A stretch of 64,000 nt of DNA from an uncultured Planctomycetaceae bacterium. Its GTDB lineage: Bacteria; Planctomycetota; Planctomycetia; Planctomycetales; Planctomycetaceae. Below the pieces are notes generated by a model that made no database searches, was not told where the DNA came from, and saw nothing but the letters and a program-made list of their open reading frames with translations. The DNA lies in the NCBI GenBank assembly GCA_963976765.1, contig CAXBME010000003.1:310001-374000 (forward strand), written 5' to 3'. Position 1 is the stretch's first letter, and each line of letters begins with the position of its first letter. Positions 1 to 64,000 of the stretch are shown here, piece by piece. The translations under genes and the position numbers were made by a program.

Positions 1-2
1 CG

Positions 3-1445
<1,443 letters not shown>

Positions 1446-1481
1446 TTCGAATTCCGGCGGAACCCAATGAAAGGCCCGAAG

Positions 1482-1877
1482 ATGCGACTGCGAGTGCTTT
1501 TGCCGGCAAATGTGCTGCTCGACGAAACGGTGACAAAGATTGTTGCCGAAGCCATCGACGGTTCGTTCTGCCTGCTGCCAAAGCATCGCGATTTCGTCAC
1601 ATCACTGGTGCCAGGCATCCTGTCGTTTCTTCACGAATCCGGAGCCGAGTCTTTTGTCGCTGTGAGCGAAGGCGTGCTGACGAAGTCCGGCGATGAGGTG
1701 CTCATTTCCACCCGCCGAGCGAGCCGGAGTGAACGACTCGACGAACTGCAACAGGTTGTGCAGAACCTGTTTCAGACTCTCGATGATCGAGAACGTGTTG
1801 CGCAGGCGGTCATGGCTCGCCTCGAAGCCGACTTCATGCGACGGTTGCTGGCTCTCGAAGAGGAACCGCATGTCTGA
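1482..1877 (+). CDS. atpC: N-ATPase subunit epsilon
   Basis: MRLRVLLP...AEAIDGSFCLLPKHRDFVTSLVPGIL beta-sandwich followed by a C-terminal helical hairpin; directly follows atpD. Confidence 0.92.
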   Translation: MRLRVLLPANVLLDETVTKIVAEAIDGSFCLLPKHRDFVTSLVPGILSFLHESGAESFVAVSEGVLTKSGDEVLISTRRASRSERLDELQQVVQNLFQTLDDRERVAQAVMARLEADFMRRLLALEEEPHV

Positions 1878-2277
1878 TAATGGCGTTCAAGACAATGCCG
1901 ATTCGAAACCGAACGAATCCATATCAGTCAATCGGCACGAAAGTCGCACTGAAATGGAACGGGCAATTGCTGAAAAACAGCTTCGACGCCTCCGGTCGCG
2001 CCAACTCAGTGCACAGACAGCCTGGTTTGGACTCGGCATGTTCGGCGTTATCGGCTGGTCGATATCAGTCCCGATGGTTGTCGGAATCGCGATTGGCTTA
2101 TGGGTCGACTCATGGTTTGAATCTCAACGGTCGTGGACGTTGATGCTCATGGTGCTGGGAATTGCTTTTGGTTGTGTGAATGCCTGGTCGTGGATTCATC
2201 GTGAGTCAATCGCGCGAGACCAGACCGACATGCGAAAACAGAACGAGGCAAACAAAGATCAGACGGGAACGATATGA
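1870..2277 (+). CDS. atpQ: N-ATPase AtpQ (ATPase_gene1/AtpZ-like) membrane protein
   Basis: WFGLGMFGVIGWSISVP...SWTLMLMVLG...GCVNAWSWI, two TM helices; ATG overlaps the atpC end; position matches the N-ATPase operon. Confidence 0.85.
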   Translation: MSDNGVQDNADSKPNESISVNRHESRTEMERAIAEKQLRRLRSRQLSAQTAWFGLGMFGVIGWSISVPMVVGIAIGLWVDSWFESQRSWTLMLMVLGIAFGCVNAWSWIHRESIARDQTDMRKQNEANKDQTGTI

Positions 2278-2585
2278 GTGACGTAAAGGCCACGTTGCTG
2301 CAAAGTGCTGCGGAACTGTCGACAGGGTTCGTTGTGGGAGTCCTGCTCGGTCTGACATTTTTCGGCGGACTGTGGTGGACGACGCAACGACTGATGAGCA
2401 GCCACTCCCCGGCACTGCTGATTTTCACAAGCCTGCTTCTACGAATGGGTGTGCTGGCTGTCGGGCTGTTCGCGATGACGCAGGTTGGCGCAGGTGCCGT
2501 GGTCGCGGCTGGTTGCGGTGCGTTGCTGGTTCGGTGCTGGATGATTCGCGTTGCTGGTCGACAGTCGACGGGAGCGCATCCATGA
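2274..2585 (+). CDS. atpR: N-ATPase AtpR subunit
   Basis: GLTFFGGLWWT...SLLLRM hydrophobic protein between atpQ and atpB, the hallmark gene of N-ATPases. Confidence 0.85.
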   Translation: MSDVKATLLQSAAELSTGFVVGVLLGLTFFGGLWWTTQRLMSSHSPALLIFTSLLLRMGVLAVGLFAMTQVGAGAVVAAGCGALLVRCWMIRVAGRQSTGAHP

Positions 2586-3268
2586 GCAATCCTGCGATGA
2601 ATCCAGATCAACCGCTATGGCAATGGGGGCCAATTGTTCTTAACGCCACGATACTCTGGACCTGGGCGGTGATGGGGGTGATGTCCTTCGGAGCGTGGCT
2701 CATTACGCGGGAGCGTTGCGAGCCACAAAGGCCATCTCGACGTCGGCTCTCTCTGGAAGTCGTCGTCACAGCACTGCAGAAGCAGATCCGCGACGTTAGC
2801 CAGCAGGAGTCGGGACCGTACCTGTCCTTCATCGGGACGTTGTTTCTGTTTATTGCCGTTGCGAATCTGCTGAGTATTGTGCCGGGCTATGTCTCACCAA
2901 CGTCGTCGCTGTCGACAACAGCTGCTCTGGCTGCGTGCGTGTTTCTGGCAGTTCCTCTGTACGGAATTCGGCGGCTCGGAACGGGGCGTTACCTGAACCA
3001 GTATCTACAGCCGTCCGTGTTCATGCTTCCGTTCAATGTGATCGGCGAGTTGTCCAGAACGCTCGCCCTGGCCGTTCGCCTCTACGGAAACATGATGAGT
3101 GGCGCCATGATCGGTGCAATGCTGCTGGCGTTCGCTCCGTTGTTTGTCCCGGTTGTTATGCAGTTGTTCGGGCTGCTCACGGGAACGATTCAGGCTTGGA
3201 TTTTCGCGATTCTGGCTATGGTTTACATCGCATCCGCAACTCAGGTTCACGAAAGTCGCGAGGTTTAG
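2582..3268 (+). CDS. atpB: N-ATPase F0 subunit a
   Basis: FNVIGELSRTLALAVRLYGNM with the essential Arg, and IQAWIFAILAMVYI; ATGA overlap with atpR. Confidence 0.95.
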   Translation: MSNPAMNPDQPLWQWGPIVLNATILWTWAVMGVMSFGAWLITRERCEPQRPSRRRLSLEVVVTALQKQIRDVSQQESGPYLSFIGTLFLFIAVANLLSIVPGYVSPTSSLSTTAALAACVFLAVPLYGIRRLGTGRYLNQYLQPSVFMLPFNVIGELSRTLALAVRLYGNMMSGAMIGAMLLAFAPLFVPVVMQLFGLLTGTIQAWIFAILAMVYIASATQVHESREV

Positions 3269-3270
3269 TC

Positions 3271-3543
3271 ATGTCCGATTCCGCAGTCATTGCCGTTGCT
3301 TCCATTCTGGGAGCGGCGTTTTCCATCAGCATCGGATCAATTGGCCCGGCACTGGGAGAAGCCCGGGCGCTTGCCCAGGCACTCGCCGCAATCGCCCAGC
3401 AGCCGGACGAAGCTAACACGATAACGCGCACCCTGTTCGTTGGAATGGCGATGGTCGAGTCGACGGCAATCTACTGCTTCGTCGTCGCGATGATTCTGAT
3501 TTTCGCCAATCCATTCTGGGATGCAGTGACAGTTACTCCTTAA
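3271..3543 (+). CDS. atpE: N-ATPase F0 subunit c (Na+-type ligands)
   Basis: GPALGE...AQQPDE...MVESTAIY hairpin proteolipid. Confidence 0.96.
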   Translation: MSDSAVIAVASILGAAFSISIGSIGPALGEARALAQALAAIAQQPDEANTITRTLFVGMAMVESTAIYCFVVAMILIFANPFWDAVTVTP

Positions 3544-3637
3544 GGGAACCTCTAACAGAAGCCGAGCAACGCTCATCACTTCGGCCAGTGAAGTTAGCGT
3601 TGATCCGCATCTGTGAACGGTGCTTCACCCGAAAACA

Positions 3638-4447
3638 ATGAATATCGACTGGTTCACATTCGCGGCTCAGATCATCAACTTCCTGATTCTGCTCGCTCTG
3701 CTGAAGCGGTTTCTTTATGGACCGATTCTGAAGGGGATTGCTGAACGGGAGGCTGAGGTCGCCTCACGCTTCGAACGTGCAGAAATTGAACGATCCGCTG
3801 CGGAAGCCGCAAAGCTCGACTTCGATGCCCGCACGGAAGAACTCACACACGCCAGACAAAGGATGCTGGCCGAGGCGACTGGCGAAGTCGAGCAGTGGAA
3901 ACGTGAGCAGATCTCCAATGCGAGGGAGGAAGTTGCAAATGCACGAGCCGACTGGTTCCATCAACTAGGCCGCGAAAGGCAACAGCTCCAGGACCGGCTT
4001 CTTGAACAGTACCGGATGCACGCGCTGAAGCTGGCTGACGGTGTGGTCAGGTGTCTCGCCGATGCGGAAAGCCAGTCAGTCATCGTCGGCGCCTTCATCA
4101 GAAACTTTCAGAAATCAAAAGTGTCACCCCGTCTCGCGACAACAGATCAGCCCAACGGTCTGGACCAGGCCGTCATCGTTCGCTCCGCCTTCGAACTGAC
4201 GGACTCCCAGCAGACGGACATCCAGGAAGTCCTGATCGCCTCGGGCGTTGATCCGGCAACCATTCAGTTTCGTCGAGACGAGTCACTGATCTGCGGTATC
4301 GAAGTTCGCACGGAACATCACGAAGTCTCATGGAATGCGCGGGAGTCGTTGACGTTTCTTGCCGGTGAGTTCAACCGCGATCTGGATGAACTGCTCGCTT
4401 TGCCGCACGATTTGATCGCGGATGCGGAGCCGGCACATGCCAGGTAA
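3638..4447 (+). CDS. atpF: N-ATPase subunit b with C-terminal delta-like region
   Basis: [30 protein letters not shown] anchor, coiled coil, and C-terminal VRSAFEL...LICGIEV delta-like segment. Confidence 0.92.
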
Positions 4448-6005
4448 ATCTGCCTCAACCAACCTTCCGGTTAACCTTGAGACCGACAAACTGAATCAAG
4501 CTGTCGACGTCTGCCTGTCGCGCCTGCAGGCTCACGTGCAGTCTCTACTCCCCGTTGAAGTCGGCACCGTGACGTCCGTTTCGCGAGGGGTCGTGCGTCT
4601 GTCCGGTCTACCGCAAATCGCCTCAGAAGAGCTGGTGCGTTTTCCGCACGAACAATTCGGCATGGCGTTCAATCTGGATGAGCGCGAAGTCGGCGTCATT
4701 CTGCTGGATGATTCAGGCAATCTGCATGCGGGAGCCGATGCGCGACGTACGGGGCGAGTTTTAGACGTGCCGGTCGGCAATGAATTGATTGGTCGCGTGA
4801 TTGATCCACTCGGACGCCCACTGGACGAACTTGGCCCGGTCAACACAAAGCAGCGATTGCCGTGCGAGCGTGATGCCCGACCGATTATCCAGCGTGCCCC
4901 GGTGACCACTCCGTTGCAGACGGGAATCAAAGTCATCGACGCACTGATTCCCATCGGGCGCGGGCAGCGTGAATTGATTCTCGGAGACCGCCAGACCGGT
5001 AAGACGGCCATCGCTCTCGACACGATTGTGAATCAGAAATCACACGGAGTACTTTGTATCTACTGCTCGATCGGGCAGCAGAACAGTACCAACGCCAGAA
5101 TTATCAATGAACTGAAAATGCGCGGCGCGTTCGACTTCAGTCTGGCGATTGTTGCCGGCGCCGATTCTCCGCCGGGCCTGCAATTCATTGCCCCCTACGC
5201 AGCCACATCGATTGGTGAGTGGTTCATGGAACAGGGACGGGACGTGCTGGTTGTGTACGACGATTTGACGACGCACGCCCGTGCCTACCGGGAACTGTCA
5301 CTCCTTCTGCACCGTCCTCCCGGGCGAGAGGCGTTTCCCGGCGACATCTTTTATCTGCATTCTCGGTTGCTCGAACGGGCAACTCATTTACGGGATGAAT
5401 TCGGTGGTGGTTCGTTATCGGCGCTGCCCATTGCCGCGACCGAGGCGCAAAACGTTTCGGCATACGTTCCGACGAATCTGATCTCGATTACCGATGGGCA
5501 AATTTATTTGTCACCCCATTTGTTTCAAAAGGGTGTTCTGCCGGCCGTTGACGTTGGCCGTTCAGTTTCACGAGTCGGTGGCAAGGCTCAGTTTCCAGCC
5601 TATCGAGCCGTCAGTGGCAGCCTTCGCCTGGCCTATTCGCAGTTCGAAGAACTGGAGACCTTCTCTCGCTTCAGCAGCCGACTGGACCATGAAACCCGAA
5701 CAGCGCTCGAACGAGGTCGTCGCGTGCGTGAAGTCTTGAAGCAGCCTCAGTGGCAGACGCTACCCGTTCCCGAGCAGCTCGTCTCACTTCTGGCAGTCAG
5801 CAGCGGCCTGTGTGACAGCCTCTCGATCGACTCAATCAGCAAGGCCGAACAGGTCGCGCAGGCTGCGACTCGCGATGCTCTGCCCGAACTATGCGAAGCA
5901 ATCGCTGCCGGCAAACGGCTGTCGGAGGAAGATCGCACATCAATCGAGAATGTCATCAGGGCAGCGCTGGCTGAATTGACGACAGCGTCCGTTGAGGTGA
6001 AGTAA
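4437..6005 (+). CDS. atpA: N-ATPase subunit alpha
   Basis: [46 protein letters not shown]. Confidence 0.97.
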
Positions 6006-6934
6006 TGCCAGTCACACTTGAAACTTTAAGCCGCCAGATCGACAGCGCCGAAGATCTGGGGTCGGTTGTCCGCACAATGAAGACACTTGCCGCCGTCAGC
6101 ATTCGGCAATACGAGGAAGCTGTCGAGTCTCTCCGCGATTATCGCCGGAACGTGGAAAATGGCCTGCGGATGCTGCTGTGGGATTCCCGCGCGTCCGATT
6201 TTCGCGACGAAAGTCAGGAGCATGAACTGGCTGTCGTGTTCGGTTCAGACCAGGGGATGTGCGGGCAATTCAACCAGCAGATTGTGGCATTCGTCGTCGA
6301 GCGTTTCTCGGGATTGGCCAATGACGATGCCGGAAACACAGCCGCAACAAGTCGCGAGACTCCTGTTCTCGTTGCTGTCGGGCATCGCTGCGCGTCGCTA
6401 CTCGAAGAAGCAGGTTTTCGTGTCGAAGCCAGTCTGCCGGAAGCTGGTTCCGCTGGAACAGTGATCGATTGTGTGCAGGACGTGCTGACGAAAATCGACT
6501 TGATTCGCCAGAAACGGGGAACCAACCGGGTGGCTCTGTATTTCTCGCAACGGGCGACCGCAACGCTGACCGAGCCGCATCGAACGCAAGTGTTGCCAGT
6601 AGAGTTGCGACGTTTCGCAGGACACTGGAGATCGCATCGCCAGACACGCTCACTACCAATGCACACCGTCGCAACCGGAGAATTGCTGATGTCGCTGCAG
6701 CGTGAGTACCTGTTCGTCTCACTGTTCCGAGCCTGTGCCGAATCGCTGTCCAGCGAAAACGCGGCGAGAATTCAGTCCATGCAATCAGCCGAACGCAATA
6801 TCACCGAACGGTTGACGGAACTCCGTTCCGAGTTCCACCAGTCTCGCCAGACATCCATCACTGAAGAACTGCTCGACGTCGTCAGTGGCTTCGAGGTGCT
6901 GCGGCGTAAGGGTCAGGACGCATCCGATTCCTGA
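6005..6934 (+). CDS. atpG: N-ATPase subunit gamma
   Basis: VRTMKTLAA, GSDQGMCGQFN, SENAARIQSM, RQTSITEELLDVVSG. Confidence 0.95.
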   Translation: MPVTLETLSRQIDSAEDLGSVVRTMKTLAAVSIRQYEEAVESLRDYRRNVENGLRMLLWDSRASDFRDESQEHELAVVFGSDQGMCGQFNQQIVAFVVERFSGLANDDAGNTAATSRETPVLVAVGHRCASLLEEAGFRVEASLPEAGSAGTVIDCVQDVLTKIDLIRQKRGTNRVALYFSQRATATLTEPHRTQVLPVELRRFAGHWRSHRQTRSLPMHTVATGELLMSLQREYLFVSLFRACAESLSSENAARIQSMQSAERNITERLTELRSEFHQSRQTSITEELLDVVSGFEVLRRKGQDASDS

Positions 6935-7914
6935 GCGACCGCCGGTTCGGGAAACTCGATTGGACACTGGAAGCCTTCCGGCTTGATGGCAAGTACGGAG
7001 CACGTCAGATGCGAGAAAACCCGTTCAGCCGTGTTTCCGATCAGAAGTCCAGAGATGCCAGAGCGGCCCTGAGTCCCCATGACAACAAGGTCCGTTGACA
7101 GTCGATTTACGGCATCCTGAATCACGGAATGGGGCCGACCGGTGGCGATATGCCGATGTGCCAGGTCAATCGCATCTTCAAGACCAGCGTCCGATAGCGA
7201 ATCCTTAAGGTCTCGCTGGGCGTCAGCCTGGATCCGTGCCCGGTACGCTTCCACTTCCGCGACGGGCACGACCAGATGATGCATCGCGGCTTCCAGATCG
7301 TGCTCGACGGCGTGCAGGACGTGCAGTTCCGCTCCAAATTGTCTGGCCAGCGAATAGGCCAGTTTCAGAGACTCCGCAGCTGTTTCTGAAAAGTCAGTGG
7401 GAGCCAGAATGGAGCGAACGACTCCGGCCTCGGCGGGCGATGTTACCCAGACGGGACAAGGGCACTTGCGAATGAGACGTCGCCCAGTATTACCCAGCAG
7501 AACGCGTCCAAGTGCGTGTTGCTGGTGGCTGCCAACGAGTACCAGGTCAAACTTTGACTCGACAACTTCCCGGATCAATTGGTACCACGGCTTCCCGCCT
7601 GTTCGAATTTCAGCGGCCTCAATCCCCGCCGACCGGGCTTCTTCGACCAGCCCTGCCATCCGCTCCGCAGCCTTGCCATTAAGACAGTCAATCAGATCCT
7701 GGTAACGCCTCATTTCCTCAAGATTCCGTGCGTCCGACGTGAGGTCAAGGCACGGCATCAGTGATGAAAGAAACGTTACCCTGGCCGATGTTCGAGCAGC
7801 CAGCCAGAGTGCCTTGTCGATTGCCGCACGCGTGCTCGCGGACAGCTCAATGTCGATCAGACTTTGCCCGTCGCACAGGTCGACGCCGACTAAAATGTTC
7901 TGAAAACGGTCCAC
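6913..7914 (-). CDS. Tandem-domain universal stress protein (UspE-like)
   Basis: Two USP domains: ILVGVD...LLGNTGRRLIRKCPCPVWV and ILAPTDFS...GRSGISGLLIGNTAERV. The 3' end overlaps atpG convergently by 22 bp. Confidence 0.92.
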   Translation of the reverse strand: MDRFQNILVGVDLCDGQSLIDIELSASTRAAIDKALWLAARTSARVTFLSSLMPCLDLTSDARNLEEMRRYQDLIDCLNGKAAERMAGLVEEARSAGIEAAEIRTGGKPWYQLIREVVESKFDLVLVGSHQQHALGRVLLGNTGRRLIRKCPCPVWVTSPAEAGVVRSILAPTDFSETAAESLKLAYSLARQFGAELHVLHAVEHDLEAAMHHLVVPVAEVEAYRARIQADAQRDLKDSLSDAGLEDAIDLAHRHIATGRPHSVIQDAVNRLSTDLVVMGTQGRSGISGLLIGNTAERVFSHLTCSVLAIKPEGFQCPIEFPEPAVAQESDAS

Positions 7915-7983
7915 GTTCGTTGCTCCGAGTTTTTTGCTCCGAAGAGTTATTCAATCCCTGTAATGGCAGAACCAACGTGTTCA

Positions 7984-7998
7984 GCAACGACCGTGCCA
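7984..7998 (-). promoter_or_regulatory. Sigma-54 -24/-12 promoter for the tandem USP gene
   Basis: Minus strand reads TGGCACGGTCGTTGC, a perfect TGGCAC-N5-TTGC about 70 bp upstream of the start. Confidence 0.8.
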
Positions 7999-8156
7999 CG
8001 TCCGAGAAGCCTGTCACACACTCGGATCCGAGGCTCCAGCGTGCGTATCTGCCCGCAGTGTGCAACACGGGCCGATCACCGGAAGTTTTGCCCCGAACCA
8101 GCCGATTCCTTTCGCTCTGAGCGGCTCTAAGCGGAAAAATACTCCAGTTATCAACA

Positions 8157-8171
8157 CGGCACACCGCTTGC
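8157..8171 (+). promoter_or_regulatory. Sigma-54 -24/-12 promoter for the beta-CASP-LOG / P-type ATPase operon
   Basis: CGGCACACCGCTTGC, about 80 bp upstream of the ATG at 8251. Confidence 0.78.
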
Positions 8172-8250
8172 TTCGTGCTTTGAGTGGCTCTTCGAATCAC
8201 GCAAACTGAAGAGCATCCGTATTCAACCGTAAGGTTCGCAGGGAGATGCC

Positions 8251-10491
8251 ATGAAGCTGACCTTCTTAGGGGCCAATCGGCAGGTGACGGGGTCGCGATA
8301 CTGCCTCGAAGCCAACGGTGCCCGCCTCATGATCGACTGCGGCCTTGTCCAGGAGCGAGCGTTTCAGGATCGAAACTGGGAACCTTGTTCCATCGATCCG
8401 AAATCGTTTGATGCGCTGCTGATCACGCACGCCCATATTGACCACATCGGGCTCGTACCGAAGTTTGTGAAAGACGGGTTCCGCTCCACAATCTATGCGA
8501 CGCATCCGACCGTCGCTCTGGCCGACGTGATGCTGCGGGATTCAGCGAAGATTCAGACGGAGGACGCTGAGTACAAGAGGCGGCGGCATCGGAAGGAAGG
8601 ACGTCGAGGCCGCCATCCGGAAGTGCCACTTTACGTGGTTGATGATGTCGTCAGAACGCTGCCGCTGTTTGAGGGCGTCGACTATCTCACCCCCGTTCGT
8701 ATCGCCGAAGGAATCACCGCGACGTGGCATGACGCGGGGCACATTCTGGGTTCGGCGATGATTGAAATCGCGGTTACGGAAAACGGTCAGACTCGAACGA
8801 TCGTTTTCTCTGGCGACATCGGGCAACCCGGCAAGCCGCTAATCAGCGATCCGTCGACGTTCAAACACGCCGACTACGTCATTATGGAGTCCACCTATGG
8901 CGAGCGTGACCACGCCAGAGACGGCAACATTGAAGATCAATTGGAGGTGATCATCCGGGAAACGGTTGGTCGCGGCGGCAATGTGGTGATCCCCGTTTTT
9001 GCGGTCGAGCGTGCTCAGGAATTGATGTACTACATCAGCCGACTGGTTCATGCCAATCGAATTCCCGACATCCCCATCTTCCTCGACAGCCCGATGGCTT
9101 CGGACGTGACGAACATTTTTCGAAAACATCGCCACTGGCTGGACGACGAGACTCGCGAGCTGATCAGTTCCAAAGAGCCACCGCTGCAGTTTCCCGGTTT
9201 GAAGATCACTCGATCGACCGAAGAATCAATCAGCATCAACCGAATCATCACACCGTGCATCATCATGGCGCCGGCCGGGATGTGTAATGCCGGGAGGATC
9301 AAACATCACCTGCGGCTGAACATTGGACGCGACGAGTCCACCATTCTGTTTGTCGGTCATCAGGCCAAAGGCACTTTGGGCCGACGAATCCTCGACGGCG
9401 AGCGTGAAGTGAGAATTCTTGGTCGAACACGGCGCGTCTATGCGAAGATCCATAGTATCGACGGGCTGTCGGCCCACGCCGATCGGAGCGGACTGATCAA
9501 CTGGCTGAGCCATCTGGAAACTCCCCCGCGCCGACTGTTTCTGACACATGGTGAAGAAGACGCCTCGCTGGCTCTGGCGCGAACAATTCGCGATCGACTT
9601 GGTTGGGAAGCGACCGTTCCGGAGTACTCTTCCGTTGTGGACCTCGATGACGAACCGGTGGCTCGAACGGTGCAGATTGCCAAACCCCATCCGGTGGCAG
9701 GCACAGCACTGTCCGCCACTGAGCCTGCAGCAACGGCTGCGTGTTCGCCCACGGCCGACTTTGAATTCTTTGACAGCTCGATTCGCCCCGGTACCGGCTT
9801 TCTGCACGAAGATCCCTGGCGGGTGTTTCGCATGCAGAGCGACACTATTCAGGGCATCGATGTCATGGCACGAGCCCTTGAAGGAACGAGGCGGTCGGTG
9901 GCCGTCTTTGGAAGTGCCCGGCTGGCGGAAGACGATCCGGTGTACCAACTCACGCGAGAGACGTGTCGTCGACTCGGTGAATGCGGCTTTGCCACAATCA
10001 CCGGAGGCGGGCCAGGCGTCATGGAAGCGGCAAACCGAGGCGCTCGTGATGCGCATGCACTCTCAATCGGCTTGAACATTGACCTGCCGCACGAACAACG
10101 GCTCAACCCGTACTGCGATGTCAGCTACACCTGCCGCTACTTTTTTGTTCGAAAGATGCTGTTCGCGAAGTATGCGCGTGCGTTCGTCATCTTTGCCGGT
10201 GGGTACGGCACGATGGACGAACTGTTCGAAGCCCTCACGCTGATTCAAACCGAGCGGCTTGCAGGCTTCCCCGTAATTCTGGTTGGCAGTGACTACTGGA
10301 ACCCGCTCGTGCACTGGCTCAGAGCGACGATGTACTCGCACGGCTGCATTTCTGAGACAGACTTAAGCCGGTTCGTCGTACTGGACTCACCAGAAGAAGT
10401 CGTCACGATGCTTGAGACGTGCATTGGTACCAACGGTCATTCGGCTCCGGAAGCTGCTGACTCTTCACTGAGGGAAACGACAGAAGCATGA
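8251..10491 (+). CDS. MBL-fold beta-CASP ribonuclease fused to a C-terminal LOG-family (TIGR00730-like) nucleotide nucleosidase
   Basis: N-terminal THAHIDH, AGHILGS, FSGD, MESTYG, LSAHAD, THGE. After an Ala/Pro linker: VFGSAR, TGGGPGVME, FFVRK, GGYGTMDE. One continuous ORF. Confidence 0.9.
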   Translation: MKLTFLGANRQVTGSRYCLEANGARLMIDCGLVQERAFQDRNWEPCSIDPKSFDALLITHAHIDHIGLVPKFVKDGFRSTIYATHPTVALADVMLRDSAKIQTEDAEYKRRRHRKEGRRGRHPEVPLYVVDDVVRTLPLFEGVDYLTPVRIAEGITATWHDAGHILGSAMIEIAVTENGQTRTIVFSGDIGQPGKPLISDPSTFKHADYVIMESTYGERDHARDGNIEDQLEVIIRETVGRGGNVVIPVFAVERAQELMYYISRLVHANRIPDIPIFLDSPMASDVTNIFRKHRHWLDDETRELISSKEPPLQFPGLKITRSTEESISINRIITPCIIMAPAGMCNAGRIKHHLRLNIGRDESTILFVGHQAKGTLGRRILDGEREVRILGRTRRVYAKIHSIDGLSAHADRSGLINWLSHLETPPRRLFLTHGEEDASLALARTIRDRLGWEATVPEYSSVVDLDDEPVARTVQIAKPHPVAGTALSATEPAATAACSPTADFEFFDSSIRPGTGFLHEDPWRVFRMQSDTIQGIDVMARALEGTRRSVAVFGSARLAEDDPVYQLTRETCRRLGECGFATITGGGPGVMEAANRGARDAHALSIGLNIDLPHEQRLNPYCDVSYTCRYFFVRKMLFAKYARAFVIFAGGYGTMDELFEALTLIQTERLAGFPVILVGSDYWNPLVHWLRATMYSHGCISETDLSRFVVLDSPEEVVTMLETCIGTNGHSAPEAADSSLRETTEA

Positions 10492-13310
10492 TCAATCTCG
10501 GCGCAACGCCGTGGCACACGCTGGGGCGCGACCAGACGCTGTCGAAACTCGAATCGGACGCGACAACCGGTTTGTCCGTCGGGCAGGTGCGCGATCGCCA
10601 GGAACAGTTCGGCCCTAACGAACTGGTCGATTCCGAATTGCGCGGTCCGCTGCTCATCCTGTGGGAACAGTTCTATAACTCGATGATTCTGCTGCTGGCT
10701 GTGGCGGCGGTCGTTTCATTGATGCTGGATGAACATCGTGATGCCATCGCAATTGTTTGCATCATCGTGCTTAACGCCGCGCTGGGGTTCGTACAGGATT
10801 TCAGGGCGGAACGCGCGCTCGCGGCGCTGAAGAAACTGAGCGTTCCCCGAGTGCGGGTTCGTCGCGGCGGCGCTGTCTCTGAGACTGAGTCGACCGACCT
10901 CGTACCAGGCGACATTGTGCAACTGGAAGCCGGAAATAAAGTGCCGGCGGACTGTCGGTTGCTCGAATCATCAAGTCTGAAGACGCAGGAAGCCGCGTTG
11001 ACGGGAGAGTCCGACTCGATCGAGAAACAGACTGCCGAGTTGCACGACACTGACGCCGGGATAGGCGACCGAACCAACATGATCTGGATGGGCACGGCAG
11101 TGACGTACGGCCACGGCACGGCCGTGGTCGTTTCGACGGGAATGGCGACCGAGCTTGGCAGCATCGCGAACTCATTGCGGAATGTGCGTCCCAAACCGAC
11201 GCCGTTGCAGTTGCGGTTGGGACAACTCGGTCGCTCGCTAGCCGTGGCGGCCGTCGTGATCGTCGCCGTCGTCTTTGTCATGGGCCTGCAACGTGGCGAG
11301 GATCCGAAGCTCATGCTGATGACGGCGCTTAGCCTGGCGGTCGCCGTCGTGCCCGAAGGTCTGCCGGCGGTGGCAACGGTTGCTCTGGCTCTGGGGGCAC
11401 GACGCATGTTTCAGCGGAACGCGCTCATCAGAAAACTGCCGGCAGTCGAGACGCTGGGTTCCGTCACCATGATCTGTTCCGACAAAACCGGAACGCTGAC
11501 TCAGAACCGGATGACGGTCACCGTGCTGGACGTCGCCGGCTCGCGACTGAAATTGCCTCAGCCCGCCAGCAGAGATAACAGCGGTGGCCTGTTCTCAGAG
11601 AAAACTCTTGACGAGATCGCTGAGAACTCAGCTCTCACGCTGTTACTGACAACCGGGTGCCTGTGCAACGACTCTGAGCTGGCCTCGGACTCATCCAGCA
11701 CTGAGGCTGAGGCCCTCCTCGGCGAACCCACCGAAATCGCGTTGTCGGTTGCTGCCGCGCGAGCCGGATTGCTGCAACCGGAGCTGCTGCAATTGTTTCC
11801 TCGCGTCGGTGATGTGCCCTTTGATTCCAATCGCAAACGGATGACAACAATCCATCGCGGAAGTCGTCATCCGCCATTGGAAGGCCAGGCATCTTCGCTG
11901 ACGACGACCTTGCCACTGCTGGACCTCGACGAGACAGACGCCGTCGCCTTCACGAAGGGTGCAGTAAGCAGCGTTCTCGGAGTGTGCAGCGACGTCTGGG
12001 ACCAGGACGAGGTTCGCACACTGGACGACGCATGGCACCAGCGAATTCTGGCAACGAGTGACGAACTCGCCGCTCAAGGAATGAGAGTACTCGGGTTCGC
12101 CTTTCGACCACTTGATGATGTTCCTGCAGCCGGAAGTGAAGTCACCGTTGAGCAGCAGTTGATTTTTGTGGGACTGATGGCCCTGATCGACCCGCCTCGC
12201 CCCGAAGTTCGCGACGCGGTCGCCCGCTGTCGTGCAGCGGGAATTCGCCCCGTGATGATAACCGGCGACCACCCGCTGACTGCAGCCTGCATCGCCGCCG
12301 ACCTGGGACTTACAACTGGTGGACCGTCCGGCGGCACCGCAGCAGATTCTCCCGTGGTGACGGGTCAAGAACTCGTCGGCAAAACCGCAGACGATCTGCA
12401 ATCGGTCGTCGAAGACACGACGGTTTACGCACGAGTGGCACCCATCGATAAGCTGCACATTGTACAGGCGCTGCAGGCGAACGGGCACGTGGTGGCCATG
12501 ACCGGAGACGGAGTCAACGACGCGCCGGCGTTGCGGCAGGCACACGTCGGAGTGGCGATGGGAATCGTCGGGACGGACGTTTCGAAAGAAGCGTCGGAGA
12601 TGATTCTGCTCGACGATAACTTCGCGACAATTGTTAACGCCGTCGAAGAAGGCCGCATTGTTTACGACAACATCCGCAAGTTCATTCGCTACACGATGAC
12701 CAGCAACGCCGGTGAGATCTGCGTCATGGTGCTCGGTCCATTTTTCGGGATGCCACTCCCGCTGCTGCCACTGCAGATTCTGTGGGTCAACCTGGTCACT
12801 GATGGTCTTCCTGGACTGGCTCTGGCAGTCGAACCCGGCGAACGCGGAACGATGAGCCGGCCTCCGCATCTTCCAGGCGAACACGTTCTTGGTCGAGGTA
12901 TGAGCATCGACATTGTCTGGATCGGCCTGCTGATGGGATCGGTGTCGCTCGTTGCAGGCTGGTGGTTCCACGGCGACGGCAGCGGCCCGGACAGTCACTG
13001 GCGAACTGCCGTCTTCACGGTATTGACGATGTCTCAAATGGGAAACGCACTCGCGTGCCGCGCCGAACGCGACTCGCTTCTTGCCATCGGCGTCTTCTCG
13101 AACCCGACGTTGATTGGAGCCGTCCTGCTGACTCTGGCCCTGCAACTGGCCGTGATCTATCTGCCACCGATGCAGACATTATTCCGCACAGAAGCTCTTT
13201 CGATCGTAGAGTTGATCGGGTGCCTTGCTCTGAGCACAACCGTCTTCTTCGCTGTTGAAATGAAGAAGGTAATATTCAAAGCCTCCCGCCCTGCCCTTCC
13301 CCGGTCGTAA
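10488..13310 (+). CDS. Cation-transporting P-type ATPase (P2A, Ca2+-type)
   Basis: LTGES, VPEGLP, CSDKTGTLT, MITGD, TGDGVNDAP, LQILWVNLVTDGLP; ATGA overlap with the upstream gene. Confidence 0.95.
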   Translation: MINLGATPWHTLGRDQTLSKLESDATTGLSVGQVRDRQEQFGPNELVDSELRGPLLILWEQFYNSMILLLAVAAVVSLMLDEHRDAIAIVCIIVLNAALGFVQDFRAERALAALKKLSVPRVRVRRGGAVSETESTDLVPGDIVQLEAGNKVPADCRLLESSSLKTQEAALTGESDSIEKQTAELHDTDAGIGDRTNMIWMGTAVTYGHGTAVVVSTGMATELGSIANSLRNVRPKPTPLQLRLGQLGRSLAVAAVVIVAVVFVMGLQRGEDPKLMLMTALSLAVAVVPEGLPAVATVALALGARRMFQRNALIRKLPAVETLGSVTMICSDKTGTLTQNRMTVTVLDVAGSRLKLPQPASRDNSGGLFSEKTLDEIAENSALTLLLTTGCLCNDSELASDSSSTEAEALLGEPTEIALSVAAARAGLLQPELLQLFPRVGDVPFDSNRKRMTTIHRGSRHPPLEGQASSLTTTLPLLDLDETDAVAFTKGAVSSVLGVCSDVWDQDEVRTLDDAWHQRILATSDELAAQGMRVLGFAFRPLDDVPAAGSEVTVEQQLIFVGLMALIDPPRPEVRDAVARCRAAGIRPVMITGDHPLTAACIAADLGLTTGGPSGGTAADSPVVTGQELVGKTADDLQSVVEDTTVYARVAPIDKLHIVQALQANGHVVAMTGDGVNDAPALRQAHVGVAMGIVGTDVSKEASEMILLDDNFATIVNAVEEGRIVYDNIRKFIRYTMTSNAGEICVMVLGPFFGMPLPLLPLQILWVNLVTDGLPGLALAVEPGERGTMSRPPHLPGEHVLGRGMSIDIVWIGLLMGSVSLVAGWWFHGDGSGPDSHWRTAVFTVLTMSQMGNALACRAERDSLLAIGVFSNPTLIGAVLLTLALQLAVIYLPPMQTLFRTEALSIVELIGCLALSTTVFFAVEMKKVIFKASRPALPRS

Positions 13311-13364
13311 TTCACGTCCCAAAGAACCGCCGGGCGTTAAACCCGCCTCGACCAGTGCTTTCGC

Positions 13365-13580
13365 GGAATCGTTGCCACAATTGTGATGATGCGGATCGTT
13401 GCTGAAGTCAGTACACCGACGATCGCAGCTTGCAGCGTGTGCTGCTCGACGGAGTATCGACGCTGTCGCACACGTTTCATGCCCTGGGACTTCGAGGGTT
13501 CTTTCGAATTCTTGATCAGGCGTGTATCTATCTGTTGATCGCCGGGGCCGTTCGCGCCGATGGCGGTGTTGATCCTCGGG
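13365..13580 (+). pseudogene. Frameshifted remnant of a hemolysin III/PAQR family membrane protein
   Basis: Frame segment STLSHTF...FFRILDQACIYLLIAG matches the HlyIII STxYH...LDHxxIYLLIAG motif. A hydrophobic segment upstream is in another frame, and there is no intact ORF. Confidence 0.65.
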
Positions 13581-13857
13581 CACAGCTGGTAGTGGCTCAA
13601 TCTTGTCGCTCAACTTCTTCGCGCTGTACGAGCAGTACGTTTCCGATTCCAGTTACCAGTCCGCTCTATACGACCGAGCGACGATCGGTCTTCGTCCTGG
13701 TTAGACCATTTTCCTGGTTTCTGTGCAGGAGCTGGTACCCGGAACAGCCATTGTTTCCTTTGTGGCCCTCCTGCAGAACGCTGAAATCGAATTCCGAAAG
13801 TGCCCTGGCCGCTGATTTGTAACTCCTGGCCCTTTCTCAGGTCTTCTGCCGTCAATT

Positions 13858-13872
13858 CGGTATGTCGATTGC
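13858..13872 (+). promoter_or_regulatory. Sigma-54-like promoter for a USP gene
   Basis: CGGTATGTCGATTGC with correct GG-N10-GC spacing, 50 bp upstream of the start. Confidence 0.6.
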
Positions 13873-13922
13873 TCTATTCTTCCGTGTTCCCGGTTCTCAC
13901 TTAAGAATGGATGAGGTGTCCG

Positions 13923-14468
13923 ATGTACTGGTTGCCCCGTAAGAATGTGCTTGTACCAACGGACTTTTCGACCGCGTCTGTCGATGCGATGCATACGGCT
14001 CTGGCAATGGTCGAATACGGGCACTGCGTGCACGCGCTGCATGTGCTGGAACCGATTTCGGAAGAAATCATCGTTGGCGAATTGCCGCAGGAATTTCAGC
14101 CGGAGCAAGTCGAGGATGCCCGGCAACTGATCCGCCATGAACGTCTGAAGTCGTTTCTAACAGAACACGATCTTGACGGAGTCACCGTTGCCGTTCGGCC
14201 CAGTGACCCCGCACGGTCGATTACTCGCTACGCGCGAGAAAACGATATCGACCTGATCGTCATGGCCGCTCATGGCTATCAGGATGGCGAGCGAGTTTCG
14301 ATGGGCACTGTGACCGAGCGGGTGCTGCATAACGCTGACTGCCCGGTGCTTGTGTTGCGTCCAGACGGACGAGTCCCCAGCAAACAGCCGCATGCAGGCG
14401 TTAGAGAAAATAATGGATTCTCCCCGGTGGAAAATCCGTCGCACGCTGCAACGACATCACCACATTAG
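13923..14468 (+). CDS. Universal stress protein
   Basis: VLVPTDFS, DLIVMAAHG, MGTVTERVLHNADCPVLVL; RBS GAGGTG before the ATG. Confidence 0.92.
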   Translation: MYWLPRKNVLVPTDFSTASVDAMHTALAMVEYGHCVHALHVLEPISEEIIVGELPQEFQPEQVEDARQLIRHERLKSFLTEHDLDGVTVAVRPSDPARSITRYARENDIDLIVMAAHGYQDGERVSMGTVTERVLHNADCPVLVLRPDGRVPSKQPHAGVRENNGFSPVENPSHAATTSPH

Positions 14469-14514
14469 TGCCCCGGCACGGGACTTCAGTCTTTAGCGGC
14501 TACTACTCGAAAAA

Positions 14515-14529
14515 CGGCATACGAATTGC
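14515..14529 (+). promoter_or_regulatory. Sigma-54 -24/-12 promoter
   Basis: CGGCATACGAATTGC upstream of the gene at 14638. Confidence 0.7.
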
Positions 14530-14637
14530 GGCTCCAGACTGCTGATTTGCCGCGACGGAGCGTGAACCGTTTTCGCGACGCAATGTTGAACGACGTATGT
14601 TGAGTTAAGCAAAAACAACACTCTGGAGAATCGTCTC

Positions 14638-15225
14638 ATGTCCGGAACGTCTACAAACCCTTTGGCCGATCGCGAACGCTCGCTGGAAACTGCATTCTTT
14701 CGGAAAGTCGACGCGAAACTTCTTGAGAACCTGCGGTCGCGAATGGCCAGAGATCAGGCTATCGACAAACTGGCTGCTGACACCGGTATACATGATCAGC
14801 ACGTGCTGCAGGAGTTGCTCGACCTGAACTTCACGCCGCAGAATCTACTGGCGCTGTGGCTGGTTCCATTGACGCAGGTCGCGTGGGCAGATGGCCGAGT
14901 CGAACCAGCCGAACGCGAAGCCGTGCTGCAAGCCTTGCAGAAGCACGGTTACTCGGAAAACAGCCCGGCATGGCATCTCCTGGAGTCATGGCTTGATCAC
15001 AAACCATGCGACGAGGTGCTGGCGGTGTGGAAGGACTACGCTCGAGCCCTCGTGGAATCTGCTGGCGAAAAACGCGTGATCGCACTTCGGAACGACCTTC
15101 GCAATCGTGCCCGTGAAGTATCGCAGGCTGCTGGTGGAGTCTTCGGATTCGGCAAAGTCTCATGCGCTGAAGAGTCGGTAATTCAACAGATCGAAGACGC
15201 TTTGCGGCCAGAGTCCGATGTGTGA
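14638..15225 (+). CDS. TerB-like helical protein with an N-terminal charged helix
   Basis: VAWADGRVEPAERE and VSQAAGG...VSCAEESVIQQIEDAL are TerB-like motifs; GGAG RBS. Confidence 0.65.
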   Translation: MSGTSTNPLADRERSLETAFFRKVDAKLLENLRSRMARDQAIDKLAADTGIHDQHVLQELLDLNFTPQNLLALWLVPLTQVAWADGRVEPAEREAVLQALQKHGYSENSPAWHLLESWLDHKPCDEVLAVWKDYARALVESAGEKRVIALRNDLRNRAREVSQAAGGVFGFGKVSCAEESVIQQIEDALRPESDV

Positions 15226-15463
15226 CGAAATCTGGCATTCATAGAAGTCATGACGCCCAGGATTGAGACAATCGGCAGATCACGTCGGCTTCGCACGTGA
15301 CGGCAGTGTCCGTTGTTTCGAAAATGATCAACTCTGATGCTGGCTCAAGTCGAATACCGGCTCACGAGTGGCTTCTGAGTCGGTCCTTGATTGCTGCCGC
15401 AAAACGGCGCCCCCCCTGCGTCGGAAAAATTAACTCGCAGCCCCGTTGCACGGAGTCCTACTG

Positions 15464-15901
15464 GTGATACCTCGCTTTCAGAACATTCTCGTGCCCGTTG
15501 ACTTCACTGAGAAGAACTGGGCTGCTCTCGACATCGCCTTCGAAACAGCCGTGGTGAACAAGGCTGCGGTGACACTTCTGCATGTGATCGAGACCATCGA
15601 CGATGGCGATTTTGACGACGATCCGGACGTCAGGGAGTTCTATCACCGCCTCAATGAGCGTGCGGAACGCGAGCTTGAGACAATGAGCCAGCGATTTACA
15701 GAAGCGGGAGTCAGCATTCAGCAGAAGATTCGGTTTGGTAAACGCATCTCGGAAATTGTCGGGTTCAGCATTGACCACCCGACCGACCTGGTCGTCATGA
15801 GTTCGCACCCGTTGGCCGATCGAAATCCGGCAGCCAGTATCGTAACGCTCAGTTATCAGGTGTCGCTGCTCTGTAAATGCCCGATTCTTCTCGTGAAGTA
15901 G
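15464..15901 (+). CDS. Universal stress protein
   Basis: FQNILVPVDF...DLVVMSSH...CKCPILLVK; GTG start after GGAG. Confidence 0.88.
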   Translation: MIPRFQNILVPVDFTEKNWAALDIAFETAVVNKAAVTLLHVIETIDDGDFDDDPDVREFYHRLNERAERELETMSQRFTEAGVSIQQKIRFGKRISEIVGFSIDHPTDLVVMSSHPLADRNPAASIVTLSYQVSLLCKCPILLVK

Positions 15902-15979
15902 TTATCGATTCTCCCTCTGTCATCACACGGAGTGGTTGTTTCTGCAAAGCGGCGAGACCTGAAACTTTCGCCTGGCTTT

Positions 15980-15994
15980 CGGCATGGGTGTTGC
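15980..15994 (+). promoter_or_regulatory. Sigma-54 -24/-12 promoter
   Basis: CGGCATGGGTGTTGC, 43 bp upstream of the ATG at 16038. Confidence 0.7.
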
Positions 15995-16037
15995 GTTGAA
16001 GGGCTTCGTGCCTTGAAACATTGAACCAGGAAACTCA

Positions 16038-16817
16038 ATGCCCGATTCCGAACACGCGACCGCCGACGAATCCCGCATTCCGGATGTCGAGTCTGCCGCG
16101 CTCGCTGAATCGCTCGACCAGGCCGAAGAGCGGCTGTGGCAACAACATCGACTTATCTGGTGGGCGACTCTGCTTGGACCGTTGCTGACAACGGTCGCAA
16201 TTCTTTCGGGTGTCTATGTCATCACCGGAGCTGATTACACGACGCGACTGCTCACAACGGCACTGACTGGTGTGCTTCTGTTTGGGCGGTTTATTATTCT
16301 GGGCGGACACGACCCGGAAGTCGCATCAGTGACCGGCCGTTTCTCATCAGGGCAGCTGTTCCTGATGGTCACATATCTCGATCTGATGGTCGGAATTCTA
16401 CTGATCTTTCACGCGGGATTTCTGTTTCGCCTCCCCTGGTTCGGCTCACGAGCCGCTTCGCTCGTCGACGACGGACGATTTCTGATTCGTTCTCAACCCT
16501 GGATTCGCCGGGCGACATTTGCTGGCCTGGTTCTGTTCGTCGCGATTCCGCTGGCGGCGATGGGTAGCGTCGGAGGAACGATCTTTGGACGCATGCTCGG
16601 CGTGCAGCGAATTCGCATCTTCCTGGCCATTGTGCTCGGCAGCCTGCTGGGTAACGGAGTCATGTGGTACGGCTCGGATCTGATCAACCGGTTCGTCGAT
16701 AAACACCACCCCGTTGTGAGGTTCGGCGGCGTCATACTGATTCTGTGCCTGATTGCCTTGATTGAGTTCCTGTATCGCCGCACCAAACGCTCGAACCTGC
16801 TTTCACCGTCGTCATGA
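16038..16817 (+). CDS. Membrane protein, putative small multidrug export family
   Basis: Multiple TM helices; FAGLVLFVAIPLAAMGSVGGTIFGRMLG resembles the family's FVAIPLPGTG motif. Confidence 0.6.
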   Translation: MPDSEHATADESRIPDVESAALAESLDQAEERLWQQHRLIWWATLLGPLLTTVAILSGVYVITGADYTTRLLTTALTGVLLFGRFIILGGHDPEVASVTGRFSSGQLFLMVTYLDLMVGILLIFHAGFLFRLPWFGSRAASLVDDGRFLIRSQPWIRRATFAGLVLFVAIPLAAMGSVGGTIFGRMLGVQRIRIFLAIVLGSLLGNGVMWYGSDLINRFVDKHHPVVRFGGVILILCLIALIEFLYRRTKRSNLLSPSS

Positions 16818-16852
16818 GATGGCCGCATTCTGCGCGCCGACCGGCACACGGC

Positions 16853-16867
16853 GTGACAAAATGTCAC
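16853..16867. promoter_or_regulatory. Palindromic operator/enhancer (candidate bEBP binding site)
   Basis: GTGACA-AAA-TGTCAC perfect inverted repeat, about 45 bp upstream of a sigma-54-like motif. Confidence 0.55.
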
Positions 16868-16910
16868 ACACCGAGACAGACTGGCCTTTGTTCTTCTGCG
16901 TCTCGTCAAC

Positions 16911-16925
16911 TGGCACATGTTTCGC
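16911..16925 (+). promoter_or_regulatory. Sigma-54 -24/-12 promoter for the response regulator-USP operon
   Basis: TGGCACATGTTTCGC. Confidence 0.65.
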
Positions 16926-17037
16926 GTTCGGCATCGCTCGTTGTTCAATTCCCGATTGCGACCGGTGTCGACCGCTTAACGCCCAACATGAACCGGAGGC
17001 CAGCATCGTGGCCGATCAGATGCCAGATTCCAGGAGC

Positions 17038-18414
17038 ATGAAACTTCTGCTCGTCGAAGATGACGAAGAGTTTCGCGAGACCTGCGCGCTGTGGATGTCT
17101 CGAAAAGGACATACCGTGACCGAGGCGCCCAATGCTCATGATGGATTGTTTCAGTTTTCGCAGAAGCAATTCGACGTGGCAGTGGTCGACCTCAACATGC
17201 CAGGAATGTCAGGGCTCGAACTGCTGGAACGAATCCGGTCCGAGAACGTCGAGACCGAGATCATCATGCTGACCGGCCAGGCAACGGTCGACACCGCCGT
17301 TCAGGCGATGAAGCTCGGAGCCAGTGACTACCTCAGTAAACCGTTCCCGCTTCCTGAACTGGAAAAACGCTGCCAGCTGGCGTGGGATCGCAGTCAGTTG
17401 AAGAAGGAAAACCGACAACTCAAGGCCGTCATCCAACGAAGCCGCCCGAGAATCCGAATGCTCGGCGATTCACCTCAGATGCAGCAGGTGCATCGGCTGA
17501 TCGATCGCGCCGGCCCAACCGACAAAGCCATTCTCATTCAGGGAGAAAGCGGAACCGGTAAAGAACTCGTTGCTCGTGGTCTGCAAAGCTGCAGCCTGAG
17601 AGCGGACAAACCCTTCGTCACGATCAACTGCGCCGCCCTGCCAGAACAGCTCGTGGAAAGCGAACTGTTCGGCCACGAGAAGGGTTCGTTCACCGGAGCC
17701 ACCTCCACCAATCCCGGACTCTTCGAAGTCGCAGACGGCGGCACGATCTTCATCGACGAAATCGGTGAAATGCCGCTGAGTCTGCAACCCAAACTGTTGC
17801 GGGTTCTGGAAGACGGATCGCTGCGCCGGGTCGGCTCGCATAAGGAACGCCGAGTTGACGTGCGACTGATCGCTGCCACAAACCGAGACCTTTCGGAAAT
17901 GGCTGCCGAAGGACTCTTTCGCGAGGATCTTTATTATCGAATCAACGTCCTGACGATCGAGCTGCCGCCACTCCGAAACCGAACAGGCGACGTCCGGCTC
18001 CTGATCGATCACTTTCTCGGATCCAACTGGTCAATCAGCGACGAGGCTCGCCAGGCACTCGAAGGCTACCACTGGCCAGGCAACGTTCGACAACTCATTA
18101 ACGTCATTGAGCGGGCGACAATTCTTGCACATGACGGGCGAGTGGAACTGAGTGATCTGCCGAGCGAAATCCTGAAACCTCAGGAGCAAACGTCAGGAAC
18201 TGCCATGTCGCCTTCCACCGTAGTCAGTAGTCAGAAGCTCGAAGATCTCGAACGGGCACACGTGATCAACATCCTGCGGCAGAATTCGGGAAACAAAGCG
18301 CAAGCGGCCAGATCACTCGGCATCCACCGCCGTAAGCTTTATCGACTGCTGGAGCGATTTAACATAACCCCCGAAGAGATTCGTCAGTTCGAGAATACGC
18401 CATCACGCACCTGA
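17038..18414 (+). CDS. Sigma-54-dependent NtrC-family response regulator (REC-AAA+-HTH)
   Basis: LLLVEDD...VDLNMPG receiver, GESGTGKE, ESELFGHEKGSFTGA, IFIDEIGE, WPGNVRQL and a Fis-type HTH. Confidence 0.95.
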   Translation: MKLLLVEDDEEFRETCALWMSRKGHTVTEAPNAHDGLFQFSQKQFDVAVVDLNMPGMSGLELLERIRSENVETEIIMLTGQATVDTAVQAMKLGASDYLSKPFPLPELEKRCQLAWDRSQLKKENRQLKAVIQRSRPRIRMLGDSPQMQQVHRLIDRAGPTDKAILIQGESGTGKELVARGLQSCSLRADKPFVTINCAALPEQLVESELFGHEKGSFTGATSTNPGLFEVADGGTIFIDEIGEMPLSLQPKLLRVLEDGSLRRVGSHKERRVDVRLIAATNRDLSEMAAEGLFREDLYYRINVLTIELPPLRNRTGDVRLLIDHFLGSNWSISDEARQALEGYHWPGNVRQLINVIERATILAHDGRVELSDLPSEILKPQEQTSGTAMSPSTVVSSQKLEDLERAHVINILRQNSGNKAQAARSLGIHRRKLYRLLERFNITPEEIRQFENTPSRT

Positions 18415-18428
18415 GAAAGGAGCGAGCC

Positions 18429-18869
18429 ATGAGCTGGTTGCCGAGGAAGACGATCGTTGTGCCAACCGACTTTTCTGAGCCGTCCGTCGAAGCCATTCGC
18501 ACGGCAATGGAACTTGTGGAACAGCCCGCCAGCGTCCATGTCCTGCATGTGCTGGATGAAATGGAACACACGGCTCCAGCCGCCCTGTTCGGAGATTTCG
18601 ACGACGAAGCGAGGAAGAAACGTGCAGGCGAATTTCTGAACGGGTTCCTGGAACGCCATGCGCTGACCGGGCTGACTGAACTCGTCGAGGTCGGCAACCC
18701 CGGAATGGTGATTTCTGACTATGCCAGACAGGCTGAAGCCGGTCTGATCGTCATGCCGTCCCATGGCCACCACGGCCTGCGGCGCATCCTGCTCGGTTCC
18801 GTCGCCGAACGAGTCCTCCGCCACGCAGAATGCCCAGTGCTGGTTCTGCGGCGCGCCGACAATGACTGA
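18429..18869 (+). CDS. Universal stress protein
   Basis: IVVPTDFS...SHGHHGLRRILLGSVAERVLRHAECPVLVL; paralog of the 13923 gene (shared WLPRK N-terminus). Confidence 0.93.
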   Translation: MSWLPRKTIVVPTDFSEPSVEAIRTAMELVEQPASVHVLHVLDEMEHTAPAALFGDFDDEARKKRAGEFLNGFLERHALTGLTELVEVGNPGMVISDYARQAEAGLIVMPSHGHHGLRRILLGSVAERVLRHAECPVLVLRRADND

Positions 18870-18904
18870 TTGTGGCCGCACACAGGCAGACGACCTTCCA
18901 GTGA

Positions 18905-18968
18905 CGTAGGCAGGGACGTGTCCCAGCTAAGCCGTTCTTAAAAATGCTGGGTCGAGCCCCAGCCTACG
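18905..18968. repeat. GTAG-type REP inverted pair
   Basis: CGTAGGCAGGG...CCCAGC / GCTGGG...CCCAGCCTACG; each half is itself palindromic. Confidence 0.7.
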
Positions 18969-19027
18969 TCACCGATGCAGAAAAGCTCGCCGAGATTTGC
19001 CGGCGACATTCAAACATCGGGTGACTT

Positions 19028-19130
19028 ATGCGCTGCGTGGCTGAGTCGGTCGCTCGCATGGCCAACCGCGACGATGAATGCACGGGGCGGTTCCAGGAAG
19101 GTCGTTACAAGTGTCAGCCGATTTTCGACC
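19028..19130 (+). pseudogene. Fragment of a REP-associated/IS200-like tyrosine (Y1 HUH) transposase
   Basis: MRCVAESVARMANRDDECTGRFQEGRYKCQ matches the MRxLxExIARxANxEDxCTGRFWEGRFKSQ motif. Only about 35 codons remain, next to a REP pair. Confidence 0.7.
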
Positions 19131-19288
19131 GAATGCAAAACTCCATCAGCGGCCGATGTGCGGATTGTCGCGCTGCGGCTGGTTATGGCGCGCTCTGTGA
19201 GTACAGAATCAGGGCCTCGCACGAGCGGCACCACATTTGCCAGGTGGGGAAGAAGTCTTGCTCTTCACTCACTTTCAGGAGATTGACA

Positions 19289-19804
19289 ATGTCGCTTCGA
19301 CGAAAACGTTTTCAGGTTGTGCTCGGCGTTCTGGTGCTCGCAACGGCTGGTGGATTTCTGTGCGTCTCTCAGCACGAGTCACGTGTGAATGCCGCTCCGC
19401 CGGCGAAGGAATCAGCAAGGCAGAACGCAGCGGAAAAGAAGAACGCCGTCGACAATCAGTCGGATACCGAGTCAAAAGACAAGCCGGCACTGGCGACATT
19501 CATGCGGCAGAAGATGGAGGCTTCGCACGACATCATGGAAGGTCTGCTGATGGAAGACGGCAAGCTGATTAACAAGGCAGCGAAGAAGCTCAAGGACATG
19601 AGCGATGCAGAACACTGGCGAGTTTCCAACGACATCATGTATCGAAATCACAGCGAAGATTTCCGCAGCGCCGTTGACAAACTGATCGTCGCATCCAAGG
19701 GCAACTCCATCGATCGTGCCGCCCTTTCCTGGTTCGATGTCACGCTGAGCTGCATCGACTGTCACCGCTACGTTCGCACGATGCTTATCGCCGAGAAAAA
19801 CTGA
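19289..19804 (+). CDS. Secreted c-type cytochrome (cytochrome c'-like, C-terminal CxxCH)
   Basis: Signal-like N-terminus, helical body and SCIDCH near the C-terminus; AGGAG RBS. Confidence 0.75.
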   Translation: MSLRRKRFQVVLGVLVLATAGGFLCVSQHESRVNAAPPAKESARQNAAEKKNAVDNQSDTESKDKPALATFMRQKMEASHDIMEGLLMEDGKLINKAAKKLKDMSDAEHWRVSNDIMYRNHSEDFRSAVDKLIVASKGNSIDRAALSWFDVTLSCIDCHRYVRTMLIAEKN

Positions 19805-19837
19805 CAGACGCCTTCGAACCGATTCCGCACTGACGGC

Positions 19838-21388
19838 TCAGTCGCCCTGGAATTCAAGCTGGCGGACACTCGGAAGGTTGTCAACCAGCTTCCAGCCAGT
19901 GCGGGTCATCTCGGCGACGGTCTCGGCGCGCAGCCTCTTCAGCCTATCCTGATGTTTCGCTGCGAGGGCCAGGTTGATCAGTTCGTCAGGGTCGGCGGAG
20001 ATGTCGTACAGCTCTTCGATTTCGTTTTCGACGAGCGTGCGGATGTACTTGTACTGGCCTTTGCGAATCATCACGTACCAGGGAATTCCGTTCAGCTCGG
20101 AGATCGCTTTGTCAGTGGGAATCGTGTGGGTGTCGGAGCCGTAAGCGCGACCGGTGAAGGTTGTCATCGAAGGATGTTTCCAGTCGTGTTTCGGATCCTT
20201 CAGCAGCGGCGTCAGGTCGTGTCCATGCATCTTCCACGGCATCTCCAGACCGGCAAACGAAAAGAACGTTGGAACCAGGTCCACGCCCGAGACCGGATGC
20301 TCGCACACTTTTCCTTCCGGAAGTCTGCTCGGCATGGAGACGATCAACGGTGAGCGGATGTTGGCGTCGTACGGCGCGAGCTTCGTCTTGAAGCCGTGCT
20401 GTCCCCAGGCAAACCCCTGGTCGGACGTGAAGACGATCAGCGTGTTGTCGTACTCGCCTGATTCTTCCAAAGCGGAGACCAGCCGACCGACCGCGTCGTC
20501 CAGCGCGAGCACTCCCTGGTGATACTGCCTGACCCAGCCGTTCAGTGAGTTGCCGTGAATGCTCGTTGCGTTGGCGACGGTCCGGCCTCCAAAGCGACCG
20601 CCCTTCATTTGAGGCTGGCCGTCAGACCCCAGCTCCCAGAAATCGATCTTCTGCATATAAGCCGGTTTGCCGGGGCGCGGCGGGAAAATGTCCTTTGGGA
20701 TCGGAACCTGCGCATCGGGATACGCATCCCGATAACGATGCGGCGGAGTAAACGGCCCGTGGACGGCTCCGTAACAGACCCACAGGTACCAGGGTTTGTC
20801 AGGGTCGCGGTTCTCGCCGCGAATGAAATCTTCGGCCCAGTTGGTGTAATTGTCCGTCGAGTACCCTTTGACAAGCTCCGGCTCGCCGCCGTTGGTCTCG
20901 ATCAACTGGTCATAGAAGTAGTGCCCCGAATTCTCCGGGTAGCGAGGCCGGTTCCAGACCTTCTGAAAGTCCCAGTCGCGATTCGCTCCCGTGTCAGTCC
21001 CCGTATGCCACTTGCCGAGCTGGCAGGTGGTGTAACCGTTTTCGCGGAACGTCTTTGGCCAGAAGGGTGCCTTTTCAGGATCGTACTCGCTGCCGGGATA
21101 CTCACCTTCCATCCGCATCGACTCGACGCCGAACTGATGATGCCCGGTCAGCAGCGTCGCGCGACTCGGCATGCACCACGTCCCGATAAAAGCATGAGCA
21201 AACCGGACTCCGCGAGCGGCCAGGCGATCGATGTTTGGAGTCTTGACCCACTTCCAGGCTTCCGGGTAGCAGCTGACCGATCGGTGCGAATGGTCGTCGG
21301 TGTAAATGACAAGAATGTTCGGGCGATCGTCGGCGGCGAACGATGGTCGCACAAAGACCACCAGCATCAAAATTACCAGTAGAAACAT
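19838..21388 (-). CDS. Sulfatase (formylglycine-dependent, Cys-type)
   Basis: PNILVIYTDD, CMPSRATLLTG, GKWH, FTSDQG, ELYD; start uncertain (ORF open to 21553). Confidence 0.92.
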   Translation of the reverse strand: MFLLVILMLVVFVRPSFAADDRPNILVIYTDDHSHRSVSCYPEAWKWVKTPNIDRLAARGVRFAHAFIGTWCMPSRATLLTGHHQFGVESMRMEGEYPGSEYDPEKAPFWPKTFRENGYTTCQLGKWHTGTDTGANRDWDFQKVWNRPRYPENSGHYFYDQLIETNGGEPELVKGYSTDNYTNWAEDFIRGENRDPDKPWYLWVCYGAVHGPFTPPHRYRDAYPDAQVPIPKDIFPPRPGKPAYMQKIDFWELGSDGQPQMKGGRFGGRTVANATSIHGNSLNGWVRQYHQGVLALDDAVGRLVSALEESGEYDNTLIVFTSDQGFAWGQHGFKTKLAPYDANIRSPLIVSMPSRLPEGKVCEHPVSGVDLVPTFFSFAGLEMPWKMHGHDLTPLLKDPKHDWKHPSMTTFTGRAYGSDTHTIPTDKAISELNGIPWYVMIRKGQYKYIRTLVENEIEELYDISADPDELINLALAAKHQDRLKRLRAETVAEMTRTGWKLVDNLPSVRQLEFQGD

Positions 21389-21758
21389 CGACGCCGAGCG
21401 GTACCGACCGCAACGGGTTCGACCGACCGCTCGGAATAAAACATGCGAGACGCACCAGTGTACTGTTTGCAGTGCAGAACGAATCCGGATCACGTTGCAT
21501 CTCCTGAGTTCAATCGACGGCAAAGCGTGGCCACATCTGATCTTGTGACGCAAATCGAGCCAGCACTATAACGCCTCGACTTTGAGCTGCCAGGATGCCT
21601 CTATCTCTGACGGTACTAATCGCAGAGCACGCTGGAGAGTAAACACAGAGGCAACTGAAGAGACTCTTTGCTGGTTGCGAACTACGCGACTTCCACTCTG
21701 CCCCCTCTGCGATTCTTAAGTCAGTTCACGCTTAACAAAGAAACAATTGCATCTGCAC

Positions 21759-23105
21759 ATGCTCGATTCAACCAAGCAATCGCCTATCAGGAAGCAACCG
21801 CGCCGGCTGTCTCCGCTTTCTCTGAAGGTGAATTTCGCGTGGACATTTCTGAGCAACGTTCTCGTCGCAGTCTGTCAGCTAGGTCTGATGGCCTTGCTGT
21901 TGAACCAGGCGGGCGACGAAGCAACCGGGCAGTACATCATTGCTCTGGCAATTTCTGCCCCCATCTTCATGTTTGCCGGCCTTGACCTGCGGACGCTCCA
22001 GGCCACCGACAGTAACGGCGAGGTACGGTTTATTGAGTACCTCGGCCTGCGTTTGATCTGCGGCTGCCTCGCGCTGTCACTTGTGCCGGTGATCGCTCTC
22101 GCGCTGGGATATCGAGGTGACACACTCGCCGTCATTACTGCCGTCGGTCTCGGACGATTCTTCCTGCTGATCGGCGATACGTTCAACGGGCTGATGCAGC
22201 AATCCGAGCGCATGGACCGAGTCGCTCACTCGATCGTCCTTAAAGGAATTCTTTCGTCGGTGGTGCTCGGAGCAACGTTTCTAGCAACCAGAAGTCTGAT
22301 CGCCGCAGTCTTTGCCGAAGCGATGACACGCTTCCTGGTCCTGACATTTTACGACTTGCCACTTGGTCGGCGACTTGCCAGCCAGCATGGCTCGGAAGAA
22401 ATTTCACTCGTCAGTCTGCGAACTGTCGAAGCTGCGCGACTGACAAAGCTGACAACCCGCAGCCTGCCGCTTGCCTTCAAGGTGATGCTTGTTTCACTGG
22501 ACACTCATGTGACCAGGTATTTCGTCTCCGGAATGGGCAGCCTGAGTGCCGTCGGCGTCTTCGGCCCCATCGCTTCCGGAGCCGCCGCCGGGTCAATGGT
22601 CGGTAAGGCGTTGAACCAGTCTGTCTCTGCCAAACTCGGACGCCTGGCCTCGGTCGACGAAGTCCAACCATTCCAGAGCTTCGTCCGAAAACTGCAACTG
22701 TTTTACCTGGCTCTCGGCGTCGCCGGAGTCGGTTTCACGATGCTGGTCGGCGGCCCGCTGCTGGCCTTAGTTCGCCCCGACCTGCTGGCATACCAGACGG
22801 TGCTGACGCTGGTTGTCGTGTCAGTCGCGCTGGATCTTCAGAACGGCATTGTCGACATGTCACTCGTCGCCGCCCGCCGAATTGCTCCGCTCGCTCCCGC
22901 CTGCGGACTCTCCGTAGCGACATCAGCAATCTGCTGCTGGCTTCTGATCCCGGCCTACGGGTTGGAAGGAGCAGCCATCGCCATGATCACCGGTCGAATC
23001 ATGCGAATGGCCACGTTAAATCTGGCGCTGGCGATCGAACCGCAAGACTGCTCAACTCAAGACACGAGCATTGCCTCAGCGGAACCGAGCCGAAAAGCGG
23101 CATGA
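21759..23105 (+). CDS. Polysaccharide flippase (Wzx/MOP superfamily)
   Basis: About 12 TM helices; NFAWTFLSN..., GLMQQSERMD, LIPAYGLEGAAIA. Confidence 0.8.
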   Translation: MLDSTKQSPIRKQPRRLSPLSLKVNFAWTFLSNVLVAVCQLGLMALLLNQAGDEATGQYIIALAISAPIFMFAGLDLRTLQATDSNGEVRFIEYLGLRLICGCLALSLVPVIALALGYRGDTLAVITAVGLGRFFLLIGDTFNGLMQQSERMDRVAHSIVLKGILSSVVLGATFLATRSLIAAVFAEAMTRFLVLTFYDLPLGRRLASQHGSEEISLVSLRTVEAARLTKLTTRSLPLAFKVMLVSLDTHVTRYFVSGMGSLSAVGVFGPIASGAAAGSMVGKALNQSVSAKLGRLASVDEVQPFQSFVRKLQLFYLALGVAGVGFTMLVGGPLLALVRPDLLAYQTVLTLVVVSVALDLQNGIVDMSLVAARRIAPLAPACGLSVATSAICCWLLIPAYGLEGAAIAMITGRIMRMATLNLALAIEPQDCSTQDTSIASAEPSRKAA

Positions 23106-23143
23106 CGTCTGCAGTGAGCCAAGACGTGCCCTGCGCAACTGCA

Positions 23144-23326
23144 TTAGCGCATTCTGCTACTGACGGCACCAAGAAGGATCAAGCCACTCCCGGCAATAGA
23201 CAATAGCGACGCCGCGATGAACCCAAGGCCATCCATTGGATTTTTCGCGAAAAAGAACCACCCGATGCCAAACAGAAGTCCAAGCCCCAAACATCCAAAT
23301 CCAACAATCAGAAGTTTGGTACTCAT
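23144..23326 (-). CDS. Small two-TM hypothetical membrane protein
   Basis: Two clean hydrophobic helices in an otherwise gene-free gap. Confidence 0.45.
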   Translation of the reverse strand: MSTKLLIVGFGCLGLGLLFGIGWFFFAKNPMDGLGFIAASLLSIAGSGLILLGAVSSRMR

Positions 23327-23508
23327 TTGCCAATCCATCGTCTCTGACGATCCACAGCTCGTTGCACAGCGTCTTAGTACACGTCCTACAAATAAAGGAA
23401 AAGGATCGGAATTTCACAGACCCATTGATTGCACACTAAGACACAAAGAGACGCCCTTGGTTTCTTTGCGTCTTATCGCCTTTGCGTAAGAATTCGAATT
23501 TCAATTCC

Positions 23509-24903
23509 CTAAACTGAAGGTGGAACGGCAATTGGCAGGCTGAGCGACTCACCTGGTTCGGCATCCGGATGCAGGTGACCGTTGACTATGTGCAGGACAT
23601 CGTCGTCGTCGTTGAACCTCGCAGCGACGAGTGACTCGACGTCGTCGGTCAGCAGTTTCAGCAGATCCAGAGCGACGCTGACCACATCGTCGTTCAGCTT
23701 GGCGACGCCTCGACGAAGCAGCTTCAAGCCGGCGTCCAGCGTGCCGTTTGGAAGGTCGTCGAACTGCGAAAGAGCAACCGCTGCCTGGCCGGCAGTCGTC
23801 AGGTGCGGATCGTTGATCAGTTTCATGAGTGCTTCCAGAGCCAACTGTTCTTCACCACAGCCCGGTCGAAGTGCGTAGGTCAATGAGCCTCGAACAGCCC
23901 CTTCAGAATCATCCATCAGACGCAGCATTTCCAGGAACGTGTCTGACGTCAGCCTTGGCACGGAGCTTAAAGCGGCCGCCGCCTGTCGACGCACGCTGGC
24001 TTCCCGGTCCCGTAAGAACGGTTCAATGTCGGAAGCCAGTTCTTCAGCAGCGTCCGATCGGCGAACCAACTCACGCAACACGTCGAACTGCTGGGTCTTC
24101 AGTGACGAACTCAGAATCGCTCGAAAGTCGCCCACAGATCGATTCTCCAGAATCAAACCAAAGTCAGCCTTATTAAAAGCGCAGTCACCCGTCTTTGTCA
24201 GGAACTTCAGACTCGGCTTCATCGTGTGAGCGACCTCGCGATCGACCACTTCGGCCCATGCCGGAGCTTCTTCGTTGCGAACCCAGGCGAGCAGAGCGAG
24301 CACGTGTCCGTAATTCGTTGGTGTGAGTACTCCCTTTGTTGCCGTCTCGTCCGGCCCGCAACTGCTGCATCCACCCGAGCCACAACCACCGACTCCGCCG
24401 CGTCGCAGTGAGTTTGCCGCGAAGACTCCCAGCCCATAGCAGGCCGGAACCAGATCAATCGCCCAGGACACATCCTGCGACCTCGCGATTTCTGGAAACT
24501 TCTGACGCACGATCTCGTGACTTATCAGATAAGCCGAAGTCGCCAGCAGTCGATGAGGATCCTGCGGCAGCGATTTTGCCAGGATAATGCGAGCCCCTTC
24601 GCCGGTCCGCTCCGGACCAAGGTACGCTCCGGATGCGCCGCCCAGACTGGCATCCTCGGTCGTTGCCAGTTGAAAGCCTTCATGAGAGATGTCCATCAGG
24701 TAACAAACCTGAGCAAACATCGCCGCCAGTTCCTGGTCACTTCCCGAGCCCATCTGCGGCACGTCCGCATCGCCAGGAGTCAGTATCTTTGCCTGCCGAA
24801 TTCGTTCACCACCGATCCCGGCAGCCAGATCACGAAACCGCCGCTCGATCCAGGCTTTGATTCCAATTTCCAGCGGACATCGTGGCGAGAACAAACCGAA
24901 CAT
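23509..24903 (-). CDS. HEAT-repeat protein with an uncharacterised N-terminal domain
   Basis: C-terminal LRDREASVRRQAAAAL, LMDDSEGAVR and LINDP repeats. Confidence 0.75.
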   Translation of the reverse strand: MFGLFSPRCPLEIGIKAWIERRFRDLAAGIGGERIRQAKILTPGDADVPQMGSGSDQELAAMFAQVCYLMDISHEGFQLATTEDASLGGASGAYLGPERTGEGARIILAKSLPQDPHRLLATSAYLISHEIVRQKFPEIARSQDVSWAIDLVPACYGLGVFAANSLRRGGVGGCGSGGCSSCGPDETATKGVLTPTNYGHVLALLAWVRNEEAPAWAEVVDREVAHTMKPSLKFLTKTGDCAFNKADFGLILENRSVGDFRAILSSSLKTQQFDVLRELVRRSDAAEELASDIEPFLRDREASVRRQAAAALSSVPRLTSDTFLEMLRLMDDSEGAVRGSLTYALRPGCGEEQLALEALMKLINDPHLTTAGQAAVALSQFDDLPNGTLDAGLKLLRRGVAKLNDDVVSVALDLLKLLTDDVESLVAARFNDDDDVLHIVNGHLHPDAEPGESLSLPIAVPPSV

Positions 24904-25099
24904 GAACAACTCCACAAACCCGACGGACGGGAAACAGAAAACCGGTCGATTTCAGAACGAAAACAGGAAAACTCTGCGGCGATATAGTGCGACAGGCCGT
25001 TCCGCTGCAAGACGTGTCGGCACTTCCGCTTTGCCAGTGCTTCACGTTTCAGACAGAGAATGTGTTCAGACAGAGAGTGTGCGAAATTCCGGCCATGCC

Positions 25100-25696
25100 T
25101 CAAACCGGAGCAAAAGCGGCGATCACGAAACCGGACACAATCACCAGCCAGATAATTCCCAGAGCATGCCAGAACCAGGCACAGAATGTGACGCCCCAGG
25201 AATACTCGTGGTCATAACGGTTCGCCAGCCCCTGCAGAAACACAAACACGACGAAGAGCAAAGCGACAATAAAGTGGACTCCGTGCATGAGAGCAAACGC
25301 GAATGCTCCATCACGAAGTCCAATTTCCTGAGCCGCCTTCTGTTGTGGCAGCAGGCGGGAAAGCCCCTGCGTCTGAAATATGACGAAGGCAATTCCGATC
25401 ATCAGAGATTGCAGCATCTGTCGTCGGAACAGACGCTGCCGTTCGCACCGGATGTGAAAGCTGGCCGTCTGCAAGCTCAGACTGCCCAGGATCAGCAGCA
25501 CCGTGCTGACAGCGAAGGCGGGTGGAAATCGAAAGTGACCTTCTGGCTGCGTCAGTGAATCTGTCTGGATCATCAACCAGGCACCGCTTATTGACACGCT
25601 CAACGTTGCCACCGAGAGCAGGAAGAAGCACAGAGCAAGATTGCTTCGCCGCTGCAGAAATCGGCTCAACGTTTTCCCGGACACGGACGTTCCCAT
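25100..25696 (-). CDS. Cytochrome c oxidase subunit III-like membrane protein
   Basis: STVLLILGSLSL, HGVHFIVA, CAWFWHALGIIWL. Confidence 0.8.
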   Translation of the reverse strand: MGTSVSGKTLSRFLQRRSNLALCFFLLSVATLSVSISGAWLMIQTDSLTQPEGHFRFPPAFAVSTVLLILGSLSLQTASFHIRCERQRLFRRQMLQSLMIGIAFVIFQTQGLSRLLPQQKAAQEIGLRDGAFAFALMHGVHFIVALLFVVFVFLQGLANRYDHEYSWGVTFCAWFWHALGIIWLVIVSGFVIAAFAPV

Positions 25697-26122
25697 GATC
25701 AACTCTTGAAATCGTGCGCCTCGATCAGTCTTTGATTGGTGTTGCCGAATTCTCGTCACCCGACTCTGATTTCGGAAGTGACGCACGCCAGTCCTCAGTC
25801 GCTTGCGATGATTATCGACCGACCGATAAAGTCATGGTCTTGTTGCCTTGCTTGCCGGGGCTCCCAAAAGTGCTGTAGCACGATGGCGTTCCGTGCAATC
25901 ACCTTTGATGCGAATCGCACAGCTACTCGGATTTTTCGATACACGACGTTCCATCCTCGGACTGGTTCGACAGCGACCTTCGCTCTGCCTGCCCGTTCAT
26001 TCGCAGTGTTGTCAGCCTCGAAATTCAGGCTCGGCAGACTCTGTTCCACCCGTTGGTTGTGTCTACCCGATTCCCTGGACATCCCGACTCACTCTGCCCA
26101 CCTCTCGATCAAGAAGAAACCG

Positions 26123-27169
26123 ATGATGAACTTCAAAGATCTTTTGACAACGACAGTGTTCCGAAGCGTTCGACGGACCTGCCTGCCCTGCATCGTGTTG
26201 GCAATGACGAGTATTTCAGGACTGGCTGGGGCAGCCGATGACGTGCCGCTGGGACTCAAGCCCGTACCAGTCCCGAAAGACAATCCGCAAACGGCTGAAA
26301 AAATTGCACTGGGCAAGCAGCTTTATTTCGACAAGCGACTTTCGAAAGACAATACGGTGTCGTGTGCAAGCTGCCACGCTCCGGAACTGGGCTTCAGTAA
26401 TGGCGAACGATTCGCCACTGGAGTCGGCGGGGCCAAAGGCGGTCGGAGTGCTCCGAGCGTGATCAATTCGGCTTACTACCGGCAACAGTTCTGGGATGGT
26501 CGTGCAGCTTCACTAGAGGAGCAGGCATTGGGACCGATTGCCAATCCAATCGAAATGGCACTGTCGATTGAAGACGCCGTCGATCGTTTGAACAAAATTT
26601 CTGGTTACAAATCTCAGTTTCAAAAAGTCTTCGGCACAGATGCAAACCCCGACGGAATTGCCAAAGCCATCGCCGCTTACGAACGTACCGTTCTGTCCGG
26701 CAACGCTCCGTTTGACAGGTACAAAGCCGGTGACAAATCGGCACTCTCAGAAGCAGCCGAGCGAGGCCGCAAACTGTTCTTCGGAAAAGCCAACTGCGCC
26801 GCCTGTCATTCAGGCTCGAATTTCGAGGATAACTCGTACCACAACATCGGCATCGGCATGGATGTGAAAGAACCGGACAAGGGACGCGTCGCTGTCAGCA
26901 AACTGGCCGGAGACACCGGAGCGTTCAAAACTCCGACACTGCGAGAGATCGCTCGTACAGCTCCGTACATGCACGACGGAAGCCTGAAGACCCTGGAAGA
27001 AGTTGTTGACCATTACGCCAAAGGCGGGATTGCGAACGAGTGGCTTGATGAGGAAATCTTTGAACTTCGCCTGAATGATCAGGATAAGGCCGACCTGGTC
27101 ACCTTCATGAAAGAGGGACTGGCCAGCCCGGACTATCCGGATCACAAAGCTCCGAAACTGCCCGAGTAA
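26123..27169 (+). CDS. Di-heme cytochrome c peroxidase (bCCP/MauG family)
   Basis: CASCH and CAACH, FWDGRA, NPIEM, FKTPTLR, PYMHDGS. Confidence 0.93.
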   Translation: MMNFKDLLTTTVFRSVRRTCLPCIVLAMTSISGLAGAADDVPLGLKPVPVPKDNPQTAEKIALGKQLYFDKRLSKDNTVSCASCHAPELGFSNGERFATGVGGAKGGRSAPSVINSAYYRQQFWDGRAASLEEQALGPIANPIEMALSIEDAVDRLNKISGYKSQFQKVFGTDANPDGIAKAIAAYERTVLSGNAPFDRYKAGDKSALSEAAERGRKLFFGKANCAACHSGSNFEDNSYHNIGIGMDVKEPDKGRVAVSKLAGDTGAFKTPTLREIARTAPYMHDGSLKTLEEVVDHYAKGGIANEWLDEEIFELRLNDQDKADLVTFMKEGLASPDYPDHKAPKLPE

Positions 27170-27211
27170 CGACATCGCGCTCCTGTTCGAAACTCATTGA
27201 ACTTAAAACTG

Positions 27212-27264
27212 CAGGGTGGGCAGTGCCCACCAGAAATTAAGCGTGGTGGGCAGTGCCCACCCTG
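27212..27264. repeat. REP-like inverted pair
   Basis: CAGGGTGGGCAGTGCCCACC...GGTGGGCAGTGCCCACCCTG. Confidence 0.75.
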
Positions 27265-27289
27265 TTCCCTCCTGAAGAAAGAAATCACC

Positions 27290-28324
27290 ATGCTCAAGAA
27301 TCGATTTGCCGCTCTGTTCGGCAGCCTCGCGATTGCCACTGCAATGAGTGTCGCGGCACAGGCTGCGGGGCCGGAATCCAAAGTTGTCGCCGACGGACTC
27401 GACAACCCGTCGGGGGTCGCCGTTCAACCAGGAACCGGGCACGTCTTCATCGCCAGCCACACCGGTATCCATCGCCTGGACCCGAAGTCAGGCAAGCTGA
27501 CAGCAGAAGTCACCGGTTACCCGGATCCGACTGACGTTTACGGAAAGGGGCCCAAGTATGCGATCGGACCACTGGGTCTGTCGTTTCTCGATCAGAACAC
27601 TCTGGTTGTCGGTGGCGGAAGCCGCGTCGATGGCGAAGAACTGGTCCGAATCTTCAAAGTCGGAGACGAACCGGCTGCCTCACCACAAATGGAAAGCAAG
27701 GCCGCTCAGACGCTCGGTCCGATTCCAGCCAGTGACCAGACAATCAAGGGTGAAGGCAACTTCTACGGGGTCGTTGCGACTCCGACAGGTATCTTCGTCA
27801 CGTGCAATGGCGACGACACCAAAGGCTGGGTTGCTAAAGCTGTTGTGAAAGAAGGAAAAGTCGGGAAGCTCAAACTGACGATCGCGACCAAGGAAGCAAC
27901 TGAAGTTGACGCTCCCGGCCCAATCACCACAACGAAGGCCGGCAAAGGTGTTCTGGTTGGTCAGATTGGTGAAGTGACCGTTCCAGGCGACAGCCTTGTG
28001 ACGATCTACTCGCCCAACGGCAAGATGCAGCGGAATCTGACAACTGGCCTGAACGATGTCGCCGGCCTGGCCTGGAGCCCTGCTGGCAGTCTCTACGCCA
28101 CGGACTTCTCATGGGTCGACGCAAAGGAAGGTGGCCTGTTCTCAGTTTCGCTCGGCAAGAAAGACGCCACCGAAGCAAAGACAAAGAAACTGCTTTCGCT
28201 CGACAAGCCAACAGGTATCGCATTCGACGCTGACGGAAACGCCTATGTCGCCGTCTTTGGTACGGTCGCAGAAGGCAGTGACAAGCCTGCTGGTCAGATT
28301 CTGAAGATTTCCGGTCTGAAATAG
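27290..28324 (+). CDS. Secreted beta-propeller protein (NHL/ScyD-like)
   Basis: Signal peptide; VADGLDNPSGVAV, GLAWSPAGSLY and PTGIAFDADGNAYV blades. Confidence 0.75.
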   Translation: MLKNRFAALFGSLAIATAMSVAAQAAGPESKVVADGLDNPSGVAVQPGTGHVFIASHTGIHRLDPKSGKLTAEVTGYPDPTDVYGKGPKYAIGPLGLSFLDQNTLVVGGGSRVDGEELVRIFKVGDEPAASPQMESKAAQTLGPIPASDQTIKGEGNFYGVVATPTGIFVTCNGDDTKGWVAKAVVKEGKVGKLKLTIATKEATEVDAPGPITTTKAGKGVLVGQIGEVTVPGDSLVTIYSPNGKMQRNLTTGLNDVAGLAWSPAGSLYATDFSWVDAKEGGLFSVSLGKKDATEAKTKKLLSLDKPTGIAFDADGNAYVAVFGTVAEGSDKPAGQILKISGLK

Positions 28325-28367
28325 GCTATCGCCAGGTCGATCACCGAGTACGATGCTGCTCGCATGG

Positions 28368-28400
28368 GCCCGCTCTGAACTCTTCAGAGCGGGCTCTTTT
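28368..28400 (+). terminator. Rho-independent terminator
   Basis: GCCCGCTCTGAA-ctc-TTCAGAGCGGGC followed by TCTTTT. Confidence 0.8.
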
Positions 28401-28697
28401 CGTAGCACGCCCCCCGTTTTCTGCGGCAATTATTCAGTCGTACGGGTCAAACCGGGAACTTTCGAGGTTTCGCTGCATCCATACTAAAGGAGTAAACGCA
28501 GCTCGTGACGAGCTGTCAGTTGCCGTCGTTGCTGACTGAGAAAATCAGTGCAACAGGCGGTGTTGAGAATTTCGACGATTTGCGATTCACCCCGTCAAGT
28601 CCACGTCCTTCCGGTTGAACATCCGGAGCGATTTCGGTGAGATGGGTTTTATAGCTGCTGGAACCCAGCGGCCCAAAATCAGCTATTGGGGATATTG

Positions 28698-31247
28698 ATG
28701 ATGTTGTCTGCATTCTGGTGGAAGAAAACTGTCCGGACTCGCCCTCGCTCAGACCGTCGAGTTCCACTCGCCAGCAGACAAACACCCTCAGCCGCAATCT
28801 CGCGCCTCGCAGTTTCTGAAAAACTGGAAGACAGAACGTTACTTACCGTCAACGCTCTGTTCTTCGGCGGCGAACTCGACATCTTCGCCACCGCTAACGA
28901 CAGCATCACCGTTCGGCCAGATCCCGCGAATTTCTCATTCGTGCAGGTTCTGGGTAACGGTGTTCCCGTTTCATCGGTCGGGTCGGTGCTGACCAGTCAG
29001 ATCTCCCGCCTGCTGATTGACGCTGGCTCTGGCGACAACGTTGTCAATCTTTCCGGCGTGAGTTCCGCATTCTTTCCTTCGCTGACCGGCGTGACTGTCG
29101 ACGGCGGCGATGGCGATGACATCATCATTGGCACGGCAAATCTCAATGACACACTGCGCGGCGAAGATGGTAACGACACTATCACCGCCGGAACGGGCAA
29201 CAACCGTGTCGACGGCGGTGATGGCAATGACGTAATCGACGGTGGGCTGGGCAACGACACGCTCAATGGCGGCAACGGGAACGACAACATTCTTCGAGGC
29301 GGAGGCAACGACCGCATTGATGGCGGCGACGGAAACGACACCCTCGCTGGCGGCGACGGAAACGACACAATCACCGGCGGTAATGGTGCGGACTTCATCG
29401 AAGGTGACGCGACCGGTTTCACAGACACCGGCAATGACTCACTGAACGGAGGATCCGGTGAGGACACGATCCTGGGTCAAGGCGGCAATGACACCATCAA
29501 CGGCGAAGCCAACAGCGATGTGTTAATCGGTGGCGACGGCGACGATGCGATTATCGGCGGCGGTGATCACGACCTCATGCAGGGCGACGCTGGTAACGAT
29601 ACCCTTTCTGGTCAAAGCGGTCGGGACACACTTGAAGGCGGTGATGGCGACGACAATCTGAACGGAGGAACGAATGACGACGTTCTCCGCGGCGACGATG
29701 CTTTTGGGCTGACATCAGGGAACGACACGCTGAACGGAGGCGCTGATGACGACACGATCTTCGGAGGCGGCGGCAACGACAATATTATCGGTGGCGGCGG
29801 CAATGATTCGCTCGACGGAGACGCCGGCCAGGACACGATCAATGGTCAGTCTGGAGCGGACACCATCAACGGAGGTGCAGATGACGATTCACTGCTCGGC
29901 GACACTGGCAACGACCTGATTAACGGTGACGATTCACTGGGACTCGCGTCAGGCAACGACTTCATCAATGGTGGCGGCGACAACGACACCCTGAATGGTG
30001 GAAACGGCGACGACAACATCCTGGGTGGATCCGGCGTCGATATTCTAAACGGAGACGCAGGAGCAGACACTCTCGACGGTCAGGGCGGCTCGGACATCGT
30101 CAACGGCGGATTGGGCGACGACCTGATTATTAGAAGCCTGAGTGGAGCATCGGACACTGTTACCGGAGGAGCTGGTGGTGACGTGCTTGAACTTCGCGGA
30201 GAGTCCAGCAACGACACAGTGACCGTTGGACAAAGCGGAAGCCGGCTGACCGTGACTGAAGGCGGAGGGACGGTCCTCGTCGAAAACGACGTCGAACGAG
30301 TCGTCATCAATGGCGACGCTGGTAACGACACGCTGACCGTCGGCAACGTCAACTCTGTCGCCCCGATGGTACTCGAAATCAATGGCGAGGCCGGAACCGA
30401 TACTCTGTCGGCAAGTGGAGCACTTCTCGGCAGCGTCTTCCTGATCATGGACGGTGGCATCGGTGACGACACGATCACTGGTAGCGCCAGCCGAGACACA
30501 ATTCGAGGTGGAGACGGCGATGACATTATCAACGCCGGAGCAGGCGACGACCGCGTTGAAACGGGAAATGGAAACGACATTGCCATGGGAGAATCAGGCA
30601 ATGACACCATCGACGGCGGCTTTGGCAACGACACGTTAAACGGTGGCTCCGGTGATGATTCCCTGCTCGGCAATTTTGACAATGACTATCTCACCGGCAG
30701 TGTTGGCAATGACACCCTTCGAGGTGGTTTTGGTAATGACTTCCTCAATGGAAACAGCGGCAATGACGTGCTGAACGGCGATGCCGGCGACGACTCCCTG
30801 CTCGGCGGTTCCGGAAATGACTTTGTTTCTGGCGGAACGGGCAACGATCGGATTCGTGGTCACAGCGGCGATGATTCTCTCAAAGGTGATGACGGTGACG
30901 ACGACATTCGTGGTGACTCGGGACAGGACGTCATTCGCGGAGGCGATGGCAATGACGTGGTTGTCGGTGGAGCCGGCAGCGACCTGATCAACGCCGACGA
31001 TGGCGACGACTTCGTCAACGGGAACAGTGGCGACGACGTCATCCTGCTGGGTGACGGTGACGACCGCGCGCTTGGCGGTTCCGGAGCCGACTCAATTCTC
31101 GGAGGCGACGGTGACGACACACTCAACGGCCAGGGTGGTACCGATATTCTGGCAGGAAATCAGGGCTCCGATTCTATCGCTAACCTTGCCGAGCTGAACG
31201 ATAGCCTGACAATCAGCCTCGCAGTTCTTGACGCTCTGAATATTTGA
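28698..31247 (+). CDS. Ca-binding RTX-repeat surface protein with a planctomycete LEPRxLL N-terminal motif
   Basis: [10 protein letters not shown] followed by dozens of GGxGxDx(L/I) nonapeptides in two blocks. Confidence 0.9.
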
Positions 31248-31257
31248 AACGGCGACT

Positions 31258-32406
31258 GTGGAACTTACGGGCTGGTTGTTGTTTATTGTCGTGTTGTTCT
31301 ACGCTGGCCCGGCTCTGGTGCTGATGCCGCGTCGGACGCTTCGTCGGTTTTCCCAGCAATTGAATGAGCCGACAGACTGGCCGCTGGTGTCTGTTGTGAT
31401 CGCCGCTCGCGACGAGGAGCAACGCATTGGTCAAACACTGACTGCCCTGCTGGATTCTGATTACCCGGCGATGGAAGTCATCCTGGCGAATGATCGCTCG
31501 ACCGACCGAACTGCCGGGATCGCTGAGTCCATCGTCGCCCATGATGATCGACTTCGCCTTGTCACGATCGACCAGGTTCCTGACGGCTGGCTCGGCAAAA
31601 CGAACGCGATGACGCAGGCCGCGAAGCTGGCTTCCGGTCAGTTTCTGCTTTTCACCGATGGCGACATTCAGTTTTCGCCAGACGCCATTCGCCTTGCGAT
31701 GCGATACACGCTCGACCGACAGCTCGATCACTTCTGTCTGTTTCCATCAATGGAGACTGAAGGTTGGGCCGAGCGAGTTCTGGTATCGTTCTTCGCAATG
31801 CTTTTCGCATTCGGTACGCAACCGTGGCTTCGACGACTCCGGTTTCCCAGTGCCTACTACGGAATCGGCGCTTTCAATCTTGTCCGTCGCTCAGCGTACG
31901 ACGCAGCAGGCGGTCACGAGCCAATCCGGCTCGACATTCTTGACGACGTGAAACTCGGAAAGCTTCTTTTCAAACAGCGTGCCTCGGCTGACTACCTTAT
32001 TGCCGAAGATGCCGTCCGAGTTCGCTGGCAACCATCTGCGTGGGGAGTCATCCGTGGGCTTGAGAAAAACGCCTTCGCTTCGATGAGCTATTCGCTCGTC
32101 AAAATGCTGGGGTTCTCGGCCTTCTTCGTGGCTGTGTTCTTTGCCCCGCTCGTCACGGCGATCCTTGTTCCGCTTGATTCATCGTCAGGGTTTCTGGCCA
32201 TTCTGATCCTGCTGCACCTTACGTTTGGACGATTGTCTGTTGCCTTCGGCGGTTCGGTGACCGTGGTGCCCGGCCTGATCGTCGGAGCCGTTGGCGTGTT
32301 GTTCGCGTTCTGGCGGTCAGCCTTCCTGGTACTTCGCCGGGGAGGTGTCAACTGGCGCGAAACGTTTTACTCACTCAAAGACCTTCGAACCGGCGAGTAT
32401 CGATAG
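31258..32406 (+). CDS. Glycosyltransferase family 2 (membrane-bound, HpnB/CrtQ-like)
   Basis: VSVVIAARDEE, NDRSTD, GWLGK, FTDGD, LDDVKLG. Confidence 0.88.
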   Translation: MELTGWLLFIVVLFYAGPALVLMPRRTLRRFSQQLNEPTDWPLVSVVIAARDEEQRIGQTLTALLDSDYPAMEVILANDRSTDRTAGIAESIVAHDDRLRLVTIDQVPDGWLGKTNAMTQAAKLASGQFLLFTDGDIQFSPDAIRLAMRYTLDRQLDHFCLFPSMETEGWAERVLVSFFAMLFAFGTQPWLRRLRFPSAYYGIGAFNLVRRSAYDAAGGHEPIRLDILDDVKLGKLLFKQRASADYLIAEDAVRVRWQPSAWGVIRGLEKNAFASMSYSLVKMLGFSAFFVAVFFAPLVTAILVPLDSSSGFLAILILLHLTFGRLSVAFGGSVTVVPGLIVGAVGVLFAFWRSAFLVLRRGGVNWRETFYSLKDLRTGEYR

Positions 32407-32641
32407 CCACAACCACTGGTCAGGCCTTGCCCGACGAAGGTTCCGTCAGAATCCCATCGTGCGCCGTTTCTACACAGGAGCCTCTGCACAGTCGCCTCAC
32501 TACGACAAGCGCAGCGCTCGCCGAAGACTCGCAGAGCGACGGAACATTCTTCCGTCGTTCTGCGATTTTCCTCAGCAGACTCTGCATTCAAAACGTGGAG
32601 ACGACTCCGTCAGGCAGGGCTTGACCTGCTCAAGACTCAAT

Positions 32642-35600
32642 TCAGACTTCGAGCATCTCCCAGTCAGCATACACATCGTCAACCGATTCAAATTCATCAT
32701 CGTCAGCATTCGCGACAACATTCACCTGGAACGTGGTCGACGTTTCACTGAATCCGTCCGAAGCGGAGACTCGAATCTGAACTTCGCCCACGTAGTCTTC
32801 AGCCGGCGTGATGATGAGAGCTCCGTCCACGATGGACGCAGCGACCGGCACCGGCTGAGGATCGGTCAGCAGCGAAGGATCGTTGTAGACGTCACTGCCC
32901 AGGCTGGCGATTAACGGACTGGCGTCGAAGCTGTCGTTCCATTGATGAAGCTCGCCGTTTGACAGGAGGTAGAACCACTGATTGCCGGCGTCGCGAATCC
33001 AGCGCTCGTTCTGGCCGAGATAGTTGTCGTAATAGTTGCCGCCCGACCAGAAACCATGCTCGTTGTCCAGAACGGACAGTTCATCTCCCACTACTTCAAC
33101 GTTGTAGAAAATGGCCTGCCCATCGGCATCCTGGTCTGGCAGTTCAATTTCCAATGGCACGCCGGAAGTTGCGTTCTGGTCGACAATATTCACTTCCGGA
33201 GCAATGTTGGTTACTTCGAGGTTAAATGAAGTGCTGGCCGACTCGACGCCGTCCGAAACAGTGACTTCAATTTCAAGACTTCCGGTCTCATTACCTGAAG
33301 TGATGACAAGCTGGCCGTCTACGACTTCGGTTGAAATTTCGGGCAAAGTACTGGTCAACAGAATCTGAGGATCGGTGTAGACATCGACGGAAAACGCAGC
33401 CAGCTGCGTACTGCTTTCGAAACTTCCGCCCCACTCGTTCAGCGAACCATCCGGCAGAAGAAAATACCAGCCGTTGTTTCCCTGCAACCATTTTTCGCTC
33501 TGACCACCCCAATTGAGAGCGTAATCGCCAACGCCTTCGATCGTGTGAAGATCGTGCCCGGCCATGATCTCACCGGCCAGCGACCCGGACACCACCACCT
33601 CAAAGCTCAGAGAATCGCCGTTGGCGTCGTTGGCTCCCAGATCAACAACAAGTTGATTTTCTCCGACAAGCACCGCCTGGTCAGCAATTTCCGAAATGGT
33701 CGGCGCCGAGTTCTCTTCGACAACGGCCTCAATCAGATTCGCGGGGGCACCAAGAAAACTCAGCAGCTGCTCATCAGTCGCGTCGTTGAGCAGGTCGATA
33801 CCGGACAACGATTCCGGCACGCTCAAACTGACGTATCGAGCGTAGTCAAACCCGGCGACCAGATCCGGATTGAACGCTTGCCCCGGCGTCGGGTTAAAAC
33901 CGTCTGGAGTCAACACGTTGCTGTTCTGATAAAACGGGTCGAAGTCGTTCGCCTTTTCCCAGTCGGTGTACGTGACCAGTCCGACCTGAAGCGTTTCGGG
34001 CATGTCCGGTCGGCTGAAGCGGCGATGCACCTGCCAGTCTTCACCAGGCAATCGATAGAGGGTAAACACGTCGGTGCCGATTCGAGCGATCTGAACTTCT
34101 GCGACGCTGGCATCCGAGCCGAGGGCTGTCAGTTCAAGGTCTGACGCACTGTTGCGAGTTGTCTTCACTTCGAGCGAAAACTGATTTTCACCGTTGGCAT
34201 AAGCTTCATTGCCATACCCCAGCGACAGGAACACAAAGTTCTCGCCATTGTTCGTCCCGTCGTCAGCCATACTGCCCGGCGTCCACTCATTCAGTGCGTC
34301 GGTGATGTCACGTGGGGTGCGAATCATGACTCCGCCGAGTGAGAAGTCACCATCACCGGGAACGCTGTCAGCATCGCTGCCGCCAACATCGTCTCGATCA
34401 TTGATGTTCACGAGCGTTGTGAAGGCGAAGTCTCCGGACACCGTCTTGTAAGCAAGCGGGCCTCGATAGTTTTCGAACCAGACCGTCGTGTGTGGCACCA
34501 TCGTCAGGTGGCCGTCCTGCGTCTGATCGATGTCAAAAGTTTGAAGCTGATCCGCGTTCCAGCCTTCGGTCTCATTCAGACGGAGCCAGTCGGTAATCGA
34601 TGTCGCATCGTTGAACTCATCGCTCAGGCCAGGAATCGGAACAGCAGTTGGAACGGTTTCTCCGCCACCGCCTTCGCCGTCGTCAATGATGTTTGTGTTG
34701 TCGCCGAGAAAGCTGAGCAATTCAGCATCGGACACGGCATTGGGATCGGTCAGGTTAGATCCGACCAACGCTTCAGGAACATCCGGAAGAGCGTAGCGAG
34801 CGTACTCAAAACCGGCGGTCAGATCCGGGTTGAACGCCTCACCCGGAGTTGGGTCACCGGCAATTCCCGGAACCAGCACCGAGCTGTTCTGAATGAACGG
34901 ATCGAAATCGCTGGCCTTCTCCCAGTCAGTGTACGTGACCAGCCCGACCTGCATGGTTTCGGGCATGTCCGGTCGCGAGTATCGGCGATGCACCTGCCAC
35001 TCCTGGCCAGGCAACTGATAGAGCGCGATAACTGAATCGCCAATTCGAGAAAGCTGAACATTGACCGTGTTCGCGTCGGGTCCGAGCGTCGTCAGCTCCA
35101 GTTGCGAATCGCTGTTACGAGTGGTCTTGACTTCCAAAGCAAACTCGTCGGGATTACCGGCTCCGTAACCGGCGGAAAGAAAAATGTAATTCTCGCCATT
35201 GTTCGTTCCATCGTCGGCCATGCTCCCCGGAGCCCAATCGACCGACGGATCGATGATGTCGCGAGGCGTGCGCAGCATCGCTCCGGCCAATGAGTACAGC
35301 GAATCGCCCGGCACATCGTTGGCATCGCTACCGCCGACATCATCGCGGTCGGAAATGTGAATCTGAGTTGTAAACGAGAAATCGCCGGTAACCGTCTGAA
35401 ACGCCATCGGGCCACGGTAATTCTGATACCAGACTGCCGTGTTCGGTTGCTGAACCATTCGACCAGGCTGAGTCGCGTCGATGTCGTAGACATTGAGCTG
35501 ATCGGCGTTCCAGCCTTCGACCTCATTGATACGCTGCCACTGAGCTGTCGTCGAAGCGTCATCAAACTCATCACTGAGCCCCGCGATTGGGGTCGCCGCT

Positions 35601-35713
35601 AGAAGCTGACGAGTCTCCAGCGATTCGGTCGCCGCAGTGAAAATCGACGTACTGTTTCTTTTTCGACGGTTTGCTGCACGAGTTTTGCGGATGTGATTCC
35701 AGGGACGAAGCAT
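32642..35713 (-). CDS. Large acidic extracellular protein: LEPRxLL motif, two tandem duplicated beta-sandwich domains and Ig/cadherin-like repeats
   Basis: ESLETRQLLA; two similar ~300-aa domains each starting LSDEF(D/N)DA; NSAPTI and NIAPEV Ig-like starts. Confidence 0.85.
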   Translation of the reverse strand: MLRPWNHIRKTRAANRRKRNSTSIFTAATESLETRQLLAATPIAGLSDEFDDASTTAQWQRINEVEGWNADQLNVYDIDATQPGRMVQQPNTAVWYQNYRGPMAFQTVTGDFSFTTQIHISDRDDVGGSDANDVPGDSLYSLAGAMLRTPRDIIDPSVDWAPGSMADDGTNNGENYIFLSAGYGAGNPDEFALEVKTTRNSDSQLELTTLGPDANTVNVQLSRIGDSVIALYQLPGQEWQVHRRYSRPDMPETMQVGLVTYTDWEKASDFDPFIQNSSVLVPGIAGDPTPGEAFNPDLTAGFEYARYALPDVPEALVGSNLTDPNAVSDAELLSFLGDNTNIIDDGEGGGGETVPTAVPIPGLSDEFNDATSITDWLRLNETEGWNADQLQTFDIDQTQDGHLTMVPHTTVWFENYRGPLAYKTVSGDFAFTTLVNINDRDDVGGSDADSVPGDGDFSLGGVMIRTPRDITDALNEWTPGSMADDGTNNGENFVFLSLGYGNEAYANGENQFSLEVKTTRNSASDLELTALGSDASVAEVQIARIGTDVFTLYRLPGEDWQVHRRFSRPDMPETLQVGLVTYTDWEKANDFDPFYQNSNVLTPDGFNPTPGQAFNPDLVAGFDYARYVSLSVPESLSGIDLLNDATDEQLLSFLGAPANLIEAVVEENSAPTISEIADQAVLVGENQLVVDLGANDANGDSLSFEVVVSGSLAGEIMAGHDLHTIEGVGDYALNWGGQSEKWLQGNNGWYFLLPDGSLNEWGGSFESSTQLAAFSVDVYTDPQILLTSTLPEISTEVVDGQLVITSGNETGSLEIEVTVSDGVESASTSFNLEVTNIAPEVNIVDQNATSGVPLEIELPDQDADGQAIFYNVEVVGDELSVLDNEHGFWSGGNYYDNYLGQNERWIRDAGNQWFYLLSNGELHQWNDSFDASPLIASLGSDVYNDPSLLTDPQPVPVAASIVDGALIITPAEDYVGEVQIRVSASDGFSETSTTFQVNVVANADDDEFESVDDVYADWEMLEV

Positions 35714-35838
35714 GAGGGCACCTCAACAGTCAGAGTGATTCTGATCCCGGAGCCAACAAACCTGCCCGGGCGTTCTGAAGAGGAACTCGCTGTCGCCAAC
35801 CGCAGCCCGACAGACTTTTCTGAAATTTATAAGAAGAA

Positions 35839-36561
35839 TCAGCGAGTCGCGAATTCTGCTTCTCGACGGCGGCCACTCGACCTTTCGCTCACGTCTGGCA
35901 ACTGGTCAATCACGCGTTCGATCGTCGTCGACGGAAGCTCAAACCGAGTCGGCTGAACGAGAGCCACTGAAAGCTTCCGTTGAAACTCGGCCCGGTCCAT
36001 ATCGACTGTCCCGAACTGGCTGAGAAAACCGCTCGGATATTGCACATCGTGGAGCAGAAAATTGTTCGCACGCAGAATTTCAAACAGCGTCGCAAAGCAA
36101 ACTTTTCCCGCATGATTCACACGGTGGAACTGACTTTCCGAAACAAAGTATCGACCGATGCACAGTCCGTAGACACCGCCGACCAGCTCGCCATTCTGCC
36201 AGGCTTCGACACTTCGAGCCTGCCCCATTCGAAACAGCTCTTTGTAAACGTCGGCCAGCTGCGGAGTGATCCAGGTTTCCGACCGATCGGCACACGCGGC
36301 GATCACGTCGTCAAAAGCCGAGTCGATCCGAATCTCAAACCGACCACTGCGAACGAGACGTTTCAGACTCTTGCCAACGTGAAAGTCGCCGACTGGAATC
36401 ACCGCTCGCTTCGCCGGGCATCGCCACTCAATCTTTCCCGACTCATTCGCCATCGGAAAGAAACCATTTGCCGTCGCACGCAGAACCGTCTCCGGCGAAA
36501 AATCCAGAGCATTCAGCACAGCCTGCTGAGCCGCAATCTGCCCATCCGGCACATACTGCAT
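35839..36561 (-). CDS. aat: Leucyl/phenylalanyl-tRNA--protein transferase
   Basis: GFFPMA, ETWIT, SVEAWQNGELVGGVYG, SESQF, LHDVQ. Confidence 0.88.
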   Translation of the reverse strand: MQYVPDGQIAAQQAVLNALDFSPETVLRATANGFFPMANESGKIEWRCPAKRAVIPVGDFHVGKSLKRLVRSGRFEIRIDSAFDDVIAACADRSETWITPQLADVYKELFRMGQARSVEAWQNGELVGGVYGLCIGRYFVSESQFHRVNHAGKVCFATLFEILRANNFLLHDVQYPSGFLSQFGTVDMDRAEFQRKLSVALVQPTRFELPSTTIERVIDQLPDVSERSSGRRREAEFATR

Positions 36562-37045
36562 CCCAGACCGAACAGCTCGACGCAACAAACCAGCAAGCAT
36601 GAAACAAAGCCAACTTCGAGAACGTAACCCAGCCACCACTCGCAGGCTTCAGCTTTCGGACAAGCCACACTGCAAGCACCAGTTTCATCCTGGCTCACTC
36701 TGAGGCGATCGTTGTCAATCCTGATGAGAGAAGTCCCTTCGGCACGACCACGAAACCACAATTAACGGTTCTGCGGGTTTGCCATCAGTTTACACCGCCG
36801 GAAAACGCTGTACGTTTAGCCGTTGTGAAGCCGCCAACTCTCGGAGCCTGTCAGTTTTTCACTCGTAGCGTGTGACAAGCGGGCCGGTTGAAATCTGGTG
36901 GTGTGCCGTCGCGGAGATCTCAGAACTAAGTGAACGCGAACGAACTCCAGTGCCTGCCCGCGCCAGCTCACCAGATTGGGATTCGCTCCGCTTGTCACAC
37001 CCTACGGAAAAATTCACGGCCTCTCGGAGCCAGGAACGCAACCTG

Positions 37046-38584
37046 ATGAGCATTCCACCAGGACATCCCGCAGAAGACTCGCCGGCCAGCGCCAGTTCCC
37101 ATCCGTATTCTGACGCATCGCCAGTTCTCCCCACCGACCGTCGTCTGCCGAAATGGCTCATCCTTTTCAAACCAAAAGTCGGCATCCCACTCGCAATTCT
37201 GATCGTCCTGGTCAGTATCCCGCTCGCGATTCGAAACTGGCGAATCTCAAGCCTCCCGCAAATCGACGAGCCTTTCGACATCGAAGCATTCTGCAGCGTG
37301 ACGATTCCTGACGATGACAATGCGTTCGTCGAGTACCGAGAAGCATTCGACCTGTTCGTAGAATTCCGCGGGAAGAACAATGACTGGGAGTCGTATAAGG
37401 AACTGCTCAAAGGCAAGTGGAATGACGTACCGCCGGCGTTTCCTGCATGGATCAAGTCAAACGATCGTGCATTCCATGCCTGGTTGGATGGAACAGCCAA
37501 ACCGGGCGCGATGTTCATGCCGCGACGCGATTTGAGTTACTCCGCAATCGATTACACCGATACGGCGAGATCACTCATCCGAGTTGCAATGTTAAGAGCT
37601 GGCCGAAATCTGCACGATGGAAACACCGCTGAAGCGTGGAAAATTCTGCACGCTGCATTCCGGTTTAGTCGTCACGTCGGCCAGAATGGCCCAACCATCG
37701 AACGTCACACCGGCATCGCTATTCTCCCGCTCGTATGTACGGGGCTTCTGTCATGGGCACACCACGCGAACACAACCGCAAGAGACCTTGAACATGCGAT
37801 CGCGATCCTGCCTGACGAGTTTGCATCGATGACCCCGCTCTATTCCGAGACGCTGAAACACGAGTACCTGGCCGAACAGGATTTTCTTCGGGATTCGGGA
37901 CCGCGTCTACGAATTTTCACGAACCTTCCCGCTATCGACTCTGGACTGATTTTTGTGCTGGGTGAGCCCGAGTTTTCTCTGACACTGCTCGATCTACATC
38001 TTGCGAATCAGGTAGCAGGGATTGACTTGACACCCTCCGCCCGCCCCAAGCTGATCGCAGGAGATGCTCGAATATTTGACATTCCTGCCGTACCAGGAAA
38101 AACCATTAGCGGAGTTGACCTGCAACATCTCCTTTCCAGAGTGTCGGTCACCACAGTCGGTGGCGGCGGACTCCCCTGGATGAGCCATTCGATCTACGCA
38201 TTGAATCTTGAGAGAACATTCGAAAGCACCATGATTGCAGTCTTGTCAATTGAATACTACGTCCGTAAGCATGCCAGGTTTCCTTCATCACTTGCCGAAT
38301 TTCCAGAGTCATGCGCAAAGGCATTGTTCGCCGATCCTTTACATTCCAGTTCTGGAAACATCATTTATCGGGCTGCCGAAAATTTTTCCGTCGTATACGG
38401 CTTAGGTGAAGACGGTTTCGACGATGGGCATCGCGTCGCACCGCCCGAGAGAGATGAGCAAGCGTCCTGGGACCGGTTAGACGACTCACGTGGTCGATTC
38501 GAAGGCTATCGCATTCCGCTTTGGCGACCGGCCTCGGCTGATGACAAGGCTGCTTCTGTTGAGTCGGACAATGTTCAAGACTGA
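37046..38584 (+). CDS. Hypothetical membrane-anchored helical protein
   Basis: Long ORF with one N-terminal TM helix; PDDDNAF and C-terminal VYGLGEDGFDDG (type II secretion pseudopilin-like tail). Confidence 0.7.
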   Translation: MSIPPGHPAEDSPASASSHPYSDASPVLPTDRRLPKWLILFKPKVGIPLAILIVLVSIPLAIRNWRISSLPQIDEPFDIEAFCSVTIPDDDNAFVEYREAFDLFVEFRGKNNDWESYKELLKGKWNDVPPAFPAWIKSNDRAFHAWLDGTAKPGAMFMPRRDLSYSAIDYTDTARSLIRVAMLRAGRNLHDGNTAEAWKILHAAFRFSRHVGQNGPTIERHTGIAILPLVCTGLLSWAHHANTTARDLEHAIAILPDEFASMTPLYSETLKHEYLAEQDFLRDSGPRLRIFTNLPAIDSGLIFVLGEPEFSLTLLDLHLANQVAGIDLTPSARPKLIAGDARIFDIPAVPGKTISGVDLQHLLSRVSVTTVGGGGLPWMSHSIYALNLERTFESTMIAVLSIEYYVRKHARFPSSLAEFPESCAKALFADPLHSSSGNIIYRAAENFSVVYGLGEDGFDDGHRVAPPERDEQASWDRLDDSRGRFEGYRIPLWRPASADDKAASVESDNVQD

Positions 38585-38653
38585 ACTTGAGTGACTACAC
38601 TCACCGCTCGGTATTGAATTGAGAATCGGGAGCGATCAACAGCTAAGAATGAA

Positions 38654-38744
38654 CGTGTGCCACTGGCTCAGCCAGTGCTTTCAAAATGGGCCAACCGTAG
38701 CACTGGCAGAGCCAGTGGCACACGTCAATAACCAGTGGCACACG
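38654..38744. repeat. REP cluster (GTGCCACTGGC family): inverted pair plus a partial third copy
   Basis: CGTGTGCCACTGGCTCAGCCAGTGCT...AGCACTGGCAGAGCCAGTGGCACACG...CCAGTGGCACACG. Confidence 0.8.
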
Positions 38745-38791
38745 TGACCAAGTGGCTTTCAAAAACTCGACCATTCACCAGGGAGTTGACC

Positions 38792-39715
38792 ATGCGCGAT
38801 ACCAGTTTGCTTTCTCGTCGTCAGTTTGTGCAGTTGGCATCGGCGGCGGCTGTTTCGAGTCCGTTGCTGGCTCGTGGGGCTGAGGAGAGTTCTGACGGGT
38901 ATCTCAACGGGCGGCTGTACAAGACGCTCAAGATTGGGATGGTTGGAGCCGGTAAGACTCTGGAAAAGAAGTTTGCGATTGCGAAGGAAGCCGGTTTCGA
39001 CGGGATCGAGTTGAACGCTCCGACGATCAACATCGAAGAAGTTCGAGCGGCCATCAAAGCGACCGGGCTGCCGGTTGACGGCACGGTCAATGCCGGGCAC
39101 TGGGGAGTTCGGCACACGGACGCTGACGATGCAACCCGGGCGAAGGCTCTGGAAAGTCTGAAGGAAGCTCTGCGGCAGACGCACGCGGTTGGCGGAAACT
39201 CAGTTCTGCTGGTCGTTGGCCGCGGCAGCGATGGTCCGGAAGAAGAAATCTGGAAGCGGTCGGTCGAGAACATTTCGAAGGCGATTCCGCTGGCGGCAGA
39301 ACTCGGCATTCACATTGCCATCGAAAACGTCTGGAACCAGTTCTGCTACGACGACGACGGCAACCACACGCAAACGGCTGACAAGTTTGTGAAGTACGTC
39401 GACGAGTTCCATTCTCCGTGGGTCGGCATGCAGTTCGACATTGGCAACCACTGGAAATACGGCAGCATGGGCGACTGGATCCGTCAACTCGACAAGAGAA
39501 TTGTGAAGCTCGACCTGAAAGGCTTCTCTCGAGCACAGAACAAATTCACCAAAATCGGAGAAGGCGATCTGGACTGGGCCGACGTCCGAAAAGCATTAGC
39601 CGAAATCCAGTACACTGGCTGGGCTGCCGCCGAAGTCGGCGGCGGCGATCTTGAGCGGCTCAAAGAAGTCTCTGCTAACATGGACCGAGTCTTCGGCCTG
39701 ACTCCGAAGGCCTGA
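38792..39715 (+). CDS. Tat-exported sugar phosphate isomerase/epimerase (xylose isomerase-like TIM barrel)
   Basis: SRRQFV Tat motif; AGFDGIEL, IAIENVWN, FDIGNH, DLKGF, AAEV. Confidence 0.88.
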   Translation: MRDTSLLSRRQFVQLASAAAVSSPLLARGAEESSDGYLNGRLYKTLKIGMVGAGKTLEKKFAIAKEAGFDGIELNAPTINIEEVRAAIKATGLPVDGTVNAGHWGVRHTDADDATRAKALESLKEALRQTHAVGGNSVLLVVGRGSDGPEEEIWKRSVENISKAIPLAAELGIHIAIENVWNQFCYDDDGNHTQTADKFVKYVDEFHSPWVGMQFDIGNHWKYGSMGDWIRQLDKRIVKLDLKGFSRAQNKFTKIGEGDLDWADVRKALAEIQYTGWAAAEVGGGDLERLKEVSANMDRVFGLTPKA

Positions 39716-39745
39716 CGATTTCTGTTCCGGCTTCGCTGGTAACTT

Positions 39746-39820
39746 GTGTGCCACTGGCTCTGCCAGTGCCTGTTCGAAGCGTCGGCGACACGTGTTTTCG
39801 CACTGGCAAAGCCAGTGGCA
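39746..39820. repeat. REP inverted pair, same family as 38654-38744
   Basis: GTGTGCCACTGGCTCTGCCAGTGC...GCACTGGCAAAGCCAGTGGCA. Confidence 0.8.
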
Positions 39821-39868
39821 GACGAGAGCCTGTAGCGACTCTGAGTTCTAAAGTCTGAGGAACGGCCA

Positions 39869-40981
39869 GTGTCTCGACGCGGCAAGCTTGCCACATTTGT
39901 GTTTGCAGTACTGATCGCCACGCTCGGACTCGGGCCTGCGCTGGCAGACAAAACTGAGCTGTACTTCCCAACGGCAAAGGTCTGGGAGAAGGTTGATCCC
40001 GCTGCCGTCGGCTGGAATGCGGATGCTCTTGATCAGGCTGTCGACTTTGCAATGTCTCGCAAATCGTCAGACGTCGTCATTCTGCATCGTGGGCGGATTC
40101 TTTCGGAAAAGTACACGCCGATTGAAAAGCCGTCGCTAACTTATCGCGGAATGATCCACGGCCAGGATCCGCAAGGCCGGGTCGTCGAAGACGTCGCTTC
40201 GGTGCAGAAAAGCGTCGCCAGTCTGCTGGTCGGAATTGCTCAGGAGAAGCAGCTGCTCAAAGTTTCCGATCCCGTGCATCAGCATCTGGGAGTAGGCTGG
40301 TCCAACGCGACGACGGAGCAGGAGAGTCGCATCACCATTCGGCACCTGATCACGATGAGTAGCGGTCTGACAGATCGACTTCAGTATGCCGATCCGCCAG
40401 GGACGAAATGGCGATACAACAGCAACGCTTACAGCTTGAGCGTTACCGTCGTTGCAGCCTCGGCAAAGATGACTCCCAATGAGCTGACCAGAGCCTGGCT
40501 GACGAAGCCGCTGGGCATGAACGATTCTCGCTGGATCGAACGACGGCAGGCGAAGATCAGCCCACCAGAGGCCAACAAACTCGGGTTCGCAACGACCGCA
40601 CGAGACCTCGCGCGATTCGGACTGATGGTTCTCGCCAGGGGCAGATGGAACGACGAAACGGTCCTGGGCGATCAGGACTACCTGCAAGCCGCCTTGAGTC
40701 CATCTCAGAAAATGAATCCTGCTTACGGCTATCTCTGGTGGCTGAACGGGCATAAGGCAACACTGCCCGGTCTACGACGAGACCGAGGCCCGCTGAACCC
40801 AGCCGCTCCTGACGATCTCGTTGCCGCATTGGGAGCCCTGGGGCGAAAATGCTACGTCGTACCGTCACTCGATCTGGTTGTCGTACGGCTCGGAGACAGT
40901 CCAGAAGTTATCGGACAACCAAAATTCGACGTCGAATTCTGGAGCCAGCTGATGAAAGCAGCTCCAAAGAAACAACGATAA
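39869..40981 (+). CDS. Serine hydrolase, beta-lactamase-related
   Basis: Signal peptide; SVQK (SxxK), HLITMSSGL, WRYNS, YGYLWWLN. Confidence 0.88.
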   Translation: MSRRGKLATFVFAVLIATLGLGPALADKTELYFPTAKVWEKVDPAAVGWNADALDQAVDFAMSRKSSDVVILHRGRILSEKYTPIEKPSLTYRGMIHGQDPQGRVVEDVASVQKSVASLLVGIAQEKQLLKVSDPVHQHLGVGWSNATTEQESRITIRHLITMSSGLTDRLQYADPPGTKWRYNSNAYSLSVTVVAASAKMTPNELTRAWLTKPLGMNDSRWIERRQAKISPPEANKLGFATTARDLARFGLMVLARGRWNDETVLGDQDYLQAALSPSQKMNPAYGYLWWLNGHKATLPGLRRDRGPLNPAAPDDLVAALGALGRKCYVVPSLDLVVVRLGDSPEVIGQPKFDVEFWSQLMKAAPKKQR

Positions 40982-40993
40982 AGGACGAAGCTC

Positions 40994-43909
40994 ATGCTTC
41001 AGCACCGTTGCCACCTTCTGAGTATGCTGGCTGTTCTTGCGAACCTTGCCACCATCCTGAATTTCTCCAAAGCGGATGACTCTCCCGGAAAACCAATTCC
41101 GGTGACTTTGCGATACCAGCTCGAAACAAGCGAATCGAGCGGACGGTTTCACCCGTTCACGCGGCAGCAGAAATGGAAGCCGGAAGAAACGGCGATCATT
41201 GTTTGCGACGTCTGGGATCTTCACCACTGCCTGAACGCTGTCCGACGGCTGGAGCAGTTTGCGCCAAGGCTGAACGCCGTGCTGAACGAGGCTCGTTCGC
41301 AAGGAGTGACGATCATCCACTCGCCGAGCGACTGCATGCCGGCTTACGAAGGACACGCCGCGAGACAACGCACGATCGAGGTTCCAAAAGCAGCCTGGAC
41401 ACCTCACGAGGTGGGATCGTGGTGCTCGGTTATTCCGACTGAAGAGCGAGCCGCTTATCCCATCGATCAGTCTGACGGCGGCGAGGACGACGATCCTGAA
41501 GAACACGCAAAGTGGGCCGCTCAATTGAAAGCGTTGGGCCGCAACCCAGGCACGCCGTGGAAGACGCAGTCAAAGCTGATCACGATCGACGCCGAACGAG
41601 ACTTCATCAGCGATCGCGGCGACGAAGTCTGGAACGTACTCGAGGCTCGCGGAATCCGGAATGTGATCCTGACCGGCGTGCATCTCAACATGTGCGTGCT
41701 CGGCCGCCCGTTCGGCCTGCGGCAGATGGCGCGCAACGGGAAGAACGTCGTCCTGATGCGCGACATGACCGACGTCATGTACAGTCCGAAAAGCTGGCCG
41801 TACGTCAGTCACCTGACCGCGATCGATCTGGTCGTTGACCACGTCGAGCGATTCATCTGCCCGACGATTTCCAGTGATCAGATCATCGGCGGAGTGCCGT
41901 TTCGGTTCGCGGAAGACCGACGGCCTCACCTGGTCATGGTGCTGGCCGAGGACGAGTACGAAACGAATTCCACATTACCGAAGTTCGCACGGCAACATCT
42001 CGGCAAACCATTCCGAGTCACGACGATCTTCGGCAGTGACCACGAACGAAACCGCATCCCCGGCTTTGATGCCATCAGGAACGCGGACGCCGTGTTGATC
42101 AGCGTTCGCCGCCGCGTTCTGCCTCCTGAAGACATGCAGGTGCTCCGTGACTTCGTCCACGCGGGTAAACCAGTGATCGGAATTCGCACTGCCAGTCACG
42201 CATTCTCGCTCGGGAAAAGTACCCCGCCGGAAGGTTTATCCGACTGGCCAGAATTCGACGCAGAAGTCTTCGGTGGAAACTACCACGGTCATCTCAGCAA
42301 CAGCCTGACATCGACTGTGCAGGTCGGCGCCGAACTGCTTCATCCGATTCTTCGTGCCGTAACGAAGAAGCCATTCCAGCAGGGCTACTCGCTGTACAAC
42401 GTTCTGCCGCTGGCGACCGGAACTACTGTTCTGGCAACAGGCAAAGCAGAGGGGCATCCGGCAGAACCTGTCGCGTGGACCTTTCACCGCTCAGATGGGG
42501 GCCAGTCCTTTTATACGTCGCTGGGGCATCCGAAGGACTTTTCCAATCAAAACTTTCAACAGCTTCTGCTGAACGGAATCCACTGGTCCGTCGGGCTCGA
42601 CCAGGCACCGGCGATTGAGTCTTCAACAGCTCCGAGAGCCGCAGAGCAACATTGGGTTACCGTCGACGTTCCAACGGGGCATCGTACCGATCCTGTGACT
42701 GCCGCCGCTCACAATGAAACTTCGTGGTATCGCTGCGTGATTCGGATTCCTGAAGACTGGAACGGCGACGAGTTGACCCTCGAAACTGACGAAGACGCCA
42801 GAATCAATGGCGTCTTCTTCAACGGAAAACCTGTGAGCTATGCAAAGGGTCAAGCGACGATTCCCAAAGAAGCTGTCGTGATCGGCGACGCCAACCTGCT
42901 GACTCTCAGCGTACCTGACGATGCCGGGCTGGTTCCGTCTCCGACTCTGGTTTCGCAGAACAGCTGGAAGTTGCCGCTGCACGGAAAATGGCAACAGCGT
43001 CTGTCCAGCAACGGTGACGATTTCTCAAACATGCTGTTGCCAGCAAAGTTCGGCGGAGCATCGGACGTTGTATACGCTCCGGAAGAGCCGCTGTTTGTCG
43101 CTCGGCCGCTGACGTTGCCGGGTGAGTTCACCACTGGAATCGAAGGTCCAGCCTGCAACGCGGACGGAGACATTTTTGCGGTCAACTTCGGCAGGCAGGG
43201 CACGATCGGTCGTGTCCGGAAAAACGGAATCGGTGACATCTTCGTAACGCTTCCGGAGGGCAGCACTGGCAACGGAATTCGTTTCGGAAAAGACGGGACA
43301 ATGTTCGTTGCCGACTACGCAGGCCACAACATTCTTCGAGTCAATCCGGAATCGCGTAAAGTCACGACGCTGGCTCATAATCCAAAAATGAACCAGCCAA
43401 ATGACCTGGCCATCGGCCCTGACGGAACGCTGTGGGCCAGCGATCCAAACTGGTCAGAAAAAACGGGGCAGGTCTGGCGGATCGATGCCGACGGAACCAC
43501 AACTCTGGTTGCGCCGGACATGGGCACAACCAACGGAATCGAAGTCAGCCCGGACGGAAGAACGCTCTACGTGAATGAAAGCGCTCAGCGAAACATCTGG
43601 GCCTTCACGATCGCCGACGACAAATCACTATCGAACAAACGCCTATTCAAGAAGTTCGATGATCACGGCTTCGACGGACACCGTTGCGACATCAAAGGAA
43701 ACCTCTACGTCACCCGCTACGGCAAAGGCACAGTCGTCAAGTTGTCACCGCGCGGCGAAATTCTGCAGGAGATCAACATCCTGGGATCACGCCCCAGCAA
43801 CCTGTGCTTCGGCGGTCCTGACGGAAAAACAATCTACGTCACCGAAGTCGAACACACGCGTCTGGTGAAATTCCGAGTCGACGAATCCGGCGCCGCGTGG
43901 GCTCGCTAG
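40994..43909 (+). CDS. Secreted multidomain protein: isochorismatase-like + ThuA-like + beta-sandwich + SMP-30/gluconolactonase
   Basis: IIVCDVWD...GVHLNMCVLGRPFG; AEDEY...GIRTASHAF...FYTSLGH; IEGPA, PNDL, TNGI, FDGHRCD. Confidence 0.85.
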   Translation: MLQHRCHLLSMLAVLANLATILNFSKADDSPGKPIPVTLRYQLETSESSGRFHPFTRQQKWKPEETAIIVCDVWDLHHCLNAVRRLEQFAPRLNAVLNEARSQGVTIIHSPSDCMPAYEGHAARQRTIEVPKAAWTPHEVGSWCSVIPTEERAAYPIDQSDGGEDDDPEEHAKWAAQLKALGRNPGTPWKTQSKLITIDAERDFISDRGDEVWNVLEARGIRNVILTGVHLNMCVLGRPFGLRQMARNGKNVVLMRDMTDVMYSPKSWPYVSHLTAIDLVVDHVERFICPTISSDQIIGGVPFRFAEDRRPHLVMVLAEDEYETNSTLPKFARQHLGKPFRVTTIFGSDHERNRIPGFDAIRNADAVLISVRRRVLPPEDMQVLRDFVHAGKPVIGIRTASHAFSLGKSTPPEGLSDWPEFDAEVFGGNYHGHLSNSLTSTVQVGAELLHPILRAVTKKPFQQGYSLYNVLPLATGTTVLATGKAEGHPAEPVAWTFHRSDGGQSFYTSLGHPKDFSNQNFQQLLLNGIHWSVGLDQAPAIESSTAPRAAEQHWVTVDVPTGHRTDPVTAAAHNETSWYRCVIRIPEDWNGDELTLETDEDARINGVFFNGKPVSYAKGQATIPKEAVVIGDANLLTLSVPDDAGLVPSPTLVSQNSWKLPLHGKWQQRLSSNGDDFSNMLLPAKFGGASDVVYAPEEPLFVARPLTLPGEFTTGIEGPACNADGDIFAVNFGRQGTIGRVRKNGIGDIFVTLPEGSTGNGIRFGKDGTMFVADYAGHNILRVNPESRKVTTLAHNPKMNQPNDLAIGPDGTLWASDPNWSEKTGQVWRIDADGTTTLVAPDMGTTNGIEVSPDGRTLYVNESAQRNIWAFTIADDKSLSNKRLFKKFDDHGFDGHRCDIKGNLYVTRYGKGTVVKLSPRGEILQEINILGSRPSNLCFGGPDGKTIYVTEVEHTRLVKFRVDESGAAWAR

Positions 43910-43968
43910 TAAATCATTGTTGGAACCGGCTGAGCGGCAGCCTCAAGCCCCAGAGAATTGGACCACAA

Positions 43969-44997
43969 ATGAAGCGTTTCCAGATTATCTTTGCCGTACT
44001 CGGGCTAGCCGCCTTTGTCGAATTGCCAGTCGCTCTCTCAAAAGCTTCCGCTCAGGACGAACTGACAGATAAGCCAGTATTGATCGAAGCTCGGCGAATC
44101 TGGGACAAGGCAAAGCACAACGCGTTTACCGATCTGCTGCGGCACAAGAGTCGCTGGTATTGCGTCTTTCGAGAAGGGACCGCTCATGTTTCTCCGGACG
44201 GTGCTCTGCGGGTGATCGTTTCGGACGACGGAGAAACCTGGGAATCGCTTGCTCTGGTAACGTCTCAAAAATACGACCTGAGAGATGCGAAGCTGACGAC
44301 GACTCCAGATGGGCGATTGATGCTCAACGGAGCGGGCATGATTGCCGACGCTGAAGTGCGGTATTACTCGATGGTGTGGTTCTCGTCTGACGATGGCCGT
44401 ACCTGGACGGAGGGGAAACAGATTGGCGATCCGGGGTTCTGGCTCTGGCGGACTCAGTGGCATGACGGCACTGCCTACAGCATGGGCTATGCCACCAACC
44501 GAGACCGAAATCAGCGAACGCTTCGACTTTACAAATCACAAGACGGAGCGAATTTCGAAACATTGGTTGAGAAACTTTCAGCTCCCGTTGGCTGCGGAGA
44601 GGACACGATCCTTTTCATGAAGGATCAGTCAGCATTGTGTCTACTTCGCCACGAAACGGGCGACAAGATGGCTCAGCTTGGAACGGCAGCACCTCCCTAT
44701 ACCAACTGGAAATGGCGAGACCTGAATCTCCGCATCGGCGGCCCGAACTTGATTCAGTTGCCCGACGGAAGGATTCTGGCAGCCACTCGTCTTTACGACG
44801 GCGGCGCAAGAACGTCGCTGTCGTGGCTCGATCCAAAGAATGGAAAGCTGACGGAAGTCCTGAAACTTCCGTCGGGCGGAGACACCAGCTACGCCGGTCT
44901 CGTCCTGCACGATGGCCAGCTGTGGATCAGCTATTACTCGTCGCACGAAGGAAAGACGAGCATCTATCTGGCGAAGGTTCGCATTCCGTCGGTGTAG
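43969..44997 (+). CDS. Sialidase-like BNR/Asp-box beta-propeller protein
   Basis: HNAFTDL, SDDGETW, SSDDGRTW, SQDGANF, GDTSY, SYYSSHEG. Confidence 0.8.
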   Translation: MKRFQIIFAVLGLAAFVELPVALSKASAQDELTDKPVLIEARRIWDKAKHNAFTDLLRHKSRWYCVFREGTAHVSPDGALRVIVSDDGETWESLALVTSQKYDLRDAKLTTTPDGRLMLNGAGMIADAEVRYYSMVWFSSDDGRTWTEGKQIGDPGFWLWRTQWHDGTAYSMGYATNRDRNQRTLRLYKSQDGANFETLVEKLSAPVGCGEDTILFMKDQSALCLLRHETGDKMAQLGTAAPPYTNWKWRDLNLRIGGPNLIQLPDGRILAATRLYDGGARTSLSWLDPKNGKLTEVLKLPSGGDTSYAGLVLHDGQLWISYYSSHEGKTSIYLAKVRIPSV

Positions 44998-45524
44998 CTT
45001 TTCGAATTGGCATCAACTTGAGTCGAACCCGATCAGTTACGCGTTGACTCGACCGACGCTGGTTCTGAAATCGGTGCTGATCCTGGAACATCGTCAGGCT
45101 CCTGAACATGAGGAAGCGGCTTTTCAGAAAGTCTCAACCATGTCTCTTGCGCAAGTTTTCGGATTTCAGGATTGACCGCTGCAGCTTCGCCATTCGCCAG
45201 CATTTTCAGAATGCCCCGGACCTGCTCGGCGCCCCAATCAAATTCCGGGTACCTCGTCTCAAGTGGCACGCCCGGCAGAACGATGACGTATTGCGATCTT
45301 TCCTGCCCGGACGCCGCTGAATACGGACTGAATATATCCGCAATCTTTCGCTGAAACTTGTCGAGATAGAGTTACCGACCCCAGGCCACAGGTTTCTCCG
45401 CCATCACCGCAGAGAGAACTTCAGCGATGTGCGGCATCGGACTGGTGTTTCAATCATGGTGGATTTCGAATTCACCCCAGAGACCGAAGCCATGACTCAC
45501 TGATAGAGAGTTCCGTGAACCGGT

Positions 45525-47099
45525 CTAATTATCTGATGCTGAATCTTCTGTGAGTTGGTTGTACCGAGCTTCGCTCAGCCAGGTGAGGTCGCTCCAGTAG
45601 CCGGTGTCGTTGGGTTGTTTCGCGCCGGAGGTCGTTCTGCCGTTGCAGACGATGTCGGTCAGTTGCTGCATCAAAGCGAAACCGACTTCTGGCAGTTCGT
45701 TTGTCAGGTTCTTCGTTTCTCCTGGGTCAGACGACAGATCGTACAATTCGCCCTTCGATTTACGATGAGGCATGACCAGCTTCTTCGTTCCGCTGGTAAT
45801 GCTGAACTGCCCGTTTGCAGCGTGACTGATAATCGGCAGTCGAGACCAGTTTGACAGGGGATTCCTCAGAACAGTCGCGAAACTCAGGCTGTCTTCGCCA
45901 GCGTCGTCAGGCAGCGTTGCGCCCGTGATTGTGGCGAACGTTGCCAGCAGATCGGTTTGGCAAACCAGGCCGCTGAACGCTCGACCGGGCGCGGAAATGC
46001 CTCCTGGCCAGCGAACGAAAAACGGGACTCGATGACCGCCCTCGTAGATATCGCGTTTGCCACCTCGATAAGGACCGTTGCTGCGATGTCCGAAGTCGTC
46101 GATGCGCTGTCTCCACGAATTTTCGGGACCGTTGTCGCTGGAGAAGACGATCATCGTGTTCTCGTCCAGGCCGGACTTCTTCAGGAAATCGAGGATGCGT
46201 CCTACGTGATGATCGGTTTCGATGACGAACTCTCCATAGCCTCCGCAGTCGCCTTTGCCGTGAAACTCAGGCAGCGGGCAAACCGGATAATGCGGCGAGG
46301 TATACGGCAGGTAAACGAAGAACGGTTTGCCATCTTTCGCTGCAACAGTCTTGCGGGACATCCACTCGATGGCTTTGTCCGTGAATCGTGTCAGGCACTG
46401 GTTGTCGATGAAGTCAGGTGCAACTTCCATCCCCAGAGTCCCAACGACCTTCCGAGTTTCTGCAGGCGAGTTCTGATACGGCGGCATGATGCGATAATCG
46501 ACGTGCCGCTTGTTCGGCTTTTTCGCCGTGAAGACGGTCGGAGGAACTTTCGCGTGGCGGCCTTCGAACCAGGCGAGAACTCCATAGTTCAGCGACGCCG
46601 GAATTCCGTAGAAGTAGTCAAACCCTTTGTCGAGCGGCATGTCCAAAACAGGCTTGCTCCAGTCGCGGTTGCCAGGATCGCCGGGAAAATCCATACCAAG
46701 ATGCCACTTCCCGACCATCGCCGTGTCGTACCCCTGATCGCGAAGCAGTGAGGCCAGCGTCATCCTGCCGTCTTCGATCAGACACTTTCCCTCGGCCACC
46801 ATCACCCCGGTTTTCTTCGTCGTCCGCCAGCAGTAGCGTCCGGTCAGGAGTCCATAGCGTGACGGAGTGCAGACCGTGTCTGAACAATGAGCGTTCGTAA
46901 AGCTGATCCCTTCCGCTGCCAGACGGTCAAGATTCGGTGTCTGAAACCTGGCGTCAGGATTCAGGCAACTGGCATCTCCAAAGCCCTGATCATCGGTATA
47001 AATCACGATGATATTCGGCTTCTCGGCAGCACTGCCCGCAAGGCAGAACAGGGCCAGAAAAGAAAAGGCGATCAGCTGGAGTGTCGAAATTCTCATCAT
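45525..47099 (-). CDS. Arylsulfatase (Cys-type)
   Basis: PNIIVIYTDD, CTPSRYGLLTG, GKWHLG, SSDNG, YEGGHRVP. Confidence 0.95.
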   Translation of the reverse strand: MMRISTLQLIAFSFLALFCLAGSAAEKPNIIVIYTDDQGFGDASCLNPDARFQTPNLDRLAAEGISFTNAHCSDTVCTPSRYGLLTGRYCWRTTKKTGVMVAEGKCLIEDGRMTLASLLRDQGYDTAMVGKWHLGMDFPGDPGNRDWSKPVLDMPLDKGFDYFYGIPASLNYGVLAWFEGRHAKVPPTVFTAKKPNKRHVDYRIMPPYQNSPAETRKVVGTLGMEVAPDFIDNQCLTRFTDKAIEWMSRKTVAAKDGKPFFVYLPYTSPHYPVCPLPEFHGKGDCGGYGEFVIETDHHVGRILDFLKKSGLDENTMIVFSSDNGPENSWRQRIDDFGHRSNGPYRGGKRDIYEGGHRVPFFVRWPGGISAPGRAFSGLVCQTDLLATFATITGATLPDDAGEDSLSFATVLRNPLSNWSRLPIISHAANGQFSITSGTKKLVMPHRKSKGELYDLSSDPGETKNLTNELPEVGFALMQQLTDIVCNGRTTSGAKQPNDTGYWSDLTWLSEARYNQLTEDSASDN

Positions 47100-47224
47100 G
47101 GTTGCTTCGCTGAAGGTCGTTCGAGGTTACTGACAAAGCGTTCTTGATCTAGCGAAAGAATAAACTGCACCGACACGTTTGGTAACTCGACAGCGCCACA
47201 TAACGAAGCTTCGAAACATAAACA

Positions 47225-47632
47225 TGAAACTGCCGCAACGTCAGACCACCGATCAGAGAATCTTTGCAGATCTTCTGTGTGTTCTGACAATCCTGCTGAT
47301 GCCGACGTGTGTCGTTTCTGAAGAGCTGGTGATTCATCCCCAGGCAGCACCAGGCCCACTTGATAATCCGCTAAAAGGCTGGTGCCCGTACACTGACGCC
47401 GGTGAGATCACGCAGCCGTACTCGATGGTTTTTCAATATGTCCCTGGAGCCGCCTTGAACCTCGCGAAGGCGAGTATCGATTCAAGTAGTGGGATGCCGG
47501 ACTGGTTGATCAAAAAAGGCGTCAAAATGCGGCGTGACAAAGAGCACAGCGGCGGACTCGCTCCCGACTACGACGACGTTCGGATGATCTCGGCGACGGA
47601 AAAGTTCATCGCGGCTCTCGGCCAACGGTACA
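47225..47632 (+). pseudogene. Truncated, frameshifted remnant of a DUF4832-like/glycoside hydrolase gene
   Basis: Signal peptide then PGPLDNPLKGW; WSRLEPREGEYRF lies in a shifted frame; then MPDWL...PDYDD...FIAALGQRY, after which similarity stops. Confidence 0.6.
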
Positions 47633-47700
47633 CTTTGCCAATCGTTTTCAGAAAGTCAGCGACTGGTCCATCCTTTCAAAGATTCAGATCACGACAGAAA

Positions 47701-49260
47701 ATGAACATTATGAATTCAGAAGTTACCATTCCGCGTTTGATCGGGCTGCTCGTTAAAAACGTTGTTTCAGCCGCCCTCTTTGTTCTGCTCAGCTCGTCAT
47801 CAATGGCCGGCAGCAAGCCAAACATCGTTTACATTATCTGCGACGATCTGGGCTACGGAGACGTTCATTGCCTGGCTCCGGAAACGAGCAAAATCCCCAC
47901 GCCCAATGCCGACCGACTGGCGTCGGAGGGGATGATCTTCACGGATGCTCATTCAGGATCATCGGTTTGCTCGCCGACTCGTTACGGCATTATGACCGGG
48001 CGTTACAGCTGGCGAACCTGGTTACAGAAAGGTGTCGTCACAGGCTTCGCGCCAAGCCTGATCGCGGCGAAGCGTCCAACGGTCGCGAGCTTTCTCAAAG
48101 AGCAGGGATACGCGACGGCAGCGATCGGGAAGTGGCATCTCAATTTTGAATATCTCAATCCGAAGACCGGCAAGCAGTACACACAGAAACAGCACGACAC
48201 TCCGCCGATCGGAGCGAAGATTCCGGACGGGCCGATTCATCGAGGCTTTGATTACTACCACGGTTTTCATCACGCCCGAAACATGGAAGCGGTCATCGAA
48301 AACGACGAGGTCATCGCGCACGACGAAGCGATTAACATGCTGCCTCGGCTGACCAGGAAAAGTGTCGAGTACATCGAGTCTCGCGCCGGCAAAGACGAAC
48401 CATTCTTTCTTTACCTGCCGCTGGGCTCTCCACACACGCCGATTGTTCCGTCGCCGGAGTGGCAGGGAAAAAGCGGCCTGGGTTTGTACGGCGACTTCGT
48501 CATGCAGACGGACAATGTCATCGGTGAAGTCTCGGTCGCACTGGCAAAACACGGTCTGGCCGAAAACACGCTGGTCATCTTTACAAGCGACAATGGCTGC
48601 TCGAAAGCTGCGGGCATCCCGGCCCTGGCTGAAAAAGGGCACCTGGTCAGCGCTCACCTGCGAGGATCGAAGGCAGACATCTGGGACGGCGGGCACCGCA
48701 TTCCGTTCATCGTTCGCTGGCCAGGCAAAGTCGAACCGGGAACAACCAGCGGGCAACTCATCTGTCTGACCGATCTGTTTGCGACGACCTCTGATATTCT
48801 TGGAGAACCATTTCCAGAAACATCCTGCGAGGACAGCGTCAGCTTTCTGCAAGCGCTGTCGGGCAAGCCGATTCAGTCGACTCGCGCAGGAGTCATCCAT
48901 CATTCATTCAGCGGCCACTTCGCTTACCGAACCGGTAAGTGGAAACTGATTCTCGCACGAGGCTCTGGCGGCTGGACTTCTCCGAAAGAAAACGAAGTAC
49001 CGAAAGGCTCTATGAAAGCACAGCTCTATGATCTCGATGCGGACCCTGGCGAACAAAACAACCTCTACACAAGCAAACCCGAAATTGCAGAACGCTTGCT
49101 GTCACAACTCACTGCCGAAGTTCGACAAGGTCGCAGCACGACCGGCCAGACGTCACAGAACGATGTTGAAAATATCGTTCTTTGGAAGAGCGAAGCGGCT
49201 GTCAATCGCCAGGGTGCGAAGCCTGCCATCACCTCTGGGAAAAAGAATAGAAAGCAGTGA
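47701..49260 (+). CDS. Arylsulfatase (Cys-type)
   Basis: Own signal peptide, KPNIVYIICDD, CSPTRYGIMTG, GKWHL, TSDNG. Confidence 0.93.
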   Translation: MNIMNSEVTIPRLIGLLVKNVVSAALFVLLSSSSMAGSKPNIVYIICDDLGYGDVHCLAPETSKIPTPNADRLASEGMIFTDAHSGSSVCSPTRYGIMTGRYSWRTWLQKGVVTGFAPSLIAAKRPTVASFLKEQGYATAAIGKWHLNFEYLNPKTGKQYTQKQHDTPPIGAKIPDGPIHRGFDYYHGFHHARNMEAVIENDEVIAHDEAINMLPRLTRKSVEYIESRAGKDEPFFLYLPLGSPHTPIVPSPEWQGKSGLGLYGDFVMQTDNVIGEVSVALAKHGLAENTLVIFTSDNGCSKAAGIPALAEKGHLVSAHLRGSKADIWDGGHRIPFIVRWPGKVEPGTTSGQLICLTDLFATTSDILGEPFPETSCEDSVSFLQALSGKPIQSTRAGVIHHSFSGHFAYRTGKWKLILARGSGGWTSPKENEVPKGSMKAQLYDLDADPGEQNNLYTSKPEIAERLLSQLTAEVRQGRSTTGQTSQNDVENIVLWKSEAAVNRQGAKPAITSGKKNRKQ

Positions 49261-49361
49261 GCTGGTCCGTCGCAAGATTTGATCCGTAAAGAACAGAAGG
49301 ATCTCATCTCAGTCAGGGCTGAGTCACACACATTTCGGGTTACATTCTTCACGGCACTAAC

Positions 49362-50477
49362 CTACGACACTTCACGAAAATTACTAAGTATCGAAAAGAG
49401 CGTCGCCACAACGTCTTCAGCCGCTCCAGGTTTGCCGAGTGCTTTCATCGCCCGACTCATTGCGAGCAGGCGGCCGGTGTCGTTCAGTAATGGTTTCAGA
49501 GTTGCAGCAAGCTCTATCGGTTCAAAGGACCGGTCTGGAGATACAACGATCACTGCCGCATTCGAGTCCGCAAAGACTTGAGCATTCTTCGTTTGGTGAT
49601 CGTCTGCCGCGGTCGGATAGGGAATCAGAACGGCGGGGATTCCGACCGCAGCCAGTTCCATCAAAGTGCTTGCTCCCGAGCGAGCAACAGCCAGCGTGGC
49701 GGTGGCCAGACGAGCCGGCATGTCGGAAAAAAACGGAGCAACCTCGTGGGCAATGCCGAGCGTGGAGTAACACTCACGAGCCGCTTCTGCTCCTTCGGGA
49801 CCGGTCTGATGAACTATCCGCCAACCTGTGAATACAGAGACGAGTTGCTCAACGGCGTGGATGATTGAATCGTTGACCTGCCGTGAGCCAAGACTTCCCC
49901 CCAGAACCAGCAGCGTCGGCGGAGTCTGCGAAATCGAGTGACCTGAGACGGCAAGCTGCCGAATCTCGTCACGCAGCGGGTTGCCAGTCAGGTGCGGGAT
50001 CGCTCGAGCCGGCAAGTAACGAGCCGACTCTTCAAACGTCAGGCAGATCGGGTGCCACCTCGACAGCCAGCGATTCGCCTTTCCGGGGACGGAGTTTTGT
50101 TCGAGCAACAGACAGGGAATACCGCACCGTTTCGCCGCCAGAGTCAACGGCACGCTGGCGAATCCGCCAAGCCCGATAACTGCTGTCGGTCGATCGGCAC
50201 TGATACTGCGGCATGCCGACCGGTACGCCTGCCAGTGAGACTGCGCGAATCGAAGCGGTTGTTTCTTCAAGGCGTTCAGCGGGAACGTTTCGCAGATGGA
50301 GTACTCGAAACCTGTCGGTTCGAGCATTTGCCGTTCGACGGGACGGCCGGAGCCAACAAAGCGAATACGACAGTCCGGCTGCTCGCGTCGCAACTGCTCG
50401 GCGACGGCGATGCCTGGAGCAAGATGCCCGCCTGTGCCACCTCCAGCAAAGACATACAACGGCGATGGCGACGGCAT
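49362..50477 (-). CDS. murG: Undecaprenyldiphospho-muramoylpentapeptide beta-N-acetylglucosaminyltransferase
   Basis: AGGGTGGH, GLGGFAS, EQNSVPGKAN, TGNPLR, GGSLGS, RSGAST, HQTKNA. Confidence 0.95.
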   Translation of the reverse strand: MPSPSPLYVFAGGGTGGHLAPGIAVAEQLRREQPDCRIRFVGSGRPVERQMLEPTGFEYSICETFPLNALKKQPLRFAQSHWQAYRSACRSISADRPTAVIGLGGFASVPLTLAAKRCGIPCLLLEQNSVPGKANRWLSRWHPICLTFEESARYLPARAIPHLTGNPLRDEIRQLAVSGHSISQTPPTLLVLGGSLGSRQVNDSIIHAVEQLVSVFTGWRIVHQTGPEGAEAARECYSTLGIAHEVAPFFSDMPARLATATLAVARSGASTLMELAAVGIPAVLIPYPTAADDHQTKNAQVFADSNAAVIVVSPDRSFEPIELAATLKPLLNDTGRLLAMSRAMKALGKPGAAEDVVATLFSILSNFREVS

Positions 50478-50490
50478 ATCGAATGATCGC

Positions 50491-51258
50491 TCAATGAAAC
50501 TCGTAGGTCTTACCAGGTTCGCCAATTTCGACATTCGGCAGGTTTAACCCGATCAGTTCTTTCTTGATCTGCTCGTCAAACGCCGTCTTGATATGAATGG
50601 CGATAACACGCGCTGGCTGTTTTAGTTTTTGCAATTCGCCGGCGAACATTTCCGGTGTGAGGTGCATGGCCTTCTCGGCCAGCCATGCCATGTGGTTGGG
50701 AAAACTGGACTCAAGGAAGACTGCCTGCAGATTCTGCTGTTCGTTGATGACTTCCCAGATTCGAGTTGTCGGATTCGTGTCGGAGACGATAGCGATCGCC
50801 GCTTCGTCGTCCTCAAGGATGAACCCCATCGCCGGTACGATATGATCGAGCGCGACAGGTGTGATTCGAACTCCTTCAACTTCGATCGTCGTTTCGCTCT
50901 GGATTTCCTGCGTCTTTAGAAACGGCGTTTCTTCGCCCGAAAGACGGATCATGTCCGGCCAGATGCGTTCGTTGAAGACATGCTTCTGAAGACAGTCCAG
51001 CACATCGGCATTGCCGTAGACCATTGGGCATTCAGGGCCTGGCGTATAAACGTTGTCGATGAAGATCGGCAACGATGCGAGGTGGTCTGTGTGCGAGTGC
51101 GAAATGAAAACATGCTTCACCTGCTTCTGTACGTCGAGCGGCGACACGAATCCAATACTCCCAGCATCAATCACGATTGAATCGTTGACGATGTACGAAG
51201 CCAGGATCTGCTGCCGCGGTCCATGCCCGACCGATGACTCGACCAGAGTGATTTTCAC
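50491..51258 (-). CDS. MBL-fold cyclic-nucleotide phosphodiesterase (class II-like)
   Basis: IDAGS, SHSHTDH, HVFNERIWPD, DHIVP, SDT, ESSFPN, HLTP, IHIK; lies directly downstream of a cyclase. Confidence 0.82.
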   Translation of the reverse strand: MKITLVESSVGHGPRQQILASYIVNDSIVIDAGSIGFVSPLDVQKQVKHVFISHSHTDHLASLPIFIDNVYTPGPECPMVYGNADVLDCLQKHVFNERIWPDMIRLSGEETPFLKTQEIQSETTIEVEGVRITPVALDHIVPAMGFILEDDEAAIAIVSDTNPTTRIWEVINEQQNLQAVFLESSFPNHMAWLAEKAMHLTPEMFAGELQKLKQPARVIAIHIKTAFDEQIKKELIGLNLPNVEIGEPGKTYEFH

Positions 51259-51319
51259 GAGTCTTACCCGTCCTTCCGATTGTGGTGCTGCCGCACGGGT
51301 ACCTTGTTTTGTGTGTTGA

Positions 51320-53089
51320 TTATTTGCTTGTCATATGAATGACACCGTCCCAGTCTGGGGGCGGTGCATTGTTGCTGGCGGTGATAAAGTCCGTCACAAA
51401 TTCTCTGGTCTTGTCTTCAGCTGGCATCCTGCTGAAAAGTTCGACCGATTCCTGCCAGTTTCCACCGATAAACGCGTTAACGGCCTTCTCATACAAAGCG
51501 ATTGAATCGTTGCTGATTGTGTTGTCCATCGCCGACGGAGGCAGAAGTTCGAACACGGTCATGTCCGTTTTCATACCGACTGGTCTGACCCGGGCGAGCT
51601 TTCGACAGCGGAGGTCGTCCGTGCCGAGTTTCTCGACAAAACTGGCAGTCACTTCATCAATGACGATGGACGCTTTCAGTTGCTTGCTCATCGTTTCGAG
51701 GCGTGCGCCCATGTTGACGACAGGCCCGAACGCGCCAACCTTGATCTGCTCAGTCGTTCCGATGCGACCGGCGATGGCAGGGCCGTGAGAGATTCCCACC
51801 CCAACCGTAAACCCACAGAGCGGGCTGCCCGGATTGGACCTCGCAGCTCGAAATGCCTGGTGAATATGAATCGCTGCTCGGCACGCGGCGATGGGGCCTT
51901 CTTCGTTGTCGCCGGGCCAGCCCCAGAAACCAAGCGCGGCATCGCCCTGAAAGTCAGCAATGACTCCGTCGTATCGAATAATTCCGGCGGTCATCACCCC
52001 CAGCGCTTCGCTGACGCGATCAAGTAATTCACGCAGGTTGTCTTTCGCCTCTTCCGACTTCTTCGAGAACCCGCGAACGTCGCAGAACAGAACGGTGATG
52101 TCCTTTTCACGCGGCTCAAGAATGTCCTGAGTCCCTGCCGTGCGGATGGCCTCGATTACGGCCGGGGAGAAAAATTGAGCGAGCCCAGCCTGTTGAGACT
52201 CCAGCGTTTTCACCTGGCGGATCGAGCCAATGAGGTCGCTGATCAGTTCGGTAAAGCGGAGATCCCCCTTGAGGTCAGTCTCGCCGATGGCCGACGCCCC
52301 AGGCGCACCAAACTGGCCTGAAACATACAGCGCCCAGCCTTTTGAGTGCTCACCTTTGAGCGGAATACAGAAGGCCCAGTCGAGATTTCCGGTCACTGTA
52401 AACGCGGGATTGGAATCGTCAGTGTCCTGCCAGATGTGGAGGATACCTTCGGCCCGATCGATCGCTGCCGCTATGAGTCGGCGACTTGGACTGAATCGAC
52501 CGATATCATCTCGTCGGCTGTCCCACTGCATCATGATCGGGTCGTCGTCAACGGTCATGTCTGGCGGGTAGCGAACGCAGGCTGCCGCCTGCGCATGCGG
52601 CATGGCGTCAAGCATCACCTTAATGGCAGCCTGAGCGAGTTCTTTATCCGTACGCGTTGCCGAAATGGCTTCAGGCAGTTTGGCGAGAACGTCCAGCCGC
52701 TCTTCGGCATTCTGAAACTTGAACTGCTTCAACTGGTCCGGGCCGAATGACTGTTCCTCAAGATGCGAGGCCGACAGTCCATCGTCCATCCCGACAGAGA
52801 TCAGCTGAAACATCGTCTGGCCGATCCGAAAACTCTGGCCGGGTGAGAGGTTGAACTCGCGAGTATCGACTTCGTTCAGGTAGACCGGGTTACGAGCGGC
52901 GTCGAGCCTCTTCACACCGATCGACTGTCCCTTCAGAACGATCTCGCAATGCTCGCGCGAAATCAGCAGATCCCAGGGAACCGCCCACCCGCTGCGAGGT
53001 GCTCTTCCGATGCGAATAACTTCACCGGCAGGAATCTCACGTCTCCATTGCTGGTTGGCTTCGACGCCGTTAACCATCAATTCCAACAT
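51320..53089 (-). CDS. FHA-GAF-like-class III nucleotide cyclase
   Basis: FHA: IGR...ISREH...N. Cyclase: VLFCDVRGFS, FQGDA, GVGISHG, VNMGARLE. C-terminal PPPDWDG. Confidence 0.92.
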   Translation of the reverse strand: MLELMVNGVEANQQWRREIPAGEVIRIGRAPRSGWAVPWDLLISREHCEIVLKGQSIGVKRLDAARNPVYLNEVDTREFNLSPGQSFRIGQTMFQLISVGMDDGLSASHLEEQSFGPDQLKQFKFQNAEERLDVLAKLPEAISATRTDKELAQAAIKVMLDAMPHAQAAACVRYPPDMTVDDDPIMMQWDSRRDDIGRFSPSRRLIAAAIDRAEGILHIWQDTDDSNPAFTVTGNLDWAFCIPLKGEHSKGWALYVSGQFGAPGASAIGETDLKGDLRFTELISDLIGSIRQVKTLESQQAGLAQFFSPAVIEAIRTAGTQDILEPREKDITVLFCDVRGFSKKSEEAKDNLRELLDRVSEALGVMTAGIIRYDGVIADFQGDAALGFWGWPGDNEEGPIAACRAAIHIHQAFRAARSNPGSPLCGFTVGVGISHGPAIAGRIGTTEQIKVGAFGPVVNMGARLETMSKQLKASIVIDEVTASFVEKLGTDDLRCRKLARVRPVGMKTDMTVFELLPPSAMDNTISNDSIALYEKAVNAFIGGNWQESVELFSRMPAEDKTREFVTDFITASNNAPPPDWDGVIHMTSK

Positions 53090-53968
53090 CTGAGAGGAGT
53101 CCCCGCTGTATCATTAAGGATTCTGGCCCGGAAGCAGACGTAAACAATGGCAATTCAAACAGAACGCCGCAGCGTTTCGACAGACAGTAATACCAGCCAG
53201 GCATCCGGCAATCGTGACGTCGGCACTTGAGAATCGCACCATTGGTCCATCAAATTCGAAATGGATCGATGAAAGATGATACTTCGAACTTTCCAGAGAG
53301 GCACGTTGCTCCCGCAAACAACCACAATCTGATGGCCTGAATTTTCGTAACGATCCTTCTGCAATGAATTTGGGGTGACAGCGATCGTACCTCAAGTCGC
53401 CAAACCCCATCAAGAACAGAAGTTTCTGCTGATGGACAGTCGGCAACCGCAAAAATTTACTGCCCGGCTCATCTGCAAGCCTGTCACGGCCCTCTTCGGT
53501 TGATCCCTAACCGCCCGATTATCCGGAACGTTTGCCGTATCCAACAACTTCGACTGATCCCCCACGTTCGCCCCATTCGGAAACTTTTCGTAACCGGGAA
53601 AGATTCTCAACAGTTCCTTCCGATACTAATCAGCGTGGGACCGTATCTGGTCCTCAGGCTGTAAGTGCGTTTCGGCGACCGCTGGGTATCAACACACAGC
53701 AGCAGTAGCGGTCATCGTGGCGACATCAGGTTTGGGGGCGTGGTTTCTTCGGCGGGTTTTCGGACGTCGGTGCTTCATCGTAGGAAGCTCGGTGTTCTCC
53801 ATGAATTCTGGCTGACACTCCACAGGTCGGTGAATGTTCCAACACCGATTCCACAAGGCGATTTCACAACTCAACATCGTTCGTCCGACTTCCCCTGTCG
53901 GACCAATGGATCCGATGTGCATGGAGGTGATGCATCTCGTCTCATCGATTGACTGAGGGTCCTTACCA

Positions 53969-54325
53969 ATGACTTTTGACAATGTTTCTGCGACCACCGA
54001 ACTAATCACGGATCGGCGGTCGGCAAGCCGGCGCATTTCCAAACGATCCGTAGCAACCGCTATGGATGTTGAACTGGATTCGTCGGGCGAAGAAGAACGA
54101 CGCGAACCGCTGCCCGAACGCCGCACCAAGGTGGAACGGCGACGGCAGATTGACCCAACCACCTGCGAGCGTGACTACGGCGATGCCGAAGTTGAGTTCA
54201 TGGGAGCTATGGACAATTACAAGCGTCGAAGCGGTCGGCAGTTTCCGACGTGGAGCGAAGTGCTGGAGGTACTTCATAGCCTCGGTTACCGAAAGGTGGC
54301 GGAACCTTCCGAAATCGAACTCTAA
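53969..54325 (+). CDS. Conserved hypothetical protein
   Basis: Arg-rich ERR repeats, then [12 protein letters not shown]...[26 protein letters not shown]; followed by a terminator. Confidence 0.75.
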
Positions 54326-54356
54326 GACAGAGTTCAAAAAGCGAATTACGGAGACG

Positions 54357-54385
54357 GGGGCGGTGAGGCCACACCGCCCCTTTCT
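54357..54385 (+). terminator. Rho-independent terminator between convergent genes
   Basis: GGGGCGGTG-loop-CACCGCCCC followed by TTTCT. Confidence 0.65.
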
Positions 54386-54415
54386 GCGTATTCACTCAGT
54401 TCTTGCGATGTGGTC

Positions 54416-55921
54416 TCAGCGAGCCACGAGCGTGATCGCTCGTCGAGTGATCTCCTGCCCGCCGCTGCGAACGACCAGGAAATACTGACCGGGCAACAGC
54501 GATTCCGGCAGCACAAACGCGTAGCTGACGCGGAGCATGCTGCGGTCCGCAACCTGGCCGACTCGGTCAATGATCCGGCCATCGCCATCGTGGAGGTTGC
54601 ATTCAATCCACATGTCCTCGTGCGGCGGATTCAGCGTGCATTGAGCGACGATCGGCTCACCATGACGGAAGACCTCTTTGCGGTCCATCAGCACGTCGCC
54701 CAGCATGTCTGAGCCGATACTGAAGGAAAGATACTTGTCTGATTCGCGGATCCGCTCCGACTGACGAAGCATCGGAACGACCGTCGCTGGATCAAGTTCC
54801 TTCAGCGGCCACGCACCTTCAGCTCTTCGGGTTCCCATTGGATCAAGCTGGTATTCCACGCCGACTCCGCCAAACGTTACCAGCAGCACGACGACACCGA
54901 ACACAAGCGACGCCTGTCGCGAGCTGACTTCCGGAATCGCCTGACCAATTGATTCGCTGATCGATCGAAGCTTTGCAAACAGCCGACTGCCCCGCTGTTC
55001 AAGCCGTTTGAAGAACTCAGCGAACTTCTGCACGTCTTCTTCGTAAAGAAACGAAGCGTAGATTGAGAAGCAGACCAGCGGAAAAATATAAAGCCCCAGC
55101 AGAAACGTTGTCCCAATATGAAATGCAAAACCGAGGCCAATCATCAGGATTCGGTTCCAGCCTCGCCAGGCGATAAAGACGAAGAGCACTTCCCACAGAA
55201 TCGTGAGATAAGCCGAGACGACCAGCGTGGCCGGGTAGTACGACAGGTATTCTCCGAGCGGGTTTGAGTTGTTCACGTTGGTCAGCAGCCAGTGCAGCAT
55301 CTGATCGCTGCTGAAGAACGCCGGAGTGTGCATCTTGGTGAAAGCCGCACCAAGATAGACGATGCCAATCATGAGCTGCATCAGCCGCCTCGGCCACACA
55401 GCGTAACATTGAGGCCTCAATAGCTCGGGATCTTCCGCGCCGCTTCGCCGAAGTGATCGCCGCTTCAGAAAACTGTCGATCGACCAGACGGAACCGCAGT
55501 TCGACAGCGAAAGTATCAACAGTCCATGCGCAGCGATGGCCGAATACTTCGTCAGCGTCGACAGGCAGTCCAGCAGGTTCAAATACGTGTAAAGCACCAG
55601 TGAGACGCACAGTGAAATGCGCGTGCACCAGCCGAGGCTTGACGTCAGCAGCGTCAGAACAAGCAGCGTTGCCAGCGCGACGGCCATTGGCCCGCTGGGA
55701 ACCGGCAGAAAGTCAAAGTAGCCATAGTTGTCAGCAAGGGGCGCCGCAGCACCGTCGAGTGAAAACAACTCACGAGCGTGGAACCAGCGCGGCACCATGA
55801 CCAGCAGCAGGACCACCGGCAGCAGCATCCGAACGACGGCCATTCCGTACGGAACCTCTTCGGCAAAGAAGAAGTCTGTCAGCGAATTCTTTTTCTCGGC
55901 GGGGGAGTGTTGATCACTCAT
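54416..55921 (-). CDS. HTTM-domain (vitamin K-dependent carboxylase-like/SdpB-like) membrane protein with a C-terminal soluble domain
   Basis: LGWCTR, WSID, RRLMQLMIGIVYLGAAFTK, TILWE, FHIGT. Confidence 0.85.
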   Translation of the reverse strand: MSDQHSPAEKKNSLTDFFFAEEVPYGMAVVRMLLPVVLLLVMVPRWFHARELFSLDGAAAPLADNYGYFDFLPVPSGPMAVALATLLVLTLLTSSLGWCTRISLCVSLVLYTYLNLLDCLSTLTKYSAIAAHGLLILSLSNCGSVWSIDSFLKRRSLRRSGAEDPELLRPQCYAVWPRRLMQLMIGIVYLGAAFTKMHTPAFFSSDQMLHWLLTNVNNSNPLGEYLSYYPATLVVSAYLTILWEVLFVFIAWRGWNRILMIGLGFAFHIGTTFLLGLYIFPLVCFSIYASFLYEEDVQKFAEFFKRLEQRGSRLFAKLRSISESIGQAIPEVSSRQASLVFGVVVLLVTFGGVGVEYQLDPMGTRRAEGAWPLKELDPATVVPMLRQSERIRESDKYLSFSIGSDMLGDVLMDRKEVFRHGEPIVAQCTLNPPHEDMWIECNLHDGDGRIIDRVGQVADRSMLRVSYAFVLPESLLPGQYFLVVRSGGQEITRRAITLVAR

Positions 55922-55990
55922 GCCCGTTCTCCAGTCTTTGGAATGCTCGTTGAAACTGCTTGTCGACACCGCAACGCAATTCAGGCAGTG

Positions 55991-56620
55991 CTATCGGGCG
56001 AGCGCCGGCCTCGCTCCCGTATCCGAAACCTGCACCTGCGACTGCATCTCCAGGAACGGACGCCCGCGATTGGAATCAGCGGCCAGCCGGGGATTGTCCG
56101 ACAGGCACAGCCTGGCCTGATAATCAAACCACGCCAGATTGGTGGCCTGAGCCATGCCGTCCGGACCGAGGATCTTTCGAACATGGAAGTACGAATGCGG
56201 ATTCTTCGGTTCGGTGTACCGTTCGGCCCAGAGATTGTCCGGCAGGTTGAACTTCTTCGCCCACGTTTCCTGAACGACGAAGATCTGCTGAATCGGCTCG
56301 TGATCTGTGTACCGCAGCGTGTTCAACGCCAGATTGCCGGCGTGCGACGCGAACGGGTCGTAGTGGTGCCGCGCGATGTCGCCAAACGGTCGGTAGTCGC
56401 CCCACGGAGCCGGAGCCAGGTCGTAGTACCGACCGCTTTCACCCTGAGCGATGATGTGCGTACGATCTTCGTACGCCGACCAGCCGCAGAACATGTCCCA
56501 CACGATGAAATACATGGTCGGGTGGGCACCGGTTCGGTAATTCAACGCGTGTGACCCCAGACCGGCCACCAGCACGCCGAGGTACGCGACGATCGTTCCG
56601 ACCGCGAGTATTCGTTTCAT
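55991..56620 (-). CDS. Membrane-anchored HTTM-partner protein (SdpA/DUF5819-like, tentative)
   Basis: N-terminal TM helix and WDMF motif; co-oriented directly upstream of the HTTM gene. Confidence 0.6.
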   Translation of the reverse strand: MKRILAVGTIVAYLGVLVAGLGSHALNYRTGAHPTMYFIVWDMFCGWSAYEDRTHIIAQGESGRYYDLAPAPWGDYRPFGDIARHHYDPFASHAGNLALNTLRYTDHEPIQQIFVVQETWAKKFNLPDNLWAERYTEPKNPHSYFHVRKILGPDGMAQATNLAWFDYQARLCLSDNPRLAADSNRGRPFLEMQSQVQVSDTGARPALAR

Positions 56621-56749
56621 TCCGTCACTCCTTTGACGCTCTAAACCGAGAAGTCGCGAGACTATGCGACAGCTCAGAAAACAGGTCAAGATGTGATTGA
56701 GGCGGCAGGCGGCCAGGAACGATCACGCCATCAGGCCTGACAGCGTCTC

Positions 56750-59700
56750 TCAGCGGGTGGCTTCCCAGGCTCCGGCGAGGGTGTCCTTGAACTTTTCGGG
56801 GACAGACACAGCGGGGCGTTTTCCATTGGGATCCGCGAGGACGACCAGGTGGGGACGCAGCCAGGGAGCCGCACCGTCGAGAGTGGTCAGGAAGGCGTCG
56901 GGATCGTCGGCTCCGGCGGAGGCCAGAGCGTCGGACAGAGAAAGCTGCTGCTGCCTGGCCGTCAGCGCCAGCCCGGCCAGTTGCAGCACCAGGTCCGGCG
57001 GCAGCGACGGAGCCCCCGCCCGCTCCTGAGCCTCGGCATACGCCGCGTTCGCACGTGCCCGCCACTCGGCCGACGACGACGCATCGCCGCGGGCTTCAGC
57101 GATGCCGGCGAGGAGGTTGAGCGTCTGGTACGTGGTCGGGTCTCTCAACTGCTCGCGGAGGTCGAGGGCGGTGCGGGCATGGTGTTCGGCTTCGTCCAGC
57201 AGTTCGTGGCCGGGGCTGCCCGGCTCGATGACGGGGCCTGGGCTTCCAGCCAGTGATACCGGCTCGTCCGAGCCAGTGGCTCCACTGTCCGGACTCGGGC
57301 TGGAAGCCCGAGCCACGGCCAGCAGCCGCAGCCGGCCCGCCAGGTTGTTGTGGCTGATAGCGATGTTCGCCGGATGGCCGAGCTGCTGCTGGATGGCCAG
57401 GGACTCGCGTTCTTCGGAGATAGTCTGGTTCAGCAGCGTCTGTCGCACGTGCCGGTCAGTGGCGGTCTGGGCCTGATTCGACAGCAGGATCGCGCGATTG
57501 CTGCGGGCCGCCGCCTGCCCCTGCAGGTCACCAAGCTGTACGGCCAGTTCCAATGACCGCTCGTACCAGGCCAGCGCGGCCTCGGCGTGACCACGATTCT
57601 TATCCGCGTTGCCGAGAGAATTGAGCACCTGCATCTGTCCGGCTGTGTCACTGGCACGGGTGAAGGCGTCCAGAGCCTGGCGGAGGGCAGGGACGGCCTC
57701 GTCGGGGCGCTTCCGGTCCAGGTGCATGACGCCCAGCCCCTGCCACAGGATGCCTTCCGCCTCATCGTCACCAGCAGCGCGGGCAGCAGTCAGAGCCTCG
57801 TCATAACGCTGTTCAGCCTGCGTGTACTCGCCCTGCCGCTGCAGAATTTGAGCGATCCGGCCCAGGCCGCGGGCGACGGCGGAGTTGTCCTTCCGCTGGC
57901 GATCGAGCGTCAGACCCTGTTCCGCGACGGCGAGGGCTTCATCGAACCGGCCGAGATCAACGTAGGCGTTCGCCAGATCGCCCAGCGTGGCGGCGCGGTT
58001 GGTGGTGTCTCCGTTGTCGAAGCCGGTCGCTTCAAGCTCGGCGAACAGGTCGGCGGCGGCCTGTAGCGGAGCGATGGCCTGAGACGGGTGATGTTCGAAG
58101 TTGTAGTGAATCCGACCGAGGATCGCATTAGCGCTGGCTCGCTCGAAGTGGGTGTCCCAGTGCTGGACGCGGTCAAGGCGACGCAGCAGGCGGGTGAGAT
58201 CCTCGGCAGCAGCGGTGGCCTGCGTGCGGGCTCGCGACATCGCTGCCTCGCGGATCAGGTTCGATTCGATTTCTGTCAGCGTTTCAGCTTCCGGCGAGCG
58301 GGGCACGTAAGTACCCTGATTTCTGGCGTCGACTCCCTGCGAATCGGGAGATTGACCTCCCCCGCTCGCCGCTGAGTCCGGGCCTGTCATGTGCCGGGCC
58401 AGGTCCGTCATCAGGTCGGCGCCTTCGCTGCCTCGCCCGGTGAGTTCGAGAAACAGCTTGAGCGAACTCGCCAAGCCCACGGCCTGTTCGAGCTGGCCGC
58501 GCGTGACCGCCAGCGCGATGGCTCGCCGGATAACGACCTCACAGCCGCCGAGCAGACCTAACGCAACCTTCGAATCCGGCGTGCGGACCATCTGGTCGAA
58601 CGCGCCGCAGAGATTCCAGGCAGCATCGAGGAAGCGGTCATGGAGGGGAGCTTGTTCCAGCCTACTGGTGTAAACATCCAGCACGGGGTGAGGGCGGATC
58701 CACGGGTCGTCCACGCGGATCAGTCCCAGACGTTCGAACTCGGCCCTCGCCGTTTGCCAGGCGGTGTCGTCCAGGCCGGTGACATCTTGCGCCATCTTGT
58801 CGATGCAGCCACCGGAGAGCAGAGCGATGGCGGGCAGGACTTCGCGTGAGGCGTCGGTCAGGTGACGGATCGAGAACTCCAGCGAGTAACCGATGCTGCG
58901 GTTCCGGCCTTCGTGATGATTCTGCTCGGACGACGCCAGCAGCTTGCCCAGATCGTCGATCACTGTCTGCGGCCCCAGCGCCTTCACGTGCGGCGTCAAC
59001 AGTTCCAGAGCCAACGGATGCCCGAGAGCTCCCTGCACGATCGGTCGCAGCACGTCCGCCGTCCAGCCGCGTTTCTCCCGCTCGGACCTCGGCACGCCCA
59101 GCTTGTCGAGATACCCGACCAGCAGCATCAGCCCTTCTTCAATCAGCAGCTCCCCCAGCGCAAACGACCGCGCCGTCAGACCGGACGAGTCCAACCCCAC
59201 CTCCGGATCCCGACAAGTCACCAGCAGCCGGGTTTTGCCTCGCGTCCACGCGTCGGCAAGTTTCGCGAACTCGGCAAGCCGCGTTTGAATGTGCTCGTCG
59301 TCGGGCCGGTTCCCGCCTGCCGTGCTGCCGTCCGGCGATTCACCGTCGTTTGGTGCCGATTCGGAATCTGAGTGGATCGTCTGCGATCGGTGAGAACCGG
59401 TCCTACGATCACCGTCGCCCGCCAGGACTGTCGGCACGCCGAGCGCTCGCAGAAGCTGCTTCAGGCCAGCGGCGTACTCGATGGTGAAATCGGCGAAGGC
59501 GCGATCGGCCAGCAGCGGCGGCAGCTCACAGTCGTCAGCTTTCAGCGGCAGGATCAGCTTGCGGCCGGATTTGGCTTCCTCATTGATCCGGCTCTGCCAT
59601 TCCTTCTCGACCCAGCCATGCTCGACGCTCTGCCGAGTCAGCAGCACGGCCACGAAATCGGACTCCCGCAGCCCTGCCTGAATCCGCTGCGTGATTGAAT

Positions 59701-61480
59701 CACCCGTCTCGATCTCCCATTCATCAAACCAGACCTTCACGCCTGCGTCCCGCAGATCGGCCGCCAGACGTCGAGCCAGCATCTTGTCCGCGCTGGAGTG
59801 CGAGAGGAAAACCTGCGGAGCGTCGTCAACTGGATCAATCTGTTCCGACTCGCCTTGATGGTTGGCGGGAGGTGTATCCCCGGTCTGAAACGCGGGCAGC
59901 ACGGATTCGAAATTGTCCCACACCAGCAGCAGGCGGCGATCGGCGAACTGCTCGGCGATCCAGTCGGCGCGTTCGGACTCGGGACGTTTGAAGAAGTCGT
60001 GCCCTTCCAGCGCGACGCCCGTCTGTTCGATCAGCCGAGCGACCGTCAGGTTCTCCTCGAACGAAACGAAGATCGCGCCGTCCGGAAACAACCCGGACCG
60101 CAGCCACCAGTGAGCAGCCTCGCGCGAGATCGTCGTCTTGCCCATGCCGCCCGGAGCGTGAATCACAACCGCTCGCTCTCGGATCAGCAGCCGTTCCAGC
60201 CGGTGCAACTCTCTCCCCCGCCCGTGGAAACCGGCTTTCGGTTCCGGGCCGAAGCCGTGAAAAAGGGGATCGGCGGCCTGCTTCTTCGAGCGGCGAGTTG
60301 GCTTCTTTGGCACCAGCACCGGATCGTTACCGGCCTGATAAAGCTGCGGGACGAACCAGTCCTGCAAGTCGACTGTCGGAGCGTCGGCGGTGATGCGGAC
60401 TCGCCGAGCTTTCGTCGACAGCACCTGATTGCGAGCCGCCTGCAAAGCGTCTCCCACCGAGCGACAGGCGGAGACCGATTCGTAAAAGCTCTGCATCAGG
60501 ATGCGGGTCATATCGACATGCACCGAGTGCCCCATCGCGACCACGCTGCCGACGCCCTGCTTGACGAGTGCTCCGGCCACGGTTTCGCGATCCAGCGTTT
60601 TCGTCGAGGTCCGGCAGGCTTCAAGGACGACCAGCGGCACCTTGAACCGCGACACCAGATCGCCGAACTGAGTGGCTCGAACGAGGTCCAGCGACTCGTC
60701 ATCGTTCTCGAAACAGAGCGCTCCGATGCCGGCTTCAGTCGGCAGCGTGGTGCCGTGCCCGTCGAAATGCACGACGTGATACGGCTGCCCGGCGTTCTTT
60801 GCATCTTCGAGCGTTTTCGTGAGAGCGGCGAGCGTGCCGGGCCGACAGAAGTCGAGCGTGATCTGCGGGTTGCCCGCGACGGCCTCGATGATGGCTTCCG
60901 GCGTGAAGCGAGGATCCAGAAACCCGGTGTTGTCTGGTCGGCAGACGACGGCCAGCACGCGCAGCCCGCCCGAGGTGTCGAGCGACTCAACAGGCGCAAT
61001 GACGTTCGGCTTCGCTCGTCGAACCACAGTCACACCGAGCTGATGCAGCAGCGTGCCGTCGCCGCCGTTGTCACCGCCGCCGACCCGCATCAGTTCCCAC
61101 GGAGTCCGAAAGGCAACTTCGTCGCGGGCAGTGTCGGCTCGCAGTTCCAGCCGCCCGCCGCCGGCATGTTGAACATCACGAATGAAACCTCCGAGCAGCA
61201 CAGCGGCATCAGGAATCGATCTGAGTCCGCTCCACAATTCGCGACCGTACTTCGCCAGCTGGGACTCGATGTCGAGAGCCCGCGAGACATTGCCGCCTTC
61301 CGGGTAGCTCATGAATTCTTCGATGTACCAGCGAATGTCGTCGCGCTGCTTCGAGGTCAGTCCTTCGCGCACGGAAATCGATTGACTGGTTTCGCCGTTG
61401 AATCGCAGGACCGCCGAACCTTCCCACGGACTGCCGGCGACGGTTTGGAAGGTCAATTCAACGACAGGCAGATCGGCCAT
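56750..61480 (-). CDS. NLR-like protein: CHAT (caspase-like) protease - STAND NTPase with inserted TIR domain - TPR repeats
   Basis: TPWEL, HFDGHG, VLEAC (CHAT); FHGRGREL, PGGMGKT, LLVWDNFE, LLVTCR, GHPLAL (STAND); VFLSHSS...WFD...WVEKEW (TIR); C-terminal TPRs. Confidence 0.92.
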   Translation of the reverse strand: MADLPVVELTFQTVAGSPWEGSAVLRFNGETSQSISVREGLTSKQRDDIRWYIEEFMSYPEGGNVSRALDIESQLAKYGRELWSGLRSIPDAAVLLGGFIRDVQHAGGGRLELRADTARDEVAFRTPWELMRVGGGDNGGDGTLLHQLGVTVVRRAKPNVIAPVESLDTSGGLRVLAVVCRPDNTGFLDPRFTPEAIIEAVAGNPQITLDFCRPGTLAALTKTLEDAKNAGQPYHVVHFDGHGTTLPTEAGIGALCFENDDESLDLVRATQFGDLVSRFKVPLVVLEACRTSTKTLDRETVAGALVKQGVGSVVAMGHSVHVDMTRILMQSFYESVSACRSVGDALQAARNQVLSTKARRVRITADAPTVDLQDWFVPQLYQAGNDPVLVPKKPTRRSKKQAADPLFHGFGPEPKAGFHGRGRELHRLERLLIRERAVVIHAPGGMGKTTISREAAHWWLRSGLFPDGAIFVSFEENLTVARLIEQTGVALEGHDFFKRPESERADWIAEQFADRRLLLVWDNFESVLPAFQTGDTPPANHQGESEQIDPVDDAPQVFLSHSSADKMLARRLAADLRDAGVKVWFDEWEIETGDSITQRIQAGLRESDFVAVLLTRQSVEHGWVEKEWQSRINEEAKSGRKLILPLKADDCELPPLLADRAFADFTIEYAAGLKQLLRALGVPTVLAGDGDRRTGSHRSQTIHSDSESAPNDGESPDGSTAGGNRPDDEHIQTRLAEFAKLADAWTRGKTRLLVTCRDPEVGLDSSGLTARSFALGELLIEEGLMLLVGYLDKLGVPRSEREKRGWTADVLRPIVQGALGHPLALELLTPHVKALGPQTVIDDLGKLLASSEQNHHEGRNRSIGYSLEFSIRHLTDASREVLPAIALLSGGCIDKMAQDVTGLDDTAWQTARAEFERLGLIRVDDPWIRPHPVLDVYTSRLEQAPLHDRFLDAAWNLCGAFDQMVRTPDSKVALGLLGGCEVVIRRAIALAVTRGQLEQAVGLASSLKLFLELTGRGSEGADLMTDLARHMTGPDSAASGGGQSPDSQGVDARNQGTYVPRSPEAETLTEIESNLIREAAMSRARTQATAAAEDLTRLLRRLDRVQHWDTHFERASANAILGRIHYNFEHHPSQAIAPLQAAADLFAELEATGFDNGDTTNRAATLGDLANAYVDLGRFDEALAVAEQGLTLDRQRKDNSAVARGLGRIAQILQRQGEYTQAEQRYDEALTAARAAGDDEAEGILWQGLGVMHLDRKRPDEAVPALRQALDAFTRASDTAGQMQVLNSLGNADKNRGHAEAALAWYERSLELAVQLGDLQGQAAARSNRAILLSNQAQTATDRHVRQTLLNQTISEERESLAIQQQLGHPANIAISHNNLAGRLRLLAVARASSPSPDSGATGSDEPVSLAGSPGPVIEPGSPGHELLDEAEHHARTALDLREQLRDPTTYQTLNLLAGIAEARGDASSSAEWRARANAAYAEAQERAGAPSLPPDLVLQLAGLALTARQQQLSLSDALASAGADDPDAFLTTLDGAAPWLRPHLVVLADPNGKRPAVSVPEKFKDTLAGAWEATR
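57233..57316. repeat. REP-like inverted pair inside the CHAT-STAND CDS
   Basis: GGGGCCTGGGCTTCCAGCC...ACTCGGGCTGGAAGCCCGAGCCAC. Confidence 0.65.
58292..58371. repeat. REP-like inverted pair inside the CHAT-STAND CDS
   Basis: CGGCGAGCGGGG-CACGTAAGTACCCTGAT...ATCGGGAGATTGACCT-CCCCGCTCGCCG with perfect 12-bp termini. Confidence 0.75.
59299..59407. repeat. Degenerate GTAG-type REP pair inside the CHAT-STAND CDS
   Basis: CGTCGGGCCGGTTCCC...GAGAACCGGTCCTACG. Confidence 0.55.
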
Positions 61481-61628
61481 CAGTCACACACTTTCGGCTC
61501 ACGAATAGTCCCTGGTCAGCATCCGTGCCGCTGATTCGCGTGCCAGTCTGCGAATGAAGTGTCCAGTTGGCAACCAACCGGCTTCGAACTGGTGTGAGTT
61601 TTCTATGCTCACAAACCCGGTGCTGGAA

Positions 61629-63122
61629 TTACTGCACCAGAAAAATCTGCGGCGAGGGCGGCAGAGGTATCTCAGGGGTGATTCGCAAATCACCAACCAG
61701 TGCGGCTCTCATGGTCCCGACGACCGCGTTGAATTCAGACACGCCGGATCCCACCAGCATCAGATGGCCCCATTTCGCGTAGACAGCTCCGGCGAGCTTG
61801 TGCGAACCGCCGATTGGTGAGACAGGAGATTGCACAATGACAATGGGACGGCGGTCGTGCCGCCGCTGATAAATCGTGATGCCGTCAAACGGGCTACTCG
61901 GATCATCCAGGCCTGTAAGCATGGTTGGAAACAGGTCCTCGACGAGAACGACGCTGGGGGTCAAGGCGGACAAAAGTGATGCTGGCGGCTCCGAGTCGCC
62001 GTCCACCGAATCCGGAAGTCCAGTAACGGCATCGTAGGTTGACGAGTTGGTAACATAGAACATGACTCCCTCCGCGTTAATCCGCCCACCTGTCATCAAC
62101 AACGAAATGCCGTCTAGAGGTTCAGCACTGCGAATGACGTAAATTCCTGGCTCGAAATTCACCTTGCCGGAAATAATGTGAATCCACTCGTAAATTCCAG
62201 GCTCCAGCGTGACCGGTAGCCCGATCGGTAACCCTGCAATCGTGACGCCGCCACGCAAGGTCGTATCAACGTTGACCGGATCAACACTCGCCACCGGCAC
62301 GGGCAGGCGTCGGAACGGGTCAGCAACCGGCGACTGGTTGGCCTTCAGCGGGTTCGATTTGGCGGGGTCAACGTGCCCGGTGCTGGATGGCGTATCGACT
62401 CCACCAGTCACGCGAATTTCCTCCGCGAGCAGTTTCGACGTTCCGATAAATGGCGTTGCGGCAAGAGCGTACGGCGGGCCTGCGCCTGTCGAGACGGTCT
62501 GGCCGGCCTCGTCCACACCGCCCCATTCGTTGTTGATGGCGACCCTTCCATCCACGATCAGTCGGCCCAACCCTTCGACTTCCTGACCGCCGATAATTAC
62601 CGGCAGAGTCGGGATCGCAGGAGTGACGGACAGCACGGTGATCGCCTCTGGAGACGGATCGAGCACGATCAATGCCTGATCAACCGGGACGGCTTCGATG
62701 CCGGCGACAGACACCGTCCGGATTGTTGCCGGTGTGTCGTCGCCAAATGTACCCGCAAAAAACGTTGACGCCGGGTTGGAAACAACGACCTCGACAAAAC
62801 CGGTTCGTCCAGCAAAAGGCCCCTCAGATGGAGGACTACTGAGCGTCACCGTCGCACCGGCCAGGTCATTGAGATCGTGCACGAAATCTTCCGCAACGGA
62901 CGTGGCAGCGCTGAGTGATCCACCATCGGCGAGCACGTTCACTGCTGCAGTGCCCGCCGCGTCGGTCGCGTTCTGACAATGCCGATACTCCGCCATCAGG
63001 ATTGCACTATCGATCACAAGGGCAAGCATGCCGAAGATCGCAGTCAACGAGACAGCAACCAGCACAAGCACCTGGCCACTTCTCGGCGTGACAGCATTGT
63101 GATGACGATTCGCTTTTCGCAT
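61629..63122 (-). CDS. TadG-like Flp pilus assembly protein
   Basis: RSGQVLVLVAVSL...ALVID...QNATDAAG prepilin-like Tad N-terminus; start uncertain (ORF open to 63275). Confidence 0.82.
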   Translation of the reverse strand: MRKANRHHNAVTPRSGQVLVLVAVSLTAIFGMLALVIDSAILMAEYRHCQNATDAAGTAAVNVLADGGSLSAATSVAEDFVHDLNDLAGATVTLSSPPSEGPFAGRTGFVEVVVSNPASTFFAGTFGDDTPATIRTVSVAGIEAVPVDQALIVLDPSPEAITVLSVTPAIPTLPVIIGGQEVEGLGRLIVDGRVAINNEWGGVDEAGQTVSTGAGPPYALAATPFIGTSKLLAEEIRVTGGVDTPSSTGHVDPAKSNPLKANQSPVADPFRRLPVPVASVDPVNVDTTLRGGVTIAGLPIGLPVTLEPGIYEWIHIISGKVNFEPGIYVIRSAEPLDGISLLMTGGRINAEGVMFYVTNSSTYDAVTGLPDSVDGDSEPPASLLSALTPSVVLVEDLFPTMLTGLDDPSSPFDGITIYQRRHDRRPIVIVQSPVSPIGGSHKLAGAVYAKWGHLMLVGSGVSEFNAVVGTMRAALVGDLRITPEIPLPPSPQIFLVQ

Positions 63123-63287
63123 TCGGAGTGTCTGCTGTCTGAAAATAGTTGACGAGGTAAAGTCTGGCGGCTGACTTTGCAGCCCTTTCACTGGTTCCAT
63201 AAACGTCGTTTGAAACTCAACCAACGACGCGTTCCTGTTCTTCGACGCAGCGATTTTACGAGCCACTGTGGCCATAAATTCGTGAGG

Positions 63288-63782
63288 CTAATGCTGAATT
63301 CGCATAGTGCTGGCCCCTCGAAGCACAATTGGTTCTGTTCCAAACAGGAACGGAACGATGGGTTGATGTTGATAACTGACCAGGATGCGGACACGGTCAT
63401 TCATGGCGTTTCCACCGTCCGGCCACTCCGCCGTGATCGAGACATTCGCTGGCTCAAGTGCCACAAGCGCCGATCGGATAGTCGTTGCAATCTCGGATGA
63501 GTCTGCAGCCGAACCATTAAACGTGGACGGTCCCCATGACGCTCGTTCCGGTTCCGACAGCTCTCCTCGGACAATTGCTTCACGTGTGCCTCGCCGGGCT
63601 GCCTCCGAAACCAGGTTGAACCGAAGCACGCCCATCGCCAGATCAAGCATTCCCAGCAACAGAATCAGAATCACACTCAGAACAACCGCGCCTTCAATCA
63701 CGACGGCTCCACGTCGCTGATGGATCGTCGCGAATCGTCGCGTCATTGCACGGTCTGGGAATCGAGTTGAGGATGTTTTCAT
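63288..63782 (-). CDS. TadE-like pseudopilin
   Basis: RRGAVVIEGAVVL...EAARRGTR. Confidence 0.85.
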   Translation of the reverse strand: MKTSSTRFPDRAMTRRFATIHQRRGAVVIEGAVVLSVILILLLGMLDLAMGVLRFNLVSEAARRGTREAIVRGELSEPERASWGPSTFNGSAADSSEIATTIRSALVALEPANVSITAEWPDGGNAMNDRVRILVSYQHQPIVPFLFGTEPIVLRGASTMRIQH

Positions 63783-63813
63783 GGTGAGTCTCCAGGCGGT
63801 GTCGCAAATTCAG

Positions 63814-64000
63814 TCAAAGCTGGAGTTTCATGGTTGACTGTCGGTTCAGCTGAATGGTTTCCGGCAACCCGTTACTGCTGATCACCGGTTTAAACTCGTA
63901 GCCTGCATCGACCGAAACACGTTGACCACCAGCAGGGTCTACCGATACCTCGATCGCGATCTGAAGTGCCTCGATATCGAATCCGGGAGTCTCTGCCATT
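63814..64000 (-). CDS. 3' end of a probable TadE-like protein (runs off the window)
   Basis: RVSVDAGYEFKPV...IQLNRQSTM parallels the C-terminus of the adjacent TadE-like gene. Confidence 0.6.
   Translation of the reverse strand, partial: MAETPGFDIEALQIAIEVSVDPAGGQRVSVDAGYEFKPVISSNGLPETIQLNRQSTMKLQL

Follow-up and report, generated by a model that had tools for sequence, protein, structure and literature searches.

A TIR domain lodged within the predicted STAND NTPase of an NLR-like CHAT protein from an uncultured Planctomycetaceae bacterium

Introduction

In plants, animals, fungi and bacteria alike, NLR/STAND receptors carry their effector almost always at the N-terminus, and activation models have the N-terminal domains gathered above the ATPase ring. 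In the Apaf-1/CED-4 apoptosome an oligomerising ATPase is coupled to a caspase-fold protease, which is a separate protein engaged via CARD, and Apaf-1 senses by means of WD40 repeats. In plant TIR-NLRs, oligomerisation of the receptor activates the TIR NADase; the TIR of these resistosomes is N-terminal, the sensor consists of LRRs and a protease is lacking. The Avs, TIR-NLR and bNACHT systems, which are known to act against phages, unite effector, STAND NTPase and repeat sensor in a single gene. Type IV Thoeris brings together a TIR enzyme and a protease of the caspase fold in a single immune system, and transmembrane segments inserted into a NACHT module have been noted.

Here we describe an NLR-like gene whose product resembles each of these systems in part. 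It shares the NB-ARC fold with Apaf-1/CED-4 (Z 20.9–25.6) and likewise links an ATPase, here predicted to oligomerise, with a protease of the caspase fold, but ATPase and CHAT protease form one polypeptide, the presumed sensor is a TPR array and a TIR domain lies inside the nucleotide-binding domain (NBD). With the plant resistosomes RPP1, ROQ1 and WRR4A it has the NB-ARC core (Z 17–22) and the presence of a TIR in common, whereas this TIR occupies the loop following Walker B. It has the single-gene build of Avs, TIR-NLR and bNACHT, but none of the PADLOC models of Avs or bNACHT matches it, and no system model there extends over NTPase plus sensor. Like type IV Thoeris it contains both a TIR and a caspase-fold protease; in that system, however, two proteins, a diffusible N7-cADPR and another protease family are involved and there is no STAND NTPase, while here a single polypeptide is built on a STAND core. 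Separate TIR and caspase-like genes, which define type IV Thoeris, are absent next to this gene, the neighbours being tad genes.

Gene organization and domain order

The window, i.e. the whole stretch of 64,000 nucleotides that was analysed, contains an open reading frame that starts with ATG and is not interrupted by stop codons. Its features are as follows.

56750..61480, reverse strand: whole gene, CHAT / NB-ARC with TIR insert / helical / TPR / conserved C-terminal region (1576 aa plus stop)
60311..61480, reverse strand: two-lobed, separase/Csx29-like CHAT protease (residues 1–390; Pfam CHAT at 126–375)
60752..60769, reverse strand: HFDGHG motif with the predicted catalytic His (residues 238–243)
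60614..60625, reverse strand: LEAC motif with the predicted catalytic Cys289 (residues 286–289)
59891..60268, reverse strand: first half of the NB-ARC domain, strands 1–3, from Pfam, conservation and model (residues 405–530)
60134–60151, reverse strand: Walker A, GGMGKT (residues 444–449)
59906–59929, reverse strand: Walker B, LLVWDNFE (residues 518–525)
59828..59890, reverse strand: first linker, low-complexity and predicted to be disordered (residues 531–551)
59426..59827, reverse strand: full-length TIR_2 domain lying inside the NTPase (residues 552–685)
59597–59614, reverse strand: WVEKEW motif with Glu627 (residues 623–628)
59279..59425, reverse strand: second linker, low-complexity and predicted to be disordered (residues 686–734)
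58481..59278, reverse strand: NB-ARC remainder with helix, sensor-1 strand, helical domain and winged helix (residues 735–1000)
59210–59227, reverse strand: sensor-1 strand, LLVTCR (residues 752–757)
59006–59023, reverse strand: GHPLAL of the helical domain (residues 820–825)
57281..58153, reverse strand: TPR array, the presumed sensor, from Pfam TPR_12, TPR_1, TPR_MalT and others (residues 1110–1400)

The domains follow each other in the order CHAT, Walker A and Walker B, a 21-aa linker, TIR_2, a 49-aa linker and the NB-ARC remainder with its sensor-1, GxP and winged-helix motifs, after which come a helical domain and the TPRs; Pfam TPR families match approximately residues 1160–1380. Each motif quoted in the preliminary description (HFDGHG, LEAC, GGMGKT, LLVWDNFE, WVEKEW, LLVTCR and GHPLAL) was found where it had been placed. 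The domain matches are not due to chance, since their E-values range from 1e-22 to 1e-30 and the motif order is kept in homologues. The product is genuine and complete, an NLR-like STAND protein of the Apaf-1/CED-4 (NB-ARC) type that is contained in a single gene and, by analogy, would serve as an immune-receptor-like switch. No model covering the whole protein was present in PADLOC or NCBIfam, and no promoter-like or terminator-like sites stood out upstream of the gene.

The CHAT protease head

The Pfam CHAT match scored 79.7 bits (cut-off 24). Alignment of 52 sequences revealed H238, G241, H242, G243 and C289 to be invariant, and the His/Cys dyad (H242 and C289) that had been read as intact from the sequence was confirmed as such. 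A PDB sequence search with residues 1–400 yielded no match (best E 0.5). The AF2 model of this head (pLDDT 88.2, pTM 0.90) aligned with Csx29 7y9x_B (Z 20.9, rmsd 3.5, 296 aligned), with separase 5fc2_B (Z 19.0) and with 8tl0_A (Z 17.0). Fold and dyad together point to a clan CD caspase-like cysteine protease, for which proteolytic activity is predicted.

The NB-ARC core and its TIR insert

The NB-ARC assignment relied on a Walker A of the form GxxxxGK[TS], a Walker B of the form hhhhD, a sensor-1 Arg following strand 4, a GxP within the helical domain and a winged-helix His, all of which are present. Pfam NB-ARC matched residues 437–522 with 27.3 bits (cut-off 23.5) over model positions 20–107 of 248 only, because the insert interrupts the match. 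Across 47 sequences K448, T449, D522 and E525 do not vary, and in the remainder R757, H821, P822, L823 and, as the conserved His-Pro of the winged helix, H931 and P932 are kept among relatives. The sensor-1 Arg, GHPLAL and His931-Pro932 presumably correspond to the RNBS-B, GLPL and MHD motifs, respectively. A profile search with the alignment termed A2 (see below) returned TPR proteins only.

A splitting of the NTPase by the TIR between Walker B and sensor-1 had been proposed from the letters of the sequence, with the proviso that the NTPase be able to fold around the insert. Pfam, alignment, AF2 model and fold matches all agree with the split, and the model does fold NB-ARC round the insert with pLDDT >90 in both NTPase halves. 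This model aligned with CED-4 2a5y_C across model residues 6–596 (Z 25.6, rmsd 4.8, 339 aligned), with the NRC4 resistosome 9cc9_G (Z 25.1) and with Apaf-1 5juy_A (Z 20.9); Avs3 was also among the fold matches. Both linkers fall to pLDDT <50 (model residues 142–157 and 293–331, respectively).

The insert matched Pfam TIR_2 at residues 557–677 over positions 1–122 of 122, with 104.2 bits (cut-off 28; 8.4e-30). In its alignment with AbTIR (5.5e-16), Glu627 falls on the Glu in the W-x-x-x-E motif of this NAD(+) hydrolase, which we take to be the catalytic residue of that enzyme. Among 34 related TIRs W623 is invariant and E627 is kept in at least 90%, so that the preliminary report of a retained TIR Glu holds; moreover, all four insert-bearing proteins possess the W-x-x-x-E motif with its catalytic Glu. 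These sequence features suggest an NADase-type domain, which would cleave NAD+. Conservation of the TIR equals that of the NTPase, with identity at 119, 124 and 79 of 134 positions in proteins P0002, P0003 and P0004, respectively, while the linker sequences on either side are not conserved among the insert-bearing proteins and the first linker differs in length between relatives. When the TIR was compared with that of a marine relative about 92% alike, 11 of the 15 nucleotide differences listed lay at third codon positions.

An alignment including short TIR-only proteins (A1) filled only 11 of the 134 TIR columns and had those proteins misaligned; therefore, A2 was used, from which they were omitted and in which the TIR model rests on four sequences. 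As only these four cover the TIR, confidence in this part of the model is middling (pLDDT 45–83).

Relatives and the position of the TIR domain

Although it had been considered that the layout might turn out to be common, only three further 90%-identity clusters with the same layout (79, 80 and 56% identity) were found among the matches listed from 5.8 billion. They stem from three different source collections and their linker lengths are unlike. The loop at the insert site measures about 40 aa in 145 relatives as opposed to 208–273 aa in three full insert-bearing proteins.

Mapping of 159 relatives with both NTPase halves revealed 74 clusters with the order CHAT-TIR-NTPase, eight with TIR-CHAT-NTPase and 71 relatives without a TIR. 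Both enzymes thus occur in ordinary positions, before the NTPase or before CHAT, in at least 82 related clusters, and there are at least four separate layouts in which a TIR has been joined to this CHAT-STAND family. These CHAT-TIR-NB-ARC-TPR and TIR-CHAT-NB-ARC-TPR siblings have the CHAT, NB-ARC, helical, TPR and C-terminal modules as well as TIR_2 in common with the protein studied here, but differ in that their TIR precedes the NTPase or CHAT and does not lie inside the former. Of the claim that the dual-effector protein represents a new architecture, the two heads as such do not stand, as they are common in the family (74 + 8 clusters), whereas the TIR position is indeed rare: the position alone is the rare feature, the pairing of CHAT and TIR being already widespread.

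In the NTPase tree the insert clade is nested among TIR-less relatives, while the CHAT-TIR and TIR-CHAT siblings, whose NTPase is contiguous, form part of the other main clade. Scored against the inserted TIR, the TIRs of the two sibling layouts reached medians of 39 and 53 bits and unrelated short TIR proteins 145. The nesting of the insert clade, together with the likeness of its TIR to short TIR proteins, indicates that the TIR was gained independently. No CHAT/TIR architecture labels were found in the supplements of PMC7159879 and PMC13581612, and a search of the literature found neither a report of an enzymatic domain at that position inside a STAND NTPase nor a published phage test of the CHAT-NB-ARC-TPR family.

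Composition and genomic setting

Two further features of the window concern the surroundings of the gene.

56702..64000, no strand: left part of an 18.3-kb segment (G000 C3:366702-384997) that extends past the end of the window
61629..63275, reverse strand: TadG-like gene, the last of a tad/Flp pilus operon, from operon position and Atlas matches

The NLR-like gene had appeared richer in GC than the neighbouring tad genes in spot counts, and this was borne out: its GC content is 0.649 compared with 0.51–0.56 in the tad genes and a genome mean of 0.5627, exceeding all 8199 windows of the same size in the 8.57-Mb genome and thus making it the most GC-rich 4.7 kb. Its GC3 of 0.757 lies within the top 0.76% of 2773 long ORFs. 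The gene is situated at the edge of the 18.3-kb segment, and the site is empty in all five same-genus genomes compared; no direct repeats longer than 8 bp were present at the segment borders. Extreme GC content and empty site support the earlier suggestion that the gene was acquired, in this case by horizontal transfer.

A gap of 148 bp separates the gene from the tad operon upstream of it, which is on the same strand and in the same strain-specific segment. The 548-aa ORF upstream of it was considered as a partner and rejected, as it is TadG-like (Atlas matches at 0.97, 10 of 10 with PF13400 Tad) and closes the tad operon. In the 23 neighbouring ORFs no defence-specific PADLOC matches (PADLOC-DB version 2023) were found, the matches there being confined to one of a generic cyclase kind and one to TPR. 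On the NLR-like protein itself, all 18 PADLOC matches fall on the TIR or the TPR repeats, the TIR-NLR model PDLC03015 covering residues 557–630 only. A search for related loci returned only TIR-only matches and scaffold L023, which is the same gene and not an independent one, because it is 100% identical over 21,503 bases. A weak joint in X4, from 58668 to 60752 (side 22), is probably another organism's.

Discussion

We lean towards regarding the protein as a captured-TIR NLR with two enzymatic heads, in which ligand-triggered oligomerisation would switch on both proteolysis and NAD+ cleavage. An ancestor of the small insert clade would have captured a TIR_2 domain in a loop at the surface of the NBD that tolerates insertion and lies after the Walker B strand but before the helix that runs on to sensor-1; as the TIR hangs on two disordered tethers, the ATPase core would still fold. 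A ligand on the TPR array would release the ADP-locked state, whereupon the NB-ARC domains would oligomerise; crowding in the oligomer would then activate the CHAT domains by proximity and let the tethered TIRs pair into an active NADase. Proteolysis together with NAD+ loss (or a cyclic ADP-ribose-type signal) would result, leading to arrest of growth or death of the cell in conflict, e.g. during phage infection. This mode of action is modelled on Apaf-1/CED-4, the plant TIR-NLR resistosomes and the bacterial Avs proteins. A more specific proposal, which we consider improbable, holds that the site in the NBD loop lets the NB-ARC ring template TIR-TIR pairing or, as a variant, that the TIR product activates CHAT; with ring templating, the CHAT domains may still assemble at the N-terminal face. 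If correct, the protein would be a self-contained two-output (or, with such feedback, two-step) resistosome, and activation of an NLR effector would be possible without an N-terminal position.

It is rather unlikely that the TIR is a non-catalytic module which aids or gates oligomerisation and leaves CHAT as the sole effector. Many TIR domains serve as scaffolds, and an insert adjoining the nucleotide site could gate the switch; against this, every insert-bearing protein retains the W-x-x-x-E motif and its catalytic Glu, as do at least 90% of the TIRs closest to it, and the nearest solved relatives are active NADases (AbTIR). A TIR that generates a signal, with a cyclic ADP-ribose-type product activating CHAT in the same or a neighbouring molecule as in a one-polypeptide cascade of the type IV Thoeris kind, is quite improbable as well. 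The N7-cADPR made by the TIR of that system can activate a caspase-like protease, and the joining of TIR to the CHAT-STAND family in at least four layouts argues for a functional coupling of the two; but in the Pfam scan no domain known to bind a signal of this kind turned up, type IV Thoeris employs another caspase-like protease, encoded by a gene of its own, and a TIR is missing from many relatives (71 of the 159 mapped), which would work with CHAT alone.

With respect to the function of the system, a role outside defence seems unlikely, be it in regulated cell death or conflict among kin, as might suit a socially complex bacterium, or in signalling linked to the tad pilus. Proximity to the tad operon, the lack of a defence island and the enrichment of CHAT- and TIR-NLRs in multicellular bacteria, as reported in 10.1101/2020.01.06.895854, all speak in its favour, but the composition differs sharply from that of the tad genes (0.65 versus 0.51–0.56), a contrast which suggests separate origins and an accidental neighbourhood. 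A chimeric assembly at the insert, or decay of the gene, is extremely improbable. The genome is a 95-contig draft and none of the short Logan contigs from four runs bridges a TIR border; however, the same joins recur in the three other clusters with different linker sequences, and their origin from different collections speaks against a chimera. Besides, the gene has kept an open frame and every motif, and the GC3 of the TIR (0.769) is in line with the rest of the gene (0.735–0.80).

The captured-TIR protein represents a natural case of a predicted catalytic TIR on flexible tethers within the NBD, beside a conventional N-terminal protease. Its family supplies the controls: near relatives lack the TIR, and others carry it ahead of the NTPase or ahead of CHAT. 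Together these allow a direct test of how much the position of an effector weighs and whether a single sensor is able to trigger two enzymes. The post-Walker B loop accepts inserts of up to 273 aa and may therefore be useful for the engineering of STAND proteins.

Domain architecture of the NLR-like protein

The NLR gene is a single open frame on the minus strand, 1576 codons long and beginning with ATG (window 56750-61480), and its product carries the following domains and motifs.

Domains and motifs of the NLR-like protein, by residue (Pfam scores in bits)
126-375, CHAT (79.7 bits, cut-off 24)
238-243, HFDGHG
286-289, LEAC
437-522, NB-ARC (27.3 bits, cut-off 23.5; model positions 20-107 of 248 only)
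444-449, GGMGKT
518-525, LLVWDNFE
557-677, complete TIR_2 (104.2 bits, cut-off 28; positions 1-122 of 122)
623-628, WVEKEW
752-757, LLVTCR
820-825, GHPLAL
~1160-1380, TPR families (Pfam)

All motifs quoted in the preliminary description were recovered at their reported positions, and Pfam and the motif positions reproduced the architecture it had outlined, a CHAT protease combined with a STAND NTPase that is split by a TIR domain.

The model of residues 1-400 (pLDDT 88.2, pTM 0.90) resembles two-lobed CHAT proteases, with fold matches to Csx29 (7y9x_B, Z 20.9, 296 residues aligned), separase (5fc2_B, Z 19.0) and SAVED-CHAT (8tl0_A, Z 17.0), and every one of the 52 sequences compared has H238, H242 and C289. 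The inserted TIR matched the Acinetobacter AbTIR NAD(+) hydrolase (5.5e-16), such that E627, the second glutamate of WVEKE, aligned with the glutamate of the AbTIR W-x-x-x-E motif, which we take to be the catalytic residue. W623 never varies among 34 related TIRs, in which E627 reaches at least 90% conservation, and E627 is present in all four insert-bearing proteins, namely the NLR protein and the homologous clusters P0002, P0003 and P0004. TIR positions identical to those of the NLR protein numbered 119/134, 124/134 and 79/134 in P0002, P0003 and P0004, whose whole-fragment identities are 86%, 81% and 58%, respectively; by this alignment, the inserted TIR is conserved at least as much as the rest of the fragment. 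The linkers around it differ in length and sequence among these proteins.

The TIR domain lies in a loop of the NTPase

Alignment of the NTPase region with 16 relatives located the insertion point. In TIR-less relatives the conserved string VWDNFESVLPAF after Walker B leads into a loop of ~7 residues, beyond which lie a conserved helix and the strand of sensor-1 (RLLVTCR); in the NLR protein, P0002, P0003 and P0004 the same loop is occupied by the TIR with a low-complexity linker on either side. The spacing between the end of Walker B and the sensor-1 motif, measured in the 148 of 159 relatives having both motifs, was 208-273 aa in the three insert-bearing proteins that are full-length, and had medians of 38.5-45.5 aa in each non-insert architecture. 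Scattered low-complexity expansions of up to 106 aa occur in this loop in several lineages, and such a spread of lengths marks it as a recurrent soft spot, which in one small clade took in a folded domain. Independent growth of the loop to 60-106 aa of low-complexity sequence was seen in P0166, P0186, P0175, P0101, P0083 and other relatives, that of P0166 being a Gly-Lys-Asp-rich repeat.

An AlphaFold2 model of residues 395-1000, built from an alignment of 47 sequences, had a mean pLDDT of 79.9 and a pTM of 0.70, with pLDDT values >90 in both NTPase halves, <50 in the two linkers and 45-83 across the TIR, which was covered by only four sequences. Its top fold matches (Foldseek, VIA-align) were CED-4 (2a5y_C, Z 25.6, rmsd 4.8, 339 residues aligned over model positions 6-596), plant resistosomes (NRC4, 9cc9_G, Z 25.1) and Apaf-1 (5juy_A, Z 20.9). 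In the same 47 sequences K448, T449, D522, E525, H821 and L823 are invariant, and R757, P822, H931 and P932 are at least 90% conserved. On the basis of the pLDDT values, the fold matches and the kept motifs, the ATPase core is predicted to fold around the TIR insert with its full motif set retained. Alignment, loop distances, model and conserved motifs thus agree on the split NTPase proposed earlier.

That the insert might be an artefact of assembly or decay is very improbable. No short contig of the four runs spans a TIR border, but three homologous clusters have identical joins with differing linkers, and the GC3 of the TIR (0.769) fits that of the remainder of the gene (0.735-0.80); the sequence evidence therefore indicates that the insert is not an assembly chimera. 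The gene also stands on contig L023, but this is 100% identical across 21,503 bases and hence not independent. In two runs of another study (X3 and X4) a relative ~92% alike was found, whose contig covers nt 59585-59818 of the TIR, with 11 of the 15 listed differences at third codon positions, and then diverges from the window, as expected with a different linker.

Frequency and origin of the insert layout

Of 7999 candidates scored in a word-indexed search of 5.8 billion clusters, 273 proteins reached E <=1e-3. Among the 120 of 273 matches listed, the whole query was covered only by P0002 (79% identity, Logan), P0003 (80%, JGI) and P0004 (56%, ENA). Segments were mapped on these 120 proteins and on 145 further ones from the best 150 matches of an exhaustive search of 1.84 billion representatives. 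None of the 145 had a TIR between the NTPase halves; since these best 150 matches were mostly TIR-only proteins, similar inserts in more distant STAND families may have been missed. Both halves could be mapped in 159 of the proteins among the matches listed (the truncated P0003 was left out), comprising 74 CHAT-TIR-NTPase, 8 TIR-CHAT-NTPase and 3 TIR-NTPase proteins, 71 without a TIR and 3 with the insert. Dual-effector pairing is thus common in the family and the insert layout is rare. The pairing of CHAT and TIR, part of what the preliminary description had regarded as a candidate new architecture, is present but not new, since 74 + 8 relatives share it; the novelty lies in where the TIR is placed. 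The NLR protein is a rare variant within a large, known, uncharacterised family of bacterial NLR-like proteins.

For the origin of the insert, a quick unrooted IQ-TREE tree with SH-aLRT support was computed from the concatenated NTPase halves (110 rows; 49 of the 74 CHAT-TIR-NTPase rows were omitted by random subsampling, as was the truncated P0003). The NLR protein (P0001) grouped with P0002 (support 100), then with P0005, its nearest relative without the insert (99), and then with P0004 (99), within a 32-row clade (97) whose remaining 28 rows are TIR-less; the CHAT-TIR-NTPase and TIR-CHAT-NTPase rows all fell in the other clade of 78 rows. Against the N-terminal TIRs of unrelated short proteins, in which they are fused to FHA, GTPase, AAA, NACHT, CHAT or lectin domains, the inserted TIR had a median score of 145 bits; against those of the two sibling layouts the medians were only 39 and 53 bits. 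Tree placement and bit scores together indicate that the insert was gained independently, by what is, judged from these comparisons, capture of a promiscuous TIR module.

P0005 (1974 aa), nested in the insert clade, bears no more in the loop than 60 aa of low-complexity sequence, and has a TIR-NB-ARC module fused ahead of its CHAT-NB-ARC-TPR body. The TIR could have been lost from this loop or gained twice, as the unrooted tree fits both, and the protein is either a fusion of tandem NLRs or the product of a merged gene call. At least four layouts join TIR to the CHAT-STAND scaffold, a recurrence suggesting that the combination is useful.

Acquisition of the gene

The source genome (8.57 Mb, 95 contigs), in which the window corresponds to C3:310001-374000, carries one copy of the NLR gene, an orthologue of which was found in 0/40 related genomes, with sibling layouts in 3/40. 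In five genomes of the same genus the block that ends at window 56700 meets, within ~250 bp, sequence that in the present genome lies 18.3 kb further along, and the following segment is absent at this site:

C3:366702-384997 (= L022:702-18997; window 56702-64000 onward), extra segment of 18.3 kb

The NLR gene lies in it together with a full tad/Flp pilus cluster, made up of a TadG-like gene, two TadE-like genes, TadC, TadB, TadA, a CpaE-like ATPase, RcpC, a secretin and a TPR protein. The borders of the segment show no flanking repeats >8 bp, and no integrase or tRNA was seen. The GC content of the NLR gene (0.649) exceeds that of 8199/8199 equal-size genome windows (mean 0.5627, sd 0.0167), and its GC3 of 0.757, against 0.634 ± 0.048, ranks among the highest 0.76% of 2773 long ORFs. 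With the site empty in the five genomes and both values outlying, the acquisition suspected earlier is supported, and the contrast with the neighbouring tad genes (GC 0.51-0.56) is confirmed. The NLR gene and the tad cluster probably arrived separately.

Blocks C3:151589-158924 and C3:384998-387779 are adjacent in three same-genus genomes and ~226 kb apart here, so that the island site goes together with a large rearrangement. At the right junction, outside the window (C3:384901-385060), a sulfatase-like gene keeps the conserved catalytic N-terminal motif and has a signal-peptide-coding start unlike that of its relatives.

Possible mode of action

Bacterial NLRs are described in 10.1101/2020.01.06.895854 as often having CHAT and TIR as N-terminal domains; likewise, PMC7159879 and PMC13581612 mention caspase-like and TIR effectors in STAND-type systems and N-terminal caspase-like proteases in bacterial Apaf-1 orthologues, respectively. 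A search of full texts and supplements, with subscription papers and bioRxiv supplements outside its scope, found no report of a TIR or other enzymatic domain inside a STAND NTPase.

Starting from the architecture, intact motifs, predicted fold and foreign origin observed here, we infer the remainder of the mechanism by comparison with Apaf-1/CED-4, with the TIR-NLR resistosomes of plants and with the Avs proteins of bacteria. A ligand bound to the TPRs would open the ADP-locked NB-ARC, whose oligomerisation could render CHAT active by proximity and concentrate the tethered TIRs, which would then pair as an active NADase. We consider this course, from ligand through oligomer to CHAT and TIR NADase, reasonably probable. 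It is unlikely that the TIR is a non-catalytic scaffold, and about as unlikely that the protein has a role outside defence, with which it is consistent that PADLOC found no defence genes among the 23 neighbouring ORFs. A signalling cascade analogous to type IV Thoeris but running from TIR to CHAT within a single chain seems more doubtful still, and dual activation through NB-ARC oligomerisation is the reading we favour.

Elsewhere in the window (50491-53089, minus strand), an FHA-domain nucleotide cyclase (589 aa) adjoins a class-II phosphodiesterase-like protein of metallo-beta-lactamase fold. The cyclase has a partial PADLOC match to PycC (5.2e-15), which probably stems from the cyclase fold common to both rather than from a Pycsar system. 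The genome also encodes another large CHAT protein (C37:59459-60118; 1580-aa open frame) and three more proteins with a TIR domain (C1:248741-249028, C34:53904-54131 and C16:57405-57590).
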